Assembly: GCA_963733675.1 (NCBI GenBank)
Contig: CAVTET010000001.1
Coordinates: 672,001-736,000 of the forward strand
Direction: 5' to 3'
DNA from: an uncultured Methanosarcinaceae archaeon
Lineage (GTDB): Archaea; Halobacteriota; Methanosarcinia; Methanosarcinales; Methanosarcinaceae
Length of the DNA: 64,000 bases
The notes beneath the pieces were generated by a model. That model saw only the letters and a list, made by a program, of their open reading frames with translations. It was not told the DNA's origin and did no database searches. Position 1 is the stretch's first letter; each line of letters opens with the position of its first letter. This document shows positions 1-64,000 of this stretch, piece by piece. Made by a program: the position numbers and the translations under genes.

Positions 1-1
1 T

Positions 2-703
2 GTGGCAGTGATGCTGCTTGGAATTTTGGCATTCAGGATTGAGAATTTTGTAGGGATAGTAGCTCTATTCACGTTCTTCTTTGCTCTGACTTTTCTCGCA
101 CGGTTGCCGATAATGGTATTTTTGAGGGTCATCAGGCCTATGATGTTGTTTATCATATTCATATTTCTTGCACAGCTAATTTTCACTGATGGAAGAGCCT
201 TTGCCTCATTCTGGATTATGAAAGCGAGTTTTGAAGGGCTTGAAAATGGAATTAAGCTTGTTTCCAGATTCCTACTCCTATTGCTTTTTGCAGCCTTTCT
301 GACAGCAAGTACTGATCCATCTGCAGTCACCTGTGGGGTAGAAAGAATGCTCAGGCCTGTACCGCTCAGCTGGCTGGGAATAAGTTCTTACGAGCTCGCT
401 ACAATGATGAATATTTCTATAGCAATTTTCCCTATTCTCTTTGACAGATTTGAGCGAACAAAAGCTGCCCAGACCGCAAGAGGAATGGATTTTGTATTAA
501 ATCCATTCCATTCGATTCCTGCACTTGCTATTCCATTGCTAAAGGGAGTAATCAGAGATACTGAAGAACTGGCCCTTGCAATGGAAAATAGGAGTTACCA
601 AGGAACAATGCGGACTTCAATGTATGAGCTTTCAATGCAAAAAAAAGACTGGATAGCCCTTTTTATTCTTATTCTTTTTTCCATTTTCGTTCTAAATCTC
701 TGA
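2..703 (+). CDS. ecfT: ECF transporter transmembrane component T (5' truncated by window edge)
   Basis: Hydrophobic ORF with the two EcfT X-R-X motifs (AQTARG, AMENRSY). Confidence 0.85.
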   Translation: MAVMLLGILAFRIENFVGIVALFTFFFALTFLARLPIMVFLRVIRPMMLFIIFIFLAQLIFTDGRAFASFWIMKASFEGLENGIKLVSRFLLLLLFAAFLTASTDPSAVTCGVERMLRPVPLSWLGISSYELATMMNISIAIFPILFDRFERTKAAQTARGMDFVLNPFHSIPALAIPLLKGVIRDTEELALAMENRSYQGTMRTSMYELSMQKKDWIALFILILFSIFVLNL

Positions 704-1484
704 AAAACAGAGTTTTATAGAGAATTTTGATATGCACTATGTATTCGAGTATTGGAGAGTTAAATCTCTTAACAATATTTTTACTCATGAAAACTCTTCT
801 GATTTTGTTCTTAAAGAATAATATAAAATTCTCCTTAGGTTGGAAACAAAATTGCTGATAATTAATTCTTTAATTGATTGGAAACCTTTTCGTATTATTT
901 TAGAGTAAATATATTTTTACAAAACAGTTTTTGAAGAATACCTGAGGGCATAATTTCTAAAATAAACGAAGTAATAACCCAATATCACGAGTTAAAAAAT
1001 AATTTTGAAATGTAGATCTGCAATTTCAGGACTTTGGATTGACGTATTCAAGAATAAAGACAGTGACATTTTTCTCAAATTATCAATTTTTAGAACTTCT
1101 TCTTGATGATGCTGCATCTTGCCTCTTTCGCTGAGTTGTTAGCGAATGGTGCTATAGAAAATCAATTGTTGTTAGCTACTATGCTTATTTTCGGAGACAA
1201 ATTTAATCGCAAAAATTCAATATATCAAATTTCAAAAATAGACCCAGAAAAGACTTCGCTTAACTCAACTTTAGAAGCAGATGAATTCTTCGTTGGCTAA
1301 CAACTCGCTAAAACCGATATAAAGTTTAGTCTTCGAACAGTAATGGAAATGAATTTTATAATTATATGAAATTTATGATATTTTATTAGAAATATGCACA
1401 CTTAAAATTTGAAATTTGTACCTAAATTTAGATTGGCATATTCACATAAATACAAAGACTGCTTTATAAGATCACTATACATTT

Positions 1485-1889
1485 GTGGTGATCATGCTGG
1501 TTCAAAAAGAAATCGAAATTAAAAATTCAAACGAAATTTGGAGTTATTACGATTTAGATGACGGAACTATTCTGAAAATAAAAACTATTTTAATATCAGT
1601 ATATGATGCTGGAGCGGATTTACAAGGAAACCCTTCAATCAATTTACAAACAGCTAATGTTATAGGAGTCACACCACAAACAGATACATTTGAACCATTG
1701 GATGAAAAAAAAGATCTCCAATTTAAAGAAAAATATGATAATCCTTGGAACGAATATACGCTAGATAATGATTATATTTTGATGTTAAAACCCATTATCA
1801 CACAAGTAGACCGAACAGGAAAGTGTGATTTACGTGGTATTCCGTTATATATTATACAATCTCAAGTCGCAGCAAAAGTAAAAACTTGA
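1485..1889 (+). CDS. Hypothetical protein built of two tandem copies of a ~60-aa domain
   Basis: NEIWSYYDLDDGTILKIK...DLQGNP aligns with NPWNEYTLDNDYILMLK...DLRGIP; first gene of a tightly packed trio. Confidence 0.7.
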   Translation: MVIMLVQKEIEIKNSNEIWSYYDLDDGTILKIKTILISVYDAGADLQGNPSINLQTANVIGVTPQTDTFEPLDEKKDLQFKEKYDNPWNEYTLDNDYILMLKPIITQVDRTGKCDLRGIPLYIIQSQVAAKVKT

Positions 1890-1902
1890 TCTGGGTGAGA
1901 AT

Positions 1903-2535
1903 ATGAGTTGTTCTGTCGTATCCATAGAGTCTATTGGTTCAACTCAAGTTAATTATCAAATTAGTACAATAGTATCGCTTCAATCTATAAATGACGAAAA
2001 AATATTCCATAATTTTTCCCAATCCTTTCCCAATTTATATCAACAATCTTTATCTTGTATAAACGTAGATACGTTAACACTTGAAAAAACGGGAGAATGT
2101 ATTTTAGTTTCTTGGATAAAAACTGACAGTTATCTGTCAAACAGTGTTTTACATACAAAATACACTGATTCGATGAAAACAGATTTAGTTAATATTAACA
2201 TTGTTGATGTAGTGGGGAGTGAGTTTTGTGTTGTTACGGGGGACGGAAAAAAATTATATAATATAATTTTCCATAACATAATAAAAAAGAAACGAGTGAT
2301 TATCTCTTTTAACGGAGTGGAGTTTTTAACACCTGCTTTCTTAAATGTATTAATTTGTCAATTATATGGGCAGTTTGAAGAAGATATTATAAATCAGTAC
2401 TTAGTTGTCTCTAATATGACAGAAGAAGATAAGAAAATTCTTTCCATACTTGTAACAAAAGCCAAACTTTATTTTAAAAATTCATCAATATACGACAAAC
2501 TACACAATGTTTCTTTTGGTGAAGGTTATGAATAG
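1903..2535 (+). CDS. STAS-like (DUF4325-type) domain protein
   Basis: C-terminal half (DGKKLYNII...VIISFNGVEFLTPAFLNVLICQLYGQF) matches the DUF4325 pattern; GGGTGA SD upstream. Confidence 0.7.
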   Translation: MSCSVVSIESIGSTQVNYQISTIVSLQSINDEKIFHNFSQSFPNLYQQSLSCINVDTLTLEKTGECILVSWIKTDSYLSNSVLHTKYTDSMKTDLVNINIVDVVGSEFCVVTGDGKKLYNIIFHNIIKKKRVIISFNGVEFLTPAFLNVLICQLYGQFEEDIINQYLVVSNMTEEDKKILSILVTKAKLYFKNSSIYDKLHNVSFGEGYE

Positions 2536-3106
2536 CGCTAATAACGAGAACATGTGTAAGGATGTACGTCGCTGTGATTATCTGGAAGGCGAAGGTTATC
2601 TATTTGATACAAATATTTGGATACATACTATTTACATGCCATATATTTATAACTCAACTGAATATATGGATGTTTATGGCAGAATGCTAATAAATATGAT
2701 AAGCCGGAAGTGCAATATATATACTAACACTATGATACTCTCTGAATTTGCTAATAAAATTTTAAGACATGAATTCAACATATCTAAAGAAAAATTAGGC
2801 TTGAAGGCTACTCAATATAAGATTTTTCGCGAAACAGAGAATTATAAAGAAACCACTTCATTGGTTGCAAACTGTATACGAAAAATAGCTAAATTCACTA
2901 AAATATGTGATCTTAATAGAGATGATAATGATTTGCTATATGAATTAGCAGATGACTTTGCATCAGAAAACTACGATTTTAATGATATGGTTTTCGCAAA
3001 AATTTGTAAAGAAAACAAATTAACTTTTGTTACTCACGATGAAGATTTTAAGAATTATGGAATTAAAGTTATTACTGCAAATAAAAGTTTACTGAAATCT
3101 AGTTAA
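2528..3106 (+). CDS. PIN-domain ribonuclease
   Basis: Acidic PIN residues in FDTNIWI, ILSEF, DFND, VTHDEDF; ATG at 2528 overlaps the upstream stop. Confidence 0.85.
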   Translation: MNSANNENMCKDVRRCDYLEGEGYLFDTNIWIHTIYMPYIYNSTEYMDVYGRMLINMISRKCNIYTNTMILSEFANKILRHEFNISKEKLGLKATQYKIFRETENYKETTSLVANCIRKIAKFTKICDLNRDDNDLLYELADDFASENYDFNDMVFAKICKENKLTFVTHDEDFKNYGIKVITANKSLLKSS

Positions 3107-3512
3107 TATGTTATTTGATAGATTAATTCTTTTAAAATAATTATTATTCTTTGTTTGTCTTATGATTAAAAGCTCTTGTCGCGTATGAAGTAGTAATTTT
3201 CAAGTGCTTTCGTAATACAATTTGTATAATCTTTAAATTGATTTCTCACAATTGCTCCAAGCATAGAATCATGCAAGCGCCGTTTTATGGACATGTTTGG
3301 AATATTTCACCGGAAGGTAATTTTTGATCAGAGAGCATTTTTTTTACAAATAATTTTAATAATTATAAGTATAATTTCTTATCTATATATAAATTGGGGG
3401 TATTTTTTGTATATGCATGCTAATGTACATAATATCATCCAAGGTTCACCTTGTTATCTAGAAACAGAAGCTTTTATAGATCAAAAAACTTTTTTAATCA
3501 CACAAGATAGAT

Positions 3513-3662
3513 GGTTCCGTTGCAAAAAATCTGGCTTTCTTGCAAAATCAGAAAAAACCTTCACAATTAGGAAAGTTAATCATTTTCATTAGAAAGAAAA
3601 TGATACATAAAGGTGAAAATTATAGTGTCAAAATGCAGAAATATTATTTTTGCAACGGAACC
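3513..3662. mobile_element. 150-bp MITE with IS6-type terminal inverted repeats
   Basis: GGTTCCGTTGCAAAAA at 3513 and its reverse complement ending at 3662, identical to the IS6 ends in this window; no transposase inside. Confidence 0.85.
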
Positions 3663-3836
3663 ACAAATATTTAATTGACTTCAATAAATCAAAAATCCCG
3701 AAAAGAATAACAATTCTCATAATTAAAGAAAAAAGAAAGAAAAATTTGAAAATGAAATTTAGGATGAAAAGGTTGAACCTTCATCCTAACTTTCCTATGC
3801 CTCAAAATTTTTCGCTATATTTTCTTATTTTATGCT

Positions 3837-6722
3837 TTATTTTCTTTTGTACAAGAATACAGCTAACAAGACAGTTATACCGGAAATAATTTCAAATCCA
3901 GGTATACCAGTAGTATCTGCACCTTTTTTTCCACCATTTGTTTGTGTATCTACAGTGGTATTTTGCTTTGTTGTCATCTTACCAGTTATTACAAAGGGTG
4001 AAAATCCCGGTGTTTGCGCTGTGAAATAAAGATACTTGCCATCTTCTCCTGATTTGCTTGTTGGCAATGAATTCCATTCCTTGTCAAAGTACCTATTAAG
4101 TGTGATGGAAGACTGATCTATTTTATTATCCTGTATCCAGAATTTTTCAACCTTGAAACATAATACTGCATTTTCTAGGTTCTTTGGAGTTGCAAACCCA
4201 CTGTTTCCAACCCAAATATTTAAGTGCTTGTATATAGCGTTAGAAGGTAGACTTGAAGCTAATATAGATTTTTCTTTCAGCATCTCGACTATGGTAGTCG
4301 TCTTACCAATAGTCTTCTTTGAATCGAAGCTCACATATACAACAGAAGTAGCGTTCTGTGGGAAATCAAATTTCACAGATTTTCCATTTGTAATGAAAGC
4401 CTGTGAAATTTCTTTACTTACTACATTACTTTGAGGCTCATTGGAACTACCTGTACCTGCACTTTCACTGCTGCTTCCGCTACTGAAGCTGCTGCTGCTG
4501 CCATCACTATCACTAGAACTACTACTTTGCACATTTGTAGGATTGGTGTTGTAATCTAGAACAGTTATTGTGGTAGCCTTTGAAATCGTGTTATTTTTAT
4601 CGCTAACTATAAAGTTAACGGTATAGTTTCCTGCTTTGTAATAAGTGTGCTTTGGATTCTGCTCGGTTGAATTAGTTCCGTCTCCAAAATCCCAAATTTT
4701 CGATATTGCATTTTGTGAAAGATCTGTAAGCTGGACATCAAGTGGAGCAGAACCCTGTGTAGTACTGGCTCTGAAGTCTGCAACAGGAAGTACTACACTT
4801 ACGAGTGGTAATTTATCAATGACATTTACTTCTTTATCATATATGGCATCAGCAATTCCACCGCCTTCAGAATCGTGTGCAGTTTGGGAAAATCCGTCAC
4901 CAGTAATATGTGCCCAGAAGTTACCGCCAATATATGGCCCACCTACAATGTTTTTGCCTTTAGCCTTTCCTATGTTCCAGGTAGATCTTGCATTTTTAGC
5001 ATCGATGTTCTCAGTATTGTTGAAGTAGTTATTATAAATTAGGTTATTGATACTTTTAGGACATAGGAAAATACCCTTTTCGTTCCAGATGATATGGTTG
5101 CCTGTAATATTGTTGCTTACAGCAGAGTTCAGGTCAATACCATCGAGGGCATTATAAGATACCGTATTATTGGAAAGAGAGTTATTGTCTGCAGAGTAGA
5201 ATCTAATACCCATATTATTATATGTAGCGAAATTGCTGGAGAGTATGTTCTTATTTGAGCTTTCCACGTGAATTCCGATGTTATTGCCTCGCGCTGTATT
5301 GCTGTCAATGTAACTATTATTTGAATTCACTAAGTAAATCCCATCTCCACTGTTTGAAATTACACTGTTGTTGACGAGTTTATTATAATTGCTAGTATTC
5401 GCAAGACGAATACCGTTTCCAGTGCTAAAATCCACAATGTTGTTTGAAAGCGTATTATTGTAGCATCCTGAGCCTAGTAAATAAATACCTCTACTATTTC
5501 CTGTTGCGTGATTATTAGATATCACATTATTATTTGTTTCCAAATAGATACCATAAAATGTGTTTGAATTTGCTATATTGTTATCCACAAGATTATTTTT
5601 GCCACAATAATTAGTCAGATGAATACCAACGTCACACAAATTTGCATTATTACCTGAAATCATATTCCCACTATCTTCATGTGTTAAGTAAATGCCTTCT
5701 TTATTTCCATCCGCATTATTGTTAATAATCTTGTTTTTATGGGAATACCTCATAGCTATTCCGTAAAGGTTGCTTGAAACTTTATTATTTTTCACAACGT
5801 TGTTTTCGCAAGTATTAAAGAAAATACCGTGGTCTGCAGAACTAGCATTATTATTTGAAATTGTGTTCGATTTTGAATTATAAAGGTTTATGCCATTTGT
5901 GTTAGTTCCGTTGACTGCACTACCTAACATTTTCACAACGTTATTTGTTAAGTTGTTTTCATCTGAAAATGACAGATAGATCCCATCATTTTTGTTTGAG
6001 TTCAAAGTGTTTCCTGTTAGGGTAACACCTTTTGCTGATTCCATTAATATACCAGAGTTAGTATTCTGACTTATGGAGTTCGCTGATATGGTACTTTCTT
6101 TAGAATTAGAACCTACAATATGAATCCCATTATTTTGGTTTGAGATCGAATTTCCAGAAACCATGGTATTGCCAGATTGTTCAATATCTATTCCAGTGCC
6201 AGTCCCAAAAATACTAGTTCTGTTGAAGTTGTTGTTGCGAATCACACTATCAGTAAAACTAGTTAGTTTCACACCAAGTCCATCGTTCAAAAATACATTA
6301 TTTTCAACTGTACACTGTTTACCTTGAGACAGGTAAACTCCTGCCATATCATTTCTGGCTCCAGTAATCGTAAACCCTTTGACTGTTACATGAGTTTTGT
6401 ATTTAATAGAAATCACACCTTTAACTGTAGAACCTGCTGTATTGTCGGCAACAATTATGGTATCTCCAGGGTTACTAGATGATGCCATCAGTACCAGATT
6501 ATTGAGATTATTTGCATAATCTCTGCTTATGTCTATATTCCCAGTATAGGTTCCGGGTTCTACAATGATTGTATCGTCTGATTTTGCACTGTTTACTGCA
6601 GCCTGTATAGAACCTCCTTGTTGGACGTGGATCTCAGCTGCTGTCCCTACACAGGAGCTTAGTGTAAATATTAAATAAGCCAGTAATAAAATTTTGATGA
6701 TATTTATGACTAATTCCTCCAT
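3837..6722 (-). CDS. Cell-surface protein: NosD/parallel beta-helix repeats, PKD domain, PGF-pre-PGF domain, PGF-CTERM anchor
   Basis: Signal peptide, Asn-rich GIxL repeats, WDFGDG PKD motif, Ser-rich linker, TPGFSPF and IPGF-TM-KRK tail. Confidence 0.9.
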   Translation of the reverse strand: MEELVINIIKILLLAYLIFTLSSCVGTAAEIHVQQGGSIQAAVNSAKSDDTIIVEPGTYTGNIDISRDYANNLNNLVLMASSSNPGDTIIVADNTAGSTVKGVISIKYKTHVTVKGFTITGARNDMAGVYLSQGKQCTVENNVFLNDGLGVKLTSFTDSVIRNNNFNRTSIFGTGTGIDIEQSGNTMVSGNSISNQNNGIHIVGSNSKESTISANSISQNTNSGILMESAKGVTLTGNTLNSNKNDGIYLSFSDENNLTNNVVKMLGSAVNGTNTNGINLYNSKSNTISNNNASSADHGIFFNTCENNVVKNNKVSSNLYGIAMRYSHKNKIINNNADGNKEGIYLTHEDSGNMISGNNANLCDVGIHLTNYCGKNNLVDNNIANSNTFYGIYLETNNNVISNNHATGNSRGIYLLGSGCYNNTLSNNIVDFSTGNGIRLANTSNYNKLVNNSVISNSGDGIYLVNSNNSYIDSNTARGNNIGIHVESSNKNILSSNFATYNNMGIRFYSADNNSLSNNTVSYNALDGIDLNSAVSNNITGNHIIWNEKGIFLCPKSINNLIYNNYFNNTENIDAKNARSTWNIGKAKGKNIVGGPYIGGNFWAHITGDGFSQTAHDSEGGGIADAIYDKEVNVIDKLPLVSVVLPVADFRASTTQGSAPLDVQLTDLSQNAISKIWDFGDGTNSTEQNPKHTYYKAGNYTVNFIVSDKNNTISKATTITVLDYNTNPTNVQSSSSSDSDGSSSSFSSGSSSESAGTGSSNEPQSNVVSKEISQAFITNGKSVKFDFPQNATSVVYVSFDSKKTIGKTTTIVEMLKEKSILASSLPSNAIYKHLNIWVGNSGFATPKNLENAVLCFKVEKFWIQDNKIDQSSITLNRYFDKEWNSLPTSKSGEDGKYLYFTAQTPGFSPFVITGKMTTKQNTTVDTQTNGGKKGADTTGIPGFEIISGITVLLAVFLYKRK

Positions 6723-7350
6723 GAAAGTAGAAGAAATCGAGAATGATACTTTCTCTAATTACTTAGGAATTGATTGCAAGTAGAATATAAACATATTGGT
6801 ATATATTTAATATATTTCTACATTTATTCATTTTACGAAAAACGCCACAATTGTATCACATGATTGATTCTGTATCTTTTTCTCCACAATGAAAAACAGA
6901 AATTTCTCAATATTTTAGCAGACAGAGTTAAACAGTTAGGGAAAAATAAGCTTTAAAGCACCGGATTGATCATCTCAATAACTATACAAACAATATTTGT
7001 TTGTTGTTAACTTCATGTTGATAGGTGTCGTATTTATATGAAATTTGAAAGAGTTGACCGCCTAATTTCCAGGGCAATAATGACATCCCTTAAGGTAATT
7101 GATATTGATCTATTTCTTTTTGAGTCTTCTGCAGCACTTATTATTTTGTCCTTTGTTGAAATTAATGAGAAGTCAATTTTAATACTGTATATCTAAATTA
7201 TCGTAAGTTCGCTTACATACGATATTCAAATTTCATAGGCCAAAAACTCTGTCAACATTTGTGAAATAGTAGCCCTCTTAGTATTAATAGTCTCCATAGG
7301 TTTCTCAGTGAGTTTTTTAGATAATTATTCTTTATAAAATAATGATTTTC

Positions 7351-8205
7351 GGTTCCGTTGCAAAAAATTCAAAAAAAATATATAAATCTATAGGTAATGA
7401 ATAAAAATCAGAATATTCAAAGAAAATGCACTAACATTATAAAACTATACCAAACAATTGATTAATGTATTTGACTTCATTAAGAACAGAGTAATTTAAA
7501 TCATTTACTTGTCCTTTTTTGATCATATTCATAGCTTCAATTCCTTTTAAAGTCTTATTAGCAGATTGAAAAGACTGAAATCCTAACATTGGATTAACGA
7601 TTCGCTTTATAAATCTATGATCTTGTTCTATAATGTTATTCAAATACTTGATTTGTCTAATGCCTACGTTTTTAGGTAGTATTTTATCATTTTTCAGTTT
7701 ACCTATAGCAGGTGGATAAGCTGGATTCTTATCAACTGTTATTACTCTTGGAATTTGATTATGATTAGAACTCAAAGCTTTCTTAAAAAATCTCTTCGCT
7801 GCATTTCGATTTCGTTTTGCACTTAACATGAAATCAATTGTATCTCCATTTGAGTCAACTGCTCGGTAAAAATATTTCCATTTACTTTTTATTTTGATAT
7901 AGGTTTCATCAACTTTCCACGAATAGTTTGTTAGTCTTAAATGTCTTCTTATCTTCTTTTCTAGTTCAGGGGAATATTGATGTACCCATCTCATTATAGT
8001 ACTGTGATCAACTTGAATTCCTCTTTCTATCATCATTTCCTTTAAATTTCTATAGCTCAATGGATATTTTAAGTACCATCTTACATTCAATAGGATAATT
8101 TCTCCTTCATAATGCTTCCATTTAAAGGAATTAGATAGCATATTACTATCTTTGGTTTTCTTTTTATTCTATTGTATCATTAGAAAGGATTTTTGCAACG
8201 GAACC
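7351..8205 (-). mobile_element. IS6 family insertion sequence, copy 1 (855 bp)
   Basis: TIRs GGTTCCGTTGCAAAAA at both ends around a DDE transposase; no target-site duplication visible. Confidence 0.95.
7437..8141 (-). CDS. IS6 family transposase
   Basis: 234 aa with WKVDETYIKI, VDKNPAY, NNIIEQDHR motifs. Confidence 0.95.
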   Translation of the reverse strand: MLSNSFKWKHYEGEIILLNVRWYLKYPLSYRNLKEMMIERGIQVDHSTIMRWVHQYSPELEKKIRRHLRLTNYSWKVDETYIKIKSKWKYFYRAVDSNGDTIDFMLSAKRNRNAAKRFFKKALSSNHNQIPRVITVDKNPAYPPAIGKLKNDKILPKNVGIRQIKYLNNIIEQDHRFIKRIVNPMLGFQSFQSANKTLKGIEAMNMIKKGQVNDLNYSVLNEVKYINQLFGIVL

Positions 8206-8588
8206 GTTGTCGTTGATGGAGCCAATCGTCACGATAAAAAGCTTGTAAAAAAGACTTTAGACGCCATATTCTTTGAAAGACCTTCTGCATAAGACATAAT
8301 TCAGAATATATGCATGGATAAGGGTTATGATTTCACCGATATCAGAAAATTGGTTGAAGAATATAGTTTATACTGTGCATATCAAAAGTAGTGGGGAAGA
8401 AAACATAAGAAGAGACATACCTGGTTTTAGGGCAAGAAGATGGGTTGTAGAAAGGACACATTCTTGGCTGAATAGATTCAGAAGACTCCTTATAAGATGG
8501 GAAAAGAAAATTGAAAATTACCTTGCTATCCTACATTTAGCGTACGCATTAATAACATTCAGATCAGCAGGACTTTTCGGATAGCCTC
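8206..8588 (+). pseudogene. IS5 family transposase 3' remnant with right end
   Basis: VVVDGANRHD...DKGYD...RRWVVERTHSWLNRFRRL with a stop and frameshift; cut at the IS6 end; finishes TTCGGATAGCCTC. Confidence 0.85.
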
Positions 8589-8677
8589 TTAATATTGCGA
8601 TTATTCAGAACCGGTTATTAATTAAGGCTACAGGTTAATGAAGTGCTTGAAAAACAAATGTCATCCTTTAAGATATT

Positions 8678-9028
8678 TTAATCAAGGTACCCTTTTCTTT
8701 CAAGCCATTCAATCTGAGGTCTTGTGTATTTCCAGGTAACGTCGGCTTTTGAGTTCTGAACTTCCCAAGGATTGGCTATGACAACATCGCCTTCACGAAT
8801 CCACATTCTTTTTTTCTTAGAACCCGGGATCCTACCCATTCGGATAATTCCGTCCATGCATTGCAATGTGACTCTTTTTGATCCAAGTAAACATGCTACT
8901 GTTGCAAGGACTTCGTTTCTGTCTTTACGGGGAGTTCGCACCCTTGTCATTTCCGGGGTGTCTCCTGAGTTTACCGGCTTATTGAATCCTGCTTGTCTTT
9001 TTCTAATAGTACTTCTGTAATTAGCCAA
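8678..9028 (-). CDS. eif1A: Translation initiation factor aIF-1A
   Basis: [33 protein letters not shown]; GGAGG SD before the TTG start. Confidence 0.93.
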
Positions 9029-9318
9029 ATTAATTCCTCCTATAATGATTTTTATATCAATAATTTCAAAGTTTATTTGTTTTTATTGATTTTGATTCTC
9101 AATTCCAATTGATTTACTTCTCCATTGGACTCATCAAAGATATTTGCCCCTCTATAACAGTCATAACTTAATTATAAAGTTATACATTTAGCAGAAACAA
9201 ATCTTGAAAAATGGAAAGAATAACAGATAAATAGTAATGAAAATGAATTAAGTGTTAATCAAAACTAAATTAAGGAATTAACACTCAACACAACTTAAAC
9301 ACTCAAATCAAATTATCC

Positions 9319-9528
9319 TTAGAATTTTCTGTGGTTAGGAAGACATTCTCTACAGTAAACAGGCCGCCCTTCATTTGGTTTGAACGGAACTTCGGTCTCA
9401 ACGCCACAATCAGAACATATCACCTTGGTCATTTCTCTAGGACCACTGCTGCCCCCTCTAAAACCACCACCATGACTGCCGCCTCTGCTGCCACCACGGA
9501 ATGAATTCCCTCTGTCATTAAAAGCCAT
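9319..9528 (-). CDS. Small CxxC-x17-CxxC zinc-ribbon protein with Gly/Arg-rich N-terminus
   Basis: CSDC..VPFKP..GRPVYCREC; GGAGGTG SD. Confidence 0.9.
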   Translation of the reverse strand: MAFNDRGNSFRGGSRGGSHGGGFRGGSSGPREMTKVICSDCGVETEVPFKPNEGRPVYCRECLPNHRKF

Positions 9529-10698
9529 TTTGTTTCACCTCCGCTTTAGCGGGTAATGATATAATAAAAATAAGATTGTATAAGATCATTATAAAAACAA
9601 AAAATTGGTTTTTAATAACAGATTATACGTCTCTTTATTTTCAACTACTCTTACTTCGTATTTTAATTATATAAATCTTCCCACAGAAACAGTTTTGCAC
9701 CTAATGTACCATTTTTGCCCTGTCAGATATTGGACTTTAGGTGCAAGTTTAAAAATAGTGTAGTTTTTGAGTTTTACCCAGTTCTAAATTAGAATGATTT
9801 ATGACAAAATATATTGGAAATGTGCGAAATATGTATGGGCAAAAAAGTTCGAGATGGAGTTTACTTCCATCTCAACAGCAGATAGATGTTTATCTTTCCA
9901 CCATGTGCGCAAATCGGCAATGTTTCCGTGTCATTTTTCGTAGACTAGTACTCAGATCTTCAGCGCACAATGAGAGGATACAAAGTAGCTTAGCTATGGT
10001 GAAAACTTCTTCCACGTTTCGAATTCATCTCCTTAATTGCCTGCTCAGAGAGCCCTAAAAGTTAAGCTATGTCTTAGTTGTAAATACAAATTGAACATAT
10101 ATATCAAATTAAAATAATAACAAATTAAGAATAAAATAGTTGAAATAAATTAAAAATAATAATTAAAATCGTCCCTCGATTGATCATTGGTAATCTGGGA
10201 TATTCTTCATGGCACAGTTTTTCTGAATGGACCGAGTAATACTCTATATTACCATATTCCACGTGGCTAGCCGAAATTTTTAGGTTTCATACATGAATCT
10301 TACTAATCTATTTATATGATCCATCTGTAATCATTCTTAGCCTGCAACCTTATGTATTATCTTCCAGGCTTTAGCTAACTCAAATCCAAAACTCTTTGTG
10401 TTTGAGTTCTTAATGTATTGCAAGCAGCGTTTAATTACAAAGAGATTTCAATATTGTTATTCCCTCAAGACTTAAAAACATATTTTTAGCTAGTTCAACA
10501 TTTTTCGCTGGTTGACGTTTGGATTTCTTTAACTTAATCACATAATCTTTCCTTCAAGTGATCTTCTTCTCCTTGAGTAAGTGATAAATTTGAAATGTGC
10601 TTATAAGATCCGTAAAAAGATTATATTCAAAATAATATATTAATTCTGTTAGAGACATACTAAATTAAATGCAAATATTAAATAAATAATATGATAAA

Positions 10699-10787
10699 GA
10701 GAATTTCGATAAACCCCAATTTTTGTCTGGTCGTTTATGAAGTTTATATAGGATCTTTTTCGAAATTGGAAGTCTATCGAAATTCTC
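10699..10787. repeat. ~89-bp inverted-repeat (MITE-like) element, family A
   Basis: GAGAATTTCGATAAACCCC ... GGAAGTCTATCGAAATTCTC. Confidence 0.7.
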
Positions 10788-10882
10788 AAATGAAAATAGA
10801 AAACCAGCAGCATTAAAAAGATTACAAAATAAGAATAAAGTAAGAATGTAAAAAGCTGGTTGAAAAAAGGAAATTGAGAAAA

Positions 10883-12805
10883 CTAGATAAGTCGTATCTC
10901 AATCAAATTCCCTCCATTTTGAGCCTCAATAATATCTGATGCAAGGTCAGAATTTACCCTGAGTTTTACTTCTCCATGTCGGCTCACCGGTGCACTGAAG
11001 ATGTATTTGTCATCAATGAATATTCCAACGGCCTTTCCTGCAAGTTCCGGAACCTTCAGGATGAGATGTTTCTTGTTTATTTCGATAAAAGGATGGGCAG
11101 AAGAGATAATATCCTCCTTCTCAAGATCAGCTGGCCTGGGTTTCTGCTGAGAAACTTTATTTTTAGCTCCATACAGTCTTCCTTTAGAGTTTTTTGGAGC
11201 GTCTATTTCTATTTCCCTAACATCAATATGAAGCCCCAGAGTATTTTCGATTTGATCAATAATTCTCCCGCCCTTACCAATTATTTTTCGTATTTCTTCA
11301 GCCTGGACCTTCACGAGTGCACTGTCATCTGATGTTATCTCAACTTCAATAGGTCCAGATGCATACCTGCCAATAAAACTTTTTATCTCCTCTTCAGCAA
11401 TCCTCCATGTAGGTTTCCTTCCTCCTTTAGAAGATTCTATTGGCATGACCACAACCTGTTCTCCATAGGTGTAAATTTCATATTCGACTTTGCCAGTTTC
11501 GAAATCTGCAATTGTAATCACAGGCCTTGAAAGATCCTGCTCTGTCATCCCATAAGGAACTTTAACTGTAAATGCAAGCAACAGAACCTTAGAAACCTCG
11601 CCTTTATCGATGAAAACGACAGTATCCACTACCTGAGGAATCACACCCAATTCAACTCTTCCGATCAGGCGTTGAATGGCATCCACTGCTCTTGTCGCAT
11701 GCACAACTCCTATCATCCCTACTCCTGCAAGGCGCATATCTGCAAAAATCAAGAAATCACCGGTCTTCCGGAGTTCATCATATATCGTATAATCTGGCCT
11801 GACCAGTAGCAAAAGATCAGCAGTATTTCCCATTTTACCATCAAGTGGTGAATATTGAGTAATTTCAGGAGGCACTTGCAGGTCTCGTGGAGATTCCATC
11901 GTTTTGACTACCTGCCCGTGGTCGTTCAGATACCGCGCAACTCCTGCAGCAAAAGTCGATTTCCCGGCCCCAGGTGGCCCGGCAATAAGAACGCCACGCT
12001 GGCTTAAAATACGTTCTTTCAGCTCATAGCTCAAGCTGTAGTGCTCAAGATCTACAACTACTGTTGGCCTGACAGCTGTAATCTCCATGTCATCGGAAAA
12101 AGGTGGATGTGTAATTGCAACTCTTATATTTCGGATTTGAAGAACAGTAGCCCCATCTGAAGACATCTCGATGAAAGATTCGGGGTCCAATCGTGCTCTT
12201 TCAATAAGTTCTTTTGAAATACTGGAAAGTTCCGAATAATTGACAGGTTCTTCACGAATCCTTGCATAAAGCACATTTCCTATAGGCCCCTTCTTGGCCA
12301 TAGGCAGTACACCATTTTTCAAGTGCACAGACATTGTATCGTCAGTGAAAAAAGACTCTAATTTTAGAGGCAAAAGTTCTGAAGGGTTCAGGATCTTGGG
12401 GGGCATGTACTCGACATCGATCCCCTTTGCTCTAGCTATAAGGGCTTGTATCCTGTCTTCGCTTACAAACAGTCCTCCGACATCAATAGCCGTACTTCGG
12501 ATAAGGGAATCTACTCTACCCTCTTTGGACATTTTCATCTCCCCGACTGTGGGTTGAACTCCACTAAATCGAAGTTGAATTTCTCCAATGTCCGCCAACT
12601 TACGAAGTTCTGAAAGCTCTTCAAGCCCTTTGAAACCTATTTCTCTGCCCTTGTTTGCCTGGGCTTCAAGTTCAGATATCACAGCTTCGGGAATAATAAC
12701 CTCAGCGCCCCTGAATTCACCGCTTTTGACGCGGTGCGAAAGCCTCCCGTCAATAATTACACTAGTATCAGGAACAATCCTGCGCATCCGGTTATCTTCA
12801 GTCAT
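10883..12805 (-). CDS. PINc/VapC-family ATPase (PIN, ATPase and KH domains; PINA-like)
   Basis: N-terminal VPDTSVIIDG, Walker A GPPGAGKST, KH motif IIGKGG. Confidence 0.9.
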   Translation of the reverse strand: MTEDNRMRRIVPDTSVIIDGRLSHRVKSGEFRGAEVIIPEAVISELEAQANKGREIGFKGLEELSELRKLADIGEIQLRFSGVQPTVGEMKMSKEGRVDSLIRSTAIDVGGLFVSEDRIQALIARAKGIDVEYMPPKILNPSELLPLKLESFFTDDTMSVHLKNGVLPMAKKGPIGNVLYARIREEPVNYSELSSISKELIERARLDPESFIEMSSDGATVLQIRNIRVAITHPPFSDDMEITAVRPTVVVDLEHYSLSYELKERILSQRGVLIAGPPGAGKSTFAAGVARYLNDHGQVVKTMESPRDLQVPPEITQYSPLDGKMGNTADLLLLVRPDYTIYDELRKTGDFLIFADMRLAGVGMIGVVHATRAVDAIQRLIGRVELGVIPQVVDTVVFIDKGEVSKVLLLAFTVKVPYGMTEQDLSRPVITIADFETGKVEYEIYTYGEQVVVMPIESSKGGRKPTWRIAEEEIKSFIGRYASGPIEVEITSDDSALVKVQAEEIRKIIGKGGRIIDQIENTLGLHIDVREIEIDAPKNSKGRLYGAKNKVSQQKPRPADLEKEDIISSAHPFIEINKKHLILKVPELAGKAVGIFIDDKYIFSAPVSRHGEVKLRVNSDLASDIIEAQNGGNLIEIRLI

Positions 12806-13127
12806 ATAATGGGATATAGATACAGAAAGTATATAAGAAAACCTCTGAAAAGTTTTTCTACTTTAAGGAAGCAAAAAAATAATCATAGGAAAATATTTTA
12901 AAAAAAATGAAACATCAGATGATTAAGATATTTTTAGTATATTCTGGAAGTATTAAGATTTACCTTTAATTCCATTTTCAATTGACCTCAAACAATCAAA
13001 AATCCTTAAAATAATAACAAATTTGTGCCAGTAGGCCTACCAATAATCAGTTGTAAAGTATCTATTTTGGTGCATTAGATACTTCTGGTTACCGACTGAT
13101 AGTCATAAATAACATTTTCGGTTACTT

Positions 13128-13154
13128 AACCCGCTGCAAGCAATTTGGTATGTT
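13128..13154. repeat. Degenerate ACCCCGCTGCAAGC-type short repeat
   Basis: AACCCGCTGCAAGCAATTTGGTATGTT; similar copy at 22969. Confidence 0.5.
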
Positions 13155-13280
13155 CTGGATACCTCTCTGGATATAAAATATGATTCAGAATCAAATTTTG
13201 TCAATAATCGAAGATACGACCGAAAATGTATTTAAAATTCACTTAATAGAAATTTTCAAATTCAATTAAGATCTTAAATT

Positions 13281-13652
13281 TTAATAGACATCCTCCGGCT
13301 CAAAAACCTTCTCACCGATTATCTTTCCCTCGATATCTCGAAAAAAACAGGATCTATATCCCATGTGGCAAGCTCCCCCAACCTGGTCCACAAGCAGTAG
13401 GATAGAATCCATATCGCAGTCAATCTTTATCTGATTCACTTTCTGCACATTCCCCGAAATTTCCCCTTTTTTCCACAGCTGTTGTCTGCTCCTGCTCCAA
13501 AAATGCGCAATTCCAGTTTCAATAGTTTTCTCAAGGGCTTCCCGGTTCATATAAGCGCACATAAGCACTTCTCTGCTGATACTATCCTGAACAACAACAA
13601 AAATCAGATAATTTTCATATTTCAAGGTATCGAAATCAATCATGGAATACAT
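13281..13652 (-). CDS. hisI: Phosphoribosyl-AMP cyclohydrolase
   Basis: [31 protein letters not shown]. Confidence 0.95.
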
Positions 13653-13748
13653 ATTGTCAAAATAGTATAAAAAAACACATAGTTAGATGGCTTGAATTTC
13701 TGGATCTCGAATGGAAAATCTACCCTTGAACTACAAATGAGAGAAAAG

Positions 13749-14603
13749 GGTTCCGTTGCAAAAATCCTTTCTAATGATACAATAGAATAAAAAGAAAACC
13801 AAAGATAGTAATATGCTATCTAATTCCTTTAAATGGAAGCATTATGAAGGAGAAATTATCCTATTGAATGTAAGATGGTACTTAAAATATCCATTGAGCT
13901 ATAGAAATTTAAAGGAAATGATGATAGAAAGAGGAATTCAAGTTGATCACAGTACTATAATGAGATGGGTACATCAATATTCCCCTGAACTAGAAAAGAA
14001 GATAAGAAGACATTTAAGACTAACAAACTATTCGTGGAAAGTTGATGAAACCTATATCAAAATAAAAAGTAAATGGAAATATTTTTACCGAGCAGTTGAC
14101 TCAAATGGAGATACAATTGATTTCATGTTAAGTGCAAAACGAAATCGAAATGCAGCGAAGAGATTCTTTAAGAAAGCTTTAAGTTCTAATCATAATCAAA
14201 TTCCAAGAGTAATAACAGTTGATAAGAATCCAGCTTATCCACCTGCTATAGGTAAACTGAAAAATGATAAAATACTACCTAAAAACGTAGGCATTAGACA
14301 AATCAAGTATTTGAATAACATTATAGAACAAGATCATAGATTTATAAAGCGAATCGTTAATCCAATGTTAGGATTTCAGTCTTTTCAATCTGCTAATAAG
14401 ACTTTAAAAGGAATTGAAGCTATGAATATGATCAAAAAAGGACAAGTAAATGATTTAAATTACTCTGTTCTTAATGAAGTCAAATACATTAATCAATTGT
14501 TTGGTATAGTTTTATAATGTTAGTGCATTTTCTTTGAATATTCTGATTTTTATTCATTACCTATAGATTTATATATTTTTTTTGAATTTTTTGCAACGGA
14601 ACC
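13749..14603 (+). mobile_element. IS6 family insertion sequence, copy 2 (855 bp)
   Basis: Same TIRs, near-identical to copy 1 in inverted orientation; no target-site duplication. Confidence 0.95.
13813..14517 (+). CDS. IS6 family transposase
   Basis: Protein identical to 7437..8141. Confidence 0.95.
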   Translation: MLSNSFKWKHYEGEIILLNVRWYLKYPLSYRNLKEMMIERGIQVDHSTIMRWVHQYSPELEKKIRRHLRLTNYSWKVDETYIKIKSKWKYFYRAVDSNGDTIDFMLSAKRNRNAAKRFFKKALSSNHNQIPRVITVDKNPAYPPAIGKLKNDKILPKNVGIRQIKYLNNIIEQDHRFIKRIVNPMLGFQSFQSANKTLKGIEAMNMIKKGQVNDLNYSVLNEVKYINQLFGIVL

Positions 14604-14832
14604 GTAGTTCGTACCTTATTAGTTTCGAGGGACTCGTGATCCTTTTTTCTGAAATAAGGGGCTATAAGGTCCTGGTCAAGAGCTAGGGCAAAACAGACAG
14701 CGGATTTTGCCTCTGGCAGCACATAGGTCAGGTCGGCGGAAGGAGGGCCGCAAGATAAGGTTTCCGTCGTTGCAATGCCTACTTTGAAGGCACCAAGGGT
14801 CATAGTCATTTCTTTTCGGGCTTTGGTCAGTT
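14604..14832 (-). pseudogene. 5' fragment of an epoxyqueuosine-reductase-like Fe-S protein, truncated by IS6
   Basis: LGAFKVGIAT...PPSADLTYVLPEAKSAVCFALAL runs directly into the IS6 TIR. Confidence 0.65.
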
Positions 14833-15753
14833 CTACTTCTTCGATTCGTCGGTTGATTCTTCTTGTTTCGATTCCTCAAGCAAATTAGAATGGCATATCT
14901 GCTTTGGGCAATATTGGAGTGAAAAATATATTTCGTTCAAACCCTGCAGTATTTTGAACCCTTTTTCAGTAATCATATAATTGCCTCTCTCATGTTGCTG
15001 CAAAATCAGCCCACAGTCCATGAGTTTCTGGAGATGAAAGAGTAAGTTTCCTGCTAGAAGGCCCGTAAGTTTGGAAAAAGCAGAGAAACTTTTCGGTTCG
15101 AAGGAGACTGCTTTTAGAATTTCCAGGCGCTGTTTATTTGAAATCGGCTCGAGGATTTCGCTCATAACAACGCTAGTTTTGAGGGCTGAAATATCTGGCT
15201 TCTGTCCAAAATTATTTTTATAAATATTCAGAGATCGCATGAGGTTAATTTGTTTTATGAATAGACTCAAAACTTCGGAATAACACTGCTCACATTTTTT
15301 ATAAGGGGCTTCACATCTCAGTTCATTCAGATGATTTCTGTTGTTTGAAATAAGGGCTTCATCTACGTTGTTATTTCTTAGAAGCCCTCCATTGTGCTGT
15401 AGAAAGGCTGTAAATTTAGAAGTGCAATTTTCCTTTTCAGGACATTTTTTCACCATGTTTTGTTTAAGTCCAGCCTCTATATCTTCAAAGAGATGAATTA
15501 GAAGAGCGTGTGAATATTCATGCCTTGAACTTTCGAGAGTAGTTTCGAAACGCAGCCTATTGGAATATTCCACCACTTTTTTGATATCACTGTGCATTTC
15601 GGAAAGTTTTCCCTTTATAGTCTGTATCTCTTCCATTTCTAGATCTTCAGATTTTTTAAGATCTTCAGGAGTGTATTTATTCTCCTTGCTAACCTTGTTC
15701 ATGTCTTTGTACCTATTTACTTTATTTTTAAAATTTCTGTCATAACTTTCCAA
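14833..15753 (-). CDS. ArsR-type winged-helix transcriptional regulator with Cys-containing N-terminal region
   Basis: C-terminal ISNKQRLEILK...GNLLFHLQKL..GLI...RGNYMITEKG; start codon uncertain. Confidence 0.8.
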   Translation of the reverse strand: MESYDRNFKNKVNRYKDMNKVSKENKYTPEDLKKSEDLEMEEIQTIKGKLSEMHSDIKKVVEYSNRLRFETTLESSRHEYSHALLIHLFEDIEAGLKQNMVKKCPEKENCTSKFTAFLQHNGGLLRNNNVDEALISNNRNHLNELRCEAPYKKCEQCYSEVLSLFIKQINLMRSLNIYKNNFGQKPDISALKTSVVMSEILEPISNKQRLEILKAVSFEPKSFSAFSKLTGLLAGNLLFHLQKLMDCGLILQQHERGNYMITEKGFKILQGLNEIYFSLQYCPKQICHSNLLEESKQEESTDESKK

Positions 15754-16199
15754 ATTATTCAGATGCTTATTTCGTAAGGATGCAAAAATGTATTTAGTAT
15801 ATTTTGATGCAGATTAAATATAAATAAATAACTCACCAACTAATTCTAGGTTTGTGTAGTAGAAATTTGAAAACGGATGTGAAACAATATAGTGAAATGT
15901 AGAAGCTGTCGTCAGGATTAGCGCCACTTTTATCATCTTGTGGCTTGCACTTACTGAAGTAACTTCTAACTATAGTAAGAAACCAACTATCAGTAAAATA
16001 GTAATTATCTTTTTAAATATCATTTATTTTTCCCTCATTTTATCTTTCACTTCATTAAATTATGGCGCCTGAAGGGATAGCAAAAGCTTTGGAAGATTAG
16101 GAACTTAAAATAGTATTTTTCCTTTTTATTGATATTGAGATCAGTGATTCTTGGGGGGAAGGTGGGACCCTTATAGGTCCCTGGTTTTCACATTTCATG

Positions 16200-16335
16200 C
16201 AGTGACTTCAGGGAAAAAGACATTAATCATTCCTGGACCTAAAGATCTTGAAGTATTGGAGGCAAAGCTGGGAAATAATACTGTTGTAGGGCATAAAACA
16301 ACGTTTGAAGCTAAGTTCCTAAAGCATCATTGGAA
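16200..16335 (+). pseudogene. Short fragment resembling a PolA-type 3'-5' exonuclease domain
   Basis: NTVVGHKTTFEAKFLKHHW resembles the ExoII GHNxxFDxxFL motif; short and weak. Confidence 0.35.
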
Positions 16336-16747
16336 TTACCGTCTTTTTCCTTATAGGAGACATCAGCTTGGCGATTCTCTGAGGCATTCTCATATTCCTG
16401 CTCAGCTATATCCCCTACACTGTTCTCGTTCTAGCTTCTATTCCGCCAATAATGCTTGCGCTTTTCAAGTATGGGCCTGCAAGCTCTCTTGCCGTTATTG
16501 CAGTCGTTTATGTGCTCGCAGAAAACGTTGTATTCCCTTCACTCGCTGGGAAAAGCCTGAAATTATCTCCATGCATTTTGTTTCTTTCACTTATCTATTA
16601 AAATTATGTGCTTGGAACTACAGTTGTACTGCTTTCCATACCGCTTACAGTAATTTTGAAGTTGTATTTGAGAGTTTTGATGAAACAAAATGGCTGGCTA
16701 GATTGATAGGTCCGACTGAAGATATAGAAGAAGATGGGAAACCATGA
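16335..16747 (+). pseudogene. AI-2E family (PerM-like) transporter 3' remnant
   Basis: Alternative frame reads ILIFLLSYIPY..LASIPPIMLAL...AENVVFPSLAGKSLKLSP...LSIPLTVILK with stops and a frameshift. Confidence 0.7.
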
Positions 16748-17273
16748 AGCAAAGCACAGAGATCTATGTAGATTGTGGCATAAAGAACAGCATAAAGGGC
16801 TATCGGTCTAGTTTTCTTTGGAGAACCAAAGGACAGACGAAAAATGTTATAGATTATTATTAATTGACATGATCAGCATAATCGCAAAAAATGAATAATA
16901 CCAATATACGTATCATAGGACTTTACCAATGGATAAACTTAATCTCAGCCCCTCTGACAGGTTTATAATGCATCTGATGGTATATCCCCCCAACCTACTC
17001 AAAAAATATCTTAAATCACCTCACAATCCGTCTTTTTTCGTTATACTTATCATAAACCTATGTTGATTAACCAATTTGACTTTTTTTGAGTTTATTCTTA
17101 TTTCACAACCTTAAACTGAAGAATATGAAATTTATGTGAAATCCTGTCTCAAAACCTAAGTAACTACAGTTTATTACATAATTTTTATCATTTTGAAATG
17201 ATAAAAGTATATGAAAAACCTCGAGAACCTACCTAGAGTTATCAAACTGTAGAATTATGGGGTTTTAATTAAT

Positions 17274-18272
17274 GTCAATGATCGCTCTTGCCAGATCACA
17301 GGCTACAGTTGCGAGGAGATGCTTGGGATGAATGTAACTGAGCTACCGCATCCTAATGATCGTGACTACGACCGCAAGCCGCTTGTTAATTATCTGAGTG
17401 GCGAAACTTCAACTTTCGATATTTAGAAGTGCTATGCCCACAAGGACAGTGAGTTGATATGGGTCCATATCACAGCAGCGTTGGTCTACGACACCGAAGG
17501 CAGGCCGCTCCGCTCGATAGGGGTGCGTCGGACGTCATCGAACGTAAGATGGCAGAGCAGGAACGGGAGCGACTTCTAGACGTTATTCAACCGGAGAGAG
17601 ATAAGCTATCTGTATTGATTGATAGCATTACTGCTGAAGTCTGGTTTGCAGACTCTCAGAAAAACTTCACCTTTATCAATCCTTCTGGACGTTTGGAGTT
17701 CAACATCATTGATGATGAAGTAGTCGAGGTGGAAAAATTAGATTTGAACCTAGAAGTCTATAATCCTGACGGCAATCTGCGTCCGGTAGAGAAAGCACCT
17801 CCATTGCGTGCTCTGCATGATGAAATTGTGAAAAATCAAGAAGAGATCATCCGCATGCCTATCGACGGAGAGTTGCGCTATCGGCAAGTGAATGCTTCCC
17901 CAGTGCGAGATCAAAAAGGCGATATCATTGGATCTATATCCGTTGTTTGAGACATTACAGAAAGTAAGCGATATGAACAACGGTTATTTGACACTAAGCA
18001 ACGTCTGGAAGCACTTATGATGGCATCTCCTATGGGAATCAGTTTCTCAAATGACCCTACCTGTCAGTTTATTACTGGAAATTCTGCATTATTAGCTCAA
18101 TTCGACAGTAGTACAGAAGACAATATTTCAACATCTGCGCCTAATGACGATGCGCTTGGTCGACAAGTACGTTTCTTTTTGAATGGTAGGCAGATCAGTG
18201 ATATAGAGCTTCCTTTGCAGCGAGCCGTCGCTGAGAATCGGATGATTCCACCTATGGAGCTAGAGGTACAGC
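17274..18272 (+). pseudogene. Multi-PAS sensor gene remnant truncated by IS6
   Basis: VNDRSCQITGYS.EEMLG, YNPDG..RPVEKAPPLRAL, ELPLQRA PAS signatures broken by stops and frameshifts; ends at the TIR. Confidence 0.8.
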
Positions 18273-19127
18273 GGTTCCGTTGCAAAAACTTCAACAAAAT
18301 ATGTAAATCTATAAGTGATTAATAAAAATCAAAACATTCAAGGAAAATGTACTAACATTATAAAACTATACCAAATAATTGATTAATGTATTTGACTTCA
18401 TTAAGAACAGAGTAATTTAAATCATTTACTTGTCCTTTTTTGATCATATTCATAGCTTCAATTCCTTTTAAAGTCTTATTAGCAGATCGAAAAGACTGAA
18501 ATCCTAACATTGGATTAACGATTCGCTTTATAAATCTATGATCTTGTTCTATAATGTTATTCAAATACTTGATTTGTCGAATGCCTACGTTTTTAGGTAG
18601 TATTTTATCAATTTTTAGTTTATCTATAGCAGGTGGATAAGCTGGATTCTTATCAACGGTTATTAATCTTGGAATTTGATTATGATTAGAACTTAAAGCT
18701 TTCTTAAAAAATCTCTTCGCTGCATTTCGATTTCGTGTTACACTTAACATGAAATCAATTGTATCTCCATTTGAGTCAACTGCTCGGTAAAAATATTTCC
18801 ATTTACCTTTTATTTTGATATAGGTTTCATCAACTTTCCACGAATAGTTTGTTAGTCTTAAATGTCTTCTTATCTTCTTTTCTAGTTCAGGGGAATATTG
18901 ATGTACCCATCTCATGATTGTTGTATGGTCGACTTTTACTCCCCTTTCTGCCATCATTTCCTTTAAATTTCTATAACTTAATGCATATTTTAAGTACCAT
19001 CTTACATTCAATAAGATTATTTCCCCTTCATAATGCTTCCATTTAAAGGAATTAGATAGCATGTTACTATCTTTGGTTTTCTTTTTATTCTATTGTATCA
19101 TTAGAAAGGATTTTTTGCAACGGAACC
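18273..19127 (-). mobile_element. IS6 family insertion sequence, copy 3 (855 bp, diverged isoform)
   Basis: Same TIRs; several substitutions relative to copies 1 and 2; no target-site duplication. Confidence 0.95.
18358..19062 (-). CDS. IS6 family transposase
   Basis: 234 aa, about a dozen residue differences from copies 1 and 2. Confidence 0.95.
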   Translation of the reverse strand: MLSNSFKWKHYEGEIILLNVRWYLKYALSYRNLKEMMAERGVKVDHTTIMRWVHQYSPELEKKIRRHLRLTNYSWKVDETYIKIKGKWKYFYRAVDSNGDTIDFMLSVTRNRNAAKRFFKKALSSNHNQIPRLITVDKNPAYPPAIDKLKIDKILPKNVGIRQIKYLNNIIEQDHRFIKRIVNPMLGFQSFRSANKTLKGIEAMNMIKKGQVNDLNYSVLNEVKYINQLFGIVL

Positions 19128-19695
19128 ATTTTTGCATGTCCTGGATCTGAATGCATAAAAATAGAGTACTGAATAATTTCCTTTTTTATTTACAAACCGA
19201 GGCAATAAAGTTGTCTTTGCAACGGTCCTCATATTTCTTCTCTTTGCAGTTATCAATAATTTTTTTTCTTAATAATCAGACTGTGGTACTATCTAAAATA
19301 TACTCAGAAAAACCAAGACATTTTCTGAAAGAAATCTGAGCAATTCATTTTTTCTCAAGTTCAAAGTCTTAAAGACCACTTCATCACTTTAAAATTAGTA
19401 CTTTTAACATAATTATTAATTCAGCTTCAGGAAACTATTTTGTTAAGATATATAGATTCAAAAATGATAAGAAAAAATTTCCAATCAATTAAGAAATGAA
19501 TTTCAGCAAGTTATTATCCAATTGACTGAAGATGTTTATATTCTTCTTTAAGAACCAAATAAGTAGGAGTTTTCATGAGCAAAAATTAATGTTAAATGAT
19601 TTAAACTCTTCAATGCTCAATGCATAGAAGTTTATAAAAATTCTCTGAAATTTTAAGCTAAAGTAAAGATTACGAAAAGTGAAAAAATGAGATAC

Positions 19696-20046
19696 TTATG
19701 GTTGTGAATACTGTTTCCAATATTTGTATGCTTTGACATAACCTTCCCAAAGTGTAAAATCATCTAATTCTTTAAAATCTTCTTCCACCGCCCCCAAGTA
19801 GACTCGGTTCTCAAAAGCCGAAAAATCCATCTCGTATTTTTGCTTCATTTCGTCTATTTTTTCCCCATAGTAATGAATTTTTTGCTCAGCCTGGTTCTGC
19901 AAAAGCCACTGTAAGACTTCTTGCTCGTCTTTGTACATCCCAGTTTTTACTATTTCACTATTATGTTCAAAGATTTTTCTGGGGACTTTTGCGTGTTTAA
20001 TAATGTCTCCCAATATTACCACCAAACTACCACTTTGTTCTTTCAA
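19696..20046 (-). CDS. Hypothetical protein (antitoxin-like C-terminus; start uncertain)
   Basis: MKQKYEMDFSAFE...ELDDFTLWE pattern seen in small archaeal antitoxin-like proteins. Confidence 0.45.
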   Translation of the reverse strand: MKEQSGSLVVILGDIIKHAKVPRKIFEHNSEIVKTGMYKDEQEVLQWLLQNQAEQKIHYYGEKIDEMKQKYEMDFSAFENRVYLGAVEEDFKELDDFTLWEGYVKAYKYWKQYSQP

Positions 20047-21444
20047 GTTATATATATTTTAATATTAGTTTAACTATTTTTTATAAAGTTAGATCATCAA
20101 GTTCAACAAAAAAAGCAAGAAATTCGGAGTTATCAATTTATACCTCTTATTTCATACTAATTTTTTATACACTGTTCAACATTCAATTTATGTCCTATAA
20201 ACCTTATATATTTTTTGGTAATAAAATGCTTAAGTATAGGGATTCCTGCTACTTATCAAAACAGACATATTTCAAGATGGGCGAATAAAGAATTATCACA
20301 ATTATTCAGGTATTTTCAGAGCTTTGTGAAGAACTATATGAAATAAATTCATTTAATGCGTCACATTTTTCATTATTCTATAAATGGGCCCTCTTTTTCT
20401 GCCTGATTTGACATTTGAGCAGAAATAAGTTATATCTTTTTTTGTTTTATTTCGTCCAATGAATGCAAAAACAAAATGACTAAAAAAATCCCCATCAATT
20501 CCTAATAAAAAGATATGCGTTCCTATGAAATTGATTCTTGCTATTCAATCCTTTTATAAAAACTTAATTTTTGTGAGATTTTTAGCAAGCAGGGAAGAAA
20601 AGAGTTGCATTTTAATAATTTATCGATAGGCTCGCTGAGCTCTGAGTTCACATATAATTTTTGTATCAAAATCTGAAATAGCTAAATCGGAAGAGATGAT
20701 AGCATATTAAAACTTAAAAAAATCTATAAAATAGCTCATTACATGACTCTCGAAATTCGGATGGAAGAAAGATATTGAATTTTCTGAGCAATTTGTTTTC
20801 TGTTTATGATCATGCGGAAATTGATCCAAAGTTGGACTGAAAAAGTATAGTTATTCAACACACTAAATCTAAACTTGACAAGTATGGACACAATAGAGAT
20901 CATAAATTACTGATAACATTTGTATGAATGAACTCAAGAAACCAATAAAAATACCTATTGAAGTTACAGTTAATAGAGGTAAAGTTCTTGATTTGCAGCA
21001 TTTTTTTTCGACACTTATAATTAGGAATTAGGTAGAAATAACTCGAAAAAAGCTTCCTGATTATTTTAGAAAAGGAGATAATAAAGAAAACTGGATTGAA
21101 ATTTTGCAAAAAGAGAAGCTAAAATTTGATAGGGAAAAATCTAATAGCTGATGCCGAAAAAGATATACATTGGATAGAAATTGTCAAACTAAGTAGCATT
21201 AAATAGTTTTTATTTCTCATAATCTATATATAAGAAGCAATTGGAAGCAAAAGTAAGAACTATTTTGCAGAAGTTACAAGAAGCATAGGAGATCCCAGAA
21301 GTAATCGTAAAAAATGAGCGGAATTTTACTAAGTATAGGAGCTAATTAGCGAAGTACTGAACGTGCCTATTTTCTGGCTATTATTTATGCTTCTAAATTT
21401 TGTTGAAGATGATAGTTGCAAAATATCACGATTACAAAAATACA

Positions 21445-22410
21445 TTATTGAGCTGACTCAGTTTGCATGCCCATTCCTACTAAAGAATGCATAATAATCC
21501 CTCTCAAAGTCATATATATCCCTAAAATAGCCAAAAAACTCATCAGGAACATTGGACCGACTCTCAGACTACCTATGCCAAGAAAATAAGCTTCCAGAAA
21601 CCTGAAGGCCATATAGAAGCTGCATGTTGCGAGAGCAAAACCTGGCACTGAATTGTAATACAACAATTTATTGGTCTCTATATCCTCGACCACAGTTTTT
21701 AAGAATCCAAAAATGCACTTAATTGGATCTCTGACAAGGCCTCCAAAATCATGACAGCCACATATTTCAACTTCTTTTATAGAGATGCCAGCTTTTCCTG
21801 CATCTGTGAGCATTTCGCTCTCGATAGTTATGTCCTGAGAATCAAAGCGAAAAATATTTTTTAAAGAAGCTGAAAAGGCACGAAAACCACTATATTGATC
21901 GGTGATCTTAAAATATGAATTGATTTGAGCAGTAGTATCCTGAAGAGTCCGATCCATATGATGGTATATAGAAGCGTTTTTGTTCATACTACTTAGACAG
22001 CGGCTGCTGGTAACTATTTCAGCCTCGCCTTCAATAATCGGTTCAACAAGCATGAGAATGTCAGCAGGGTTGTGCTGCCAATTTGAATTCATGGTCACAA
22101 TAATGTCAGCTCCAATGCCTGATGCTACTTTAAAACCGGTCTTAAGAGCTTCACGTTTTCCTTTCCTGTCCCCATGAACAATAACATTAGCTCCAGCTTT
22201 TTTGGCGACCTCTGCTGTCCGATCGACACTGCCATCATCAACAACAATCACGTTGTCAACATAAAGTCTACTGAGCAAAACGAGACTTCCAATGGACTCT
22301 TCTTCATCGCAAGCTGGAAGTATAATAGTTATTATTTGAGAGGTTGCCCTCCGATCTCTCTTATTTATTGGTATGTTTAAACATCTTTTGATAAGCATCT
22401 CGTCACTCAT
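21445..22410 (-). CDS. Family 2 glycosyltransferase (dolichol-phosphate mannosyltransferase-like)
   Basis: ILPACDEE, VVDDGSVDRT, SGFRAFS, two C-terminal TM helices; DxD appears as NSN. Confidence 0.85.
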   Translation of the reverse strand: MSDEMLIKRCLNIPINKRDRRATSQIITIILPACDEEESIGSLVLLSRLYVDNVIVVDDGSVDRTAEVAKKAGANVIVHGDRKGKREALKTGFKVASGIGADIIVTMNSNWQHNPADILMLVEPIIEGEAEIVTSSRCLSSMNKNASIYHHMDRTLQDTTAQINSYFKITDQYSGFRAFSASLKNIFRFDSQDITIESEMLTDAGKAGISIKEVEICGCHDFGGLVRDPIKCIFGFLKTVVEDIETNKLLYYNSVPGFALATCSFYMAFRFLEAYFLGIGSLRVGPMFLMSFLAILGIYMTLRGIIMHSLVGMGMQTESAQ

Positions 22411-22968
22411 TTAGAATTACCTCTAAACACTCCCAGAATTAATTTAGTTACTATAAGGGATTATGATCCAAATAAAATTAACACTGTTAAGAAATTTTAC
22501 AAAACTTACTCTTAAAAATTAATAGGAATGACAGTTATATAAATCTATTGTAACCAACATAGAAGCAGAGTAATAAATTAAAAGTAATTGCATCAGAAGA
22601 ACCTTGATAAGAGTGGTATAAACTTATATGTTTGAGATAAGAATCCAGGGAAAAGAATTTATAAATTTAAATAGTAATACTATATTTTGTATAGACATAT
22701 ACATTTTATTTCAAAAAACATCCAATAAAATGAAAATTAATCTCACTCTGATATGAGGTTTCTGCATCATAACAATTTATCCCTCCATCTAATACAATTT
22801 TACGCACTTAATCTCCCTCTTAGAGTACTTGCTGCATCGCTTCAAAATGAAAAATAAATACTAAAAAATAAACATATATTCTGAAAATATAGTTCTCCTG
22901 TGCGTCAGAACATTGTCAAAAAAAGAAGTTAAAAAATATGGATAAAGAGAATCATAATTTCGATTGTA

Positions 22969-22996
22969 AACCCCGCTGCAAGCAACTGGATATGTT
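22969..22996. repeat. Degenerate ACCCCGCTGCAAGC-type short repeat
   Basis: AACCCCGCTGCAAGCAACTGGATATGTT; similar copy at 13128. Confidence 0.5.
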
Positions 22997-23769
22997 TGCA
23001 CCACCTTCTGCATAAAGGAATTATTCGAAACCAAATATTTTCTATCGCCTTTATAATTCCTTTTCCTTTCTGTTACCCTGCCTTTCAACATCTTTATTAA
23101 TGACATCGAAAGATGTAACATCCTACATTCCAGATATATCGAATTTATTGCCTAACTACTCAATATTATTCACTGAAAGTTAGATTAATCTAACATGAAG
23201 TCAGTAACGAAACTGGTTCCTCAAGTTCACTATCCACCCTCTTTTTTAACAATTTACTGTTTACAAGTATAATACCAAATATTGTTTCATTTTCACTATT
23301 ATAAGGTAGGTGCTAATTCTTGAGGTCTGGGTTCACTACCTTATTATCTTAAATATAAAATAAGTAATAAGACACTAATGGGCTCATGGCAAGTTTCTCA
23401 TTCGATAGCAATAAAAATACGCCACCACAAAATCTTTCTGAAATCACTAAATTTATTGGTCTTCAAAAAATAAAGATTTTAGGGAGAAATCGGGATAAAC
23501 CCGGCTCTTTTAATGAACATCAAAGGAGTTAAATATTTTTTCTGCATTTAAAAGCCATATAATTGGCCACAAGTAGTATGTTTCATATGTATTGGAATAA
23601 TTGAATTTACAAATACATGGGCAAATAAAATATGAGGTCAGTAAAACAAGAATGCTATCAAAGTAATCACTGTCTGGAAAAATTTTCCGCTGTTTATTTA
23701 GGGCTGATAAAATCAGAAAATACATTTTATAAAAAATAGAATATAATTTACTTACATTAAAGTAAAAAT

Positions 23770-24166
23770 ATTACTGATTTTGCAGCTCCAGGAGAACTGC
23801 TTCCTACAGGCACTGTGGATGTAACATTGTTATTTTTGTGTTAATTCAGGGATTATGTTTCTGTTCCGGTTCGAAAAACATACCTTTGGTCCATCCGGGT
23901 GATTGCAACTCTATAAAACTATGGTCCTACATTTACTGAGGTTGCAACTTGGTTTGTTTCTTTGTCAATTACAAAAAAATGTTGCTGCCAAAGTTTTGAA
24001 TATATGCATCTGGAGATGCATATAAGATACTTACCAACATTAAAATCATAACTATTGAAACTAAGACTACTGAATACGATTTGTGTTTATGATCACGTAT
24101 TTCAACTCTTTTACCAATGTTATTAATTAGGAAAATTCGAAGATCGTTCCATCTGATTGTAAACAT
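23770..24166 (-). pseudogene. YVTN-type beta-propeller surface protein remnant
   Basis: Signal peptide then AYIQNFGSN, IDKETNQVATSVNVG, VAITRMD-QRY, NNNVTSTVPVGSSSPGAA in broken frames. Confidence 0.6.
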
Positions 24167-24414
24167 TCACCATTCTGATTCTGAGTATTGAAACACATTT
24201 AACTATTCTTATAAATTTATGTAGTTGTTAGTTATAAATAACATTAAAACATATTTAGGATCAAAAACAAAGGGTAGTATGCCTGCAAAATATTCTCTTT
24301 CGATAAAGTTCTCCTTGCAAATAACTCTGCATCCAAACCCGCAAGTATACCGATCATATGGCAAGACCTCCATGTATTTTGGCCAATGGCCGGTGGTATC
24401 AGATGTAATCAAGA

Positions 24415-24562
24415 AGATCCAAATCCGATGAAGCAATAGCAGCATTTGACAAAACAATTGAAATTAATCCGCTGGATTCAGAAGTTTGATACAATAAAGG
24501 AAGAGCTCTAAGTAAATCAAGTAAGTTAGATGAAGCCATAAAAGCGTATGACAAATCCCTTT
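24415..24562 (+). pseudogene. Decayed TPR repeats
   Basis: DEAIAAFDKTIEINPLDSEV*YNKGRALSK...DEAIKAYDK. Confidence 0.7.
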
Positions 24563-24596
24563 ATTAATATTCAAATCCATATCATGAGGATTAAAA

Positions 24597-25447
24597 TGAA
24601 CGAAACTAAATGTTATAAAGCAAGTAGAAAGCATACAATCATAACGATTTTAGGAATTACTGCACTGGCACTTTTAATTCTGGTGGGTATAGCAGGCGCA
24701 GCACAATCTTCAAATGTTTGGTTCCATAAAGGAAGCGAGCTAATGAGCTCAGAAAAGTACGATGAAGCCATAAAAGCGTATGACAAAGCAATTGGAATTA
24801 ACCCACAGAATCCAGACGCTTGGTACAATAAAGGGCTTGCTCTAGCTAAATTGGGCGAGTTAGATGAAGCAGTAAAAGCATATGACAAAGCAATTGAAAT
24901 TAACCCGCAGGATTCAAAAGCTTGGTACAAAAAAGGGAACATTCTAAGCAGATTAGGCAAATACGATGAAGCCATAGAAGCATATGAGAAATCAATTGAA
25001 ATACATCCGCAAAATTCAAATGCCTGGAACAATAAAGGAGCAACTTTAGCTAAATTCGGCAAGTTAGATGAAGCAGTAAAAGCATATGACAAAGCAATTG
25101 AACTTAACTCAACGGATTCAGAGGCTTGGGATGGTAAAGGCGTAGCTTTAGGGAACTTAGGCATATACAATGAAGCAATAAAAGCATATGACAAGGCAAT
25201 TGAAATTAACCCGAGGGATTCAGATACTTGGTACAATAAAGCAGTTACTCTAAATAAATTAAATAAAACCGATGAAGCAATAAAAGCATATGATAAAGTA
25301 ATTGAAATTAACCCGAAGAATCCAGATGCTTGGTACAATAAAGGACTTGCTTTAGCAAAATTAAAAAAGTTCGATGAAGCAATAGGAGCATTTATTAAAG
25401 CAACTGAAATTAACCCGCACATCAAAAGCTTGGCACAAAAAAATTAA
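24597..25447 (+). CDS. Secreted or membrane-anchored TPR repeat protein
   Basis: Signal/TM segment followed by about seven 34-aa repeats (DEAIKAYDKAIEINP..AWYNKG); GAGG SD before ATG 24597. Confidence 0.9.
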
Positions 25448-25546
25448 CTTATATAAATAGAATAAATATGATAAAAGACAATTGGTAAGATAAAGGAATT
25501 TAATCCAAATAGATTAAATAAAACCGATTTGTAGGTTGAATAGTTG

Positions 25547-25717
25547 CTTAATTTTCATTTATATTTTATCCTTTGCGAGATAAATTTAGCAACTTTTTGG
25601 ATTTTACCGTAACACATGTTTTAATTAAGACTATTTATTTCTGCACAATCAGGTAAAAATGTCCTATTATTTTGGCTGAGAAATGAGGAAATAGGTAGGT
25701 TTTTTCATAAAACTATG
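25547..25717 (+). repeat. ~172-bp dispersed non-coding repeat, family B copy 1
   Basis: Aligns with 43811-43983 and 51961-52134; core CACAATCAGGTAAAAATGTCCTAT. Confidence 0.75.
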
Positions 25718-26812
25718 TATGCATCAATATTTTATTAATCACTATTTTATCAAATGAGGAAAAGGGAATTATGAGGTCTCAAAATCTTCATAATGGTTTT
25801 AAACTTGGAAATGAAACATAGAAAATACAAAAAAGAAATAAATCAAAAATTATTCCATATCTTTCAATCTTTTTGTGACCATAGAATTTCGAGCGTATTA
25901 AACGTAAATAAAAAAATACCCTTTTATTCAATAAGTCCCTTAAACTGTTAGTTTGTCAATAGTCCTCTAAAGTTATCGTCTTTTTTGCGATTTCTTTACA
26001 CGATGAGTCAAGCCAGATGACTTTTTTTAATTGAGAATTGAGCTAACCTTTAGTGATGAGAGAATAAAAAATTACACTATTAATACCAAGCATCTGAATG
26101 TTATGATCCATTTAAATTGATTTGTCATATACTTGTATTGCTTTATCCGATTTATTTAAATCATCCAGAGCAGCCCCTTTATTACTCCAAACTATTGAAG
26201 TTTCATGCCTGAAAATAAACTCTCGCAGGTGGTTCTTTATATTGGAGCTCTCACCATAAAAATTAACATCTCCAAAAAATTAGATGAAGGTATTTATCAC
26301 CAAATGTATGTATAGATCTGTTAATCATAAATATAAAGTTGAAAGAAATAAAGTACGGGAAAAAACGGAAAGAAAAGGGAGATAATTTCTTCTACTACTT
26401 TTTTCATGCTTTATAAAGTTATACAACGCTAGATGAATTAAATATGAATATCACATTCAAGAATATCTATGTTTATTATAATTGTAAATAATCAATGGGG
26501 TACTAGAATAATAGCATAAAGGCATGTCTCAAATAACTCCGATCTACCTACTGAGACGATATGAATTCCCACGATCATACCTCAGATTTAGAAAATTTAT
26601 ATGAGAATATCACATAAGCAACTAGGAAAAGTATAGAAAGAGACAAGTAGCATATGAGGGTGACAAAACTTCAGATGATATTAGTATGGACTTTGGACAG
26701 AGGTTTGAGATTAAATACGTATTTGTAAACTTTATTGAAAAATGTCTCCGGAAAAAGAAATTTGCACAATAGTTTCATATTACGCAAGCTCTTAATTTCA
26801 TAGGGTGTTCTG

Positions 26813-28012
26813 ATGATAGAAAAGCGCTTTGTTTATATGGACCACGCAGCCACAACTTTCACAAAACCTGAGGTGGCTGAGTCTATGCTACCTTTTTTGA
26901 AAGAACGTTTTGGAAACCCTTCTTCAATGTATTCAATAGGTAGAGAGGGCAAAGAAGCAGTTGAAAAAGCCCGTGAGCAGCTTGCAAAAGCCCTCGGGGC
27001 TAAACCTGAAGAAATATATTTCACTTCAGGAGGAACCGAATCCGATAATTGGGTTATTAAGGGAACTGCCTTTTGCAGGCGAAAGAAAGGGAAGCATATA
27101 ATAACTACTGCAATAGAACATCATGCAATTCTTCATCCCTGTGAGTATTTGGCAACACAGGGTTTTGAAGTGACCTACCTACCAGTGGATAACTATGGGA
27201 TTGTCGACCCTGAAAAGGTGAGAGCTGCAATCAGGGAGGATACTATCCTTATCTCGGTCATGTATGCAAATAATGAAATTGGAACCATAGAACCAATTCA
27301 AGAAATAGGTGCGATTGCAAAGGAGCATGACATTTTATTCCATAACGATGCCGTGCAGGTAATTGGGACTGTACCCCTTGAGATGAAACATAAGCACAAA
27401 AACGTGGACCTGCTCTCGTTATCCTCTCATAAGTTCTACGGGCCAAAAGGAATTGGAGCCCTTTATCTCAGAGAAGGGACTGAGATAGATAATCACATCC
27501 ATGGAGGTGGACAGGAGCGAGGAAAGAGAGCAGGGACTGAGAATGTAGCAGGCATAGTAGGGATGGGAAAGGCAATCGAACTTGCAACTACAAATATTGA
27601 AGATCACAATGAAAAGATTAAAAAAATGAGGGGTCGTCTGTTGTCTGGAATCCTGGATATTTCCAGCTGCAGGTTGAACGGGCATCCGGAAAAACGTCTT
27701 CCTGGAAACCTTAACTTCAGTTTTGAATACATTGAAGGGGAAGCCTTGCTTCTTATGCTTGATGAGATGGGCATCTGCAGTTCCACAGGCAGTGCCTGTT
27801 CTTCCGGATCTCTTGAACCATCACACGTGTTAAGTGCAATAGGTTTGTCACCGAAAATAGCTCAGGGATCTCTACGCCTAACGCTGGGGGATGCAAACTC
27901 GGAGGAAGATATCGATTATGTTCTCAAAATACTGCCTGAAACTGTAGGGAAGCTTAGAGCCATGTCTCCGTTCTATAAACCTACAAATATGTGCAATAGT
28001 TCCGATGTTTAG
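26813..28012 (+). CDS. nifS: Cysteine desulfurase (NifS/IscS type)
   Basis: YMDHAATT, GNPSS, SSHKFYGPKG (PLP lysine), STGSACSS. Confidence 0.93.
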   Translation: MIEKRFVYMDHAATTFTKPEVAESMLPFLKERFGNPSSMYSIGREGKEAVEKAREQLAKALGAKPEEIYFTSGGTESDNWVIKGTAFCRRKKGKHIITTAIEHHAILHPCEYLATQGFEVTYLPVDNYGIVDPEKVRAAIREDTILISVMYANNEIGTIEPIQEIGAIAKEHDILFHNDAVQVIGTVPLEMKHKHKNVDLLSLSSHKFYGPKGIGALYLREGTEIDNHIHGGGQERGKRAGTENVAGIVGMGKAIELATTNIEDHNEKIKKMRGRLLSGILDISSCRLNGHPEKRLPGNLNFSFEYIEGEALLLMLDEMGICSSTGSACSSGSLEPSHVLSAIGLSPKIAQGSLRLTLGDANSEEDIDYVLKILPETVGKLRAMSPFYKPTNMCNSSDV

Positions 28013-28195
28013 TAGTTATGAATGGATACTCTTATTAGGTTACAATTTTTGTTCTCAATACCCCATAAAAATCAAGTCACAAATTTATAATTCCATTTTT
28101 TGTAGTAATCTCTAGAAAATTCAATATTGTAGAGTTATGATGTAAAAATTATGCATCTTCTACATTGAACTATTTTGTAATTTTTATGACATTAT

Positions 28196-28284
28196 AAGAA
28201 TTTGATAAGTTCCTAAATTTCGTCATATACGTATAACTGGTCTAATAAAAAACTCGTGAAAGTTAATAATTTATCGAAACCATC
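28196..28284. repeat. Degenerate family A inverted-repeat element
   Basis: AAGAATTTGATAAGTTCC ... TTTATCGAAACCATC with the same spacing as other copies. Confidence 0.5.
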
Positions 28285-28462
28285 TATGTTCATTTGCGGA
28301 TAAATACTAAATAGTAAGTTGGAGAATTCTCATCGAATTCCAGAGAAGTTATATTTATTTCAAAATTGGTAACTCTAAAAATCAATAATCTCTACGAAAT
28401 TCAATCCCTGGATAACTATTCTTGAGATTAATCTGCACTTTATCCTGTGGAGGAGATATTAT

Positions 28463-29512
28463 ATGGCCTGGATAGGACCGGAAGTAACCAAAAAACCCCA
28501 AAAACCGATGTTTTTATGCGTGCTTTCAAATACTAAAACCGCGCATATCCCGAAGATTTCGGCCGCAGGGAATACGGCTGAACTTACAGACTTTACACCT
28601 GCAGGTGATGCAGAACTTATAGAAACTGGAGACATTATAAGTGTACCAGTGCTTCCTATGACTCCTCCTTATGGCACTCCTACCCCCGCAATTATAACTC
28701 GTTCGGCATTGGAGCTTACAGACGTTCCATACAATTTCATTAATTCTGGCCTCATTGTAACTCCCTATGTCCCATGCATAGACATGAAAGCGAAACCCGG
28801 AGAAGATATACGGGAGCAGATTGCAGTAAGGGATGTACAACAAATTTTTGAAAGGGCAAAATTCCTATCCAGAAGACTTCGAAATCAGGTAGATTATGTA
28901 ATTATCGGAGAAAGTATCCCAGGGGGCACAACAACTGCAATGGGAGTTCTAATGGCTTTAGGCTATAAAGGAAATGTTAGCAGTAGCTCAAATGAAAACC
29001 CCATTGAGATCAAGAAACAGGTTGTTGAGAAAGGTATGAAAGCATCAGGTCTTATATTTGGCTGTCTGAAAAACGATCCCATGAAAGCTATTGAATGTAT
29101 GGGAGATCCAATGATGCCTGCTGTCATCGGCCTTGTAGCAGGCTTTCAAAGTACAGAAATAAGTATTATCCTTGCTGGTGGAACTCAAATGGCGGCAGTT
29201 TACGCCTTGATAAAACACTTGGGATTTAATACTGAAAAACTTGCAATCGCTACTACCCGTTACGTAGTAGAAGATAAATCCGCAAATTTTATTGAACTTA
29301 CCAGAATTCTTGGTGTACCTATGGTTTATGTCGCTGATCCAGGTTTTGGGAAATCCTCATTAAAGGGGCTTCAAAGGTATGAGACAGGCACAATCAAGGA
29401 AGGTGCAGGTGCCGGTGGTGCCATGCATCTTGCAGGCTTATATGGGATCTCCCAAGATGATTTCAGAGCTGAAGTCGAAAATATCTGCATATTACTCAAA
29501 ACTGGACATTAA
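28463..29512 (+). CDS. cobT: Archaeal nicotinate-nucleotide:dimethylbenzimidazole phosphoribosyltransferase
   Basis: [26 protein letters not shown] motifs. Confidence 0.85.
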
Positions 29513-29592
29513 AAAAGAAAAACTAATTTTAGATCGATTTTTATGAATGAATTAATTTTTTTGAGAATATATGTGCATATAATTATCATTCT

Positions 29593-29684
29593 TGGAGGAT
29601 TTCGATAAACTCCATATTTCGTAATATGCTTACAAATGGCGCATAATTGACTCGTAGAAATTAGAAGTTTATAGAAATCATCCA
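29593..29684. repeat. Family A inverted-repeat element
   Basis: TGGAGGATTTCGATAAACTCC ... GAAGTTTATAGAAATCATCCA. Confidence 0.7.
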
Positions 29685-29862
29685 TAATGATTTTATTGAA
29701 GTCACATTTTCCTTGCCGTTTTCCAACAAAAAAGAAGTAATGAGCCGATGACTTAAAAACGAAGGAAGAACAAAAAGAACTGAGCTTTAAGGAAAATTTA
29801 AGGAGAGTTGGAGTAAATTAACGGAATACTGAGGAGCCTACTGCTTAGATTCGGGTGAAAAT

Positions 29863-31764
29863 ATGGAAAAATATGATTATAATGAACTTGGACTGAAAGC
29901 CGGGCTTGAAATTCACCAACAGATTGATTCAAAGGAGAAACTCTTTTGCAGATGTCCCAGTATGATAAAATATGTCGGGGATTCGGATTTCGAGTTTTTC
30001 AGATATCTCAGAGCTACAGAAAGCGAGATGGGAGAAAAGGACAGAGCCGCTGTAGAGCAGACCAAAATAAGGAGAAAGTTCATCTATAAAGCTTATGACA
30101 CGACCTGTCTCATAGAAAACGATGAAGAGCCTCCGAGGGAACTCAATAAGGAAGCCCTGGATATTTCCCTTGAGGTTGCAAAGCTTTTCCATATGAAGCC
30201 TGTAGACCAGATGCATGTCATGAGGAAAATCGTGGTGGATGGATCAAATACTAGCGGTTTTCAGAGGACCGCTTTTCTGGCAAACAATGGGTATATAGAA
30301 ACATCGGAAGGTCTCTGTGGAATTGAAAGTCTATGCATAGAAGAGGAAGCTGCCCAGAAAATAGAGGAAATAGAGGACTCAATCGTATATTCCCTAGACA
30401 GGTTGGGAATTCCACTGGTGGAAATTGCAACTGCGCCGGATATCAAGTCCCCTAGCCATGCAAGACAAGTTGCAGAGCAGATTGGAATGATTCTCAGATC
30501 AACTGGAAAAGTAAAGAGAGGGCTGGGCACAATCAGGCAAGATGTAAATATCTCAATTGCAAAAGGCGCAAGAGTAGAAATAAAAGGAGTACAATCTCTT
30601 GATCTCATAGAAGATATCATTCGCAGAGAAGTTGAAAGACAGCTGAACCTTCTTTTAATCCGGCAGGAACTCCTGGAAAGAAAGGCCTTTGTCTGTGAGG
30701 AGATATATGATGTAACAGAGCTGTTCATAGACACAAAGGCTAAAGTCCTGCAAAAATTTGTTAAGAAAGGCGCCATTCTGGCTGCTCGCCTAAGAAAATT
30801 CAAGGGGTTAATAGGCAGAGAAGTTCAGCCTGGAAGAAGGCTCGGTACCGAACTTTCAGATAGGGCTAAAACTGCAGGAGTAGGAGGCATTTTTCACACT
30901 GATGAACTTCCTAATTATGAAATCACTGAAAAAGAAGTTTATACTGTAAGAAATACGATCTTTGCATGCAAAGATGACGTCATAATACTAGTTGCTGAAG
31001 AGTCCAAAAAAGCTAGGCTTGCAATTGAATCGGTTATTACAAGGGCAAGAGAAGTCATTGAAGGAATCCCAGAAGAAACCCGAAGAGCCCTTCCAGATGG
31101 AAACACTGCTTATATGCGTCCTCTTCCAGGCGCTGGAAGAATGTATCCTGAAACTGATGTTCCTCAAATAAAAATATCTCAGGAGTACTTCGATGCAATT
31201 GAGACCCCGGAACTTTTGACAGACAGAGCAAAACGTTTTGTTTCAGACAGCGGTCTGAATAAAGAGCTTGCAGAAAAAATAGCTTATTCAAGATATCTAC
31301 CCCTATTTGAAAATTTAATTGGAATCTACAGCAAAGACTCTAACGTAAATTCAACCATGATTGCCCGGACTCTTGTGGGAATAGTCCCGGAAATTAGGAG
31401 AAATGGTGTTGAGACAGATAAACTTAGAGACTATCATTTCAAAGGACTTTTTACAGCCATTTCAAAGCAGGAAATAGCTAAAGAAGCCATTCAGGATATT
31501 TTGACTGCCCTTGCAAAAGAACCTGAATTGACCACGCAGGAAGTTATCTCAAAGCTCGGACTCAGTATTTTTGATCCAGAAAAAGTTGAAAACTTCATCA
31601 AAAAAATGGTACGAGAAAAAGGAGATTTCATCAAGGATAAAGGCTCAGCAGCTCTTGGTCCCCTCATGGGTATTGTTATGAAGGAGTATAGGGGCACATT
31701 AGATGGGAAAATTCTTAGCCAAATGCTGAAAAAGGAGATAGATGCTTTTATTGACCAAGGATAA
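29863..31764 (+). CDS. gatE: Glu-tRNA(Gln) amidotransferase subunit E
   Basis: [36 protein letters not shown]. Confidence 0.97.
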
Positions 31765-31776
31765 AACTCTGCCCGA

Positions 31777-32150
31777 TTGATCTCACTTGGAAAGAAAGTA
31801 CATAACCAACTGGTCCATCACCTACGGATCAAAGGTAACAATGTTGCTTCTAATGCAGGTTGCTTAGGCAGCAGCAAGAAAAAAAAGCAAGTTAAGATCA
31901 TTTTTATAAATCTGAAGAAGAAATCAATTGGGTATGAAAAAGCAATTATTACTTTGACAAGGAAAATTACCACAATTATATTGCACCTGATTGCAAAAGA
32001 CAGAAAAGCCACCCGTTGATTAGGATAAGAGATGAGATTATAACTGCTGGATCACTTTCTAGAGACTTTAAAGCCATTATAGATGGAGACCTGATATCAT
32101 CAAGGAGCACATATGACCGTTATGCTTTTGGAGAGAAATGATTAAACTGG
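31777..32150 (+). pseudogene. IS110 family transposase 3' remnant
   Basis: IGYEKAIITLTRKITTIILHLI resembles the IS110 C-terminal KAIxAxARK motif. Confidence 0.55.
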
Positions 32151-32288
32151 GTAAGTAGTGTAAAATCAAACTAGTCTATTTTTTAACCTTGATTATTAAT
32201 TTTTGAAAACTTAGAAAATTTCTAATTGTATTAAATATATATAAGCAATGTAGGAATCATCTCTGCAGAAATTCTTTGAAATGATAAT

Positions 32289-32600
32289 AGGACTTACGCA
32301 GCTGAACTTATAAATCGATAATATTAAACAGAAGCTGCATAATGCAAGAATTTTGCTTCGAGGTCTACTGGACTTGATTTTACACCACTAATTGGAAATC
32401 ACAATTTAAGATAATCTCTTAATTCATTGTATTTTTTGACAGCAAATCTCGAATCCGTTGAACAGGCCTTTAAAGACAAATTTGCCCCATTAAATATTTT
32501 TTTACAGATTCAAAATCCTAAGATACTCTATTTTCCATTGTTTTCTGATGGAGTACAAATTTTTAATTTTGCAGGTTTTAAAGCTGTATTCTTTTTTGAC
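32289..32600 (-). mobile_element. Probable degenerate IS end/remnant
   Basis: Begins AGGACTTACGCAG, an end motif I recall from Methanosarcina IS elements; inner frames are broken. Confidence 0.35.
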
Positions 32601-32604
32601 ATTA

Positions 32605-33094
32605 TCATTTTATGATAAACTTTCTCTTTTCAGTATTTATACTGAGGTTCTGATTTCTGGACAGGATAGGGTACAAAAGCTAAAGGGATTAAGTTAATCA
32701 GGTAGCTCAAAAGCTTTAATAAACCTTTTAATTCTATCCTTCATAGGACAGATTCCTGTCCAGATTGCTCCAAGCCCCAAAGCATGAGCTGCAAGTAGAA
32801 GAATCTGGGTTGTTGCCGAACAGTCCTGCACCCAGTATCCAGGAGCTATTTCCTGAGTCGTATCCCCACAGACAAAGATTTTCAAGGGGAATTTACCTGC
32901 ACAGCTTGCATGTGGGGATCCCCTCAAACAATTTTTGCTCATCAGTAACAATGAAGACCCAGGGATTGGCATTAACTGCAGATGGAGTGCTCATTGCAAC
33001 CTTGAGCAATTCTATAACAAGCCCCCCCAAGAAACTAAGTTTTCGGTGTATTTTCGAATGCTCTCCTAGTTTAAATCGCTTCAAGAGTCTCCAT
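32605..33094 (-). pseudogene. Nitroreductase family pseudogene
   Basis: METLEAI*TRR-SIRKY, AMSTPSAVNANPWVFIV, QDCSATTQILLLAAHALGLGAIW split over several frames. Confidence 0.85.
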
Positions 33095-33177
33095 GTTAAG
33101 ACTTCCTTTATCCAGTCCGAAAGATCTAAGTGAGGAAATGTCTCGCATGTCCCTTCTAACCATTCTTTACTTTGTCA

Positions 33178-33735
33178 TTATTTGAATAGCTTCAGGCCGG
33201 CAGCTTTTGCTTTCTTCATAAGCTCGGCATCATTCATTACTTCTCCTGGAGTATGGTATCCAGCTGCAACAAGAGTATCCTTTACATCCATTCCCATAAA
33301 GCGGGAAATTTGGCCTCCAAATTCTTCATAGACCCCTTTATATGCTGCAGGATCAGGCATACCCTGGGCTACCACAATTATGGCTTTTTTTCCACATGGA
33401 AGGCGGGTAGAATGATCTGAATTTATTAGGGAATAGCAACGATCCAAGAAGAGCTTCATCTGGCCTGAAAACTGACCAAAATAAATAGGAACCCCAAAAA
33501 TAACGCCATCAGCTTCTGCTAATTCTTTGAAAAGCTCTACAAGGTCATCTTCAAGTTTGCACTTCTCATGAGACTTACAGTAGTCACAGGCCTGACAGCC
33601 ACTGTACTTCATTTCGTTAAGGAGAAAAGTCCTAGTCTTTGCCCCAGCTTCGACCTCTCCTTCAAGAACCTGCTGGACGAGAGTGTTTGTGTTTCCATTT
33701 TTGCGGGGACTTCCTACAATACCTATAACTTTCAT
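33178..33735 (-). CDS. Iron-sulfur flavoprotein (Isf/flavodoxin family)
   Basis: GSPRKNGNT and Cx2Cx2Cx5C (CQACDYCKSHEKC). Confidence 0.9.
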   Translation of the reverse strand: MKVIGIVGSPRKNGNTNTLVQQVLEGEVEAGAKTRTFLLNEMKYSGCQACDYCKSHEKCKLEDDLVELFKELAEADGVIFGVPIYFGQFSGQMKLFLDRCYSLINSDHSTRLPCGKKAIIVVAQGMPDPAAYKGVYEEFGGQISRFMGMDVKDTLVAAGYHTPGEVMNDAELMKKAKAAGLKLFK

Positions 33736-34430
33736 TCCATTATACCTCTCATTCTTTAAATTGAATAGGACTATGAACTAAAGAAACAAAATCAAATACT
33801 TTTGACGTTATGATCAACTTTATGTTTCATCAGTTAAAGGTTTAATACTATTAATTCTTTAGTTCCACTAATAAGCTCTAATAAAACTAATTACATGAGT
33901 TCTAAAACTGGGTAATTAAATAAATTTATTTTTGGAAATAAGTCCGTAAATATTCAGTTGAATTTTTAGACCAAAGATTTTCAGAACTATTGCACTAGTA
34001 AACTTATCGATAACTAGTCCTACTTTTTCGAGTATAGTTCCATAAATAATAGTGTATAGTTATTTTTTTGTTCAGCTTTCAGAGTAAAATCAAAAGATTA
34101 TGACGTGACAATGGAAAGACCATTAAAAGAACATCTTCTGGTTATAAGGGATATATTAAGAAACACGAGCCTCAGCTCAAAAATAGCTCAGGGGGAACAG
34201 CTTATACAGTAATTGAAAAAAAATATTCAGACAGGGTAATAACTGAGGTCAGCGTCCAAAGACTACATAGATCCTCATTTTGTAAGCAATATGACAAATT
34301 TAGTTTATGTGTCCTTTATGATATAAGGGGAATTTTTCATAAATCAAATACAATCGGCAACATTTTCAGAAAAGTATATATATACAAAGACTTAAACAGT
34401 GTTTAGTAAATAATTTATGAGGTGATCTTT

Positions 34431-34715
34431 ATATCCAACATGAGAAATTTTGTTTTACGGGACAAAGACGGCAATGAACAGGGAATTTTCACTGGAAAAC
34501 AGCCTCGACAAGCTGCTTTGAAAGCTGCAAATCGAGGCAAGGGGACAAAATCTAAACCGGAGATTATCCGCCTCAGGGAACGCGGAACAAAGAAAGTACA
34601 TGTTTTCAAAGCATGGAAGCAAATTGTCGAAGCTCCAAAAAATAAGCCTAGCTGGATGCCAGAAAAAATCAGCAAGCCCTTTGTCAAGAAAGAGAAAATA
34701 GAAACAATCGAATAA
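34431..34715 (+). CDS. Non-histone chromosomal protein MC1 (start at ATA 34431 or ATG 34440)
   Basis: RNFVLRD..G.E.G.FTGKQPRQAALKAANRG...IRLRERGTKKVHVF. Confidence 0.95.
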   Translation: MSNMRNFVLRDKDGNEQGIFTGKQPRQAALKAANRGKGTKSKPEIIRLRERGTKKVHVFKAWKQIVEAPKNKPSWMPEKISKPFVKKEKIETIE

Positions 34716-34907
34716 ATATAGTTTCCCTTATATGCCCTGGAAATCGAGGTTCTTTCATTTCCTTTTCGAGATTCATAAACGGAATTTGCCTGAAAATGTT
34801 GTTTCATAGCTAAGACTGTTTGATTGAACAACACTTTTCTCCTGCAAATTCAGTGTTTCAGTCCAAAAATCACTAAATCTTGGACCATAGTCCATAAGGC
34901 TGGACTT

Positions 34908-35576
34908 TTATTTTATCAATCCTTTCTGGACATACCAATCATAATCATGAGCAAAACGCTACTTATTGAATTTTGCCAGCTGGCAAAAATATTCTGTTCG
35001 CTGACGATGTATTTCATCCTGGTCGGTATATTTGATTTTTCCGCAGATTGACTTTACCAGCTTCTTCCCAAGATCTTGCGCAGGCCCAATATAATTCTCA
35101 AGTGCAGAGAGGGCTCTCCCGATTATAAATCCAATGCTTCCAACAAAGGTAATGCCAAGATTTATGAGAACTCCATTCATATATTTCAAGATTTCATCGT
35201 CACCGCTTCCACCAGCTGTGCACACCGAGTACCTAAATTTTCCAGTCAGCATCCGGCAGTGAATTGCATCTGAAAGTCTATCTAAAAGGGCTTTCATTGG
35301 AGCCGGAACAGAGTTAATACAGTTAGGAGCACCAAGAACAACTCCATCAGCGTTCATAATTTTTCCAAATATCTCCATAAAATCATCAAATAAAGAACAT
35401 TCACCTGTAGCATAACAGGCTCCGCATCCAGTACAATATTCGATATTTAGCTTATAGAGATCTATAATCTCAGTTTCTGCCCCTTCAGATTAAGCACCTT
35501 TGATGACAGAATTTGCCAGTTTTGAGGTGTTACTTGCATTGCCCTATGGACTTGCATTGATTCCAATGATTTTCAT
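34908..35576 (-). pseudogene. Iron-sulfur flavoprotein pseudogene
   Basis: MKIIGINASP*GNASNT...GA*SEG...CTGCGACYATGEC; three in-frame stops. Confidence 0.85.
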
Positions 35577-35748
35577 TTAGCTTCCGCGATGAAATATTTC
35601 AAAATAAAGAGAATTCCGATTTACCTCTGATTTTCAATAGTTATTTATATACAATTTATATGCATTTCACTAAATTGAAGAGTTGATTGAAATCCTCTCT
35701 ACACCAATTGATTTAAGAATTAAAAAATGTACTTGAGTTGATATATAT

Positions 35749-36705
35749 ATGCAAGCAATTGAAGTATCTCATCTTACCAAAAAATTCGGATCTCTCACCG
35801 CGGTCAATGATATTAGTTTCTCAGTTGGTGAAGGAGAAACCTTTGGGTTTTTGGGTCCCAATGGTGCCGGTAAAACTACTACAATTCGTATTTTGACCGG
35901 AGTATCAAGACCAACTTCTGGAACAGCAACCATTTTTGGCTATGATATTGAGCATGATACCATTAATGCAAGGCAATCCATGGGCATCGTATCCGAAAAT
36001 TCCAACGTTTACGATGATCTGACTGCATGGCAGAACTTGATGTTCTCCGCGGAACTCTATCATGTGGGACGAAATGAGAGAGAGAAAAAGGCTACCGAAT
36101 TGCTCAAGAAGTTCGAGTTATACGAACGTCTCAGTGATAAAGCGCACGGTTTTTCAAAGGGAATGAAAAGACGTCTGACCCTTGCAATGGGGCTTGTCAA
36201 CAGCCCACGTCTGCTGTTCCTGGATGAACCAACCTCAGGGCTCGATGTACAGAGTAACCTCATCATTCGTGAAGTGGTATCGGACCTCATTCTCAATGGA
36301 GTCACTGTCTTTTTAACAACGCACAATATTGAAGAGGCAAATGTCATGTGTGATCGAGTAGCTATCATCAATAAAGGGAATATCATTGCAATCGATGCAC
36401 CGGAATCTCTGAAAAAGACGTTTAAAGGTTCACAGTCGATTGAGGTATCTTTTGACCATAATTCCGTAGATCACCTGGACGAACTCAGCAGTCTCTCAAT
36501 GGTGAATGACGCACAAAAGGCAGGTGACAAGTTTAAGCTCTATACTGAAGATCCAGCTGAAGTTATTGATGCCTTAGTAGCCTATGCTCACGCGCATAAT
36601 CTTAAAATAATCAGTATTACTACTCTTGGCCCTAGCCTCGAGGATGTATTTGTAAAGTTGACTGGTCTGCAGCGGGCAGGTGATGGAATCCATGCAATCG
36701 ATTAA
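35749..36705 (+). CDS. ABC exporter ATP-binding protein (DrrA-like)
   Basis: GPNGAGKTT, FSKGMKRR, LLFLDEPTSGLD, C-terminal SLEDVFVKLTG. Confidence 0.92.
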   Translation: MQAIEVSHLTKKFGSLTAVNDISFSVGEGETFGFLGPNGAGKTTTIRILTGVSRPTSGTATIFGYDIEHDTINARQSMGIVSENSNVYDDLTAWQNLMFSAELYHVGRNEREKKATELLKKFELYERLSDKAHGFSKGMKRRLTLAMGLVNSPRLLFLDEPTSGLDVQSNLIIREVVSDLILNGVTVFLTTHNIEEANVMCDRVAIINKGNIIAIDAPESLKKTFKGSQSIEVSFDHNSVDHLDELSSLSMVNDAQKAGDKFKLYTEDPAEVIDALVAYAHAHNLKIISITTLGPSLEDVFVKLTGLQRAGDGIHAID

Positions 36706-37459
36706 TCATGCGAGATTGGTAAAACATCTTTTCTGTCAGATATCTGCTGCGTGGGCAATCGCCAAAAAAGACATGAGGATCTATTACCTCAAGCCAAATA
36801 TCATCGTTTCCGGCATCTTTTTCCCGCTTTTTATGTTCCTAGCCTTTGCCATTGGAAAGAACACCCCTCCAGGCACCCTAATCCCGGGATTGATCTCGAT
36901 TACTCTCCTGTTTTCGGCTTCATCAATAGAACCGGTTTCAATACCTATAGAAAGACGTGTTAAAACTTTCGAACGTTTGCTCTCAGCACCTATTTCGCTG
37001 TATTCGCTGGTATCGGGTGAGAGCCTGAGTGGATTTTTTTATAGTCTCGGCATCGCATGTCTTCCCCTTGTCATTGGCGTGATCATCTTCAATACAACTA
37101 TTGTAAATGCAACTGTCCTTGTGATTGCTATGATCCTCACAGCATTCTGTTTTGCCACGCTTGGGACACTGTTTGCTGCATACCCTACAGAAAATGTGGG
37201 TGAGGTCATGTCTATGCTTAATACAGTAAGGCTACCGCTCATCTTTATATCTGGTGTTTTTGTCCCGATATCTTCTATGCCTCAGATAGGCCAGAAAATC
37301 GCACTTATATCACCACTTACATATGGAAGTGATCTTATCGAGTATGCGTATACCGATAAATCGCTATTTCCACCTTTTATGGATATGGTGATGCTGTTGA
37401 TCTTTATCCTAATATTTCAGATAATAGCAAACTATCTTTATAAGACATTTAACGAATGA
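36692..37459 (+). CDS. ABC-2 type permease
   Basis: About six TM helices; ER..KTFERLLSAP, FISGVFVPI, SPLTY; overlaps the ATPase stop. Confidence 0.9.
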   Translation: MQSINHARLVKHLFCQISAAWAIAKKDMRIYYLKPNIIVSGIFFPLFMFLAFAIGKNTPPGTLIPGLISITLLFSASSIEPVSIPIERRVKTFERLLSAPISLYSLVSGESLSGFFYSLGIACLPLVIGVIIFNTTIVNATVLVIAMILTAFCFATLGTLFAAYPTENVGEVMSMLNTVRLPLIFISGVFVPISSMPQIGQKIALISPLTYGSDLIEYAYTDKSLFPPFMDMVMLLIFILIFQIIANYLYKTFNE

Positions 37460-37644
37460 GGGTTAAAAAACTTAACTGGTTAAGATATCAAACAGTTAAG
37501 AAAAACACTCTCATAGTGAAATACTATTTTTGCTAAAAATAATCTTATTTAGTAGAATTCATCCTAGACCTACATTGTTGTAACGAGGGCCTCTTTCATC
37601 ATGGACTCAAAAAGATATTTATATCCATTTGACATGGAGAATTT

Positions 37645-39072
37645 GTGAAACAGGAAAACGATTTCATAGTTTTTCATGGTAATCTACAGCAATTAATGGA
37701 AAAAGTGGAAACGGGAGAAATGATCCCCAAGCTTCAGGCTTCACACTCCCCAATGTGCAAATTTTTTACTGCGTATTACGTTATCAGTGGGATCCGTCAT
37801 GTAGTTCCCCTGGTCCACGGTCCGACCGGATGTCCGCTTTACATGTCGGATTTTGTCAGGACACGTGAATGCTGCGAGATCCGTGGAGTTCCACTAGAAC
37901 CCACAGCCTGCACCTCCCTTGATGAAAGCCACATCATCTACGGGGGTGAGGGAAAACTCCTGGAAGCAGTAAAGGAAGCATATACAAAGTATCACCCAGA
38001 TCTCATCGTCATCCTCTCTTGTTGCTGCTCTGGGATTATCGGTGATGACGTCGAAAGTATTGCTCGTGAGGCAGAGAAGTTGGTTGGTTGCAGGGTGCTA
38101 GCGCTCCGCAGCGAAGGGTTTGGTGGAGATTTCCGAAGCGGCTATGAGGACGCGTTCAAGCTCATCATGGAGTTGATGGAGCCCCCAAAAACGAAAATGA
38201 AAGGGACGATCAATATCCTCGGGGCCCGTTGGGGCCCTTCCCCCACAGAGTTCAACTGGGACATGGATGAGATAGAGCGACTTCTTGGTGAAATTAGAAT
38301 AAAGATAAATGCCATCATCGCGGGAGGGTGCACCGTCGAGCAGATTAAGCATGCTCGGGAGGTCGAACTTAATGCTTCATGGTGCTTTGACTGGGGGCAG
38401 AAGCTGGGCGATCTGATGCAAGAAAGATTCGGAATCCCTTACAGCCGTACCGGGCAACCCTATGGCCCTGAGGCCACAAAGGAATGGCTGCTCGGCGTGG
38501 CAACACCTCTTGGTATGGAGACAATGGCTATTAAAGTGATCGAACGAGAGCTACAGGAAGTAGAACCGGAAATAGCATATCTAAGGCAAGCTCTCTCCGG
38601 AAAAACGGCTATTGTAGAGATATCGGAATTCCCCGGGCCGATACGAGCGCTTTCGATTGCAAGGATGGCAGCAGAGTTTGGTGCACATCCTGTCGTCATC
38701 AACGTTCATCCATATACGATCAAGGAGCGTATGCCCAGCATCAAGTTTCTCCTGGAAACCGGAGTTAACCCGGAGATTATCCTGACAAAAGGACTCTTTC
38801 GGCTAGGGAGCTTTCGGTCATCCAAAGAGACAGAAGACGAGCTAGAGTCAATTGTTAAGGAATATGATAACCCTATTTTCTTCGGAAACTCAGGCCGGTT
38901 TCCTCCCTGTCCAGTGGTGAACTTAACACTCATGAACCCGTCGTTTCAGCCCCAGTACGGCTTCCGGGGGATTAGGAATATCGCCGCTCTGGTCAGACAG
39001 GCACTTGAGAACAAAGATCTACCACGTTCGCGATTATTTAAGGGGATGCTCTATGGAACAAGGAAATTTTAA
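37645..39072 (+). CDS. Nitrogenase component-1-like alpha subunit (NifD/NifE-like)
   Basis: PMCKF, VHGPTGC, IIYGGEGKL, SCCCSGIIGDD, SEGF, LNASWC, PQYGFRG. Confidence 0.9.
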   Translation: MKQENDFIVFHGNLQQLMEKVETGEMIPKLQASHSPMCKFFTAYYVISGIRHVVPLVHGPTGCPLYMSDFVRTRECCEIRGVPLEPTACTSLDESHIIYGGEGKLLEAVKEAYTKYHPDLIVILSCCCSGIIGDDVESIAREAEKLVGCRVLALRSEGFGGDFRSGYEDAFKLIMELMEPPKTKMKGTINILGARWGPSPTEFNWDMDEIERLLGEIRIKINAIIAGGCTVEQIKHAREVELNASWCFDWGQKLGDLMQERFGIPYSRTGQPYGPEATKEWLLGVATPLGMETMAIKVIERELQEVEPEIAYLRQALSGKTAIVEISEFPGPIRALSIARMAAEFGAHPVVINVHPYTIKERMPSIKFLLETGVNPEIILTKGLFRLGSFRSSKETEDELESIVKEYDNPIFFGNSGRFPPCPVVNLTLMNPSFQPQYGFRGIRNIAALVRQALENKDLPRSRLFKGMLYGTRKF

Positions 39073-40411
39073 GGAAACGGTTGGGCCATCAGAGTCTTCC
39101 TCGGAGACGTGCACTGACCCCTACCTTCGCTGTGCTTTCAACGGTGCCGCCCTGACGGCCCTTGGAGTCTCTCGTTCTGCTCTGCTTGCACATTCTCCAC
39201 AAGGATGCGAGTATCTCGTCAACAATGCCTTTGCTTCGCAGGAGTGTGATTATATGGAGACAATGACCCTCTGTACCAAGCTCTGCGTGGACGAGATCGT
39301 GTATGGTGGAGAGGACATCCTTACCCGCACAATTCGGAAGGTAAAAGATCTCACGATCTCTGCCCTTTTCGTGCTTAGTGCATGTGGTCCCGAAATTGTG
39401 GGCGACGATATTGTAGCAGTATGTGAGGCCCTGCAACCAGAAATGAAGTTCCGACTCGTTCCAATTGAATGTGCCGGGTTCCGAGGATCGCAATACGATG
39501 GCATCGACATCGCGCTGGATACGATCCTAAAAAAGCTGGTAAAAGACGACGTAGAGAAGGTACCCGATTCGGTCTGTCTTGTTGCTCCCCACGCCAATGC
39601 CAACCCGACATGGCCGGCAGACCTTACATGGGTGAAACAGATTCTTTCTAGGATGGGCATTAAGGTTGTAGCCACGCTCACACACCAGACTCCGATTTCT
39701 GAAATCGAAAACATCGCATCTGCTGAGACCTCCCTCCTGCTGAGCCACGATGCTGGGCAGAAAGCAGCAGATTACCTTTTAACTGAGTATGGCATCGAGC
39801 AGATATGTCAAGGGATACCCCTTCCAATAGGGATGACAAACACGCAACATTGGTTGACCGTGCTGGGTGAGCGATTCGATGTGCTGAAAAGGGTGGAGGA
39901 GATAGTTGCAGAAGGCGAACGGATGGTGATGGCAACGTGCCGGCGCAAGTGGCCGATGGCGAGGTTCCTGTATAGGACTCCGACAGCGATTGTTGCCGAT
40001 GCAACGGTCGGAATCCCTCTAGTCCGGTTTGTTACCGAGGAGATGGAGATGACCCCTGAGCTCGTTGCCTTGTACACCTCACAGAGACCTACGCGGGAAC
40101 TGCTGGAGCGGGAACTCCAGAGCCTTGGTCTCAATCCGAAGATCATTTACGGAACAGACGTGTATAAAACACGGAAGAGTATTCGGGAGGTCAGGCCACG
40201 GGTTGTGTTCGGTAGCACCATCGAAAGGCATGCAAGCGAGGGACTTTCCGTGGCCTATGTTATTGAGATCGTTAGGACGATTCGCCAGTTTAGGATGATC
40301 AATCGGGAATACTTCGGATATACAGGCATATTGAACCTGTTCGAGTGTATTCAAAATGAGTGGACTATGGGATGGCGTTCAAAAGAAAGGAGATATGAAG
40401 CAAGGTGGTGA
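39053..40411 (+). CDS. Nitrogenase component-1-like beta subunit (NifK/NifN-like)
   Basis: LRCAFNGA, HSPQGC, IVYGGE, SACGPEIVGDD, LPIGMTNT, YFGYTG; overlaps the end of the alpha gene. Confidence 0.9.
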   Translation: MEQGNFKETVGPSESSSETCTDPYLRCAFNGAALTALGVSRSALLAHSPQGCEYLVNNAFASQECDYMETMTLCTKLCVDEIVYGGEDILTRTIRKVKDLTISALFVLSACGPEIVGDDIVAVCEALQPEMKFRLVPIECAGFRGSQYDGIDIALDTILKKLVKDDVEKVPDSVCLVAPHANANPTWPADLTWVKQILSRMGIKVVATLTHQTPISEIENIASAETSLLLSHDAGQKAADYLLTEYGIEQICQGIPLPIGMTNTQHWLTVLGERFDVLKRVEEIVAEGERMVMATCRRKWPMARFLYRTPTAIVADATVGIPLVRFVTEEMEMTPELVALYTSQRPTRELLERELQSLGLNPKIIYGTDVYKTRKSIREVRPRVVFGSTIERHASEGLSVAYVIEIVRTIRQFRMINREYFGYTGILNLFECIQNEWTMGWRSKERRYEARW

Positions 40412-40417
40412 AGGAAT

Positions 40418-41263
40418 ATGAGACAGATCGCTATCTATGGCAAAGGTGGAATAGGGAAGAGCACGATAGCTTCAAACCTGTCTGCCGCATTAAATACGAT
40501 GGGGCACATGGTAATGCAGGTTGGCTGTGATCCAAAGAGGGATTCGACAAGAATCCTTGCAGAGGGGAAGTTTATTCCCGCAGTACTGGAAGAACACCGA
40601 GAACAGCTTAGGTTAGGAAAAGATGAATATGCGATAAATCTCGACAATCTGGTCTTCAGATCACCCAGTGGGATTTACCTTGTCGAGGCGGGAGGACCGG
40701 AACCTGGTATTGGGTGTGCTGGTAGAGGCGTGCTGACAGCTCTGCAAATCCTAAAAGACCTCAAGGCTTTTTCTACCTACAACATTGACATAGCAATCTA
40801 TGATGTCCTCGGAGATGTCGTATGCGGTGGATTCTCGATGCCTATACGTGAAGGATTTGCGGAAGAAATCTATCTCATCTGTTCTGGCGGCTTCATGAGT
40901 ATCTATGCGGCAAATAACATCGCTAGGGCTGTGCAACGCCTAGCAAAAAGGGGGGATACCGGCCTGGCAGGGATTATCTGCAACAGCAATGGAAATGAAG
41001 CATTTGAGCATGCAGTCATCCCGGCTTTTGCAAAAAAGCTGGGAACCCCTTTTGTCCAATTTGTCCCCAGGAGTCCCGTGATCCAGGCATGTGAACTGGA
41101 AGGTAGACCTGTAGTGGAGTACGCCCCCGATTCACTGGAAGCGGAAATATTTCGGAAACTTGCAAAAGCGATAATGGAAAATGATTCACGTGTGATCCCA
41201 ACGCCAGTAAGCGACCTTCCAGAGCTTGAAATGATGTATCGTCAGCATCTGGTGAAGATATAA
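40418..41263 (+). CDS. Nitrogenase iron-protein-like reductase (NifH family)
   Basis: YGKGGIGKST, GCDPKRDST, GGPEPGIGCAGRG, DVLGDVVCGGF. Confidence 0.95.
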   Translation: MRQIAIYGKGGIGKSTIASNLSAALNTMGHMVMQVGCDPKRDSTRILAEGKFIPAVLEEHREQLRLGKDEYAINLDNLVFRSPSGIYLVEAGGPEPGIGCAGRGVLTALQILKDLKAFSTYNIDIAIYDVLGDVVCGGFSMPIREGFAEEIYLICSGGFMSIYAANNIARAVQRLAKRGDTGLAGIICNSNGNEAFEHAVIPAFAKKLGTPFVQFVPRSPVIQACELEGRPVVEYAPDSLEAEIFRKLAKAIMENDSRVIPTPVSDLPELEMMYRQHLVKI

Positions 41264-41302
41264 GAAATCAAGATATCAGATCATTTCACGGGTGTATTAT
41301 GC

Positions 41303-41935
41303 ATGAAATACGTCGATATCGACAGGATTTACCAGACAGTACCGCTTGATAAAATTCCCTGGAATAGTGAAGCACCCCCAGATAAGCTTGTTGAGCTGGT
41401 GCAAAGTGGAAAAGTCCGACCCTGCAAGACCATTGATCTCGGTTGTGGCGCTGGTAACTATGCAATATACCTGGCAGAGCGGGGATTTGAGGTAATAGGT
41501 GTCGATAGTTCACCCACTGTAATAAAGATCGCTACTGAAAATGCACAAAAACGAGGAGTCAGGTGCAATTTTATTGTCGCTGATCTTCTAGGTGACCTGC
41601 ATGAAGTTAAAGAGACATTTGATTTTGGCTACGACTGGGATTTTTTGCACCATATATTTCCAGAAGACCGGGGAAAATATGTAAAAAATGTGTATAATAT
41701 TCTGAAACCAGGAGCACAGTACTTATCAGTCTGTTTTTCTGAGAAGGATCCACAGTTTGACGGCATGGGTAAATACCGGAAAACCCCTATAGGAACAATA
41801 CTGTATTTCTCTTCGGAATCCGAAATACATGATCTTTTTTCACCTTATTTTGACATACAAGAACTGAAAACGATAGAAATCAAAACTAAATCTGTGTCAC
41901 ATTATGCAATTTATGTATTGTCTGAACGACGCTGA
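41303..41935 (+). CDS. Class I SAM-dependent methyltransferase (TPMT/thiol-methyltransferase-like)
   Basis: IPWN motif before DLGCGAG; GFEVIGVD; YD..FLHH. Confidence 0.88.
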   Translation: MKYVDIDRIYQTVPLDKIPWNSEAPPDKLVELVQSGKVRPCKTIDLGCGAGNYAIYLAERGFEVIGVDSSPTVIKIATENAQKRGVRCNFIVADLLGDLHEVKETFDFGYDWDFLHHIFPEDRGKYVKNVYNILKPGAQYLSVCFSEKDPQFDGMGKYRKTPIGTILYFSSESEIHDLFSPYFDIQELKTIEIKTKSVSHYAIYVLSERR

Positions 41936-41993
41936 GTATTAAATAAGAGTTGTATTTCTGAGACTTAGTCCAAAAATCCATTGATGAACGTAA

Positions 41994-42084
41994 AATTAAG
42001 CTTCACAGTTGGCAAAGGAGAAAAATTTGGGTTTTTGTATCCCAATGGTGCTAGCAAAACCACTATTATTTGTATGTTGACCGG
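41994..42084 (+). pseudogene. Degenerate 5' fragment of a second ABC ATPase
   Basis: SFTVGKGEKFGFLYPNGASKTTIICMLTG parallels SFSVGEGETFGFLGPNGAGKTTTIRILTG at about 35815-35901. Confidence 0.75.
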
Positions 42085-42700
42085 GAGAGCTATGGTTGCC
42101 TAGGTGCCTGTGTAGAGCTGGGCTTTGGCGATGCATTATGGGAAGGTGTTAAATTCATGTCAACATTCTTTGTGAGGATGCAGAAAGCAGCGAGAACCCG
42201 GAAGCTTATTGTACAACTGTACAGCGCGAGAGCTAAAGCTCCTCACAGTGAACGCCTTCACAGAAACGCGGATAAAGCAAAGCGGTTCATGAACGTGTAC
42301 CTACTAATCACAAACATTGCTGAAAAATAAGTGATCTTCTCACCCTTAAGCAAAGTGAAACCCTCTGAAAGCACGCTTTTTGTGATGTTTGCTACAGACC
42401 CAATGCAGATCATCACGCTCGTCAAGCTGGTTGAAGCTATCCACGAAGGTACCGATCCAGTGTGGGTCCCAGCCAATGTGAGCCTGCCAGCAGATAAGGG
42501 TATTCGTGTATGAGGAGGCAATGAAGGAGCATCTGCAGGAAGTACTTGAGTACACGGACCTTGCCGCACTGGGGAACGTTAGAAAGACCAGCACAGCGAA
42601 CATTTAACGTTCGCTGTGCCGTTCTCACTCTTAGAGAAGATGGAAGAGGAGTAAAAAGTTGGTGTTTCAATAGCCCGATTTGGGAAGGGCTCGCTCAGAG
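42085..42700 (+). pseudogene. DUF169-like pseudogene
   Basis: ESYGCLGA..LGFGD, VIFSPLSKV, DPMQIITLV, VPFSLLEKMEEE in broken frames. Confidence 0.6.
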
Positions 42701-42718
42701 CAATGAGGTGTAGTGATC

Positions 42719-43501
42719 ATGACATACACAGATTTCAAAGAAATCGGGGCAAAGCTGAAGGCAGCATTCAGGCTTTCGACACGCCCTCTTGCTGTATACG
42801 GATCTGAAGTCCTACCAGCGAGCATTCCACCGATGACCAGAGTTAACCGGTGTTTTGCTGTCTCGATGTATCGGATGGCCACAGTAAACGAGATATCAGC
42901 GATCTATGTAAGTGCCGACATCAGTGAAGACTGCTGCCTCGGTGGGCTCTATCATATGGGATATATTCCAATACCTGATGAAATCAAGTATTTTGTATCG
43001 ACCGGCAGGAAAGATGTTCGTGGCGGGGCAGCAGAATACCTGAAAGCAGATCCGGAGCTGGTAGAGCGCTGCATGTTGTTGGCTGGACCGATACATCCAC
43101 CGGGAAAATATCTTATCGTTCAGGCATGTGAAACCCTTCCAGATCCTGGGCCTGCCATCAGATCCCTGTGTTGCTTTGGTACAGCCGAGCAAATACGTAA
43201 TATTGCGGCACTCATTCACTTCGATCGGGACGACCCATTTTCACCTGTGATCGTTCCCTGGGGATCAGCCTGTTCTACATATATCACATTCCCGGCTGGC
43301 CTTGCTGACAAAACACCGCTTGATACCGCATTCATGGGCCCGCAGGATCCCACACAGAACCATTCCCTGCCTCCAGAAATGATGGCGATAGGTATTCCTG
43401 TTGATATGGCCGAAAGAATGGAAAAAAATCTCGACGCTTCGTTTATCATTCGGAGACCGCAAGTGGCATTTCCCAATCATGAGAAGCAATTGAAACAGTA
43501 G
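42719..43501 (+). CDS. DUF169 family protein
   Basis: LSTRPLAVY, RCFA, CCLGG..HMGY, AEQIRNIAAL, PWGSACS, EMMAIGIP; GAGGTG SD. Confidence 0.8.
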   Translation: MTYTDFKEIGAKLKAAFRLSTRPLAVYGSEVLPASIPPMTRVNRCFAVSMYRMATVNEISAIYVSADISEDCCLGGLYHMGYIPIPDEIKYFVSTGRKDVRGGAAEYLKADPELVERCMLLAGPIHPPGKYLIVQACETLPDPGPAIRSLCCFGTAEQIRNIAALIHFDRDDPFSPVIVPWGSACSTYITFPAGLADKTPLDTAFMGPQDPTQNHSLPPEMMAIGIPVDMAERMEKNLDASFIIRRPQVAFPNHEKQLKQ

Positions 43502-43810
43502 ACTACCGGAAACAAGGGAAGACAAAGCGAAATAACATTTTAATTGAATTACAGTGCAATGGTTTTGCCCCTCATACGCAGGAGTCACATACCAGATTCC
43601 AGCTTCAGCCCTTGCGCCTTCAACTCAAGGCCAATATTCAAACCAAGATCCAAACCAAAATCCACCTCAAATCTACTAAAAGTGTGGAATTGCATTAAAC
43701 AAAAAAAGTAGATATCAGTAATAATAATTCTTATATAATTAAGGCCGAATAAAAAGAAAAAAAATATTTGATCCAACCTTAAATTGTTAATTCAAATAAT
43801 ATTATCGATG

Positions 43811-43983
43811 TTTAATTTTCACTTAATTTTATCCTTCACGAGATCAATATAACAATTTTTTGGCTTTTGGACATAACATATATTTTAAAAAAACTGCGTA
43901 TATTCAGCACAATCCGGTTAAAATGTCCGATAATTCCGGCTGAAAAATGCAAATATACATAGGTTTTCACACAAAAAACTGTG
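43811..43983 (+). repeat. Family B repeat, copy 2
   Basis: TTAATTTTCACTTAATTTTATCCTTCACGAGAT ... CACAATCCGGTTAAAATGTCCGAT ... GGTTTTCACACAAAAAA. Confidence 0.75.
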
Positions 43984-44186
43984 CAAGCATACAGACAAAA
44001 AAATAGTTGTTTCTTAGTATTTTTAAAAACAAAAAAACATAAAAATTTGGATCGGGAAGAAAGCTACCTATAAATTAACTTTGAACTTCTCAAAAGCATA
44101 TCTGAGGAAGATCTATAGCCATCTTTCAGGTCATTCATATAAAATGTTAACCAATTGGAGAGACAGTTTATTACTTTGGCTATGAA

Positions 44187-44947
44187 TTAGATTAAGTGAC
44201 TGCATCTTAATAATATCAATACACCTATAGCAATGAGCACTAAACCAGCATTTCCCACATATTTAACATTCTTCTCGGAAAGCCCAATTTCGATATTAGT
44301 TTGTACTTTAGTCAAAACTATAAGCAATAAGCCTGCTATCACTAAAATAACACTTATTCCCTTAAGTAAGGTATCATTCGAATTTGGTGGTTGAGGCGTT
44401 GCCTTTGTATCTGTACCGTTGAGTTCTACCTTTCTTTGGGGTGGCACTGCAGGGATAGAACCTATAAACTGTTCAAAAGTCTTCGGAGCGTCCCCTACAG
44501 GCACGTTAGGTAGCCGCATTTCAGTTTTATCGTTGATTACTGCGACATATTTGTCATTTTTACATACTACATATACTTCTTTTCCATCAGGTGTGATCGC
44601 AACTCCATAAGGCCCATTACCTACAGAAACTGAAGTAATTTGGTTTGTTGCTGTGTCAATCACAGATACATTACTACTGTATTGGTTTACCACATATACC
44701 TTTTTTCCATCTGGGGTGACTGCAACTCCTATAGTTCCGAGTCCTACAGGCACAATGTCAATGACGCTGTATGTGATCGTGTTAATCACAGAGACTGAAT
44801 TGTCTTTTTGATTTGCAATATATGCATATGTATTTAGGGAAGAGGTACTTTGTGTAGCAGCTATCGAAGCAGACGAAAATAGAATTGAAAATAAAAGTGC
44901 GGTTACGATACTAAAGCTAGTAAATATAGTTTATTTATATTTTTCAT
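44187..44947 (-). pseudogene. YVTN beta-propeller protein with C-terminal TM pair; frameshift in the signal peptide
   Basis: GVAVTPDGKKVYV repeats; the ATG 44947 frame stops after 14 codons and the leader continues in another frame. Confidence 0.7.
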
Positions 44948-46267
44948 CAATACTACTCCTTTATTTAATTCCAAATCGCAAAATTTTGAGTATTATAATA
45001 ATAATCAAAAATCGTTATAATTTATAGAAAATAAAATTCCTTCATAAGTAGTAAAATTTTGCGCATTGAAAAACATATTTTGTTTTTTAATAGGATTTAT
45101 ATATATATTTAATAATCTTCTATCAAAGTGAAATTCTCTAAATTTGCAAAGTCTCACCAAAAAGTTGAAGGAACAGAAGCGAAAACTACCGAAGTAGAAA
45201 TTTTGCCATTAAAAATATATTGATTCTATTAGCAAGGACAATGTTTATGAAAAATATACATTTTTTTGGATATAGTATAACTTTTTATCGGATTTTACCA
45301 ATTTTTCGGGGAAAATAGTGTATTTTTATTGGTTTGTAGCTACGTTGTTTTTGGTAAAAACGATGCGTACCATCGGCTTCGAGTAAAATTAAAAGGCTTT
45401 TTAACCCAAAATTTAAAGAAAAACCATAGTTTTTTTGTGCTAAAATCTCTGCATTTTCTCAGCTTAATCCCAAATTAAACATTTTTTAGCAATTTCATTG
45501 GAGTTATCAAGTCCTGATTCATCTACAAATCTCAAATCAGCTTCACACCATTTTTTTAAAATATTCCCTTCAAGAGTTTAGTATCGTTGAAAGACAATGG
45601 CGGAATCAATGCCTTGAATCCGTTAGCAATAATCAGATAGTCCAGTAATCACCCAATAACTTCATAAAATTGATTTTGGTGGTACATCATTATTTTATCA
45701 AGATGGTTATAACATTTTATGTTAATGGATGCATTTTGAATCAGTTTTAATTTTTAGTCAAGAGTGTATATTATTTTACATTAGATGATTTATATTATAT
45801 ATAAAGGCATTTAAAACTACAAGATGTGATTAAACTGGAATTTAATCTTATTTGCAAGTTCTGGATTTGTAAAATGTGAGCTTGTTTCTTAATTAAAAAT
45901 TGATATCATAAGGACTTGGTAGAATTTACCTATGCGTTTCAAATACTTTTTTGTATTTACTGGACATGTAATCAATAGAAACTTATATATATCGAATATC
46001 TATGGAACCTCAAGTTTTCAAGCACATAGGCAGGAAAAATAGTGAGGTATTTTTCACTATTTATAATATTTCCTACCTAAATTATATAAAAATACGATTT
46101 CCTAAAAATTAATAAATTTAAGATTTTAATGCAATATTAGTGTTGGAATCAGCTCAATTAATAGCATGCTGGAAAGTCACTGTTATTTTGATTTTACTTC
46201 CGGCCCTTCAACAGTCTTTTTGCAAGTTTTTGTAAGTACCATCTAGGGTTTTTCAAAGTAGACACAG

Positions 46268-47404
46268 CTATTTCATATACTTATTTAGGAATTCGAACAC
46301 TTTATCCATATTTTCAGTAGTTCCGAATGGGTATCCATAATGACGTGTTCCGTTAAGTAAAGTAACGGGTACACCGTGACCTGCTCCTTCAAGTAATGTA
46401 AGGGTTACTTTATTTTGTCCGATTGCTTTTATGATTACAGCTGCAAGGTCAACAGATTGCTGCGTTGGAACTAGTGGATCCAGGGTGCCGTGCTGAATTA
46501 AAAATGGGGGGCACTCTGAAGTTATATAATTTGTAGGGTCTGCCTGTTTACACAGGTCCGGTACCTTTGAGACATTTTGCCCTAAATATCGTGATGGGAC
46601 AGAATATTTGGTATTATAAATATGAACTCCTTGTACTTTCTCTCTAAGTCCACTTTCTGTGAATTGTTTATCCATAACACAGAAATTTGTAGGCCCATAC
46701 CAATCAACTACTGCTGTTACATTATCCAAAACGTTTGCGTTGCCGAGAGATGTATCATAGCAATTATTTGTGCCACCTGTTGTGCCTGCAAGTGCAGCAA
46801 GATTTCCACCTGCTGAACTGCCCCATAGAGCAATCTTATTAGGATTTAAATTATATTGCGCAGCATTAACTTTAATAAAACGAATAGCTGCTTTTGCATC
46901 ATTTATTGCTGCTGGGAATTTAGCTTCGTCACTCAAACGATAATCAACAGTTATCACCGCATAACCATGATTTAAACCCTTAAGCATAGGAGCTGTATAT
47001 TGTCCACTTTTATTGCCCTCATAAAATCCCCCACCATGAAATGCTATAATCATAGGGAAGGGACCTTTTCCTTCATTTGACAGATATATATCAAGTTATT
47101 GTGTTTATGATTTAGTGGCATGAGCAATATCAGTGAATTTATTTTTCATGCTTGGTGGCGGTGATATTTTGTCTCCACATCTACATATTTGGTTGCCGAC
47201 TTTCAAGTTGCCGTTATTTTTCTCATTAAATAAACCACTATTCACATTTTCATTAAAGTTTTCGTTGAGACTTCCCTTATCAAAGCTCCCTTTTTCATTT
47301 CAGCAATTAGCTGCACTTACTGTAATCGTCACAGATGCCATAAAAAAGGCTACAAATAAAATACTCAGTGGCTTTTCTGTTCTGTGAAATATTTGTTTTC
47401 CCAT
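46268..47404 (-). pseudogene. Alpha/beta hydrolase (HSL-like esterase) with stops in its 5' part
   Basis: HGGGF, GSSAGG, QHGTLD, GAGH; upstream in-frame leader and LDIYL segment interrupted by TGA/TAA/TAA. Confidence 0.8.
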
Positions 47405-47716
47405 TTAAATACTGGCCATAAAACTGTATTAAGTTTAATATTCGTAAAAATGATTAAATTGTTAGCGGATACAATCTTAAGATTGTTGATATTTTAATTC
47501 GCTTGCCAGTGGTGGATGAACTGCATAAATACGACCATCAAATTTGGAAATCTAGCTAGGATTCTTAAAGATAATTACGATTATAAACTCAAAAGCTATT
47601 TAATATATTCAAATAGTTATCATTTGACATGAATATTAGTCAATTTACGATCCGAGGATATAATATACAGAGAAACATGTATATTAATCTGTATTCAGTT
47701 GACCTATAAACAAGGC

Positions 47717-47829
47717 GGCAGTGTACCGAAAGTTCGATAGAATATGATCGACTCTGTATACTTTTTCTTTCACCACAAAAAAGCAGGATTTCTCGGTTCA
47801 AGTGATGCATAGGTTTAAGAGCAAAATCA
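47717..47829 (+). repeat. Imperfect direct repeat on the 3' side of the Fic gene
   Basis: GGCAGTGTACCGAAAGTT...AATATGATCGAC and TTTAAGAGCAAAATCA recur at 49094 and 49294. Confidence 0.65.
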
Positions 47830-47977
47830 CTGCACTAAATACCAGTTTTGTAAGTCTACTCATTGACTCTGGACTCTGTTTTTGCGATGGAGGAAACGGA
47901 GTACAGAAGCATTCCGAATTTACTGGCCAAAACTTTCGGTACATTGCCAGTAACGAGCTTTGTGCAAAACATAAAAA

Positions 47978-48910
47978 TCAAACCTCTTTTTTTCCATGCT
48001 TGTACAGATACTGCTCGACAACACTTTTTGAACTATACCATATCTTTCCAATTTTTACCGCATCTAAAAGCCCCTGTCTGGACCGCAGGCTGAGATATTC
48101 TTGAGAATAAGGGGTTGCTGGAGCAAGTTCGTTGAGGGGTAGTAGTTCATCGATCCCGCCAGAAATAGAGAGGTATAGAGTCAGGTTTTCATTCACGGCT
48201 TTTGCAATAAAATTGGCAAATGAAGCGAGATTTCCCGCATCTGCAGTTTTAAGGGATTTGTAGTATTTTCCTCTTTCCTCTTTTTTGAGCACGACAGTAG
48301 GGTAATCTCTTGCTATCAAATATAGATTCATGAGGAGACGAGCTACTCTGCCGTTTCCGTCACTGAAAGGATGAATCTCAACAAACCTGTGATGCAGGAA
48401 TGAAGTTGTTTCAACAGGATGCTCTTTACTTTCAGCTATCTTCTCAATCAGTTCGTCCATCAGTTTCATTATCTTTGACCAATCAGGGGAAGCTTTTACT
48501 GCACCGGCTATCCTCACATTTCTGGTACGGTATCTCCCGGCATCATCAAGTATACCTTTAGTCACGATTTCATGGATTTTTTGAATTGTAATTTGGTCTA
48601 TTGAACGTTTTTTCTTCGCGAGCTCTTCCATTAGGTCAAAAGCTTTTGCGTTATTGCTTGCCTCAATATGCTCTCTTAGAGATTTTCCGCCAATGGTCAG
48701 CCCTTCTTCTAGAACGAGTTTTGTCTCCTGAAGTGTTAGTGTGTTTCCTTCTATAGCATTGGAGTGATAGGTGTGTGCCAACCTCATTTCGCCATGCAGC
48801 TTTCCTAAAGCATCTGCAGGAATGGGCCTCATAGAGTCAAGTCTCTTCATTTTTTCATCTATTCGTGCAAGAAGTTCTTTTTGAATCAAGGACGTATCGG
48901 TATTTATCAT
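47978..48910 (-). CDS. Fic family protein with C-terminal HTH-like extension
   Basis: HPFSDGNGRVAR catalytic motif; SNAIEGN inhibitory motif; YSQEYLSLRSRQGLLDAVKIGKIWY tail. Confidence 0.92.
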   Translation of the reverse strand: MINTDTSLIQKELLARIDEKMKRLDSMRPIPADALGKLHGEMRLAHTYHSNAIEGNTLTLQETKLVLEEGLTIGGKSLREHIEASNNAKAFDLMEELAKKKRSIDQITIQKIHEIVTKGILDDAGRYRTRNVRIAGAVKASPDWSKIMKLMDELIEKIAESKEHPVETTSFLHHRFVEIHPFSDGNGRVARLLMNLYLIARDYPTVVLKKEERGKYYKSLKTADAGNLASFANFIAKAVNENLTLYLSISGGIDELLPLNELAPATPYSQEYLSLRSRQGLLDAVKIGKIWYSSKSVVEQYLYKHGKKEV

Positions 48911-48978
48911 AATTCAACATATCCGATAGATATTTACTGATATATATCGGTATCGGCAATGGTTTAAGAGATCCGATA
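48895..48978. promoter_or_regulatory. Duplicated TATCGG-N22-CCGATA operator-like motif
   Basis: TATCGGTAT at 48895 and 48945, ATCCGATA at 48921 and 48971 (50-bp period), spanning the Fic start codon. Confidence 0.6.
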
Positions 48979-49093
48979 TTTCGTTTGTTTAAGAAGTCAA
49001 GAAAAAAGTGACATTCATTCCATTGATAAATTTTTAGATCTAAACTTTCCTTTTTGGGATATTTTTTTCGGTAATGAGCTTATTCATTTGTCT

Positions 49094-49309
49094 GGCAGTG
49101 TACTGAAAGTTTTAGTCGACAAAATATGATTGACCCTATATTCTTTTCTGCCACTACAACAAAAAATGATGCTGAGTCAACTGTTATACTGATAGAGCTT
49201 TTGTTTTCAGTTCTCCTATGGATGTACATGTTTTAGTAAAAAACATAGGTAAATTTGAGATGTTTGTTCATTTCAATTCCTAAAAATTGGAGCTTTAAGA
49301 GCAAAATCA
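49094..49309 (+). repeat. Imperfect direct repeat on the 5' side of the Fic gene
   Basis: GGCAGTGTACTGAAAGTT...AATATGATTGAC and TTTAAGAGCAAAATCA. Confidence 0.65.
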
Positions 49310-49909
49310 GTTTAATACTAAGAAATATAGCTTGATTGTATTAAGTAAACTTAAATATTTGTTGCGCAAGTGAAGCGATAATTCAAGTTAAATGTGTTTT
49401 TATATGCATACTAGTCCATAAAAAATAAAATGGAATGAAAATTTGGGCTACAAGACTGTCTTTCAGACATTGCCTTTAAACTGCTAGAAAAATATTAATA
49501 TGGATACGTTAAAAGCATCATTTTTGTAGCTGTATAAATGTTTGTGCGGTAAAGAAAAACTACGTTTCTTCACCAGATTTGCTTTCCTGTGGTGAAATTC
49601 ATCGCAATAATCTTCCCTCTTTTATTGTGGCCAATTATTATTTTCTCGGAGCTCTTGCTAGAGTTAATAGTGACTAAATTTACTACAAAAACTATACATA
49701 TGTGAAAACAATAACTAATAAAATTTAAACAGAATAATCACTAATCTATACATATTTTGTATGGTAAAAGAAAACAAATATTAGATCGTCATATTTTGCT
49801 GAACTTTTGGTCCACTGCACATTTTTCGGAATAAAAAAGTAAGGTTACCTCTTATTCGAGGCAACAGTTTACAAAAAGCATTTATGGAAATAAATAAAGC
49901 ATAGTTAAG

Positions 49910-50485
49910 TTATATATTGAGTTTTTTCAAAAGCCAGGCCATATTCTGGCCCAAAGTATGCATGGTTCGTATGCCTTCGTCATCTTTTTCCACATCTCCT
50001 TCATCAAGACCCATACCTATGTTCCAATAACTGGAACCCGGGATGATCATCTGAGTTATCGTAAATAAGTGGTTAATTGAATCAAAGACGTGAATTGATC
50101 CTGCACGTCTTACTGCAACAACAGCTGCGCCCACCTTACGCTTGAACAATCCACCATTTGCTCCGGCTACAAAGCCTGCCCTGTCTATTAGAGCTTTAAG
50201 TTCAGGAGTCAAGTCTGCAAAGTAGGTAGGAGAGGCAAGAATAATTCCATCGGCTTCAATCATCTTTTCTATGCAGTCGTTCACAATGTCTTTATCTATT
50301 ACGCACTTTTGATCTTTGTTTTCAACACATTTTCCACAGGCGATACAACCATGGATACTCTTCCCTCCTATATGCACGGTTTCTGTTTTGATTCCTTCCT
50401 TTTCAAGCTCAGCAAGGACATGCCTGACCAAGGTAGCTGTGTTTCCATCCTTTTTGGGGCTTCCATTAAATGCAACAACTTTCAT
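49910..50485 (-). CDS. Iron-sulfur flavoprotein (Isf/flavodoxin family)
   Basis: NGSPKKDGNT, CIACGKCVENKDQKC, LASPTYF, PGSSYWN. Confidence 0.92.
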   Translation of the reverse strand: MKVVAFNGSPKKDGNTATLVRHVLAELEKEGIKTETVHIGGKSIHGCIACGKCVENKDQKCVIDKDIVNDCIEKMIEADGIILASPTYFADLTPELKALIDRAGFVAGANGGLFKRKVGAAVVAVRRAGSIHVFDSINHLFTITQMIIPGSSYWNIGMGLDEGDVEKDDEGIRTMHTLGQNMAWLLKKLNI

Positions 50486-51840
50486 TTAGCTATCTCCTCC
50501 AATTAATTCTCTTCATTTACTTTTTCTCTTCTTTCTGCTTATAAAACTAAGTCTTATGTAAGTAGAAGATATTCATTTTAGGCTCGTTGTGAAATATCTT
50601 AAAGGGAGACTCTGATCCTATAAACAAAACAGATCATAGAGGTCTTGCGGCTAGGTAACTTAGAAAGAAGCTTGATACCTATTCTACGCCTCTTGAACGG
50701 AACAGATGATAAATTATTATGGATCAATGTAACCCTGCAACATTTCATTATTGACTTTCTGATAAGGCCTAGCATTTGAGGCGCAAAAAATCGAGTCCAA
50801 TTAATAATTAAATGAGTTGTTATTAAGGTGGTGTACTTGGATGAAAAATCCCTGAAAAAGATAAAAAGCCTTCTGATATCTAATAGTTGAATAGTTCGAT
50901 TTGATTAGATTTGGTTCTATGATTGGCCAAAGTAAAATTTAGAGATATCTCAGTCCTGAAAATCCATTTGCACATCTGATCTTCAATATATTGAAATTTA
51001 AGAATCTGATGAATTATACCCTACTCATAGAGAAAACTAACAAGTTCAGCTCTAATGACTTTTCCACATAATGCATTGATAGCTTTAAGTAAAATTGCAG
51101 GATCGACGACTTTGTTTGTATTCTTTATCATCTCACATATTCACATATTTTAAAGTCAAAAATATTTATATTTTCAACTTCAACGTACCATCCTATTTCT
51201 GCATAATTACCTAAACTCATGAACCTAAAAGTATAGAGAACCCCCACTCTTTTAATTTTAAACGAGCTGAGTCTTTTTAATACTTTTTTTACATCTACTG
51301 GTAGCATTAATTGGCAGAAATTTTAATATTCCTATGATCTACGGAATGATTGAGTTTACAGACACATAGACGAAAATCTGGTTCTTTGCGGTTTTGTTGA
51401 ATTGAAAATAATTATCCAGTTTAAAAATGATCGCAATAAAGCGATTAACATCGAATAGAAACGTGATTTTTCCACAATAAATTTGTTGAAAGATTATTTA
51501 TATTGCACATCCATTTAGAAAGTGGAAATATGGTTCTCAACCTAAAATAGCAAAGCGCTTATATAATTAATTTATATTGCTTCTTTAGAAAAAGCATAAT
51601 GTTAGATTTTGAAGATTTCGGGAAAATCAAAAATCATTATTAATGGTTAATTGTTTTCTGATTATGAAAAATCTTATGCGGGATTATTTTTTTGTTTAGA
51701 AACTATTCTTCATATAATTAATTTAAAATAACTACGGTGACAAAAATAAGCATCTTTAGACATGTACATTATTAGAACATAAAAATGAATAAAATTTATA
51801 ACATCATATATTTCAACAAATAAATATGGAATGGTATTTA

Positions 51841-51945
51841 ATGGGAAAACAAGCATTTGGCAAATCGATTGAAACTAACCTGCATGATTCACTAGCTTGG
51901 TATGGTAAAGTACTTGCTATAAATAGATTAATCGATTCCGATTAG
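51841..51945 (+). pseudogene. TPR gene 3' remnant
   Basis: QAFGKSIETNLHDSLAWYGKVLAINRL. Confidence 0.55.
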
Positions 51946-51960
51946 TAGGTTAATTAGTTA

Positions 51961-52134
51961 CTTAATTTTCATTTATTTTTCTCCTTCGTGAGATAAAATA
52001 CCGCAGCTTGTTGGTTTTTACCTTAAAACTTGTTTTAATAAAAAATAGGGATTTGCTACACCATCAGGTAAAAATGTCCTATAATTTATGCTGAAAAATG
52101 AGAAAACACATGGTTTTCGCACAAAAAAAATATG
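51961..52134 (+). repeat. Family B repeat, copy 3
   Basis: CTTAATTTTCATTTATTTTTCTCCTTCGTGAGATAAA ... CACCATCAGGTAAAAATGTCCTAT ... GGTTTTCGCACAAAAAA. Confidence 0.75.
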
Positions 52135-52433
52135 TTTTATATAATTCTACACACAATAGTTTGCATGCCATATTACCATTTTACAGTGCAAAGATAGATT
52201 AAAATATAAATACCTTAGTTAATAACAGTTCTGAGGGAAGTTTCCATCTATACAGAAGGCTGCAGGGTATTCGACTGAAATAATCCTTTCGAGGTAAAAT
52301 ATCCAGTAAAAAAAATAAACATGTATCAGAAAAATTTATATTATGTTCTAATTTGCAGAGAAGGGGGTTTTTCAGGGGAAAAATATTTGCTGAAAGAAAT
52401 ATTAGAAGAGAGAATCATAACTAAGGAAATATC

Positions 52434-52892
52434 ATGGAAACAAAACTGATCATTGCAATTGCTCTTATCATCTCAGCTGCTTTATTGGCTGCAAAATTAT
52501 TTCAAGAAGTCAGCACTGAGCAGTTCAAGGAAGGTAAATATATCCATATTGATAGTGTGGTAATCGAGTTTAATAAGTCTAATGCGAATGTCAATGTAGA
52601 ATACCATATTAGCCCTTTCGCTGAAGCGTACATATTCTTGTTTGGGAGCAAGCACCTGGAGCCCAAGATGAAAGAAATTTTTGCTGATTTCAGTGATGTA
52701 AAGATCCTTAAGATAGGAAGTAATAGTGCTTCACTTCTTGTGTCAAATATTTCCCGGAAAAATGATCAGTTCTACCTGCATGAATCCAAAAAATTTGATG
52801 TACAGCCTGGTATCCTTACACTCGTTTATCCTGATGGTACAAGAAGGAATATCCTAAATACAAGCTCTACACCTAATACCTTCTATACATAG
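52434..52892 (+). CDS. Hypothetical membrane-anchored protein
   Basis: 152-aa ORF with an N-terminal TM segment and AAGGA SD. Confidence 0.7.
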   Translation: METKLIIAIALIISAALLAAKLFQEVSTEQFKEGKYIHIDSVVIEFNKSNANVNVEYHISPFAEAYIFLFGSKHLEPKMKEIFADFSDVKILKIGSNSASLLVSNISRKNDQFYLHESKKFDVQPGILTLVYPDGTRRNILNTSSTPNTFYT

Positions 52893-53506
52893 GGAAGATC
52901 TGCTATAACTTTCAATTACTTTTAATTAATCTTCCCTCTTCTTTTTATCCTTTTTTCGTTTTAAGTGTCCTCTAGTTGCAATTAGATGCAATTTATATAT
53001 AATATCTCATTAATTTTATTTTGATCCTATTTTTATAATCATTTCTTCCTTTTAGAAAGACTGAATATCCGAACTTGAACCATAATTTGAATATATTGCA
53101 GAAAAAAATCTATATTAAAAACTCTTTTAATGCTCCGACATTCTCCCATTTATGCAGATGTATAATTTTTTTGCCCTTTTGCTTATTATTGTTCAGTGAA
53201 AGTTAGATTAATTTTTAAGCTACTGGCATATCGAGAAAATAGATTGAATTTTTGTGTACATTTACGGAAAGTGGTGTATTCATTAATATTGATTAATTTA
53301 CAAATAATTCTGTAGCATCTTTTTTCCAAAACGCCATTCTCCTTTTTTAGTACCCTGTGCTCTCTGCAAAAGTTAAAAATATGTTTATTAAAGCTCAATT
53401 TGATTGTCTAGCAGCTGAATTATTTTTCAAAAACCTATTGTTTTAATTTTATTCATATTTCAGGAATATATATTTAACAAGAGAAACCCAATTTGCTTTG
53501 ATAGCA

Positions 53507-54757
53507 ATGGGAAAATTCAAAATAAAATGTCTGAAGTGCGGAAAAGAATATGGTCATCAGTACAAGCTCACCTGTGAGAACGATGACTCCATCTTGCGGG
53601 CGGAATATTTTGAAAAAAGGCTGGATCTACGAAAGCAGCCAGGTATGGGAAGATTTCATTCCTGGCTTCCGGTCCAGGAAGAACTTACTACGGATGCAGG
53701 ACCCACTACCTACAAAAGTGAGGCTTTCGCCAGGGAACTCGGGCTCTTAAACCTTTACATAGGATTCAGTGGGTATTGGCCCGAAAGGGGATCTTTTATC
53801 AAAACCTGCAGTTTCAAAGAACTTGAGGCTTACCCTACCATGCAGCTTCTAAAAGAAAGTGGTGGTAAAGCTATAGTACTTGCCTCTGCCGGAAATACAG
53901 GTCGGGCATTTGCTCATGTCTCGGTCTTAACAGGCATAGATGCCTACATAGTAGTCCCAGATTCCGGAATTTCATATTTATGGCTGCCTGAAGAACCGAA
54001 TGAGTCAGTTCATTTGATCTATATGAGCCCAGGGAACGACTACACTGACGCTATCAACCTTGCAGTAAGAGTTGCAAAACTGCCTGGATTGGTTTTCGAA
54101 GGCGGAGCCAGAAATATCGCCCGAAGGGATGGGATGGGCACTGTGATGCTGGATGCAGCAGTAACCCTCGGAAAAATGCCTGATCACTACTTTCAGGCAG
54201 TAGGGAGCGGAACCGGGGGAATCTCAGCATGGGAAGCTTCCTTACGCTTAAGGGCCGACGGACGATTCGGGCAGAAACTTCCAAAATTACAGCTTGCTCA
54301 GAACCTTCCTTTTGTACCTATCTACAGTGCCTGGCAGGCAAAAAGAAGGGAAATTATTCCTGAAATTGATATGAAGGATGCTAAGAAACAGATAGAGGAA
54401 ACTTATGCATCGGTCCTTACAAATCGGACTCCTCCTTATGGCATAAAAGGAGGACTATATGATGCACTTGTTGATACTGATGGGGTGATGTACGCAATTA
54501 CCAGAGAAGAAGCTCTTGAGGCTAAGGTACTTTTCGAATCGCTGGAGGGGATTGACATACTGCCCCCATCCGCGGTTGCTGTAGCTTCCCTGTTAAAAGC
54601 TGTAAAAACTGGGAACGTTGGGACGGGAGATGTCATTCTCCTAAATATTGCAGGTGGGGGGTACATCAGGCTAAAAGAAGACTTCACACTTTTTCAGATC
54701 TCACCGGTAGCTCATGCCAAAAATTCAGATGTCCTTTTAGAATATCTAAATATTTGA
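53507..54757 (+). CDS. Cysteate synthase (coenzyme M biosynthesis)
   Basis: Threonine-synthase fold with TCSFKELEA, ASAGNT, YFQAVGSGTG; directly upstream of comDE. Confidence 0.9.
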   Translation: MGKFKIKCLKCGKEYGHQYKLTCENDDSILRAEYFEKRLDLRKQPGMGRFHSWLPVQEELTTDAGPTTYKSEAFARELGLLNLYIGFSGYWPERGSFIKTCSFKELEAYPTMQLLKESGGKAIVLASAGNTGRAFAHVSVLTGIDAYIVVPDSGISYLWLPEEPNESVHLIYMSPGNDYTDAINLAVRVAKLPGLVFEGGARNIARRDGMGTVMLDAAVTLGKMPDHYFQAVGSGTGGISAWEASLRLRADGRFGQKLPKLQLAQNLPFVPIYSAWQAKRREIIPEIDMKDAKKQIEETYASVLTNRTPPYGIKGGLYDALVDTDGVMYAITREEALEAKVLFESLEGIDILPPSAVAVASLLKAVKTGNVGTGDVILLNIAGGGYIRLKEDFTLFQISPVAHAKNSDVLLEYLNI

Positions 54758-54831
54758 GTGAGGAGAACTATAGAACAAGCACTAAATATTAAAGGACTAT
54801 AGAATAAAAAAGAAAGCTGAAGAGGTATGTC

Positions 54832-55989
54832 ATGGCAAGTCCCGAAGAAGAAGTTATAGCAATTATGAAAAAAGAAGGTATTGACCTTGCTGCAACTTTG
54901 CCCTGTGACCGAATCAAGAACCTACTTCCTCTTGTTTCGGATAATTTCCCAGAAATCAGGTTGACTAGGGAAGAAAATGGTGTGGGTATTTGTGCCGGCG
55001 CTTACCTTGCAGGGGGAAAACCCATGATGCTAATTCAAAGTACAGGACTTGGGAATATGATTAACGCTCTAGAATCCCTAAATGTAATATGCAAAATTCC
55101 ATTACCTGTACTTACAAGCTGGCGTGGAGTTTATGGAGAATATATTGAGGCGCAAGTTCCTTTTGGGGTTCACCTTCCAGCCATTCTCAAAGGAGCAGAG
55201 CTGGAATACACAATAATTGGAGACGTTGAAAAGATTTATCTCCTTGAAAACGTAATTAAAGATGCTTTTGAAAATTTAAGGCCTCACGTTGCTCTGATAT
55301 CACCTAAAGTATGGGAAGCTTCGAGCTGCTGCAGATGGGAAGTTGCGGGCCTTCCAGAAAAACCGAAGGTTATGGAAAGAACATGCGGGTTTAACCTCAA
55401 GATGAAAAATATCAAGCCATTGATGCTCAGGAACGAGGCAATTTGTGCAGTTGCCTCGCAACTTGATGACGAAATTACAGTAACAAATCTAGGAATCCCC
55501 TGTAAGGAACTTTATGCCTACAAAGACAGAGATCTCAATTTTTATATGTTTGGTTCAATGGGGCTTGTTTCCTCGATTGGCCTTGGAATTGCGCTCCGCG
55601 CCGAAAAGATAGTAGTGGTTTTTGATGGGGATGGAAGCCTGTTGATGAATCCTAATGCCCTTCTTGAAGCTGCAAAAGAAGCCACTAAAAACTTAATAAT
55701 TATTGGCCTTGATAATGGTTCTTATGGGTCTACGGGTTCGCAGGAAACATGTGCTATGCGCTATATTGACCTTGAAATTTTTGCAAAAGCATGCGGGATC
55801 CAAAATACGGCTAAAGTAAACAGCAGGGAAGGTTTAATAGAGGCTTTCAAGAGGTTTAGGGCCATGCAAGAACTTTCATTCATCCATGTAATCCTTAAAC
55901 CAGGAAACACAAAAGCCCCAAATATTCCCCTAAGTCCAGAAGATGTTACAAAACGCTTTAAAAGGGCTTTAGAAGCAGAAAAACTATGA
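54832..55989 (+). CDS. comDE: Sulfopyruvate decarboxylase, fused alpha/beta
   Basis: TLPCD, TREENGVGICAG, QSTGLGN; NFYMFGSMG, DGDGSLLMN, DNGSYGSTG. Confidence 0.92.
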   Translation: MASPEEEVIAIMKKEGIDLAATLPCDRIKNLLPLVSDNFPEIRLTREENGVGICAGAYLAGGKPMMLIQSTGLGNMINALESLNVICKIPLPVLTSWRGVYGEYIEAQVPFGVHLPAILKGAELEYTIIGDVEKIYLLENVIKDAFENLRPHVALISPKVWEASSCCRWEVAGLPEKPKVMERTCGFNLKMKNIKPLMLRNEAICAVASQLDDEITVTNLGIPCKELYAYKDRDLNFYMFGSMGLVSSIGLGIALRAEKIVVVFDGDGSLLMNPNALLEAAKEATKNLIIIGLDNGSYGSTGSQETCAMRYIDLEIFAKACGIQNTAKVNSREGLIEAFKRFRAMQELSFIHVILKPGNTKAPNIPLSPEDVTKRFKRALEAEKL

Positions 55990-56545
55990 ATTTTTCAAAT
56001 CAAAATGGTTATGAAACCTTGAAAACAGAACACATATTAATTATTGAAAATTCAACCCTAACTTTAACAATCGAGTAAAAATATTTGCCTTTGTTTATGT
56101 TATTCTTTCAAATAAATATAAACACAGAACAGAGAACATTCCATACACTTCCCAATAAGAATATATCCGTTGCTCCAGATTTATTCTTGCTGCGAATCCT
56201 TTTATAAATATAGATAGATCTGGTGAGTTATAAGCTAATTGATAACTTTATTGTCAAGAAAGGTGGCAAATGTTTAAGCCATGAATAAATTTTCAACACC
56301 TTATACCTTGAAGATTCCATGAAAGAGTCCTTTACCTAGCTCTTGAAATCTGGGGATTAACAAAGAGTCGATATTCCACATATGTTCATAGATGTAAAAT
56401 TTGTTTGCTGATTTACCCACTCTAATTCATTGAAAATTGGATTAATTGTGGAGCTACTGTCATAATGGAATAACAGCTGAATTTTTGTGTATATCTATGG
56501 AAAGTGGGGTAACTAATTATGTCTTCTAATCAGGTATTGGAATTT

Positions 56546-57016
56546 TTAAGATTCGGTTTTTTTTACTCGTCTGCCGTGCCTATCAATTTCTCCTTGTGCA
56601 ATTCTTGTTGAAGAAATAGGGATTCCATCTTCAGCCATTACATATTCCACATATACAATTTTCAGAAGTTCCTTTCCATTTTGTTCTCTTATAAGGTTGA
56701 TTTTAAGGGCAACTGGATAAGTCTCAGGAGAGACAATTATATAATCAAAATCCTCTTCTAGACTGGGGCCGTAGGGATCATTCAGCTTTGTAACTTCATA
56801 TGTGTCTTCAGGGAATCCAATTTCCATTAAATACCGCAGCAGTTGATTCCTACGACTTTCATAATTCTCGATAGTGTGCATCTTTTGCAGCATTTCGTCC
56901 GAGGTAAGCCCGATATGAACTTTTCCATCTCCTGCTATCTCAAATGCTTTTTTAATTAATTTGGCATGGCCATCATGAAGATACTGAAATGTACCGCCTA
57001 CTGCGACCTTTGGCAT
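56546..57016 (-). CDS. coaD: Phosphopantetheine adenylyltransferase (archaeal type)
   Basis: VAVGGTFQYLHDGH, IGLTSD, IVSPET, ISSTRI. Confidence 0.9.
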   Translation of the reverse strand: MPKVAVGGTFQYLHDGHAKLIKKAFEIAGDGKVHIGLTSDEMLQKMHTIENYESRRNQLLRYLMEIGFPEDTYEVTKLNDPYGPSLEEDFDYIIVSPETYPVALKINLIREQNGKELLKIVYVEYVMAEDGIPISSTRIAQGEIDRHGRRVKKTES

Positions 57017-57570
57017 GATATGTGATAATCCACTAAGTAAAAAGAGGTTTTGGTTTTTGTTACGGTTTTTTGAAGAGATTCCTTTTTGGATTATCAAGAA
57101 TTTGCTGTTAATTTAAAGTTAAATTTTTGAGTACTGTGTGTGATAAAGTCTAATGATTTGGGTTTTCCCCATTAATAACCTATTGAGGTTTATGATTTAT
57201 CAAAAAATTAGGCAAGATGCCACTTATTTCTTCATCTTGAAATTGCAAATATAAAAATAAGACAGCTTATTTTATTTTCGACATTTTGCAGATGTACACT
57301 AGGTATTTGTTTACCTATTTGTCCAATGTTATTCATTAAAAGTTGGATTAATTTCGAAGATACTGTCAAATTGAGAAAGTAAATGGCATTCTCGTGTACA
57401 TCTACAGAGTAGGTTACTTATTTTTGTAAGTTTTTTCGGCATTCCACTACTTTTCACAGGCTTTCCATTAATACTTTCACTCTGGCTCCTCTAGTTATAT
57501 ATACATGCAAAACGATGTGAAACAACCGTTATGCACCTTATCTAAACATGTGAATCTAGGAGGATTTGTA

Positions 57571-58548
57571 ATGAGCGAAATGTCACTCGAAGAGTTGCCT
57601 GGAGTTGGCCCTGCAACTGCAGAAAAACTAAAAGAAGCCGGATTTAACACAATTGAAGCAGTGGCTGTAGCTTCTCCATCTGAACTTGCAACAACAGTCG
57701 AAATCGGAGAATCAACTGCTGCAAAAATCATCAATGCTGCCAGGCAGGCAGCTGATATCGGAGGTTTTGAAACCGGGGACTTAGTGCTTGAAAGGCGAAA
57801 ACTGGTGGGCAAGCTGACAACCGGTTGTACGGAATTTGATGAAATGATGGGGGGAGGAATCGAAACCCAGGCTATCACAGAGCTGTATGGGGAATTCGGT
57901 TCCGGAAAAACCCAATTGGCTCATCAGCTAGCAGTGAACGTTCAAATGGACAGAGAACACGGTGGCCTAAGTGGTTCTGTCATCATAATAGATACTGAAA
58001 ATACATTCAGGCCTGAAAGAATAACTCAAATGGTGAAAGGGATTTCTGAGAAGTACGGCATAGAACTTGACCCTGAAGAGTTCCTTCAGAATATTCATGT
58101 TGCTAGAGCATACAATTCCAATCACCAGATACTTCTTGTAGATTCCGCAACAGATTTAGCAAACGAACTTAAAGAAATTGGCAAACCTACCCGCCTGTTA
58201 ATCGTCGACTCACTTATGGCTCATTTCAGGGCTGAATATGTTGGTAGGGGAACCCTCGCTGACAGACAACAGAAACTCAATAAGCACATGCATGGTTTGC
58301 TTCGTTTTGGTGACTTATTCAATGCCTGTGTAGTTGTAACAAACCAGGTGATGTCAAAGCCCGATACATTCTTTGGCGATCCCACAAGACCAATTGGAGG
58401 GCATATTGTGGGGCACACTGCAACCTTCAGACTTTACCTAAGAAAATCCAAAGGAGAAAAAAGAATCGTACGTCTAGTTGACTCGCCCAACCTGCCGGAA
58501 GGAGAAGCTGTTATCGCAGTCACTACAGCTGGACTGACTGATCAATGA
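57571..58548 (+). CDS. radA: DNA repair and recombination protein RadA
   Basis: LEELPGVG Hh[30 protein letters not shown]; GGAGG SD before 57571. Confidence 0.97.
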
Positions 58549-58745
58549 AAATTAGAACTAGATGATAAATATTTATTTATGGGAAAACATTTTATTTCCC
58601 CATCCAATAGTTTTTAATGAAATGCAGAGCTATAGTTGTTGACATTGGTGGGACAATTACTTGCGAGAAAAGGGAATTCCAGATAGGGAACATCAAGAAA
58701 ATATGTTTTCTTAAAGCCTCAGTTGCTCTTGCCACGGAAGGTGTT

Positions 58746-58843
58746 CTATGGAGAATTTTGATAAACTCCTAGGTTCTGTCACATGTTTATAAATGTCATA
58801 TGAATAATTCTTGAAAATAGAGGTTTATCGAAATCCTCCATAG
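58746..58843. repeat. Family A inverted-repeat element
   Basis: CTATGGAGAATTTTGATAAACTC ... GAGGTTTATCGAAATCCTCCATAG. Confidence 0.75.
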
Positions 58844-59185
58844 TTCATCAATACTGTATATTTGAGCATTCTTTTTGTTTATATACACGAAATGCAGCAA
58901 TGTCGCAGATTTGCTGCAAATTTGACATCATAGTTTTTGTATACTTCATGTAATTAGATTCGTCATAATTGTTATTCCTTACTTATGATTTATTTAGATG
59001 TGTGATTTTACCGAAAAATTGATACACTGCTCTGAATGTAAATTGTATATCTTTTTAGGTATAGGAGGATAAATAATCAGAAAATTTTCAAATATTTCTA
59101 GTTTTGTTAGGATTATTTATAGTTTCATCGCAATATTTAACTACAAAAAGTTTCTATTTAATGCTGATAGGAGGGTTGTTAAGTG

Positions 59186-59359
59186 ATGAAATTATGGGAA
59201 TATGATTCTCGCAGGATTCATGGTGTTCACCTGGCACAGCAGATGATAGACCTCGAAAGAATTGGAAACGAGGGCTGGGAGCTGGTATTGATGAAAAACG
59301 ATATAGACGAAGATGGAGCAGTGACAGCAATTTTCAAAAGAGAAAAAGAAAGTGAGTAA
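59186..59359 (+). CDS. 57-aa small protein (DUF4177-like), absent from the ORF track
   Basis: MKLWEY...LERIGNEGWELV...AIFKR; GGAGG SD upstream. Confidence 0.75.
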   Translation: MKLWEYDSRRIHGVHLAQQMIDLERIGNEGWELVLMKNDIDEDGAVTAIFKREKESE

Positions 59360-60242
59360 CTAAATTTAATTGATAGCCTTTAAATTTTAATTTTCCTCAT
59401 CAAAAAGTTCCATTCTCCTAATATTTATTTTCCAAATAATTGTAGGAGTATGCTCTTAAGTATAATAGATAGTTTGTCACTCGAAAAGGAATCAATCTTA
59501 ATGATTTTCCTTTTGGAATTTCTTCTTTCGAGATTTTACAATGTCCACTAGGAAATTCACCTTACTATCTTCAGTTTTGATATCTAACATGAGATGTAAA
59601 GGGATTCAGAGCTTATTAAGATGAAAAATAATTAAATTGCTTAGTACTAGTGTTTTTAATGTTCTACGTTGTTTTTTTCCGGTACTCACACAATAGCATT
59701 CAATGGACATTGTAGTTACTAAATTTCTATAATATTACGAATAATTAGAGTTGTATCTTAGTCTACTTATATATACAGTACTGCCATTCTACTAATTTTT
59801 GTATTACTTTTAAATCATACCAAATAATGGTTCTGATTTTTTTGTAACTCTAGCTTTATATAAAATCTCAAAGACAACATTCCATGTGCTCAGTGTGATT
59901 CTTTGTTCTCTGTGGACACTTTTTCACACATCAGAAATGCTTTATTCTTCGATGATATCTTATAATTTTCCGTACTTTTTGGCTATATCTTCTCTTTTGA
60001 ATTTATCCATATTCAGATATTTGTTAGCCAATATTTAGGAGGGGAGCAAAGAGACAAAAAAAATCTAGTTAAAAAGCAAGTAAAGTGTTAACAATACAAA
60101 ATATTATTAAACTTTAATATATTATACTAATCCGAAATCCATATTTCCGACATGAAAACTCAAGATCTAATAACCTGAGACCAATGTAACTCCAATCCAA
60201 CATCTGAATAATTTAAAATAATCAGACACAGGAGCAAATTTA

Positions 60243-61460
60243 ATGTATTTTCTGAAATGTATCGAATGCGATGCAGAGTATTCCAAAGATGCAATAATCT
60301 ATACTTGCAGCAAATGTGATGGTCTGCTTGATGTTATTTATAATTATTCCTCAATTGAGATTGATATGGATAAACTAAAGACTGAATGCCCCTCGGTCTG
60401 GAAGTACGCAAAACTTCTTCCTGTAAAAAGATTGCCAGTAACTCTCAAAGAGGGAGGGACTCCTCTTTACAAATGCGACCGTCTTGCCGAAAAGATAGGA
60501 ATAAAAAAACTGTATGTAAAACACGAAGGCATGAATCCAACAGGCTCCTTTAAGGATAGGGGAATGACAGTTGGGGTTACGAAAGCGCTTGAACTCGGAA
60601 TGAAAACATTTGCTTGCGCATCTACAGGGAATACCTCTGCAGCTCTTGCGATCTATGGGGCAAAAGCAGGAGTTCCTGTAATTGTGTTGCTACCTGCAGG
60701 AAAAGTAGCTCTTGGAAAACTTGCACAGGCTTTGATGCACGGGGCAAAAGTCCTAAGCATCCGTGGGAACTTTGATGACGCACTCGCTCTTGTGCGTACT
60801 CTCTGCTACCAGGAAAATATCTACCTTTTAAACTCAATAAATCCTTATAGACTGGAAGGCCAAAAAACCATTGGTTTTGAGATTGCAGATCAGCTAGGTT
60901 TTAGGGCGCCTGACATAGTTGTCCTTCCCATAGGGAATGCAGGGAATATTACTGCTATTCATAAAGGCTTCAAGGAGTTTAAGATACTCGGTATAACTAA
61001 TTCTCTTCCGAGGATGATAGGAATTCAGGCAGAAGGCTCTTGCCCAGTTGTAAAAGCTATAAAGAGTGGAGCTCCAAAGATAACTCCGGAAGGTAATCCT
61101 GAGACAATTGCAACAGCAATCAGGATAGGAAACCCTGTCAACTCCAAAAAAGCTCTCAGAGCAATACGGGAATCCGGTGGAACTGCAGAGTCAGTCACTG
61201 ACGAAGAAATTCTCGCAGCCCAGAAGGATCTTGCAAGGCTTGAGGGTATTGGGGTCGAACCTGCGAGTGCAGCATCTGTCGCAGGACTTCGGAAACTTGT
61301 AAAAATGGGCATAATAAACATAAATGAAACCGTGGTCTGCATCACCACCGGACATCTTCTAAAGGATATATCCTCTGTTAGTAAGATTTGCGAGGAACCT
61401 ACTGTAGTAGACGCAAATATCGAATCTATCCGGGAAGCTATCCTTGGCAAGGTTGAGTAA
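60243..61460 (+). CDS. thrC: Threonine synthase
   Basis: NPTGSFKDRG, ASTGNT, PIGNAGN, EPASAAS. Confidence 0.93.
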   Translation: MYFLKCIECDAEYSKDAIIYTCSKCDGLLDVIYNYSSIEIDMDKLKTECPSVWKYAKLLPVKRLPVTLKEGGTPLYKCDRLAEKIGIKKLYVKHEGMNPTGSFKDRGMTVGVTKALELGMKTFACASTGNTSAALAIYGAKAGVPVIVLLPAGKVALGKLAQALMHGAKVLSIRGNFDDALALVRTLCYQENIYLLNSINPYRLEGQKTIGFEIADQLGFRAPDIVVLPIGNAGNITAIHKGFKEFKILGITNSLPRMIGIQAEGSCPVVKAIKSGAPKITPEGNPETIATAIRIGNPVNSKKALRAIRESGGTAESVTDEEILAAQKDLARLEGIGVEPASAASVAGLRKLVKMGIININETVVCITTGHLLKDISSVSKICEEPTVVDANIESIREAILGKVE

Positions 61461-61812
61461 AAAAGCAAACAATTTAGTTTCATGACTTTGATTCATTGAC
61501 CAAATCTGAAAAACGAGTAACTCTTTCATTTATGGGTAAATGTAAAACTAGTCTAGTGCTGGAGATCTTCAACAACTCATAGAGGCAACACAAGTTGGAT
61601 TATATATCAAATTAGAGTGATACGAAGATGAATATTTTCGTGTAGAATCTTAACAGTTAAGAAATTGGCATAACAAGGCTCTAGTACCTGCAATCTATAA
61701 TATTTTTTAAGACCGCTTACTGGTTTCCTGTAATCGTTTTGATATGATTCATTATATACTCTACATTTAGATTAATTTCTTTTATCATAATTTCCGGTGG
61801 GTGAGAACACGA

Positions 61813-64000
61813 ATGGAGCATGACTATAAACCTCATGAGATTGAACATAAATGGCAAAAAATTTGGACTGAAAGCAAAATTTTTCAGGCAGAACCGAATA
61901 AACGGGAAAAATTTTTCATAACTATCCCCTACCCCTACCTTAACGGAAATCTCCATGCTGGGCACACCCGGACTTTTACTATAGGAGACGTAGTAGCCCG
62001 GTATAAACGGATGCTAGGATATAATGTGCTTTACCCCATGGGTTTTCATGTAACCGGTACTCCAATTGTGGGACTTGCGGAACTAATTGCAAGCCGGGAT
62101 CCTCAAACAATGGATGTCTACGAACATCTTCATGGAATTCCCACAGATATTCTCCCTACCCTTGAAACGCCTGAAGCTGTCGTTGATTACTTCAAGCATG
62201 AGGCTGAGAAAGCAATGCGTATGATAGGGTATTCTATTGATTGGAGACGGAAGTTCACAACCACGGACCCTACTTACAAAAAATTCATACAATGGCAATA
62301 CATTCGTCTTGCTGAAAAAAACCTAATTGTCAAAGGCTCTCACCCTTTAAAATGGTGTCCTCACGACAGCAACCCTGTAGAAGACCACGACATACTTTAT
62401 GGGGAAGATGCTACTATCGTGGAATATACCCTCATCAAATTTAGATATAAAGACCTAGTCTTTCCTTGTGCAACCCTCAGGCCGGAAACAACTTACGGAG
62501 TAACAAATCTTTGGGTCAATCCGAATGTGGATTACTTAAAAATAAGGGTTGAAAAAAACAGATGCGAAGAGTTCTGGGTCGTAAGCAGGGAAGCTTTCCG
62601 AAAATTAACCTTTACTGACAGGAAAGTCGAGTATCTTGAGGATATACCTGCAAAATCCCTAGTAGGAATTAAACTCACAAATCCGATAACAGGAGATAAA
62701 ATAATTTCCCTTCCGGCTTCTTTTGTCAGGCCTGAAAACGGGACCGGAATCGTAATGAGTGTGCCTGCACATGCGCCCTTTGACTACTTGGCACTTCGTG
62801 ACCTTTATGATGCTGATTTGCATGATTATGGGATAACCGAAGACTTGAAAGAAATCAAACTACTTTCCCTTATAAAAGTACCTGAATTTGGAGAATTTCC
62901 GGCAAAAGAAATCGTAGAAAGTATGGGAATAACAAGTCAGAGTGATAAAAAAGCTGAAGAAGCCACGAAGATTGTATACAGGAGAGAATTCCATGGTGGA
63001 ATGCTCAAAAAGATCACGGGAAAATATGAAGGATGTTCAGTCTCGAAGATCAAGGATATCCTTACTAGGGACTTAATCAATTCGGATTCTGGAGAGCTAT
63101 TTTATGAACTCAGTGAGCCAGTGGTTTGTCGCTGCGGTACACCATGTGTCGTAAATATGGTAAAAGGCCAGTGGTTCCTTAATTATTCAGATCCGGAATG
63201 GAAATCGAAAGTTTATAAATGCCTTAGCAAGATGCGGATTATTCCTGAAGACTATAAGGTTGAGTTTGAAAACAAGGTTGATTGGCTAAAAGACAAAGCA
63301 TGCGCTCGCAAAAAAGGGCTTGGAACCCGTCTGCCTCTTGATAAGGAATGGCTAATCGAGTCCCTAGGGGATTCGACAATTTACATGAGTTATTACATAA
63401 TTGCCAAATTCATAGAGAAAGGCGACCTGGCTCTGGAGCAGCTTACGCTTTCTTTCTTTGACTACATACTGCTCGGAAAAGGTGATAATGCCGCTGTTTC
63501 TGCAGAAACTGGTATTGAGTCAGGGATCCTGGATGAAATTCGCAGCGATTTTACCTACTGGTATCCTGTGGACTTACGTTCGTCCGGGAAGGATCTTGTT
63601 CCGAACCACCTGCTTTTCTTCCTCTTCCACCATGTAGTCCTTTTTGGGGAAGAAAACTGGCCAAAGGCTCTTGCTGTAAACGGCTTTGTTTCCCTTGAGG
63701 GGCAAAAAATGAGCAAATCCAAAGGGCCGATCCTCACTATGGAAAGTGCAGTAAGAGATTACGGTGCTGACATAACAAGAATGTACATACTTTCCACAGC
63801 TGAACAGACTCAGGATGCAGACTGGCATAAGACAGGAATTGAATCCACTCGAAAGCAGGTGGATAGGTTTTACTCCTTTGCAAAAAATGTTATAGATAGT
63901 GAAAAACATGGCTACACAAACTCTGAACTCAAGCAGATTGATCGTTGGATGCTTTCACGGATACAGGGCTACGTTCATAAAACAAATATTGCCCTAGACT
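61813..64000 (+). CDS. leuS: Leucyl-tRNA synthetase (runs off the 3' edge)
   Basis: Frame-1 ORF: PYPYLNGNLHAGH, ATLRPET, SVPAHAPFD, ESLGDSTIY, KMSKS. Confidence 0.95.
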   Translation, partial: MEHDYKPHEIEHKWQKIWTESKIFQAEPNKREKFFITIPYPYLNGNLHAGHTRTFTIGDVVARYKRMLGYNVLYPMGFHVTGTPIVGLAELIASRDPQTMDVYEHLHGIPTDILPTLETPEAVVDYFKHEAEKAMRMIGYSIDWRRKFTTTDPTYKKFIQWQYIRLAEKNLIVKGSHPLKWCPHDSNPVEDHDILYGEDATIVEYTLIKFRYKDLVFPCATLRPETTYGVTNLWVNPNVDYLKIRVEKNRCEEFWVVSREAFRKLTFTDRKVEYLEDIPAKSLVGIKLTNPITGDKIISLPASFVRPENGTGIVMSVPAHAPFDYLALRDLYDADLHDYGITEDLKEIKLLSLIKVPEFGEFPAKEIVESMGITSQSDKKAEEATKIVYRREFHGGMLKKITGKYEGCSVSKIKDILTRDLINSDSGELFYELSEPVVCRCGTPCVVNMVKGQWFLNYSDPEWKSKVYKCLSKMRIIPEDYKVEFENKVDWLKDKACARKKGLGTRLPLDKEWLIESLGDSTIYMSYYIIAKFIEKGDLALEQLTLSFFDYILLGKGDNAAVSAETGIESGILDEIRSDFTYWYPVDLRSSGKDLVPNHLLFFLFHHVVLFGEENWPKALAVNGFVSLEGQKMSKSKGPILTMESAVRDYGADITRMYILSTAEQTQDADWHKTGIESTRKQVDRFYSFAKNVIDSEKHGYTNSELKQIDRWMLSRIQGYVHKTNIALD

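Follow-up and report, generated by a model that had tools for sequence, protein, structure and literature searches.

Among the described systems that resemble the locus analysed here, methylthio-alkane reductase (MAR; MarBHDK, Group IV-C) combines a NifB-like maturase and a NifH-like Fe protein with D and K subunits. CfbCD (Group IV-B) of methanogens pairs a NifH-like reductase with a PF00148 component, CfbD, which is a single homomeric subunit of ~370 residues. Nfa (Group IV-A) and ISR (Group IV-F), compared here by description only, are also two-component Group IV nitrogenase-like (NFL) systems, and ISR diverges at the P-cluster cysteines according to a review. NifE/N-related pairs from Proteobacteria, Archaea, Firmicutes and Fibrobacteres make up a "green" class in the accessible part of Dos Santos et al. 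(2012). The V-nitrogenase clusters of Methanosarcina (vnfH-I1-I2-D-G-K-[E]-[N]-X) contain proteins in the VnfE and VnfN positions, which possibly correspond to the "early diverged VnfE" of Garcia et al. (2022). The D, K and H genes of the present locus encode a two-component NFL system that is not a nitrogenase, and our literature search found no published description of their clade.

The window, which is the whole 64,000-nt stretch of DNA that was analysed, contains the features listed in Table 1. All eight open reading frames reported for 35749-43501 in the initial annotation were found on the plus strand where it had placed them, and the co-oriented ABC, D, K, H, methyltransferase (MT) and DUF169 genes gave the family matches listed. 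The PF00148/PF00148/PF00142 order of these matches bears out the proposed nitrogenase-fold system with D-K-H order. The spacing, described as tight or overlapping, is so for the ATPase and permease (26-nt overlap), D and K (68-nt overlap), K and H (6-nt gap) and H and MT (39-nt gap), but the MT-DUF169 junction is not tight because the two genes are 777 nt apart. The permease and D are separated by 185 nt.

Table 1. Genes and gene remnants of the D-K-H island in the window
Feature	Position	Strand	Evidence
FMN_red-fold flavoprotein, 185 aa	33178-33735	-	PF03358, 81 bits
Truncated FMN_red gene retaining the C-terminal part, 139 aa	34959-35378	-	PF03358, profile positions 66-150 of 152 only
ABC ATPase, DrrA-type, of ABC-2 exporter	35749-36705	+	PF00005; TIGR01188 drrA 330.8 bits, cut-off 312.45
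ABC-2 permease	36680-37459	+	PF01061, 73.8 bits
D, alpha-type subunit of nitrogenase-like component 1, 475 aa	37645-39072	+	PF00148, 235 bits
K, beta-type subunit, 468 aa	39005-40411	+	PF00148, 250 bits
H, NifH-type ATP-dependent Fe protein	40418-41263	+	PF00142, 311 bits
TPMT/TehB-like class I SAM methyltransferase (MT)	41303-41935	+	PF13649; PF05724 TPMT
ABC ATPase gene relic, 86 nt, Walker-A region	41999-42084	.	Direct repeat D1, 81% identity to 35815-35900
Pseudogene, second DUF169 paralogue	~42079-42690	+	tblastn with the paralogue of locus L029: 43% identity, E 4e-41
DUF169 protein, 262 aa	42713-43501	+	PF02596, 96.7 bits

The 777-nt gap holds a decayed DUF169 gene, in which the tblastn alignment with the L029 paralogue passes through in-frame stops and frame changes, and the ABC ATPase relic, which we interpret as a rearrangement scar. 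An 86-aa open reading frame of the initial annotation is a piece of this DUF169 pseudogene. In total, the island carries three scars. The truncated FMN_red gene clusters with a 260-aa gene located divergently upstream of D in L029, and the intact FMN_red-fold flavoprotein is a possible electron carrier.

In an exhaustive search, the D clade formed one 50%-identity cluster, beyond which the matches fell to 353, 324 and then ≤201 bits. A Methanocella paludicola strain has a D protein 83% identical to that of the window. The closest relatives of D and K, at 37-38% identity, occupy the vnfE and vnfN slots of Methanosarcina V-nitrogenase clusters (38% between K and the VnfN-position protein); the set of reference systems considered in the initial annotation had omitted this nearest kin. 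The D clade (support 100/99) is sister (98/90) to P0121 and the VnfE-position proteins. NifE, a VnfD and both the NifD and the second D of the host genome fall into a clade of their own (100/99) apart from the D clade, so that NifE groups with NifD and VnfD. The MarD clade, anchored on P0205 with its 456 bits to 9fmg_A of the MAR structure 9fmg, is likewise separate (95/84). The trees also show the neighbouring clades c17 and c4, which bear no group letter. Against these references, which include no named NfaD or IsrD, the D clade nests neither in Nif/Vnf/Anf nor in canonical NifE, CfbD or the MarD-anchored clade. The earlier suggestion that the locus fits none of the named systems is therefore upheld for those tested.

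The best NCBIfam model for both D and K is NifE, but it scores 154 bits against a cut-off of 505. The nitrogenase D/K models are far under their cut-offs, and the CfbD model gives 45 bits for D (cut-off 268). The tree, these scores and the presence of the genome's own CfbD elsewhere argue against D being a NifD, VnfD, AnfD, canonical NifE, MarD or CfbD. DPOR/COR (Group V) was also rejected, the best BchN/B/Y/Z model scoring 113 bits against cut-offs of 420-529. In pairwise comparison, D gives 110 bits to MarD and 113 bits to Clostridium pasteurianum NifD, and for H the corresponding scores are 272 bits (MarH) and 277 bits (C. pasteurianum NifH). H contains the GKGGIGKS, CAGRG and VCGGF motifs, and is 50%, 47% and 46% identical to the NifH, CfbC and second NifH of the same genome, respectively.

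Cofactor ligands were surveyed in an alignment of 111 clade members for D and in 21 clade proteins for K. The D proteins retain the cysteine equivalents alpha62 (111/111), alpha88 (109/111), alpha154 (111/111) and alpha275 (111/111). K has invariant cysteines (21/21) at C90, C94 and the equivalents of beta70 and beta153. Judged from these alignments, D/K retains the six P-cluster cysteines, three from each subunit, as well as the Cys275 equivalent, the ligand of FeMo-co in NifD and of the L-type cluster in MarD. In contrast, the column of His442 is occupied by Thr (101), Ser (5), Gly (4) or Gln (1) and never by His, that of Gln191 by Arg in 110 of the 111 proteins, and that of His195 by Tyr (95) or Phe (15), where D has a "GY" motif as in NifE/N/K. 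Because His442, Gln191 and His195 are missing, N2 fixation by D/K is unlikely, and this residue check again places D outside the characterised nitrogenases. The VnfE-position sisters likewise have Arg at the Gln191 position and lack His442, and the two groups share additional cysteines (C77 and C229 in D; C90 and C140 in K). The alpha88 cysteine, however, is absent from NifE and the VnfE-position sisters, and its retention gives the clade a D/Mar-like set of P-cluster ligands.

The conserved unit of the clade is D-K-H-NifB. In a set of 80 non-methanogen loci from metagenomes, NifB follows H in 42 of the 43 that have enough sequence past H, and no neighbour family other than D, K, H and NifB occurs in more than four of the 80. 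NifB also adjoins H in L043 (273 bits to TIGR01290) and in the genomes G121 and G122, and the full D-K-H-NifB order recurs in L043, L044 and G122. The clade is discrete and widely dispersed. The claim that nifB is lacking holds for the window and the other methanogen copies but not for the clade operon, and methanogen genomes carry nifB elsewhere. It was found in all five host genomes tested and in that of the window, where an intact copy (C1:1077684-1078514) is unlinked to D-K-H. NifB in methanogen hosts is weak evidence for a functional link because methanogens may keep it for other reasons; a review describes L-cluster-like cofactors in the MCR activation complex.

Family searches of the window detected neither a further PF00148 gene nor nifB or a PII gene, in agreement with the reported absence of nifEN and nifI1/I2. 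Elsewhere, the genome has a canonical nifH-I1-I2-D-K-E-N cluster (C1:893255-901287), a second cluster of the order H-I1-I2-D-G-K on contig C4, in which the G position is a 116-aa open reading frame, and cfbD/C on contig C3 (CfbD, 370 aa). In the 3.3-Mb Anaerolineae genome G121, D and K are the only PF00148 genes, and three Methanoregula hosts (G123-G125) gave no match above 258 bits and have no canonical NifDK.

MT is the sole partner that tracks D-K-H, and it does so in methanogens only. Its PF05724 match (50 bits, cut-off 26) extends over residues 16-201 of the protein and over positions 13-201 of the 218 in the profile. In Methanosarcina, MT is present in all 11 genomes with D and in 2 of the 48 without it; in the Methanoregula-family sample, it is present in 8 of 9 and 8 of 52, respectively, counts that overstate the association because related genomes are not independent. 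All five hosts without an adjacent MT have a 70-76% identical copy elsewhere in the genome. H and MT are 36-138 nt apart in 11 of the 13 MT-bearing genome loci, the others being L029 (2.6 kb) and L042 (6.6 kb).

The recurring neighbours in the 36 genome loci are MT, ABC, DUF169, FMN_red and MFS only. Of the 17 loci flanked by 3 kb or more on each side, 12 contain MT, 6 the ABC permease, 5 the ABC ATPase, 6 DUF169 and 5 FMN_red. No MT, ABC or MFS gene was found in the 80 non-methanogen loci, where DUF169 occurred in one and FMN_red in two, and no MT orthologue was found in two Chloroflexota genomes. The predicted recurrent linkage to MT, DUF169 and ABC genes is therefore retained for MT in methanogens but not for ABC and DUF169, and the seven-gene package is not conserved as one system. 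The remaining partners (ABC exporter, DUF169 and flavoprotein) are facultative and accompany MT. For the ABC ATPase, orthologues sharing 90% identity or more are confined to the closest Methanosarcinaceae loci, and relatives of 44-48% are found near D or MT in Methanoregula. The DUF169 protein shares 69-89% identity with copies in L025, L029, L042, L049 and L050, with three cysteines invariant across both paralogue types; no more than 4 of the 59 genomes of the genus have the island type. FMN_red homologues adjoin D-K-H or DUF169 in L029 and L025. Efflux genes near D-K-H are ABC-2 in the window, DHA2 MFS in L026, L029 and L034, and MFS_3 after NifB in L043.

The dN/dS ratios of D (0.02-0.05), K (0.07-0.08) and MT (0.11-0.19), with a range of 0.02-0.08 across D, K and H, indicate strong purifying selection. 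Methanogens probably acquired the D-K-H module horizontally, because its GC3 is 0.52-0.55 compared with a genome GC of 0.358, D is 87-93% identical across orders, and its spread is patchy (11 of 59 Methanosarcina-genus and 9 of 61 Methanoregula-family genomes). Decayed copies within the genus (five stops in G071; fragments in G153 and G156), together with the three scars of the window, indicate that the system is dispensable. Contigs from RNA libraries of two studies bridge D-K, K-H-MT and MT-pseudogene; such contigs can hold DNA and are no proof of a single transcript.

We consider it most probable, at roughly 0.55, that D/K is a catalytic component with H as its dedicated ATP-driven electron donor, forming a self-contained MAR-like reductase whose product is processed in methanogens by MT (and the pump). 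The MAR-like mode is favoured because the P-cluster cysteines and the Cys275 equivalent are kept while the residues for N2 reduction are replaced. H would hydrolyse ATP and deliver low-potential electrons to a NifB-made cluster in D by way of a P-type cluster. The substrate reduced there would be small and diffusible, but not N2, and the likely reaction is cleavage of a carbon-heteroatom bond. The organosulfur or metalloid chemistry put forward in the initial annotation is a hypothesis at this stage. In methanogens, the operon would have lost nifB, whose part the host's own copy can play, and gained the TPMT-like methyltransferase, which may cap a nucleophilic product (for instance a thiol, a selenol or the like). 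In the long form seen in the window, the DrrAB-type pump might then export the methylated product or the toxic substrate, with DUF169 and FMN_red as facultative helpers of the methyltransferase/efflux module. We infer the types of cluster, the dependence on NifB in methanogens, the class of substrate and the order of reduction, methylation and export. This order cannot be the mechanism of the whole clade because MT, ABC and MFS genes were not found in the 80 non-methanogen loci. Further points against the preferred reading are the dispensability of the system, the genomes that have MT but no D, and the maturase slots of the nearest relatives.

It is possible, although we doubt it, that MT, the ABC-2 pump, DUF169 and the flavoprotein are an independent methylate-and-efflux detoxification module that merely shares a mobile island with D-K-H. 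ABC, DUF169 and FMN_red may indeed form a separate detoxification module with MT: in L074, ABC, MFS, MT, two DUF169 genes and FMN_red lie together with D-K-H elsewhere in the genome, as do two ABC genes, MFS, MT, MarR, Usp and a flavin reductase in L073. The rearrangement scars, the MT genes of D-negative Methanoregula-family genomes and the toxin and thiol methyltransferases among the closest solved relatives of MT are in line with such a coincidence. Against it, MT accompanies D in two orders even when unlinked, usually lies close behind H, and adjoins a second, different nitrogenase-fold gene in L073 and L076.

A less likely alternative is sulfur scavenging, in which D-K-H(-B) would obtain sulfur in sulfur-poor anoxic habitats by cleaving a C-S bond of a small organosulfur compound, with MT, pump and DUF169 as unrelated neighbours. 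The four components are those of the marBHDK set, described as essential in the accessible part of its source, and MAR is sister to the wider group containing the D clade in our trees. A review and an mBio paper link Group IV NFL genes generally to sulfur metabolism, and a self-contained four-gene module without fixed neighbours would suit a substrate that diffuses and yields a product for pathways already present. However, the same lack of a recurrent neighbour extends to sulfur assimilation, none of whose families occurred among the scanned neighbours (a minority of all neighbours). The non-IV-C systems tested in Rhodospirillum rubrum had no MAR activity in the part of that report available, although the D clade was probably not among them, and this alternative would not explain why D and MT co-occur so strongly in two orders of methanogens.

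More speculatively, and with somewhat lower probability still, D-K-H-NifB could represent a catalytic, free-living lineage related to the maturase-like ancestor proposed for nitrogenase. Sister to the early-diverged VnfEN and self-sufficient with its NifB cofactor, it would carry out a reductive reaction new to the superfamily, for example anaerobic carbon-heteroatom cleavage beyond the substrates of MAR and ISR, with the methanogen MT trapping the product.

We regard as improbable a NifEN/VnfEN-like scaffold or maturase in which D/K, with H and NifB, builds or carries a complex Fe-S cofactor for another protein. This role is favoured by the nearest relatives occupying maturase (E/N) slots, followed by a NifX-like gene, by the NifE model and by the "GY" motif and missing His442, both counted as maturase features by Garcia et al. 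On the other hand, G121 has no other PF00148 protein as recipient, the three Methanoregula hosts have no canonical NifDK, the alpha88 cysteine sets D apart, and the distribution is patchy. Furthermore, the D-K-H system and a VnfE-type pair are not interchangeable because G126 and G152 carry both. Finally, a cryptic minimal nitrogenase fixing N2 in nitrogen-poor peat, suggested by the minimal HDKB gene set, the implication of Group IV-A Nfa in N2 fixation (review) and the Methanoregula hosts just mentioned, is hardly credible given the replaced ligands, without which N2 reduction is judged highly unlikely in the accessible text of Dos Santos et al., the absence of PII genes at the locus, and a Methanocella paludicola genome paper that reports only nifH homologues and ammonium uptake.

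Under the preferred reading of a MAR-like reductase, the window holds an intact enzyme system of an uncharacterised family in a methanogen, the chemistry of which now looks testable. It differs from CfbCD in having two distinct subunits, D and K, in place of the homomeric CfbD, and from ISR, as described, in keeping the P-cluster cysteines; the Nfa/ISR comparison also records that no PII genes accompany D-K-H. Unlike NifEN and VnfEN, D-K-H is not downstream of a nitrogenase, and in contrast to the VnfE/VnfN-position proteins within their vnf clusters, it stands alone with its own H and, outside methanogens, with NifB. The "green" class is similar in its three P-cluster cysteines per subunit, its Cys275 and its lack of His442, but it is a broad descriptive class without assigned functions, compared here by text description only, and the accessible text mentions no D-K-H-B operon, MT link or VnfEN sister relation. 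From MAR, the clade differs in its gene order (D-K-H-B versus B-H-D-K), in its position outside the MarD-anchored clade and in its neighbours, which include no recurrent sulfur-metabolism gene and, in methanogen copies, the MT partner. Nevertheless, MAR is the described system with which it shares a NifB-like maturase (unlinked in the host of the window), a NifH-like Fe protein and a D/K pair, and D, like MarD, has the P-cluster cysteines and a Cys275 equivalent but no His442.

The island carries seven intact genes on the plus strand (Table), which overlap or are tightly spaced within the ABC ATPase/permease pair and within the run of D and K (the PF00148 subunits), H (the NifH-family Fe protein) and MT (a TPMT-like SAM methyltransferase), with a 185-nt gap 5′ of D. 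The interval between MT and the DUF169 gene (777 nt) contains a pseudogene of a second DUF169 paralogue and a relic of an ABC ATPase gene. The relic is a repeat copy placed after MT, which points to a past rearrangement of the island. The intact counterpart of the pseudogene stands in tandem with the other DUF169 gene in two Methanoregula loci (L029 and L074), and homologues of the two FMN_red genes of the window adjoin D or DUF169 in loci L029 and L025.

Features of the island and its upstream flank (window coordinates)
Feature	Position	Strand	Description
ABC genes	island, 35749-43501	+	DrrA-type ABC ATPase and ABC-2 permease
D	island	+	PF00148, 475 aa
K	island	+	PF00148, 468 aa
H	island	+	NifH family, 281 aa
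MT	island	+	class I SAM methyltransferase; also passes the TPMT model
DUF169 protein	island	+	3′-most of the seven intact genes
DUF169 pseudogene (second paralogue)	42079-42690	+	43% identical to its L029 counterpart (E 4e-41), disrupted by in-frame stops and frame changes
ABC ATPase gene relic, 86 nt	41999-42084		Walker-A region; direct repeat of 35815-35900, 81% identical
FMN_red-fold flavoprotein gene, full	33178-33735	-	upstream of the ABC genes
FMN_red-fold flavoprotein gene, truncated	34959-35378	-	upstream of the ABC genes

No PF00148 gene other than D and K, no nifB and no PII gene was found in the window. Elsewhere, the host genome (3.9 Mb, 15 contigs) has a full nifH-I1-I2-D-K-E-N cluster, a second H-I1-I2-D-G-K cluster, cfbD/C and an intact nifB; with these three other nitrogenase-fold systems, the window locus is therefore the fourth. 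The second cluster (C4:161364-166425) has no E/N genes after it. K-like gene fragments with stops lie at C12:21645-22495, and NifX-like pieces with stops at C12:17369-17692 and C4:156961-157285. Promoter-like sites (16 versus 17.9 expected) and terminator-like sites (6 versus 8.8) were not above chance under a bacterial consensus that is ill-suited to an archaeon. No tRNA, Rfam family or convincing flanking repeat that would mark the island boundaries was found. A Fic-domain protein resembling “mobile mystery protein B” is encoded about 4.5 kb downstream of the island (47978-48910, minus strand), beyond a beta-propeller-repeat ORF (44187-44789) and an esterase gene (46268-47053).

Among solved structures, D is at approximately equal distance from Clostridium pasteurianum NifD (113 bits), MarD of methylthio-alkane reductase (MAR; 110 bits, 9fmg and 9d9u) and a NifEN fusion (96 bits), and K shows the same pattern. 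HMMER, run exhaustively against 1.84 billion representatives, returned 1995 proteins at E ≤ 0.001, among which the clade of D, an uncharacterised nitrogenase-like (NFL) family, forms a single 50%-identity cluster; the next matches are the proteins P0121 (353 bits, 39%) and P0122 (324 bits, 36%), followed by scores of at most 201 bits. In the D trees (a quick one of 121 rows and a careful one of 56 rows), the clade is supported at 100/99, and its sister at 98/90 comprises P0121 and the pair of P0122 and a Methanosarcina protein. Both are placed in a larger group (100/97) together with the long-branched CfbD and two unnamed clades; the named references in these trees cover Nif/Vnf, NifE, CfbD and MAR, but not NfaD (Group IV-A) and IsrD (Group IV-F). 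Only two of the ten tree clusters examined had any name among their members, no PDB match at E ≤ 1e-30 was found for tree proteins P0278 and P0167, and a metagenome scan for the sister P0121 found no relative.

The MAR clade (95/84) is distinct and was identified by its member P0205, which matches MarD at 456 bits; D lies outside it, so that MAR membership was rejected. NifD, VnfD, the second D of the host genome and NifE form a clade of their own (100/99). True nitrogenase was rejected, since D is apart from NifD/VnfD and has no His442, as was canonical NifEN, since NifE groups with NifD/VnfD and not with the clade. The identities CfbCD (F430 reductase) and DPOR/COR were rejected in membership tests.

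In five large genomes of the same genus, 37-38% identical D-like and K-like genes are located directly 3′ of vnfH-I1-I2-vnfD-vnfG-vnfK and 5′ of a NifX-like gene, a position that indicates that the pair fills the slots of vnfE and vnfN. These Methanosarcina proteins may correspond to the “early diverged VnfE clades”, ambiguous in placement, that are mentioned by Garcia et al. At four loci (L056, G110:C1:3305000-3324000; L057; L058; L061), the Methanosarcina “VnfE”/“VnfN” score only 164/128 bits to the NifE model (cut-off 505) and resemble the stand-alone clade more closely than they do canonical NifE/N.

Of 36 genome loci (35 plus the window), 25 yielded all three of D, K and H, and the D-K-H order on one strand reported in the initial annotation recurs in all 25. 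Most of the remaining loci end at a contig edge, L049 has a deletion, and L045 has D without K after it. The latter, a Chloroflexota D (L045:7581-9410), has 609 aa with an N-terminal extension of about 135 aa, and K and NifB of the same genome are on another contig (G122:C661). In the Anaerolineae loci, the gene 3′ of H encodes a radical SAM protein that resembles NifB (TIGR01290, 273 bits), and NifB is adjacent in genomes G121 and G122. A metagenome scan using an alignment of the most divergent members as query gave 363 confirmed stretches, and of the best 80 of these, all contain D, 64 contain K, 53 H and 45 NifB. Where at least 1700 nt follow the H start (43 of these 80 loci), NifB is present in 42, in 39 of them starting within about 1050 nt of the H start; no other neighbour family was found in more than four. 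This conservation indicates that the unit of the clade is a self-contained D-K-H-B module. The absence of nifB that had been taken as characteristic of the locus is thus true of the window but not of the clade. The methanogen copies have lost the linked nifB; their host genomes have nifB elsewhere, and a 2026 review of NFL systems mentions that methanogens may keep NifB for other reasons.

The neighbours of the module are far less constant. In the best 80 of the 363 metagenome loci, MT, ABC and MFS genes were not found, DUF169 occurs once and FMN_red twice; no MT orthologue was found in two Chloroflexota genomes. Of the 17 genome loci flanked by 3 kb or more on each side, 12 contain MT (Methanosarcinaceae 8/9, Methanomicrobiales 4/6, Chloroflexota 0/2); ABC permease and DUF169 were each found in 6, ABC ATPase and FMN_red each in 5, and MFS in 1. 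A D orthologue is present in 11 of 59 same-genus genomes: six are full-length without stops, and the others have one stop (G138:C2), five stops (G071:C1:647187-648155), a split (G152:C4) or fragments (G153:C19; G156:C3 and C4). The D-K-H system is in the course of loss in some lineages, and some of these breaks may be assembly errors. An MT orthologue (at least 79% identity) accompanies D in all 11, at 0.2-2.2 kb where both were located on one contig, and occurs in 2 of the 48 genomes without D, once as a fragment. The island-type DUF169 (at least 86% identity) is present in 4 of the 59, and the other 43 with a match have only a 37-45% paralogue. In a 61-genome sample of the family of the Methanoregula host, D was found in 9 and MT in 16, namely in 8 of 9 D-positive versus 8 of 52 D-negative genomes. 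Because related genomes are non-independent, co-occurrence is given as counts without statistics.

In all five Methanoregula hosts that have no MT next to the module, a copy of 70-76% identity lies elsewhere in the genome. In L074, this unlinked MT has ABC, MFS, two DUF169 genes and FMN_red as neighbours; in L073, these are two ABC genes, MFS, MarR, Usp, a flavin reductase and a different PF00148 protein of 402 aa, and PF00148 is also present in L076. This protein of two Methanoregula genomes (L073:10329-11537 and L076:2-913, both minus strand) is 32-34% identical to D, directly adjoins MT and groups with tree protein P0181 at 100/100. In our reading, there are two modules, the D-K-H(-B) enzyme and an MT-centred efflux/redox module, coupled in methanogens mainly via MT. 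The proposed conserved linkage of D-K-H with MT, DUF169 and ABC genes holds for MT in methanogens only and fails for ABC and DUF169.

Export-type transporters of three unrelated kinds are found near D-K-H in three lineages (ABC-2 in the window, DHA2 MFS in L026, L029 and L034, and MFS_3 after NifB in L043), a weak hint that something is exported. The nearest solved structures of MT are 6mro and 8gdu; 6mro, an uncharacterised M. acetivorans enzyme (95 bits), is followed by toxin, thiol and halide methyltransferases, which fits a small nucleophilic substrate but is no proof of one. For DUF169, a PDB sequence search gave only a chance match (E 0.085), a protein atlas search gave DUF169 clusters only, and the literature found, as far as its accessible text goes, has it in gene lists only. 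AlphaFold2 produced a poor model of it (mean pLDDT 58.7; alignment of 8 rows), for which Foldseek gave 0 PDB matches at E ≤ 0.001. Cys47, Cys75 and Cys187 (window numbering) are invariant in both paralogue types and a third distant copy (alignment A1), which suggests a metal or redox site.

From the gene anatomy observed, we infer cluster types, a substrate class and an order of steps. D/K and H would form an ATP-driven, MAR-like reductase, in which electrons would pass via a P-type cluster and a NifB-made cluster to a small non-N2 substrate; in methanogens, MT would act on the product, and the pump would export the methylated result. We assign this whole scheme a probability of about 0.55. 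A coincidental package, which concerns the partner genes only, is possible but somewhat doubtful. Sulfur scavenging by D-K-H(-B) with unrelated neighbours appears unlikely.

The ligand residues bear on whether D/K is an enzyme or a maturase. In the clade alignment, Cys is found at the equivalents of alpha62, alpha88, alpha154 and alpha275 in 111, 109, 111 and 111 of 111 sequences, respectively. The alpha88 Cys is absent from NifE and the VnfE-position sisters, and the P-cluster-site ligand set of the clade is therefore D/Mar-like and not E-like. All 21 K sequences keep two Cys in the beta95 region, along with the beta70 and beta153 equivalents. The host's own NifK (C1:896768-898138) has no Cys in the beta95 region of the MAFFT alignment and has one 7 residues past the beta70 equivalent, though this may reflect the alignment. 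The P-loop and both cluster-cysteine motifs are present in H, which is 46-50% identical to the three other NifH-family proteins of the host.

A scaffold or maturase role of D/K, as the relation to VnfE-position proteins might suggest, is improbable, not only on account of the alpha88 Cys. A maturase needs a client, whereas the clade D and K are the only two PF00148 genes of the Anaerolineae genome G121 (3.3 Mb). Three Methanoregula hosts, in which no canonical NifDK-level match was found, have the clade pair, a second short pair and a CfbD-like gene as their PF00148 content. Furthermore, the clade system coexists with a VnfE-type pair in two genomes (G126 and G152); the VnfE-type paralogue occurs in 12 genomes of the same-genus survey. 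Adjacent PF00148 matches with open frames of about 354-396 aa lie in the three Methanoregula hosts, at G123:C37, G124:C4 and G125:C1. A cryptic nitrogenase is hardly credible, as His442 is absent from all 111 sequences (Thr in 101), and Arg replaces Gln191 and Tyr or Phe replaces His195 in 110 each.

When the window copy was compared with two same-genus copies and one Methanoregula copy, D, K and H had dN/dS of 0.02-0.08 and MT of 0.11-0.19 (dS 0.5-1.9). RNA-library contigs, 93-99% alike, from four runs of two studies span the greater part of the locus. Individual contigs join D to K (run X1 record 4, X5 record 28), K to H and MT (X3 record 22; X2 records 13 and 14), MT to the DUF169 pseudogene (X1 record 7) and this pseudogene to DUF169 (X1 record 8); such contigs may include DNA, and bridging is no proof of one transcript. 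Bins 37312-37625 and 43592-43905 have little or no contig cover in four runs, which says nothing on transcript ends.

Methanosarcina and Methanoregula-type genomes share 87-93% identity in D, dN is similar across orders (0.043) and within the genus (0.034-0.043), and the Methanosarcina D nests among Methanoregulaceae, Methanoculleus and Methanocella sequences. GC3 of D, K and H is raised (0.46-0.55; genome GC 0.358, own nifD and nifK GC3 0.42 and 0.45). Together with the patchy distribution, these sequence features support a horizontal gain of D-K-H. Synonymous sites are saturated, and the transfer was therefore not recent.

Group IV NFL systems of unknown function are already known (2026 review and an mBio paper, in the text accessible; Dos Santos et al., PMC3464626). 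In the accessible text of the literature consulted (PMC13474568, PMC13753814, PMC8890362, PMC8399215, PMC3146512, PMC5322559, PMC8762117, 10.1101/648329, PMC3464626), paper supplements being outside the search, we did not find a D-K-H-B operon, a sister relation to VnfEN-position proteins, the methanogen spread or the MT link of the clade; a search combining “nitrogenase-like” and “DUF169” found nothing. The accessible part of the 2026 review names two main problems, the function of many uncharacterised systems and the lack of genetically tractable carriers. The clade helps on both, as a widespread, self-contained four-gene module under strong constraint, with relatives encoded in 363 metagenome stretches and contig cover of its genes in metatranscriptome libraries, those of peat among them. 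It is present in closed Methanosarcina genomes and in cultured Methanocella paludicola, and genetic tools are established for Methanosarcina. The sister relation to the odd VnfEN proteins bears on the debate, in the part of Garcia et al. available, on whether nitrogenase originated from maturase-like proteins. If a new ATP-driven reduction does occur in peat and wetland methanogens, it could affect trace-gas, sulfur or metalloid cycling there.

Dos Santos et al. (2012, PMC3464626) described NifE/N-related pairs with three P-cluster Cys each, with Cys275 and without His442, and judged them unlikely N2 reducers; the ligand features of D/K fit this broad class. The essential MAR gene set is given as marBHDK in the accessible literature, and the D-K-H-B module of the clade has the same four components in a different gene order.

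Follow-up and report, generated by a model that had tools for sequence, protein, structure and literature searches.

A distinct nitrogenase-like clade, nflDKH, keeps the cluster cysteines of nitrogenase and lacks both known histidine anchors

To our knowledge, large carbide-centred Fe-S clusters are anchored in just two ways, by a cysteine and a loop II histidine in the nitrogenases and by a cysteine and a loop I histidine in methylthio-alkane reductase (MAR). The P-cluster of nitrogenase is ligated by six cysteines, which serve here as the reference set (NifD 62, 88 and 154; NifK 70, 95 and 153), and FeMo-co by the pair Cys275 and His442. NifE keeps the Cys275 equivalent and is without His442; the cluster of NifEN is a [4Fe-4S] one, to which NifN contributes one cysteine. 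According to the available portions of two publications, MarDK holds a P-cluster and an [8Fe-9S-C] cluster on Cys270/His429 (PMC12552129; PMC13474568), R428 of MarD takes the place of Gly424 in Av NifD (PMC12552129), and the MarD helix HWSTGFD carries His194-Trp195, of which Trp195 is essential (PMC13474568). The same portions of the latter, a 2026 Chem Rev review, describe most Group IV nitrogenase-like proteins (NFLs) as keeping the P-cluster cysteines and Cys275 and having lost His442, and the Cys275 equivalent as missing in DPOR, COR, CfbD and Group VI (PMC13474568). Lago-Maciel et al. inferred that the ancestor shared by nitrogenases and MARs held its cluster 'differently ligated'. A conserved NifB-linked clade with neither histidine would bear on how that ancestral enzyme held its cluster, and would provide a natural experiment on the part that the second anchor plays in reactivity.

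The window analysed is a stretch of 64,000 nucleotides from an uncultured Methanosarcinaceae archaeon (contig CAVTET010000001.1, positions 672,001 to 736,000). On sequence grounds, its genes nflD-nflK-nflH belong to a distinct NFL clade, with hosts among the methanogens, the Chloroflexota and the Bathyarchaeia. All three lie on the plus strand and are intact: nflD (37645..39072, GTG start, PF00148 E 2.4e-69) encodes a NifD-like catalytic alpha subunit of 475 amino acids, nflK (39053..40411, PF00148 E 4.6e-74) a beta subunit of 452 amino acids counted from its ATG, and nflH (40418..41263, PF00142 E 1.1e-92) a NifH-like ATPase/reductase of 281 amino acids. The 3' end of nflD overlaps nflK by 20 nt; a longer nflK reading frame is possible from a TTG at 39005, and NflK homologs, at up to 97% identity, have 452 amino acids. 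NflH has the Walker A motif GKGGIGKS and the cluster cysteines C100 (CAGRG) and C136 (VCGGF), and scores 333 bits against the NCBIfam nifH model and 332 bits against CfbC, each below its cut-off. Across all 80 related loci the order is D-K-H wherever the flank is long enough to judge.

Every NCBIfam match of nflD falls below its curated cut-off. Against the catalytic nitrogenase models the bit scores (with cut-offs) are 121 (654) for nifD (TIGR01282), 67 (823) for VNFD, 66 (874) for ANFD and 50 (427) for nifK; against the scaffold models they are 154 (505) for nifE and 50 and 35 (327) for nifN; and against the tetrapyrrole-related models they are 75 (490) for BchB, 37 (420) for BchN and 45 (268) for CfbD. 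An NCBIfam scan of 102 full-length representatives at E <= 1e-110 gave no match, and cluster look-ups for ten representatives returned almost no names. None of the host names Methanocella, Methanoregula, Methanosarcina, Dehalococc* and Chloroflex* turns up in the four files that supplement the mBio 2026 screen, and a search of our literature library found no paper on this clade. In the broad sense NflDK is a Group IV NFL, since it lies outside Nif/Vnf/Anf, has the P-cluster cysteines and Cys275, and has no His442.

The closest Mo-nitrogenase by sequence is the NifDK of Clostridium pasteurianum (PDB 4WN9/1MIO), and the Methanocaldococcus infernus NifDK (9SPZ) aligns with the window protein over its full length. 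NflDK and NifDK share the fold, the P-cluster cysteines, Cys275, the Val70, Arg359 and His383 equivalents and the NifH partner. An earlier sequence-only reading of this DNA had named a set of ligand positions, and the translations contain them: in alpha C38 (PMCKF; codon 37756-37758), C63 (GPTGC; 37831-37833), C127 (38023-38025) within C126-C127-C128 (SCCCSG) and C247 (LNASWC; 38383-38385), with residues 165-168 reading SGYE and 427-434 reading LTLMNPSF; the beta positions are C27 (39131-39133), C52 (39206-39208) and C111 (39383-39385), with C65 (ECDY) and C74/C78 (LCTKLC). We followed these positions through 114 alpha homologs of 60-97% identity and 63 beta sequences. All six P-cluster cysteines and the Cys275 equivalent are kept, as had been claimed, with C38 present in 113/114, C63, C127 and C247 each in 114/114, and the three beta cysteines in 63/63, a pattern far beyond chance. 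A HMMER alignment to the solved C. pasteurianum NifD places C63, C127 and C247 on its P-cluster and cofactor cysteines, and a profile alignment additionally matches C38 to a NifD cysteine. The additional cysteines on which the earlier reading had remarked are conserved in part only: in alpha C77 is invariant (114/114) and C126 (112/114) and C128 (108/114) nearly so, but C76 is found in 82/114, and in beta C78 (63/63) and C74 (58/63) are kept but C65 is found in 40/63. The earlier reading had missed beta C20, which like C78 is invariant (63/63), and the near-invariant alpha residues C89 (112/114), C229 (113/114), H34, H52, H58, H355 (codon 38707-38709), R334 and R418. V46, R334 and H355, the equivalents of NifD Val70, Arg359 and His383, are all invariant, and the family has invariant motifs of its own, GGDFRSG(Y/F)EDAF, WCxDWGQK, C77-E-x-R-G-x-P-L-E-P, G-P-I-R334 and H355-P-Y.

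The histidines of the nitrogenase active site, in contrast, are gone. In the HMMER alignment R164 falls on Gln191 and Y167 on His195; position 164 is R and position 167 is Y or F in 113 of the 114 homologs each. For His442, whose loss the sequence-only reading had proposed and whose presence in a model it would have counted against itself, a MAFFT alignment places T428 or L429 at the site. This alignment was bridged to C. pasteurianum NifD through a representative, P0270, used purely for NifD numbering; P0270, picked for its 'RH' motif, had also been tried as a stand-in for MarD and was rejected, being closer to NifD/NifE than to MarD. Throughout alpha 414-442 the window's own protein has no histidine, and the 114 homologs have no conserved histidine column (H in 47/114 at 437, 18/114 at 435 and 1/114 at 419). 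NflD further differs from NifD in that the helix after Gly424 is deleted. Retained cysteines with a lost His442 had been put forward as an unusual ligand set, which does not hold, since the available part of the review (PMC13474568) describes the majority of Group IV NFLs in these terms; what is specific to the present clade is that the Mar-type histidine, MarD His429, is missing too. Loop I of NflD reads GNSGR418F419PPC422P (R418, codon 38896-38898; C422, 38908-38910). R418 is found in 114/114, position 419 is variable (Y50/F37/Q22/C4/H1, with F in the window) and in most members no ligand-type residue, and position 422 is I or V in 33/114, with Cys422 carried by the methanogen subtype and Ile being the subtype-2 state, so that no second cluster anchor is conserved family-wide among the 114 alpha homologs. 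The correspondence of this loop to MarD R428/H429 comes by way of the statement on Av NifD Gly424 and our own alignments rather than from a direct MarD alignment; the C-terminal 146 residues of alpha gave a single chance match in the PDB (E 1.3) and no solved chain against which loops I and II could be aligned directly. The earlier reading had overlooked both the Mar-type alternative histidine (His429 with Arg428, on Loop I) and NifB.

The observed linkage to NifB is strongest in subtype 2 (Chloroflexota and one Bathyarchaeota), where a nifB core gene lies at most 1.5 kb 3' of nflH in 15/15 eligible loci; in the five that were scanned the core covers positions ~3-275 of TIGR01290, with E values from 1e-70 to 1e-81. 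The lone bacterial locus of subtype 1, L050, also carries an adjacent nifB, whereas none of the remaining 36 eligible subtype-1 loci does, nor is there one beside the window operon; the window genome encodes its NifB elsewhere (C1:1077684-1078514, 361 bits, above cut-off). On a 3.3 Mb Anaerolineae contig (G003) the sole PF00148, NifH-like and NifB matches are those of one NFL cluster. Because nifB adjoins all eligible subtype-2 loci and the NFL pair is the sole client of NifB in this Anaerolineae case, a NifB-derived cofactor is likely for the clade; in the methanogens the use of NifB is assumed from the unlinked copy.

From these residues and linkages we infer the cluster types, ligation and chemistry of NflDK. 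On balance we favour the reading that nflDKH encodes a two-component ATP-driven reductase with a P-type cluster and a NifB-made L-type cluster held without a His anchor, and that it does not fix N2. That the enzyme runs an ATP-powered reduction other than nitrogen fixation is probable because both sets of cluster cysteines are kept but both known His anchors are absent, and binding of FeMo-co as in nitrogenase is excluded because there is no equivalent of His442, Gln191 or His195 and the helix with the homocitrate-contacting Lys is deleted. Two proposals of the sequence-only reading are supported, that the catalytic cluster is not FeMo-co and that N2 fixation is unlikely, and six conserved cysteines at canonical positions are most naturally read as the bridging P-type cluster that it suggested. 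In the proposed mechanism an NflH dimer, whose C100 and C136 would bind a [4Fe-4S] cluster and whose ATPase has the Walker A motif, would hand over electrons singly to a P-type [8Fe-7S] cluster between NflD (C38, C63, C127) and NflK (C27, C52, C111), from which they would pass into the interior of NflD, to an [8Fe-9S-C] (L-type) cluster made by NifB and attached through C247. No histidine would anchor this cluster, unlike in nitrogenase (His442, loop II) and MAR (His429, loop I); in the shortened Loop I, G-N-S-G-R418-F-P-P-C422-P, its far end may be free or, in the methanogen subtype, on C422, the invariant R418 may touch a belt sulfide, and the family-specific motifs would line the pocket. 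The earlier proposal of a singly anchored cluster is plausible, as is an L-type cluster anchored in some different way, because the clade is without the Mar-type His yet tied to NifB. More tentatively, NflDK may represent a third, His-free hold on the NifB-made [8Fe-9S-C] cluster, by Cys247 alone or with Cys422 and with contact from Arg418, near the 'differently ligated' ancestral state, catalysing a reduction new to the superfamily from a self-contained DKH(B) cassette that, in anoxic soils and peat, would have been spreading among methanogens, Bathyarchaeia and Chloroflexota.

With low confidence, we suggest that the substrate is a small polar carbon-heteroatom (sulfur-type) compound that is reductively cleaved; this guess is weak because neighbourhoods are highly variable and sulfur-assimilation genes are absent from the 20 annotated loci. 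In methanogens the product might be methylated by the adjacent accessory methyltransferase and handled by an ABC-2 type transporter. The former (41303..41935, plus strand, 210 amino acids) is by Pfam a class I SAM methyltransferase, TPMT/TehB-like, whose closest relative of solved structure, 6mro (E 4.6e-26), is a methyltransferase of M. acetivorans with no assigned function; thiol and halide methyltransferases come next. A homolog is found no more than 400 bp 3' of nflH in 9/37 eligible subtype-1 loci and 0/15 of subtype 2. The transporter (35749..37459, plus strand) comprises a DrrA-like ATPase (35749-36705; TIGR01188, 330.8 bits, above cut-off) and a permease (36680-37459) and ends 185 bp upstream of nflD; an orthologous pair, on either strand, is found at 7/37 eligible subtype-1 and 0/16 subtype-2 loci.

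The nearest alternative, which we consider unlikely, is that NflDK serves sulfur acquisition in the manner of MAR, that is, C-S cleavage of the Group IV-C/IV-F kind, of volatile organosulfur compounds or sulfonates to supply Cys/Met synthesis, with a divergent active site. The system from Rhodospirillum rubrum, MarBHDK (Group IV-C; PDB 9FMG, 9D9U), is likewise a three-component NifH/D/K-type enzyme, and MarD, like NflD, has the six P-cluster cysteines (together with MarK) and the Cys275 equivalent (Cys270) and no His442; MAR needs a NifB homolog and uses neither homocitrate nor NifEN. Its NifB, MarB, is a dedicated one; in the NFL clade a nifB adjoins the eligible subtype-2 loci and L050, and the window genome has its single NifB elsewhere. 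MarD is the top fold match of our predicted alpha model (9fmg_A, E 9.7e-21, TM 0.52; pLDDT 67, with the cluster-binding segments below 50) and among the best PDB sequence matches (E 8.8e-31 with the single sequence, 1.3e-36 with the profile). Many host MAGs come, by their record titles, from peat, bog and fen metagenomes, the runs with matches are labelled peat or soil, and Group IV NFL genes generally adjoin sulfur-metabolism genes in the available part of mBio 2026. The family profile, however, scores its own representative at 945 bits and MarD at 129 bits, slightly less than the lowest score (136.6 bits) among the 150 representatives listed. The MarD hallmarks are missing: Loop I has the invariant R418 and no histidine where MarD has its His429 anchor, and DFRSG(Y/F)ED (DFRSGYEDAF in the window) stands in place of the helix HWSTGFD with His194-Trp195, a motif found in none of the 389 proteins collected; a search by the published MarD ligand numbering likewise gave no MarD representative. 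NflD retains the Arg359 equivalent, which MAR is without according to the available part of the review (PMC13474568). The genes run D-K-H(-B), not B-H-D-K as in MAR, the hosts are archaea, Chloroflexota and Bathyarchaeia, and neither beside the window operon nor among the 20 loci annotated are there cysteine or methionine synthase or sulfonate genes. MAR activity, moreover, appears restricted to Group IV-C in the portion of the mBio 2026 screen available.

Improbable, in our estimation, is a NifEN-like scaffold or maturase that would process NifB-co for another enzyme, such as the methanogen MCR activation complex. NifE is the top NCBIfam match for both subunits (154 and 114 bits) and resembles NflD in its Cys275 equivalent, its want of His442 and its handling of a NifB-derived cluster, but the scores lie far below the 505-bit NifE cut-off, and NflDK keeps all six interface cysteines, unlike the reduced set of NifEN with its [4Fe-4S] cluster and single NifN cysteine. 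NifB and nitrogenase-like terms are reported for the MCR activation complex in the available part of PMC12176620. NflDK, unlike NifEN, stands alone in genomes without a nitrogenase to mature, as in the Anaerolineae genome, which has no other PF00148 protein and where the module has its own NifH and NifB; and a housekeeping maturase role is disfavoured because only 1/80 other genomes of the host's taxonomic family has a copy, and that one is broken.

There is a similarly slim chance that NflDK is a simple-cluster NFL like DPOR, COR or CfbCD, which would have a pocket for an organic substrate and no clusters but [4Fe-4S] ones, and in which alpha C89 and beta C74 would allow two cubanes instead of a P-cluster. 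Eight pseudo-symmetric cysteines (alpha C38/C63/C127/C89 and beta C27/C52/C111/C74), the weak matches to the BchB, BchN and CfbD models and the absent His anchor would suit it. DPOR, COR and CfbCD (Groups V and IV-B), however, have no Cys275 equivalent and bind [4Fe-4S] on three Cys and Asp or in a symmetric homodimer, whereas in NflDK C247 is invariant, beta keeps three cysteines and D and K are separate genes; the NifB linkage in 15/15 subtype-2 loci, the retained Arg359 and Val70 equivalents and an operon free of tetrapyrrole genes also count against it. Least probable is a cryptic, Nfa-like alternative nitrogenase reducing N2, for although the P-cluster cysteines and the Cys275, Val70 and Arg359 equivalents are kept, NifB is linked and the Group IV-A Nfa of Endomicrobium reportedly supports N2 fixation (available part of PMC13474568), Gln191 is R164, His195 is Y167, His442 is absent, the operon is without NifEN, unlike the Mo-nitrogenase system, its surroundings in the window and those of the 20 annotated loci are free of nifI, glnB and nifEN-type genes, and the host is already equipped with nifDKEN and a second D/K pair.

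That host genome holds true nifDKEN, NifB, CfbD and the second D/K pair in addition to the window operon, which sits in a GC-rich island and is horizontally acquired. Because the clade is abundant in methanogen metagenomes from peat and wetland, its chemistry could matter for element cycling there; public records label such genes 'nitrogenase component 1' or 'nitrogenase molybdenum-iron protein', labels that can inflate diazotroph counts. Two further genes are occasional neighbours. A DUF169 protein (42713..43501, plus strand, 262 amino acids, PF02596 E 2.3e-27) has homologs near the operon in 3/53 subtype-1 loci; a search for solved relatives gave none, and the literature, as far as it was available, yielded just incidental mentions. 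An FMN_red flavoprotein (33178..33735, minus strand, 185 amino acids, PF03358 E 8e-23), with homologs near 3/53 subtype-1 and 1/21 subtype-2 loci, is a possible electron carrier whose tie to the operon is weak. In RNA libraries (metatranscriptomes of two studies), contigs 95-99% identical to the window cover D, K, H and the methyltransferase, which does not in itself prove transcription. Uncovered bins lie around 37.4-37.7 kb, and one contig of 2,089 nt spans K, H and the methyltransferase.

The nitrogenase-like genes of the window are all carried on the forward strand, where a DrrA-like ABC ATPase gene (35749-36705) and an ABC-2 permease gene (36680-37459) precede the NifD-like gene nflD (37645-39072; 475 aa, GTG start, 185-bp gap after the permease; PF00148, E 2.4e-69), the NifK-like gene nflK (39053-40411; 452 aa from its ATG, overlapping the end of nflD by 20 nt; PF00148, E 4.6e-74), the NifH-like gene nflH (40418-41263), a class I SAM methyltransferase gene (41303-41935) and, farther downstream, a DUF169 gene (42713-43501). 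In NflH the Walker A motif is present, as are both cluster cysteines, C100 and C136. Both large subunits score far below the cut-offs of the curated NCBIfam models for NifD, NifE, NifK, NifN, VnfD, AnfD, BchB/N/Z and CfbD. Judged from its sequence, nflDKH encodes an intact, strongly conserved and NifB-linked nitrogenase-like reductase.

The sequence-only reading held that the P-cluster cysteines and the equivalent of NifD Cys275 are kept while the equivalents of His195 and His442 are lost, and every residue it named is found where it was placed. Alpha C38 is present in 113 of 114 homologs, alpha C63, C127 and C247 in all 114, and beta C27, C52 and C111 in all 63, a conservation that excludes chance. 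HMMER alignment to the solved Clostridium pasteurianum NifD pairs C63, C127 and C247 with the P-cluster and cofactor cysteines, and R164 and Y167 with Gln191 and His195; a profile alignment places C38, too, on a NifD cysteine. Because divergence of the C-terminal domain precludes direct alignment to PDB structures, the segment with His442 (loop II) was mapped through relatives, by a MAFFT alignment from which one relative, P0270, was aligned to C. pasteurianum NifD. By this indirect route the His442 site is T428 or L429, and the window's alpha subunit has no histidine throughout 414-442, a stretch with no conserved histidine column across the 114 homologs. The extra cysteines that had been remarked upon are present, but they are unevenly conserved: in alpha C77 is invariant, with C126 in 112, C128 in 108 and C76 in only 82 of 114, and in beta C78 is invariant, with C74 in 58 and C65 in 40 of 63. 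Further conserved residues had gone unlisted, namely alpha C89 (112/114), C229 (113/114), H34, H52, H58, H355, R334 and R418, and beta C20 (63/63). The equivalents of NifD Val70 (V46), Arg359 (R334) and His383 (H355) are invariant. Two signs of pseudo-symmetry were also seen: beta S231-H232-D-A-G-Q-K (39743-39760) is a copy of alpha W-C247-F-D-W-G-Q-K (38380-38403) with Ser-His for Trp-Cys, H232 being present in 60 of 63 beta sequences and D233 in all, and alpha C89 and beta C74 occupy matching positions 11 residues ahead of the GG motif.

The ligand set is nevertheless less unusual than was claimed. In the North and Shafaat review (PMC13474568), P-cluster cysteines without the FeMo-co histidine are described for most Group IV nitrogenase-like (NFL) sequences, and the Cys275 equivalent is described as widely conserved; the general pattern is thus already published. 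In the MarDK structures of methylthio-alkane reductase (MAR; PMC12552129) a P-cluster is accompanied by an [8Fe-9S-C] cluster whose anchors are Cys270 and a different histidine, His429, which lies in an extended Loop I with the adjacent Arg428 in the place of Azotobacter vinelandii NifD Gly424. Compared with NifD, the nfl clade has the helix after Gly424 deleted, and in the MAFFT alignment its Loop I reads G414-N-S-G-R418-F419-P-P-C422-P, with R418 invariant and position 419 occupied by Tyr in 50, Phe in 37, Gln in 22, Cys in 4 and His in 1 of 114 sequences. Since neither position 419, that single sequence aside, nor 414-442 offers a conserved histidine, the clade, unlike MAR and nitrogenase, appears to lack both known histidine anchors (His429 and His442), and it is this absence that holds up as the distinctive part of the finding. 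Two subtypes can be recognized. Subtype 1 (81/114; methanogens, some Bathyarchaeia and one Chloroflexota) has Phe or Tyr at 419 together with C422 and C76, and its C422 could be a replacement anchor; subtype 2 (33/114; chiefly Chloroflexota, but also Bathyarchaeota) has Gln, Tyr, Cys or His at 419 and Ile or Val at 422, with no conserved counterpart of C422. We found no description of the histidine-free Loop I or of the subtype split in the literature searched.

The gene order D-K-H is constant in 80 related loci wherever the flanks show it, and in Chloroflexota and Bathyarchaeota loci a radical SAM gene of ~273 aa lies directly 3' of nflH. The five such genes scanned match the core of the NifB model (E 2.1e-70 to 4.2e-81, positions ~3-275 of 441), the short form that the host genome has as well. 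All 15 eligible subtype-2 loci have NifB within 1.5 kb after nflH; of the 37 eligible subtype-1 loci a single one does, the bacterial locus L050. A whole-record search of a 3.3-Mb Anaerolineae contig found PF00148 twice and a NifH-like gene and NifB once each, all within the nfl cluster, so that NifB has no other nitrogenase-family client there. Beside its one NifB that passes the cut-off (361 bits), the host genome encodes nifDKEN, CfbD and a second D/K pair. Given this linkage, the sole-client contig, the NifB of the host and the invariant Val70, Arg359 and His383 equivalents, an L-type cluster on C247 is the likeliest cofactor. The most likely arrangement would be a P-type cluster together with an L-type cluster held without histidine, and NflDKH is predicted, almost certainly, not to fix N2. 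Of the earlier interpretation, then, the P-type cluster, the non-nitrogenase anchoring and the absence of N2 fixation are retained, and the novelty of the general pattern is not.

Several peculiarities of these loci were noted in passing. Between nflH and nifB, two Dehalococcoidia loci have an inserted gene of 351-378 aa that resembles squalene-hopene cyclase (prenyltransferase repeat; L058:11564-12700 and L061:11617-12672), the two copies sharing 70% identity. On a complete Dehalococcoidales chromosome D and K are matched within one 953-aa open frame (L060; G002:C1:812080-814911), the NifH match spans just 59 profile positions and NifB was not found there; either D and K are fused and the rest of the cassette has decayed, or the frame is an assembly artefact. 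Contig 12 of the host genome has what looks like a decayed nif-type cluster (G000:C12:17369-22495), a PF00148 gene interrupted by stops beside a C-terminal fragment of NifB that also has a stop, and the second D/K pair (G000:C4:156961-164557) is intact and adjoins NifX-like fragments.

Close homologs, 60-97% identical, come from MAGs labelled Methanosarcina(ceae), Methanoregula(ceae), Methanolinea, Methanothrix/Methanotrichaceae, Methanocella, 'Ca. Methanolliviera', Bathyarchaeia/Bathyarchaeota, Dehalococcoidia and Anaerolineae. A search of the family profile against 1.84 billion cluster representatives gave 945 bits for the representative of the family itself, 430 and 415 bits for two sister clusters without names, and at most 240 bits for the rest of the best 150 listed; at E <= 1e-110, none of the 102 full-length representatives among those 150 was a bona fide Nif, Vnf or Anf. 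Against this profile, solved NifD and MarD score 148 and 129 bits. In a FastTree phylogeny of 111 rows the family and its two sisters form one clade (local support 99), adjoining an unnamed clade of 18 rows with which it has the H355-Pro motif in common. On the score gap, the lack of Nif, Vnf or Anf matches and the tree, the nfl clade is placed as a separate branch of the NFL radiation. The 2026 mBio screen that covered Groups IV-A and C-F drew on bacterial genomes, and the host names are absent from its four supplementary files.

GC content is 42-51% at 36-44 kb and 31-37% in the surroundings, the GC-rich block coinciding with the ABC-nflDKH-methyltransferase-DUF169 genes, and this block (36000-44000) is probably an island gained by horizontal transfer. 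Records labelled Methanosarcina and Methanoregula have NflD sequences 93% identical to each other, and only 1 of 80 other genomes of the host's taxonomic family has a match. From the GC contrast, the cross-genus identity and this sparse distribution we infer recent acquisition of the nfl genes by horizontal transfer. That sole match, a 277-aa fragment with an internal TGA (G076:C1:647286-648119), has the appearance of a relict copy in a congener.

Gene neighbours are highly variable among the 20 annotated loci. Of 37 eligible subtype-1 loci, 9 have a TPMT-like methyltransferase no more than 400 bp after nflH (anywhere in the locus in 12 of 53) and 7 have the ABC-2 pair, on either strand, while DUF169 and an FMN_red flavoprotein each occur in 3 of 53; the methyltransferase, ABC-2 pair and DUF169 do not occur in subtype-2 loci. 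Among solved proteins, the methyltransferase is closest to one from M. acetivorans whose function is unassigned, and next to methyltransferases of the thiol, halide and tellurite types. Neither Cys/Met nor sulfonate genes were seen beside the operon or in the 20 annotated loci. Just upstream of the ABC genes, a 139-aa ORF on the reverse strand (34959-35378) matches positions 66-150 only of the FMN_red profile and is likely an N-terminally truncated flavoprotein gene. Metatranscriptome contigs from two studies are 95-99% identical over the ABC genes, D, K, H, methyltransferase and DUF169, one of them spanning K, H and methyltransferase together, which hints that the nfl genes are transcribed in peat-type samples.

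Elsewhere in the window, three ORFs of the same length, 234 aa (7437-8141, reverse; 13813-14517, forward; 18358-19062, reverse), look like copies of one IS element, the two that were scanned, the first and second, having identical DDE_Tnp_IS240 scores. At 53498-55989 the genes of a 419-aa PALP enzyme and, after it, a 385-aa TPP enzyme form a pair reminiscent of the Methanosarcinales genes for coenzyme M synthesis that encode cysteate synthase and sulfopyruvate decarboxylase.
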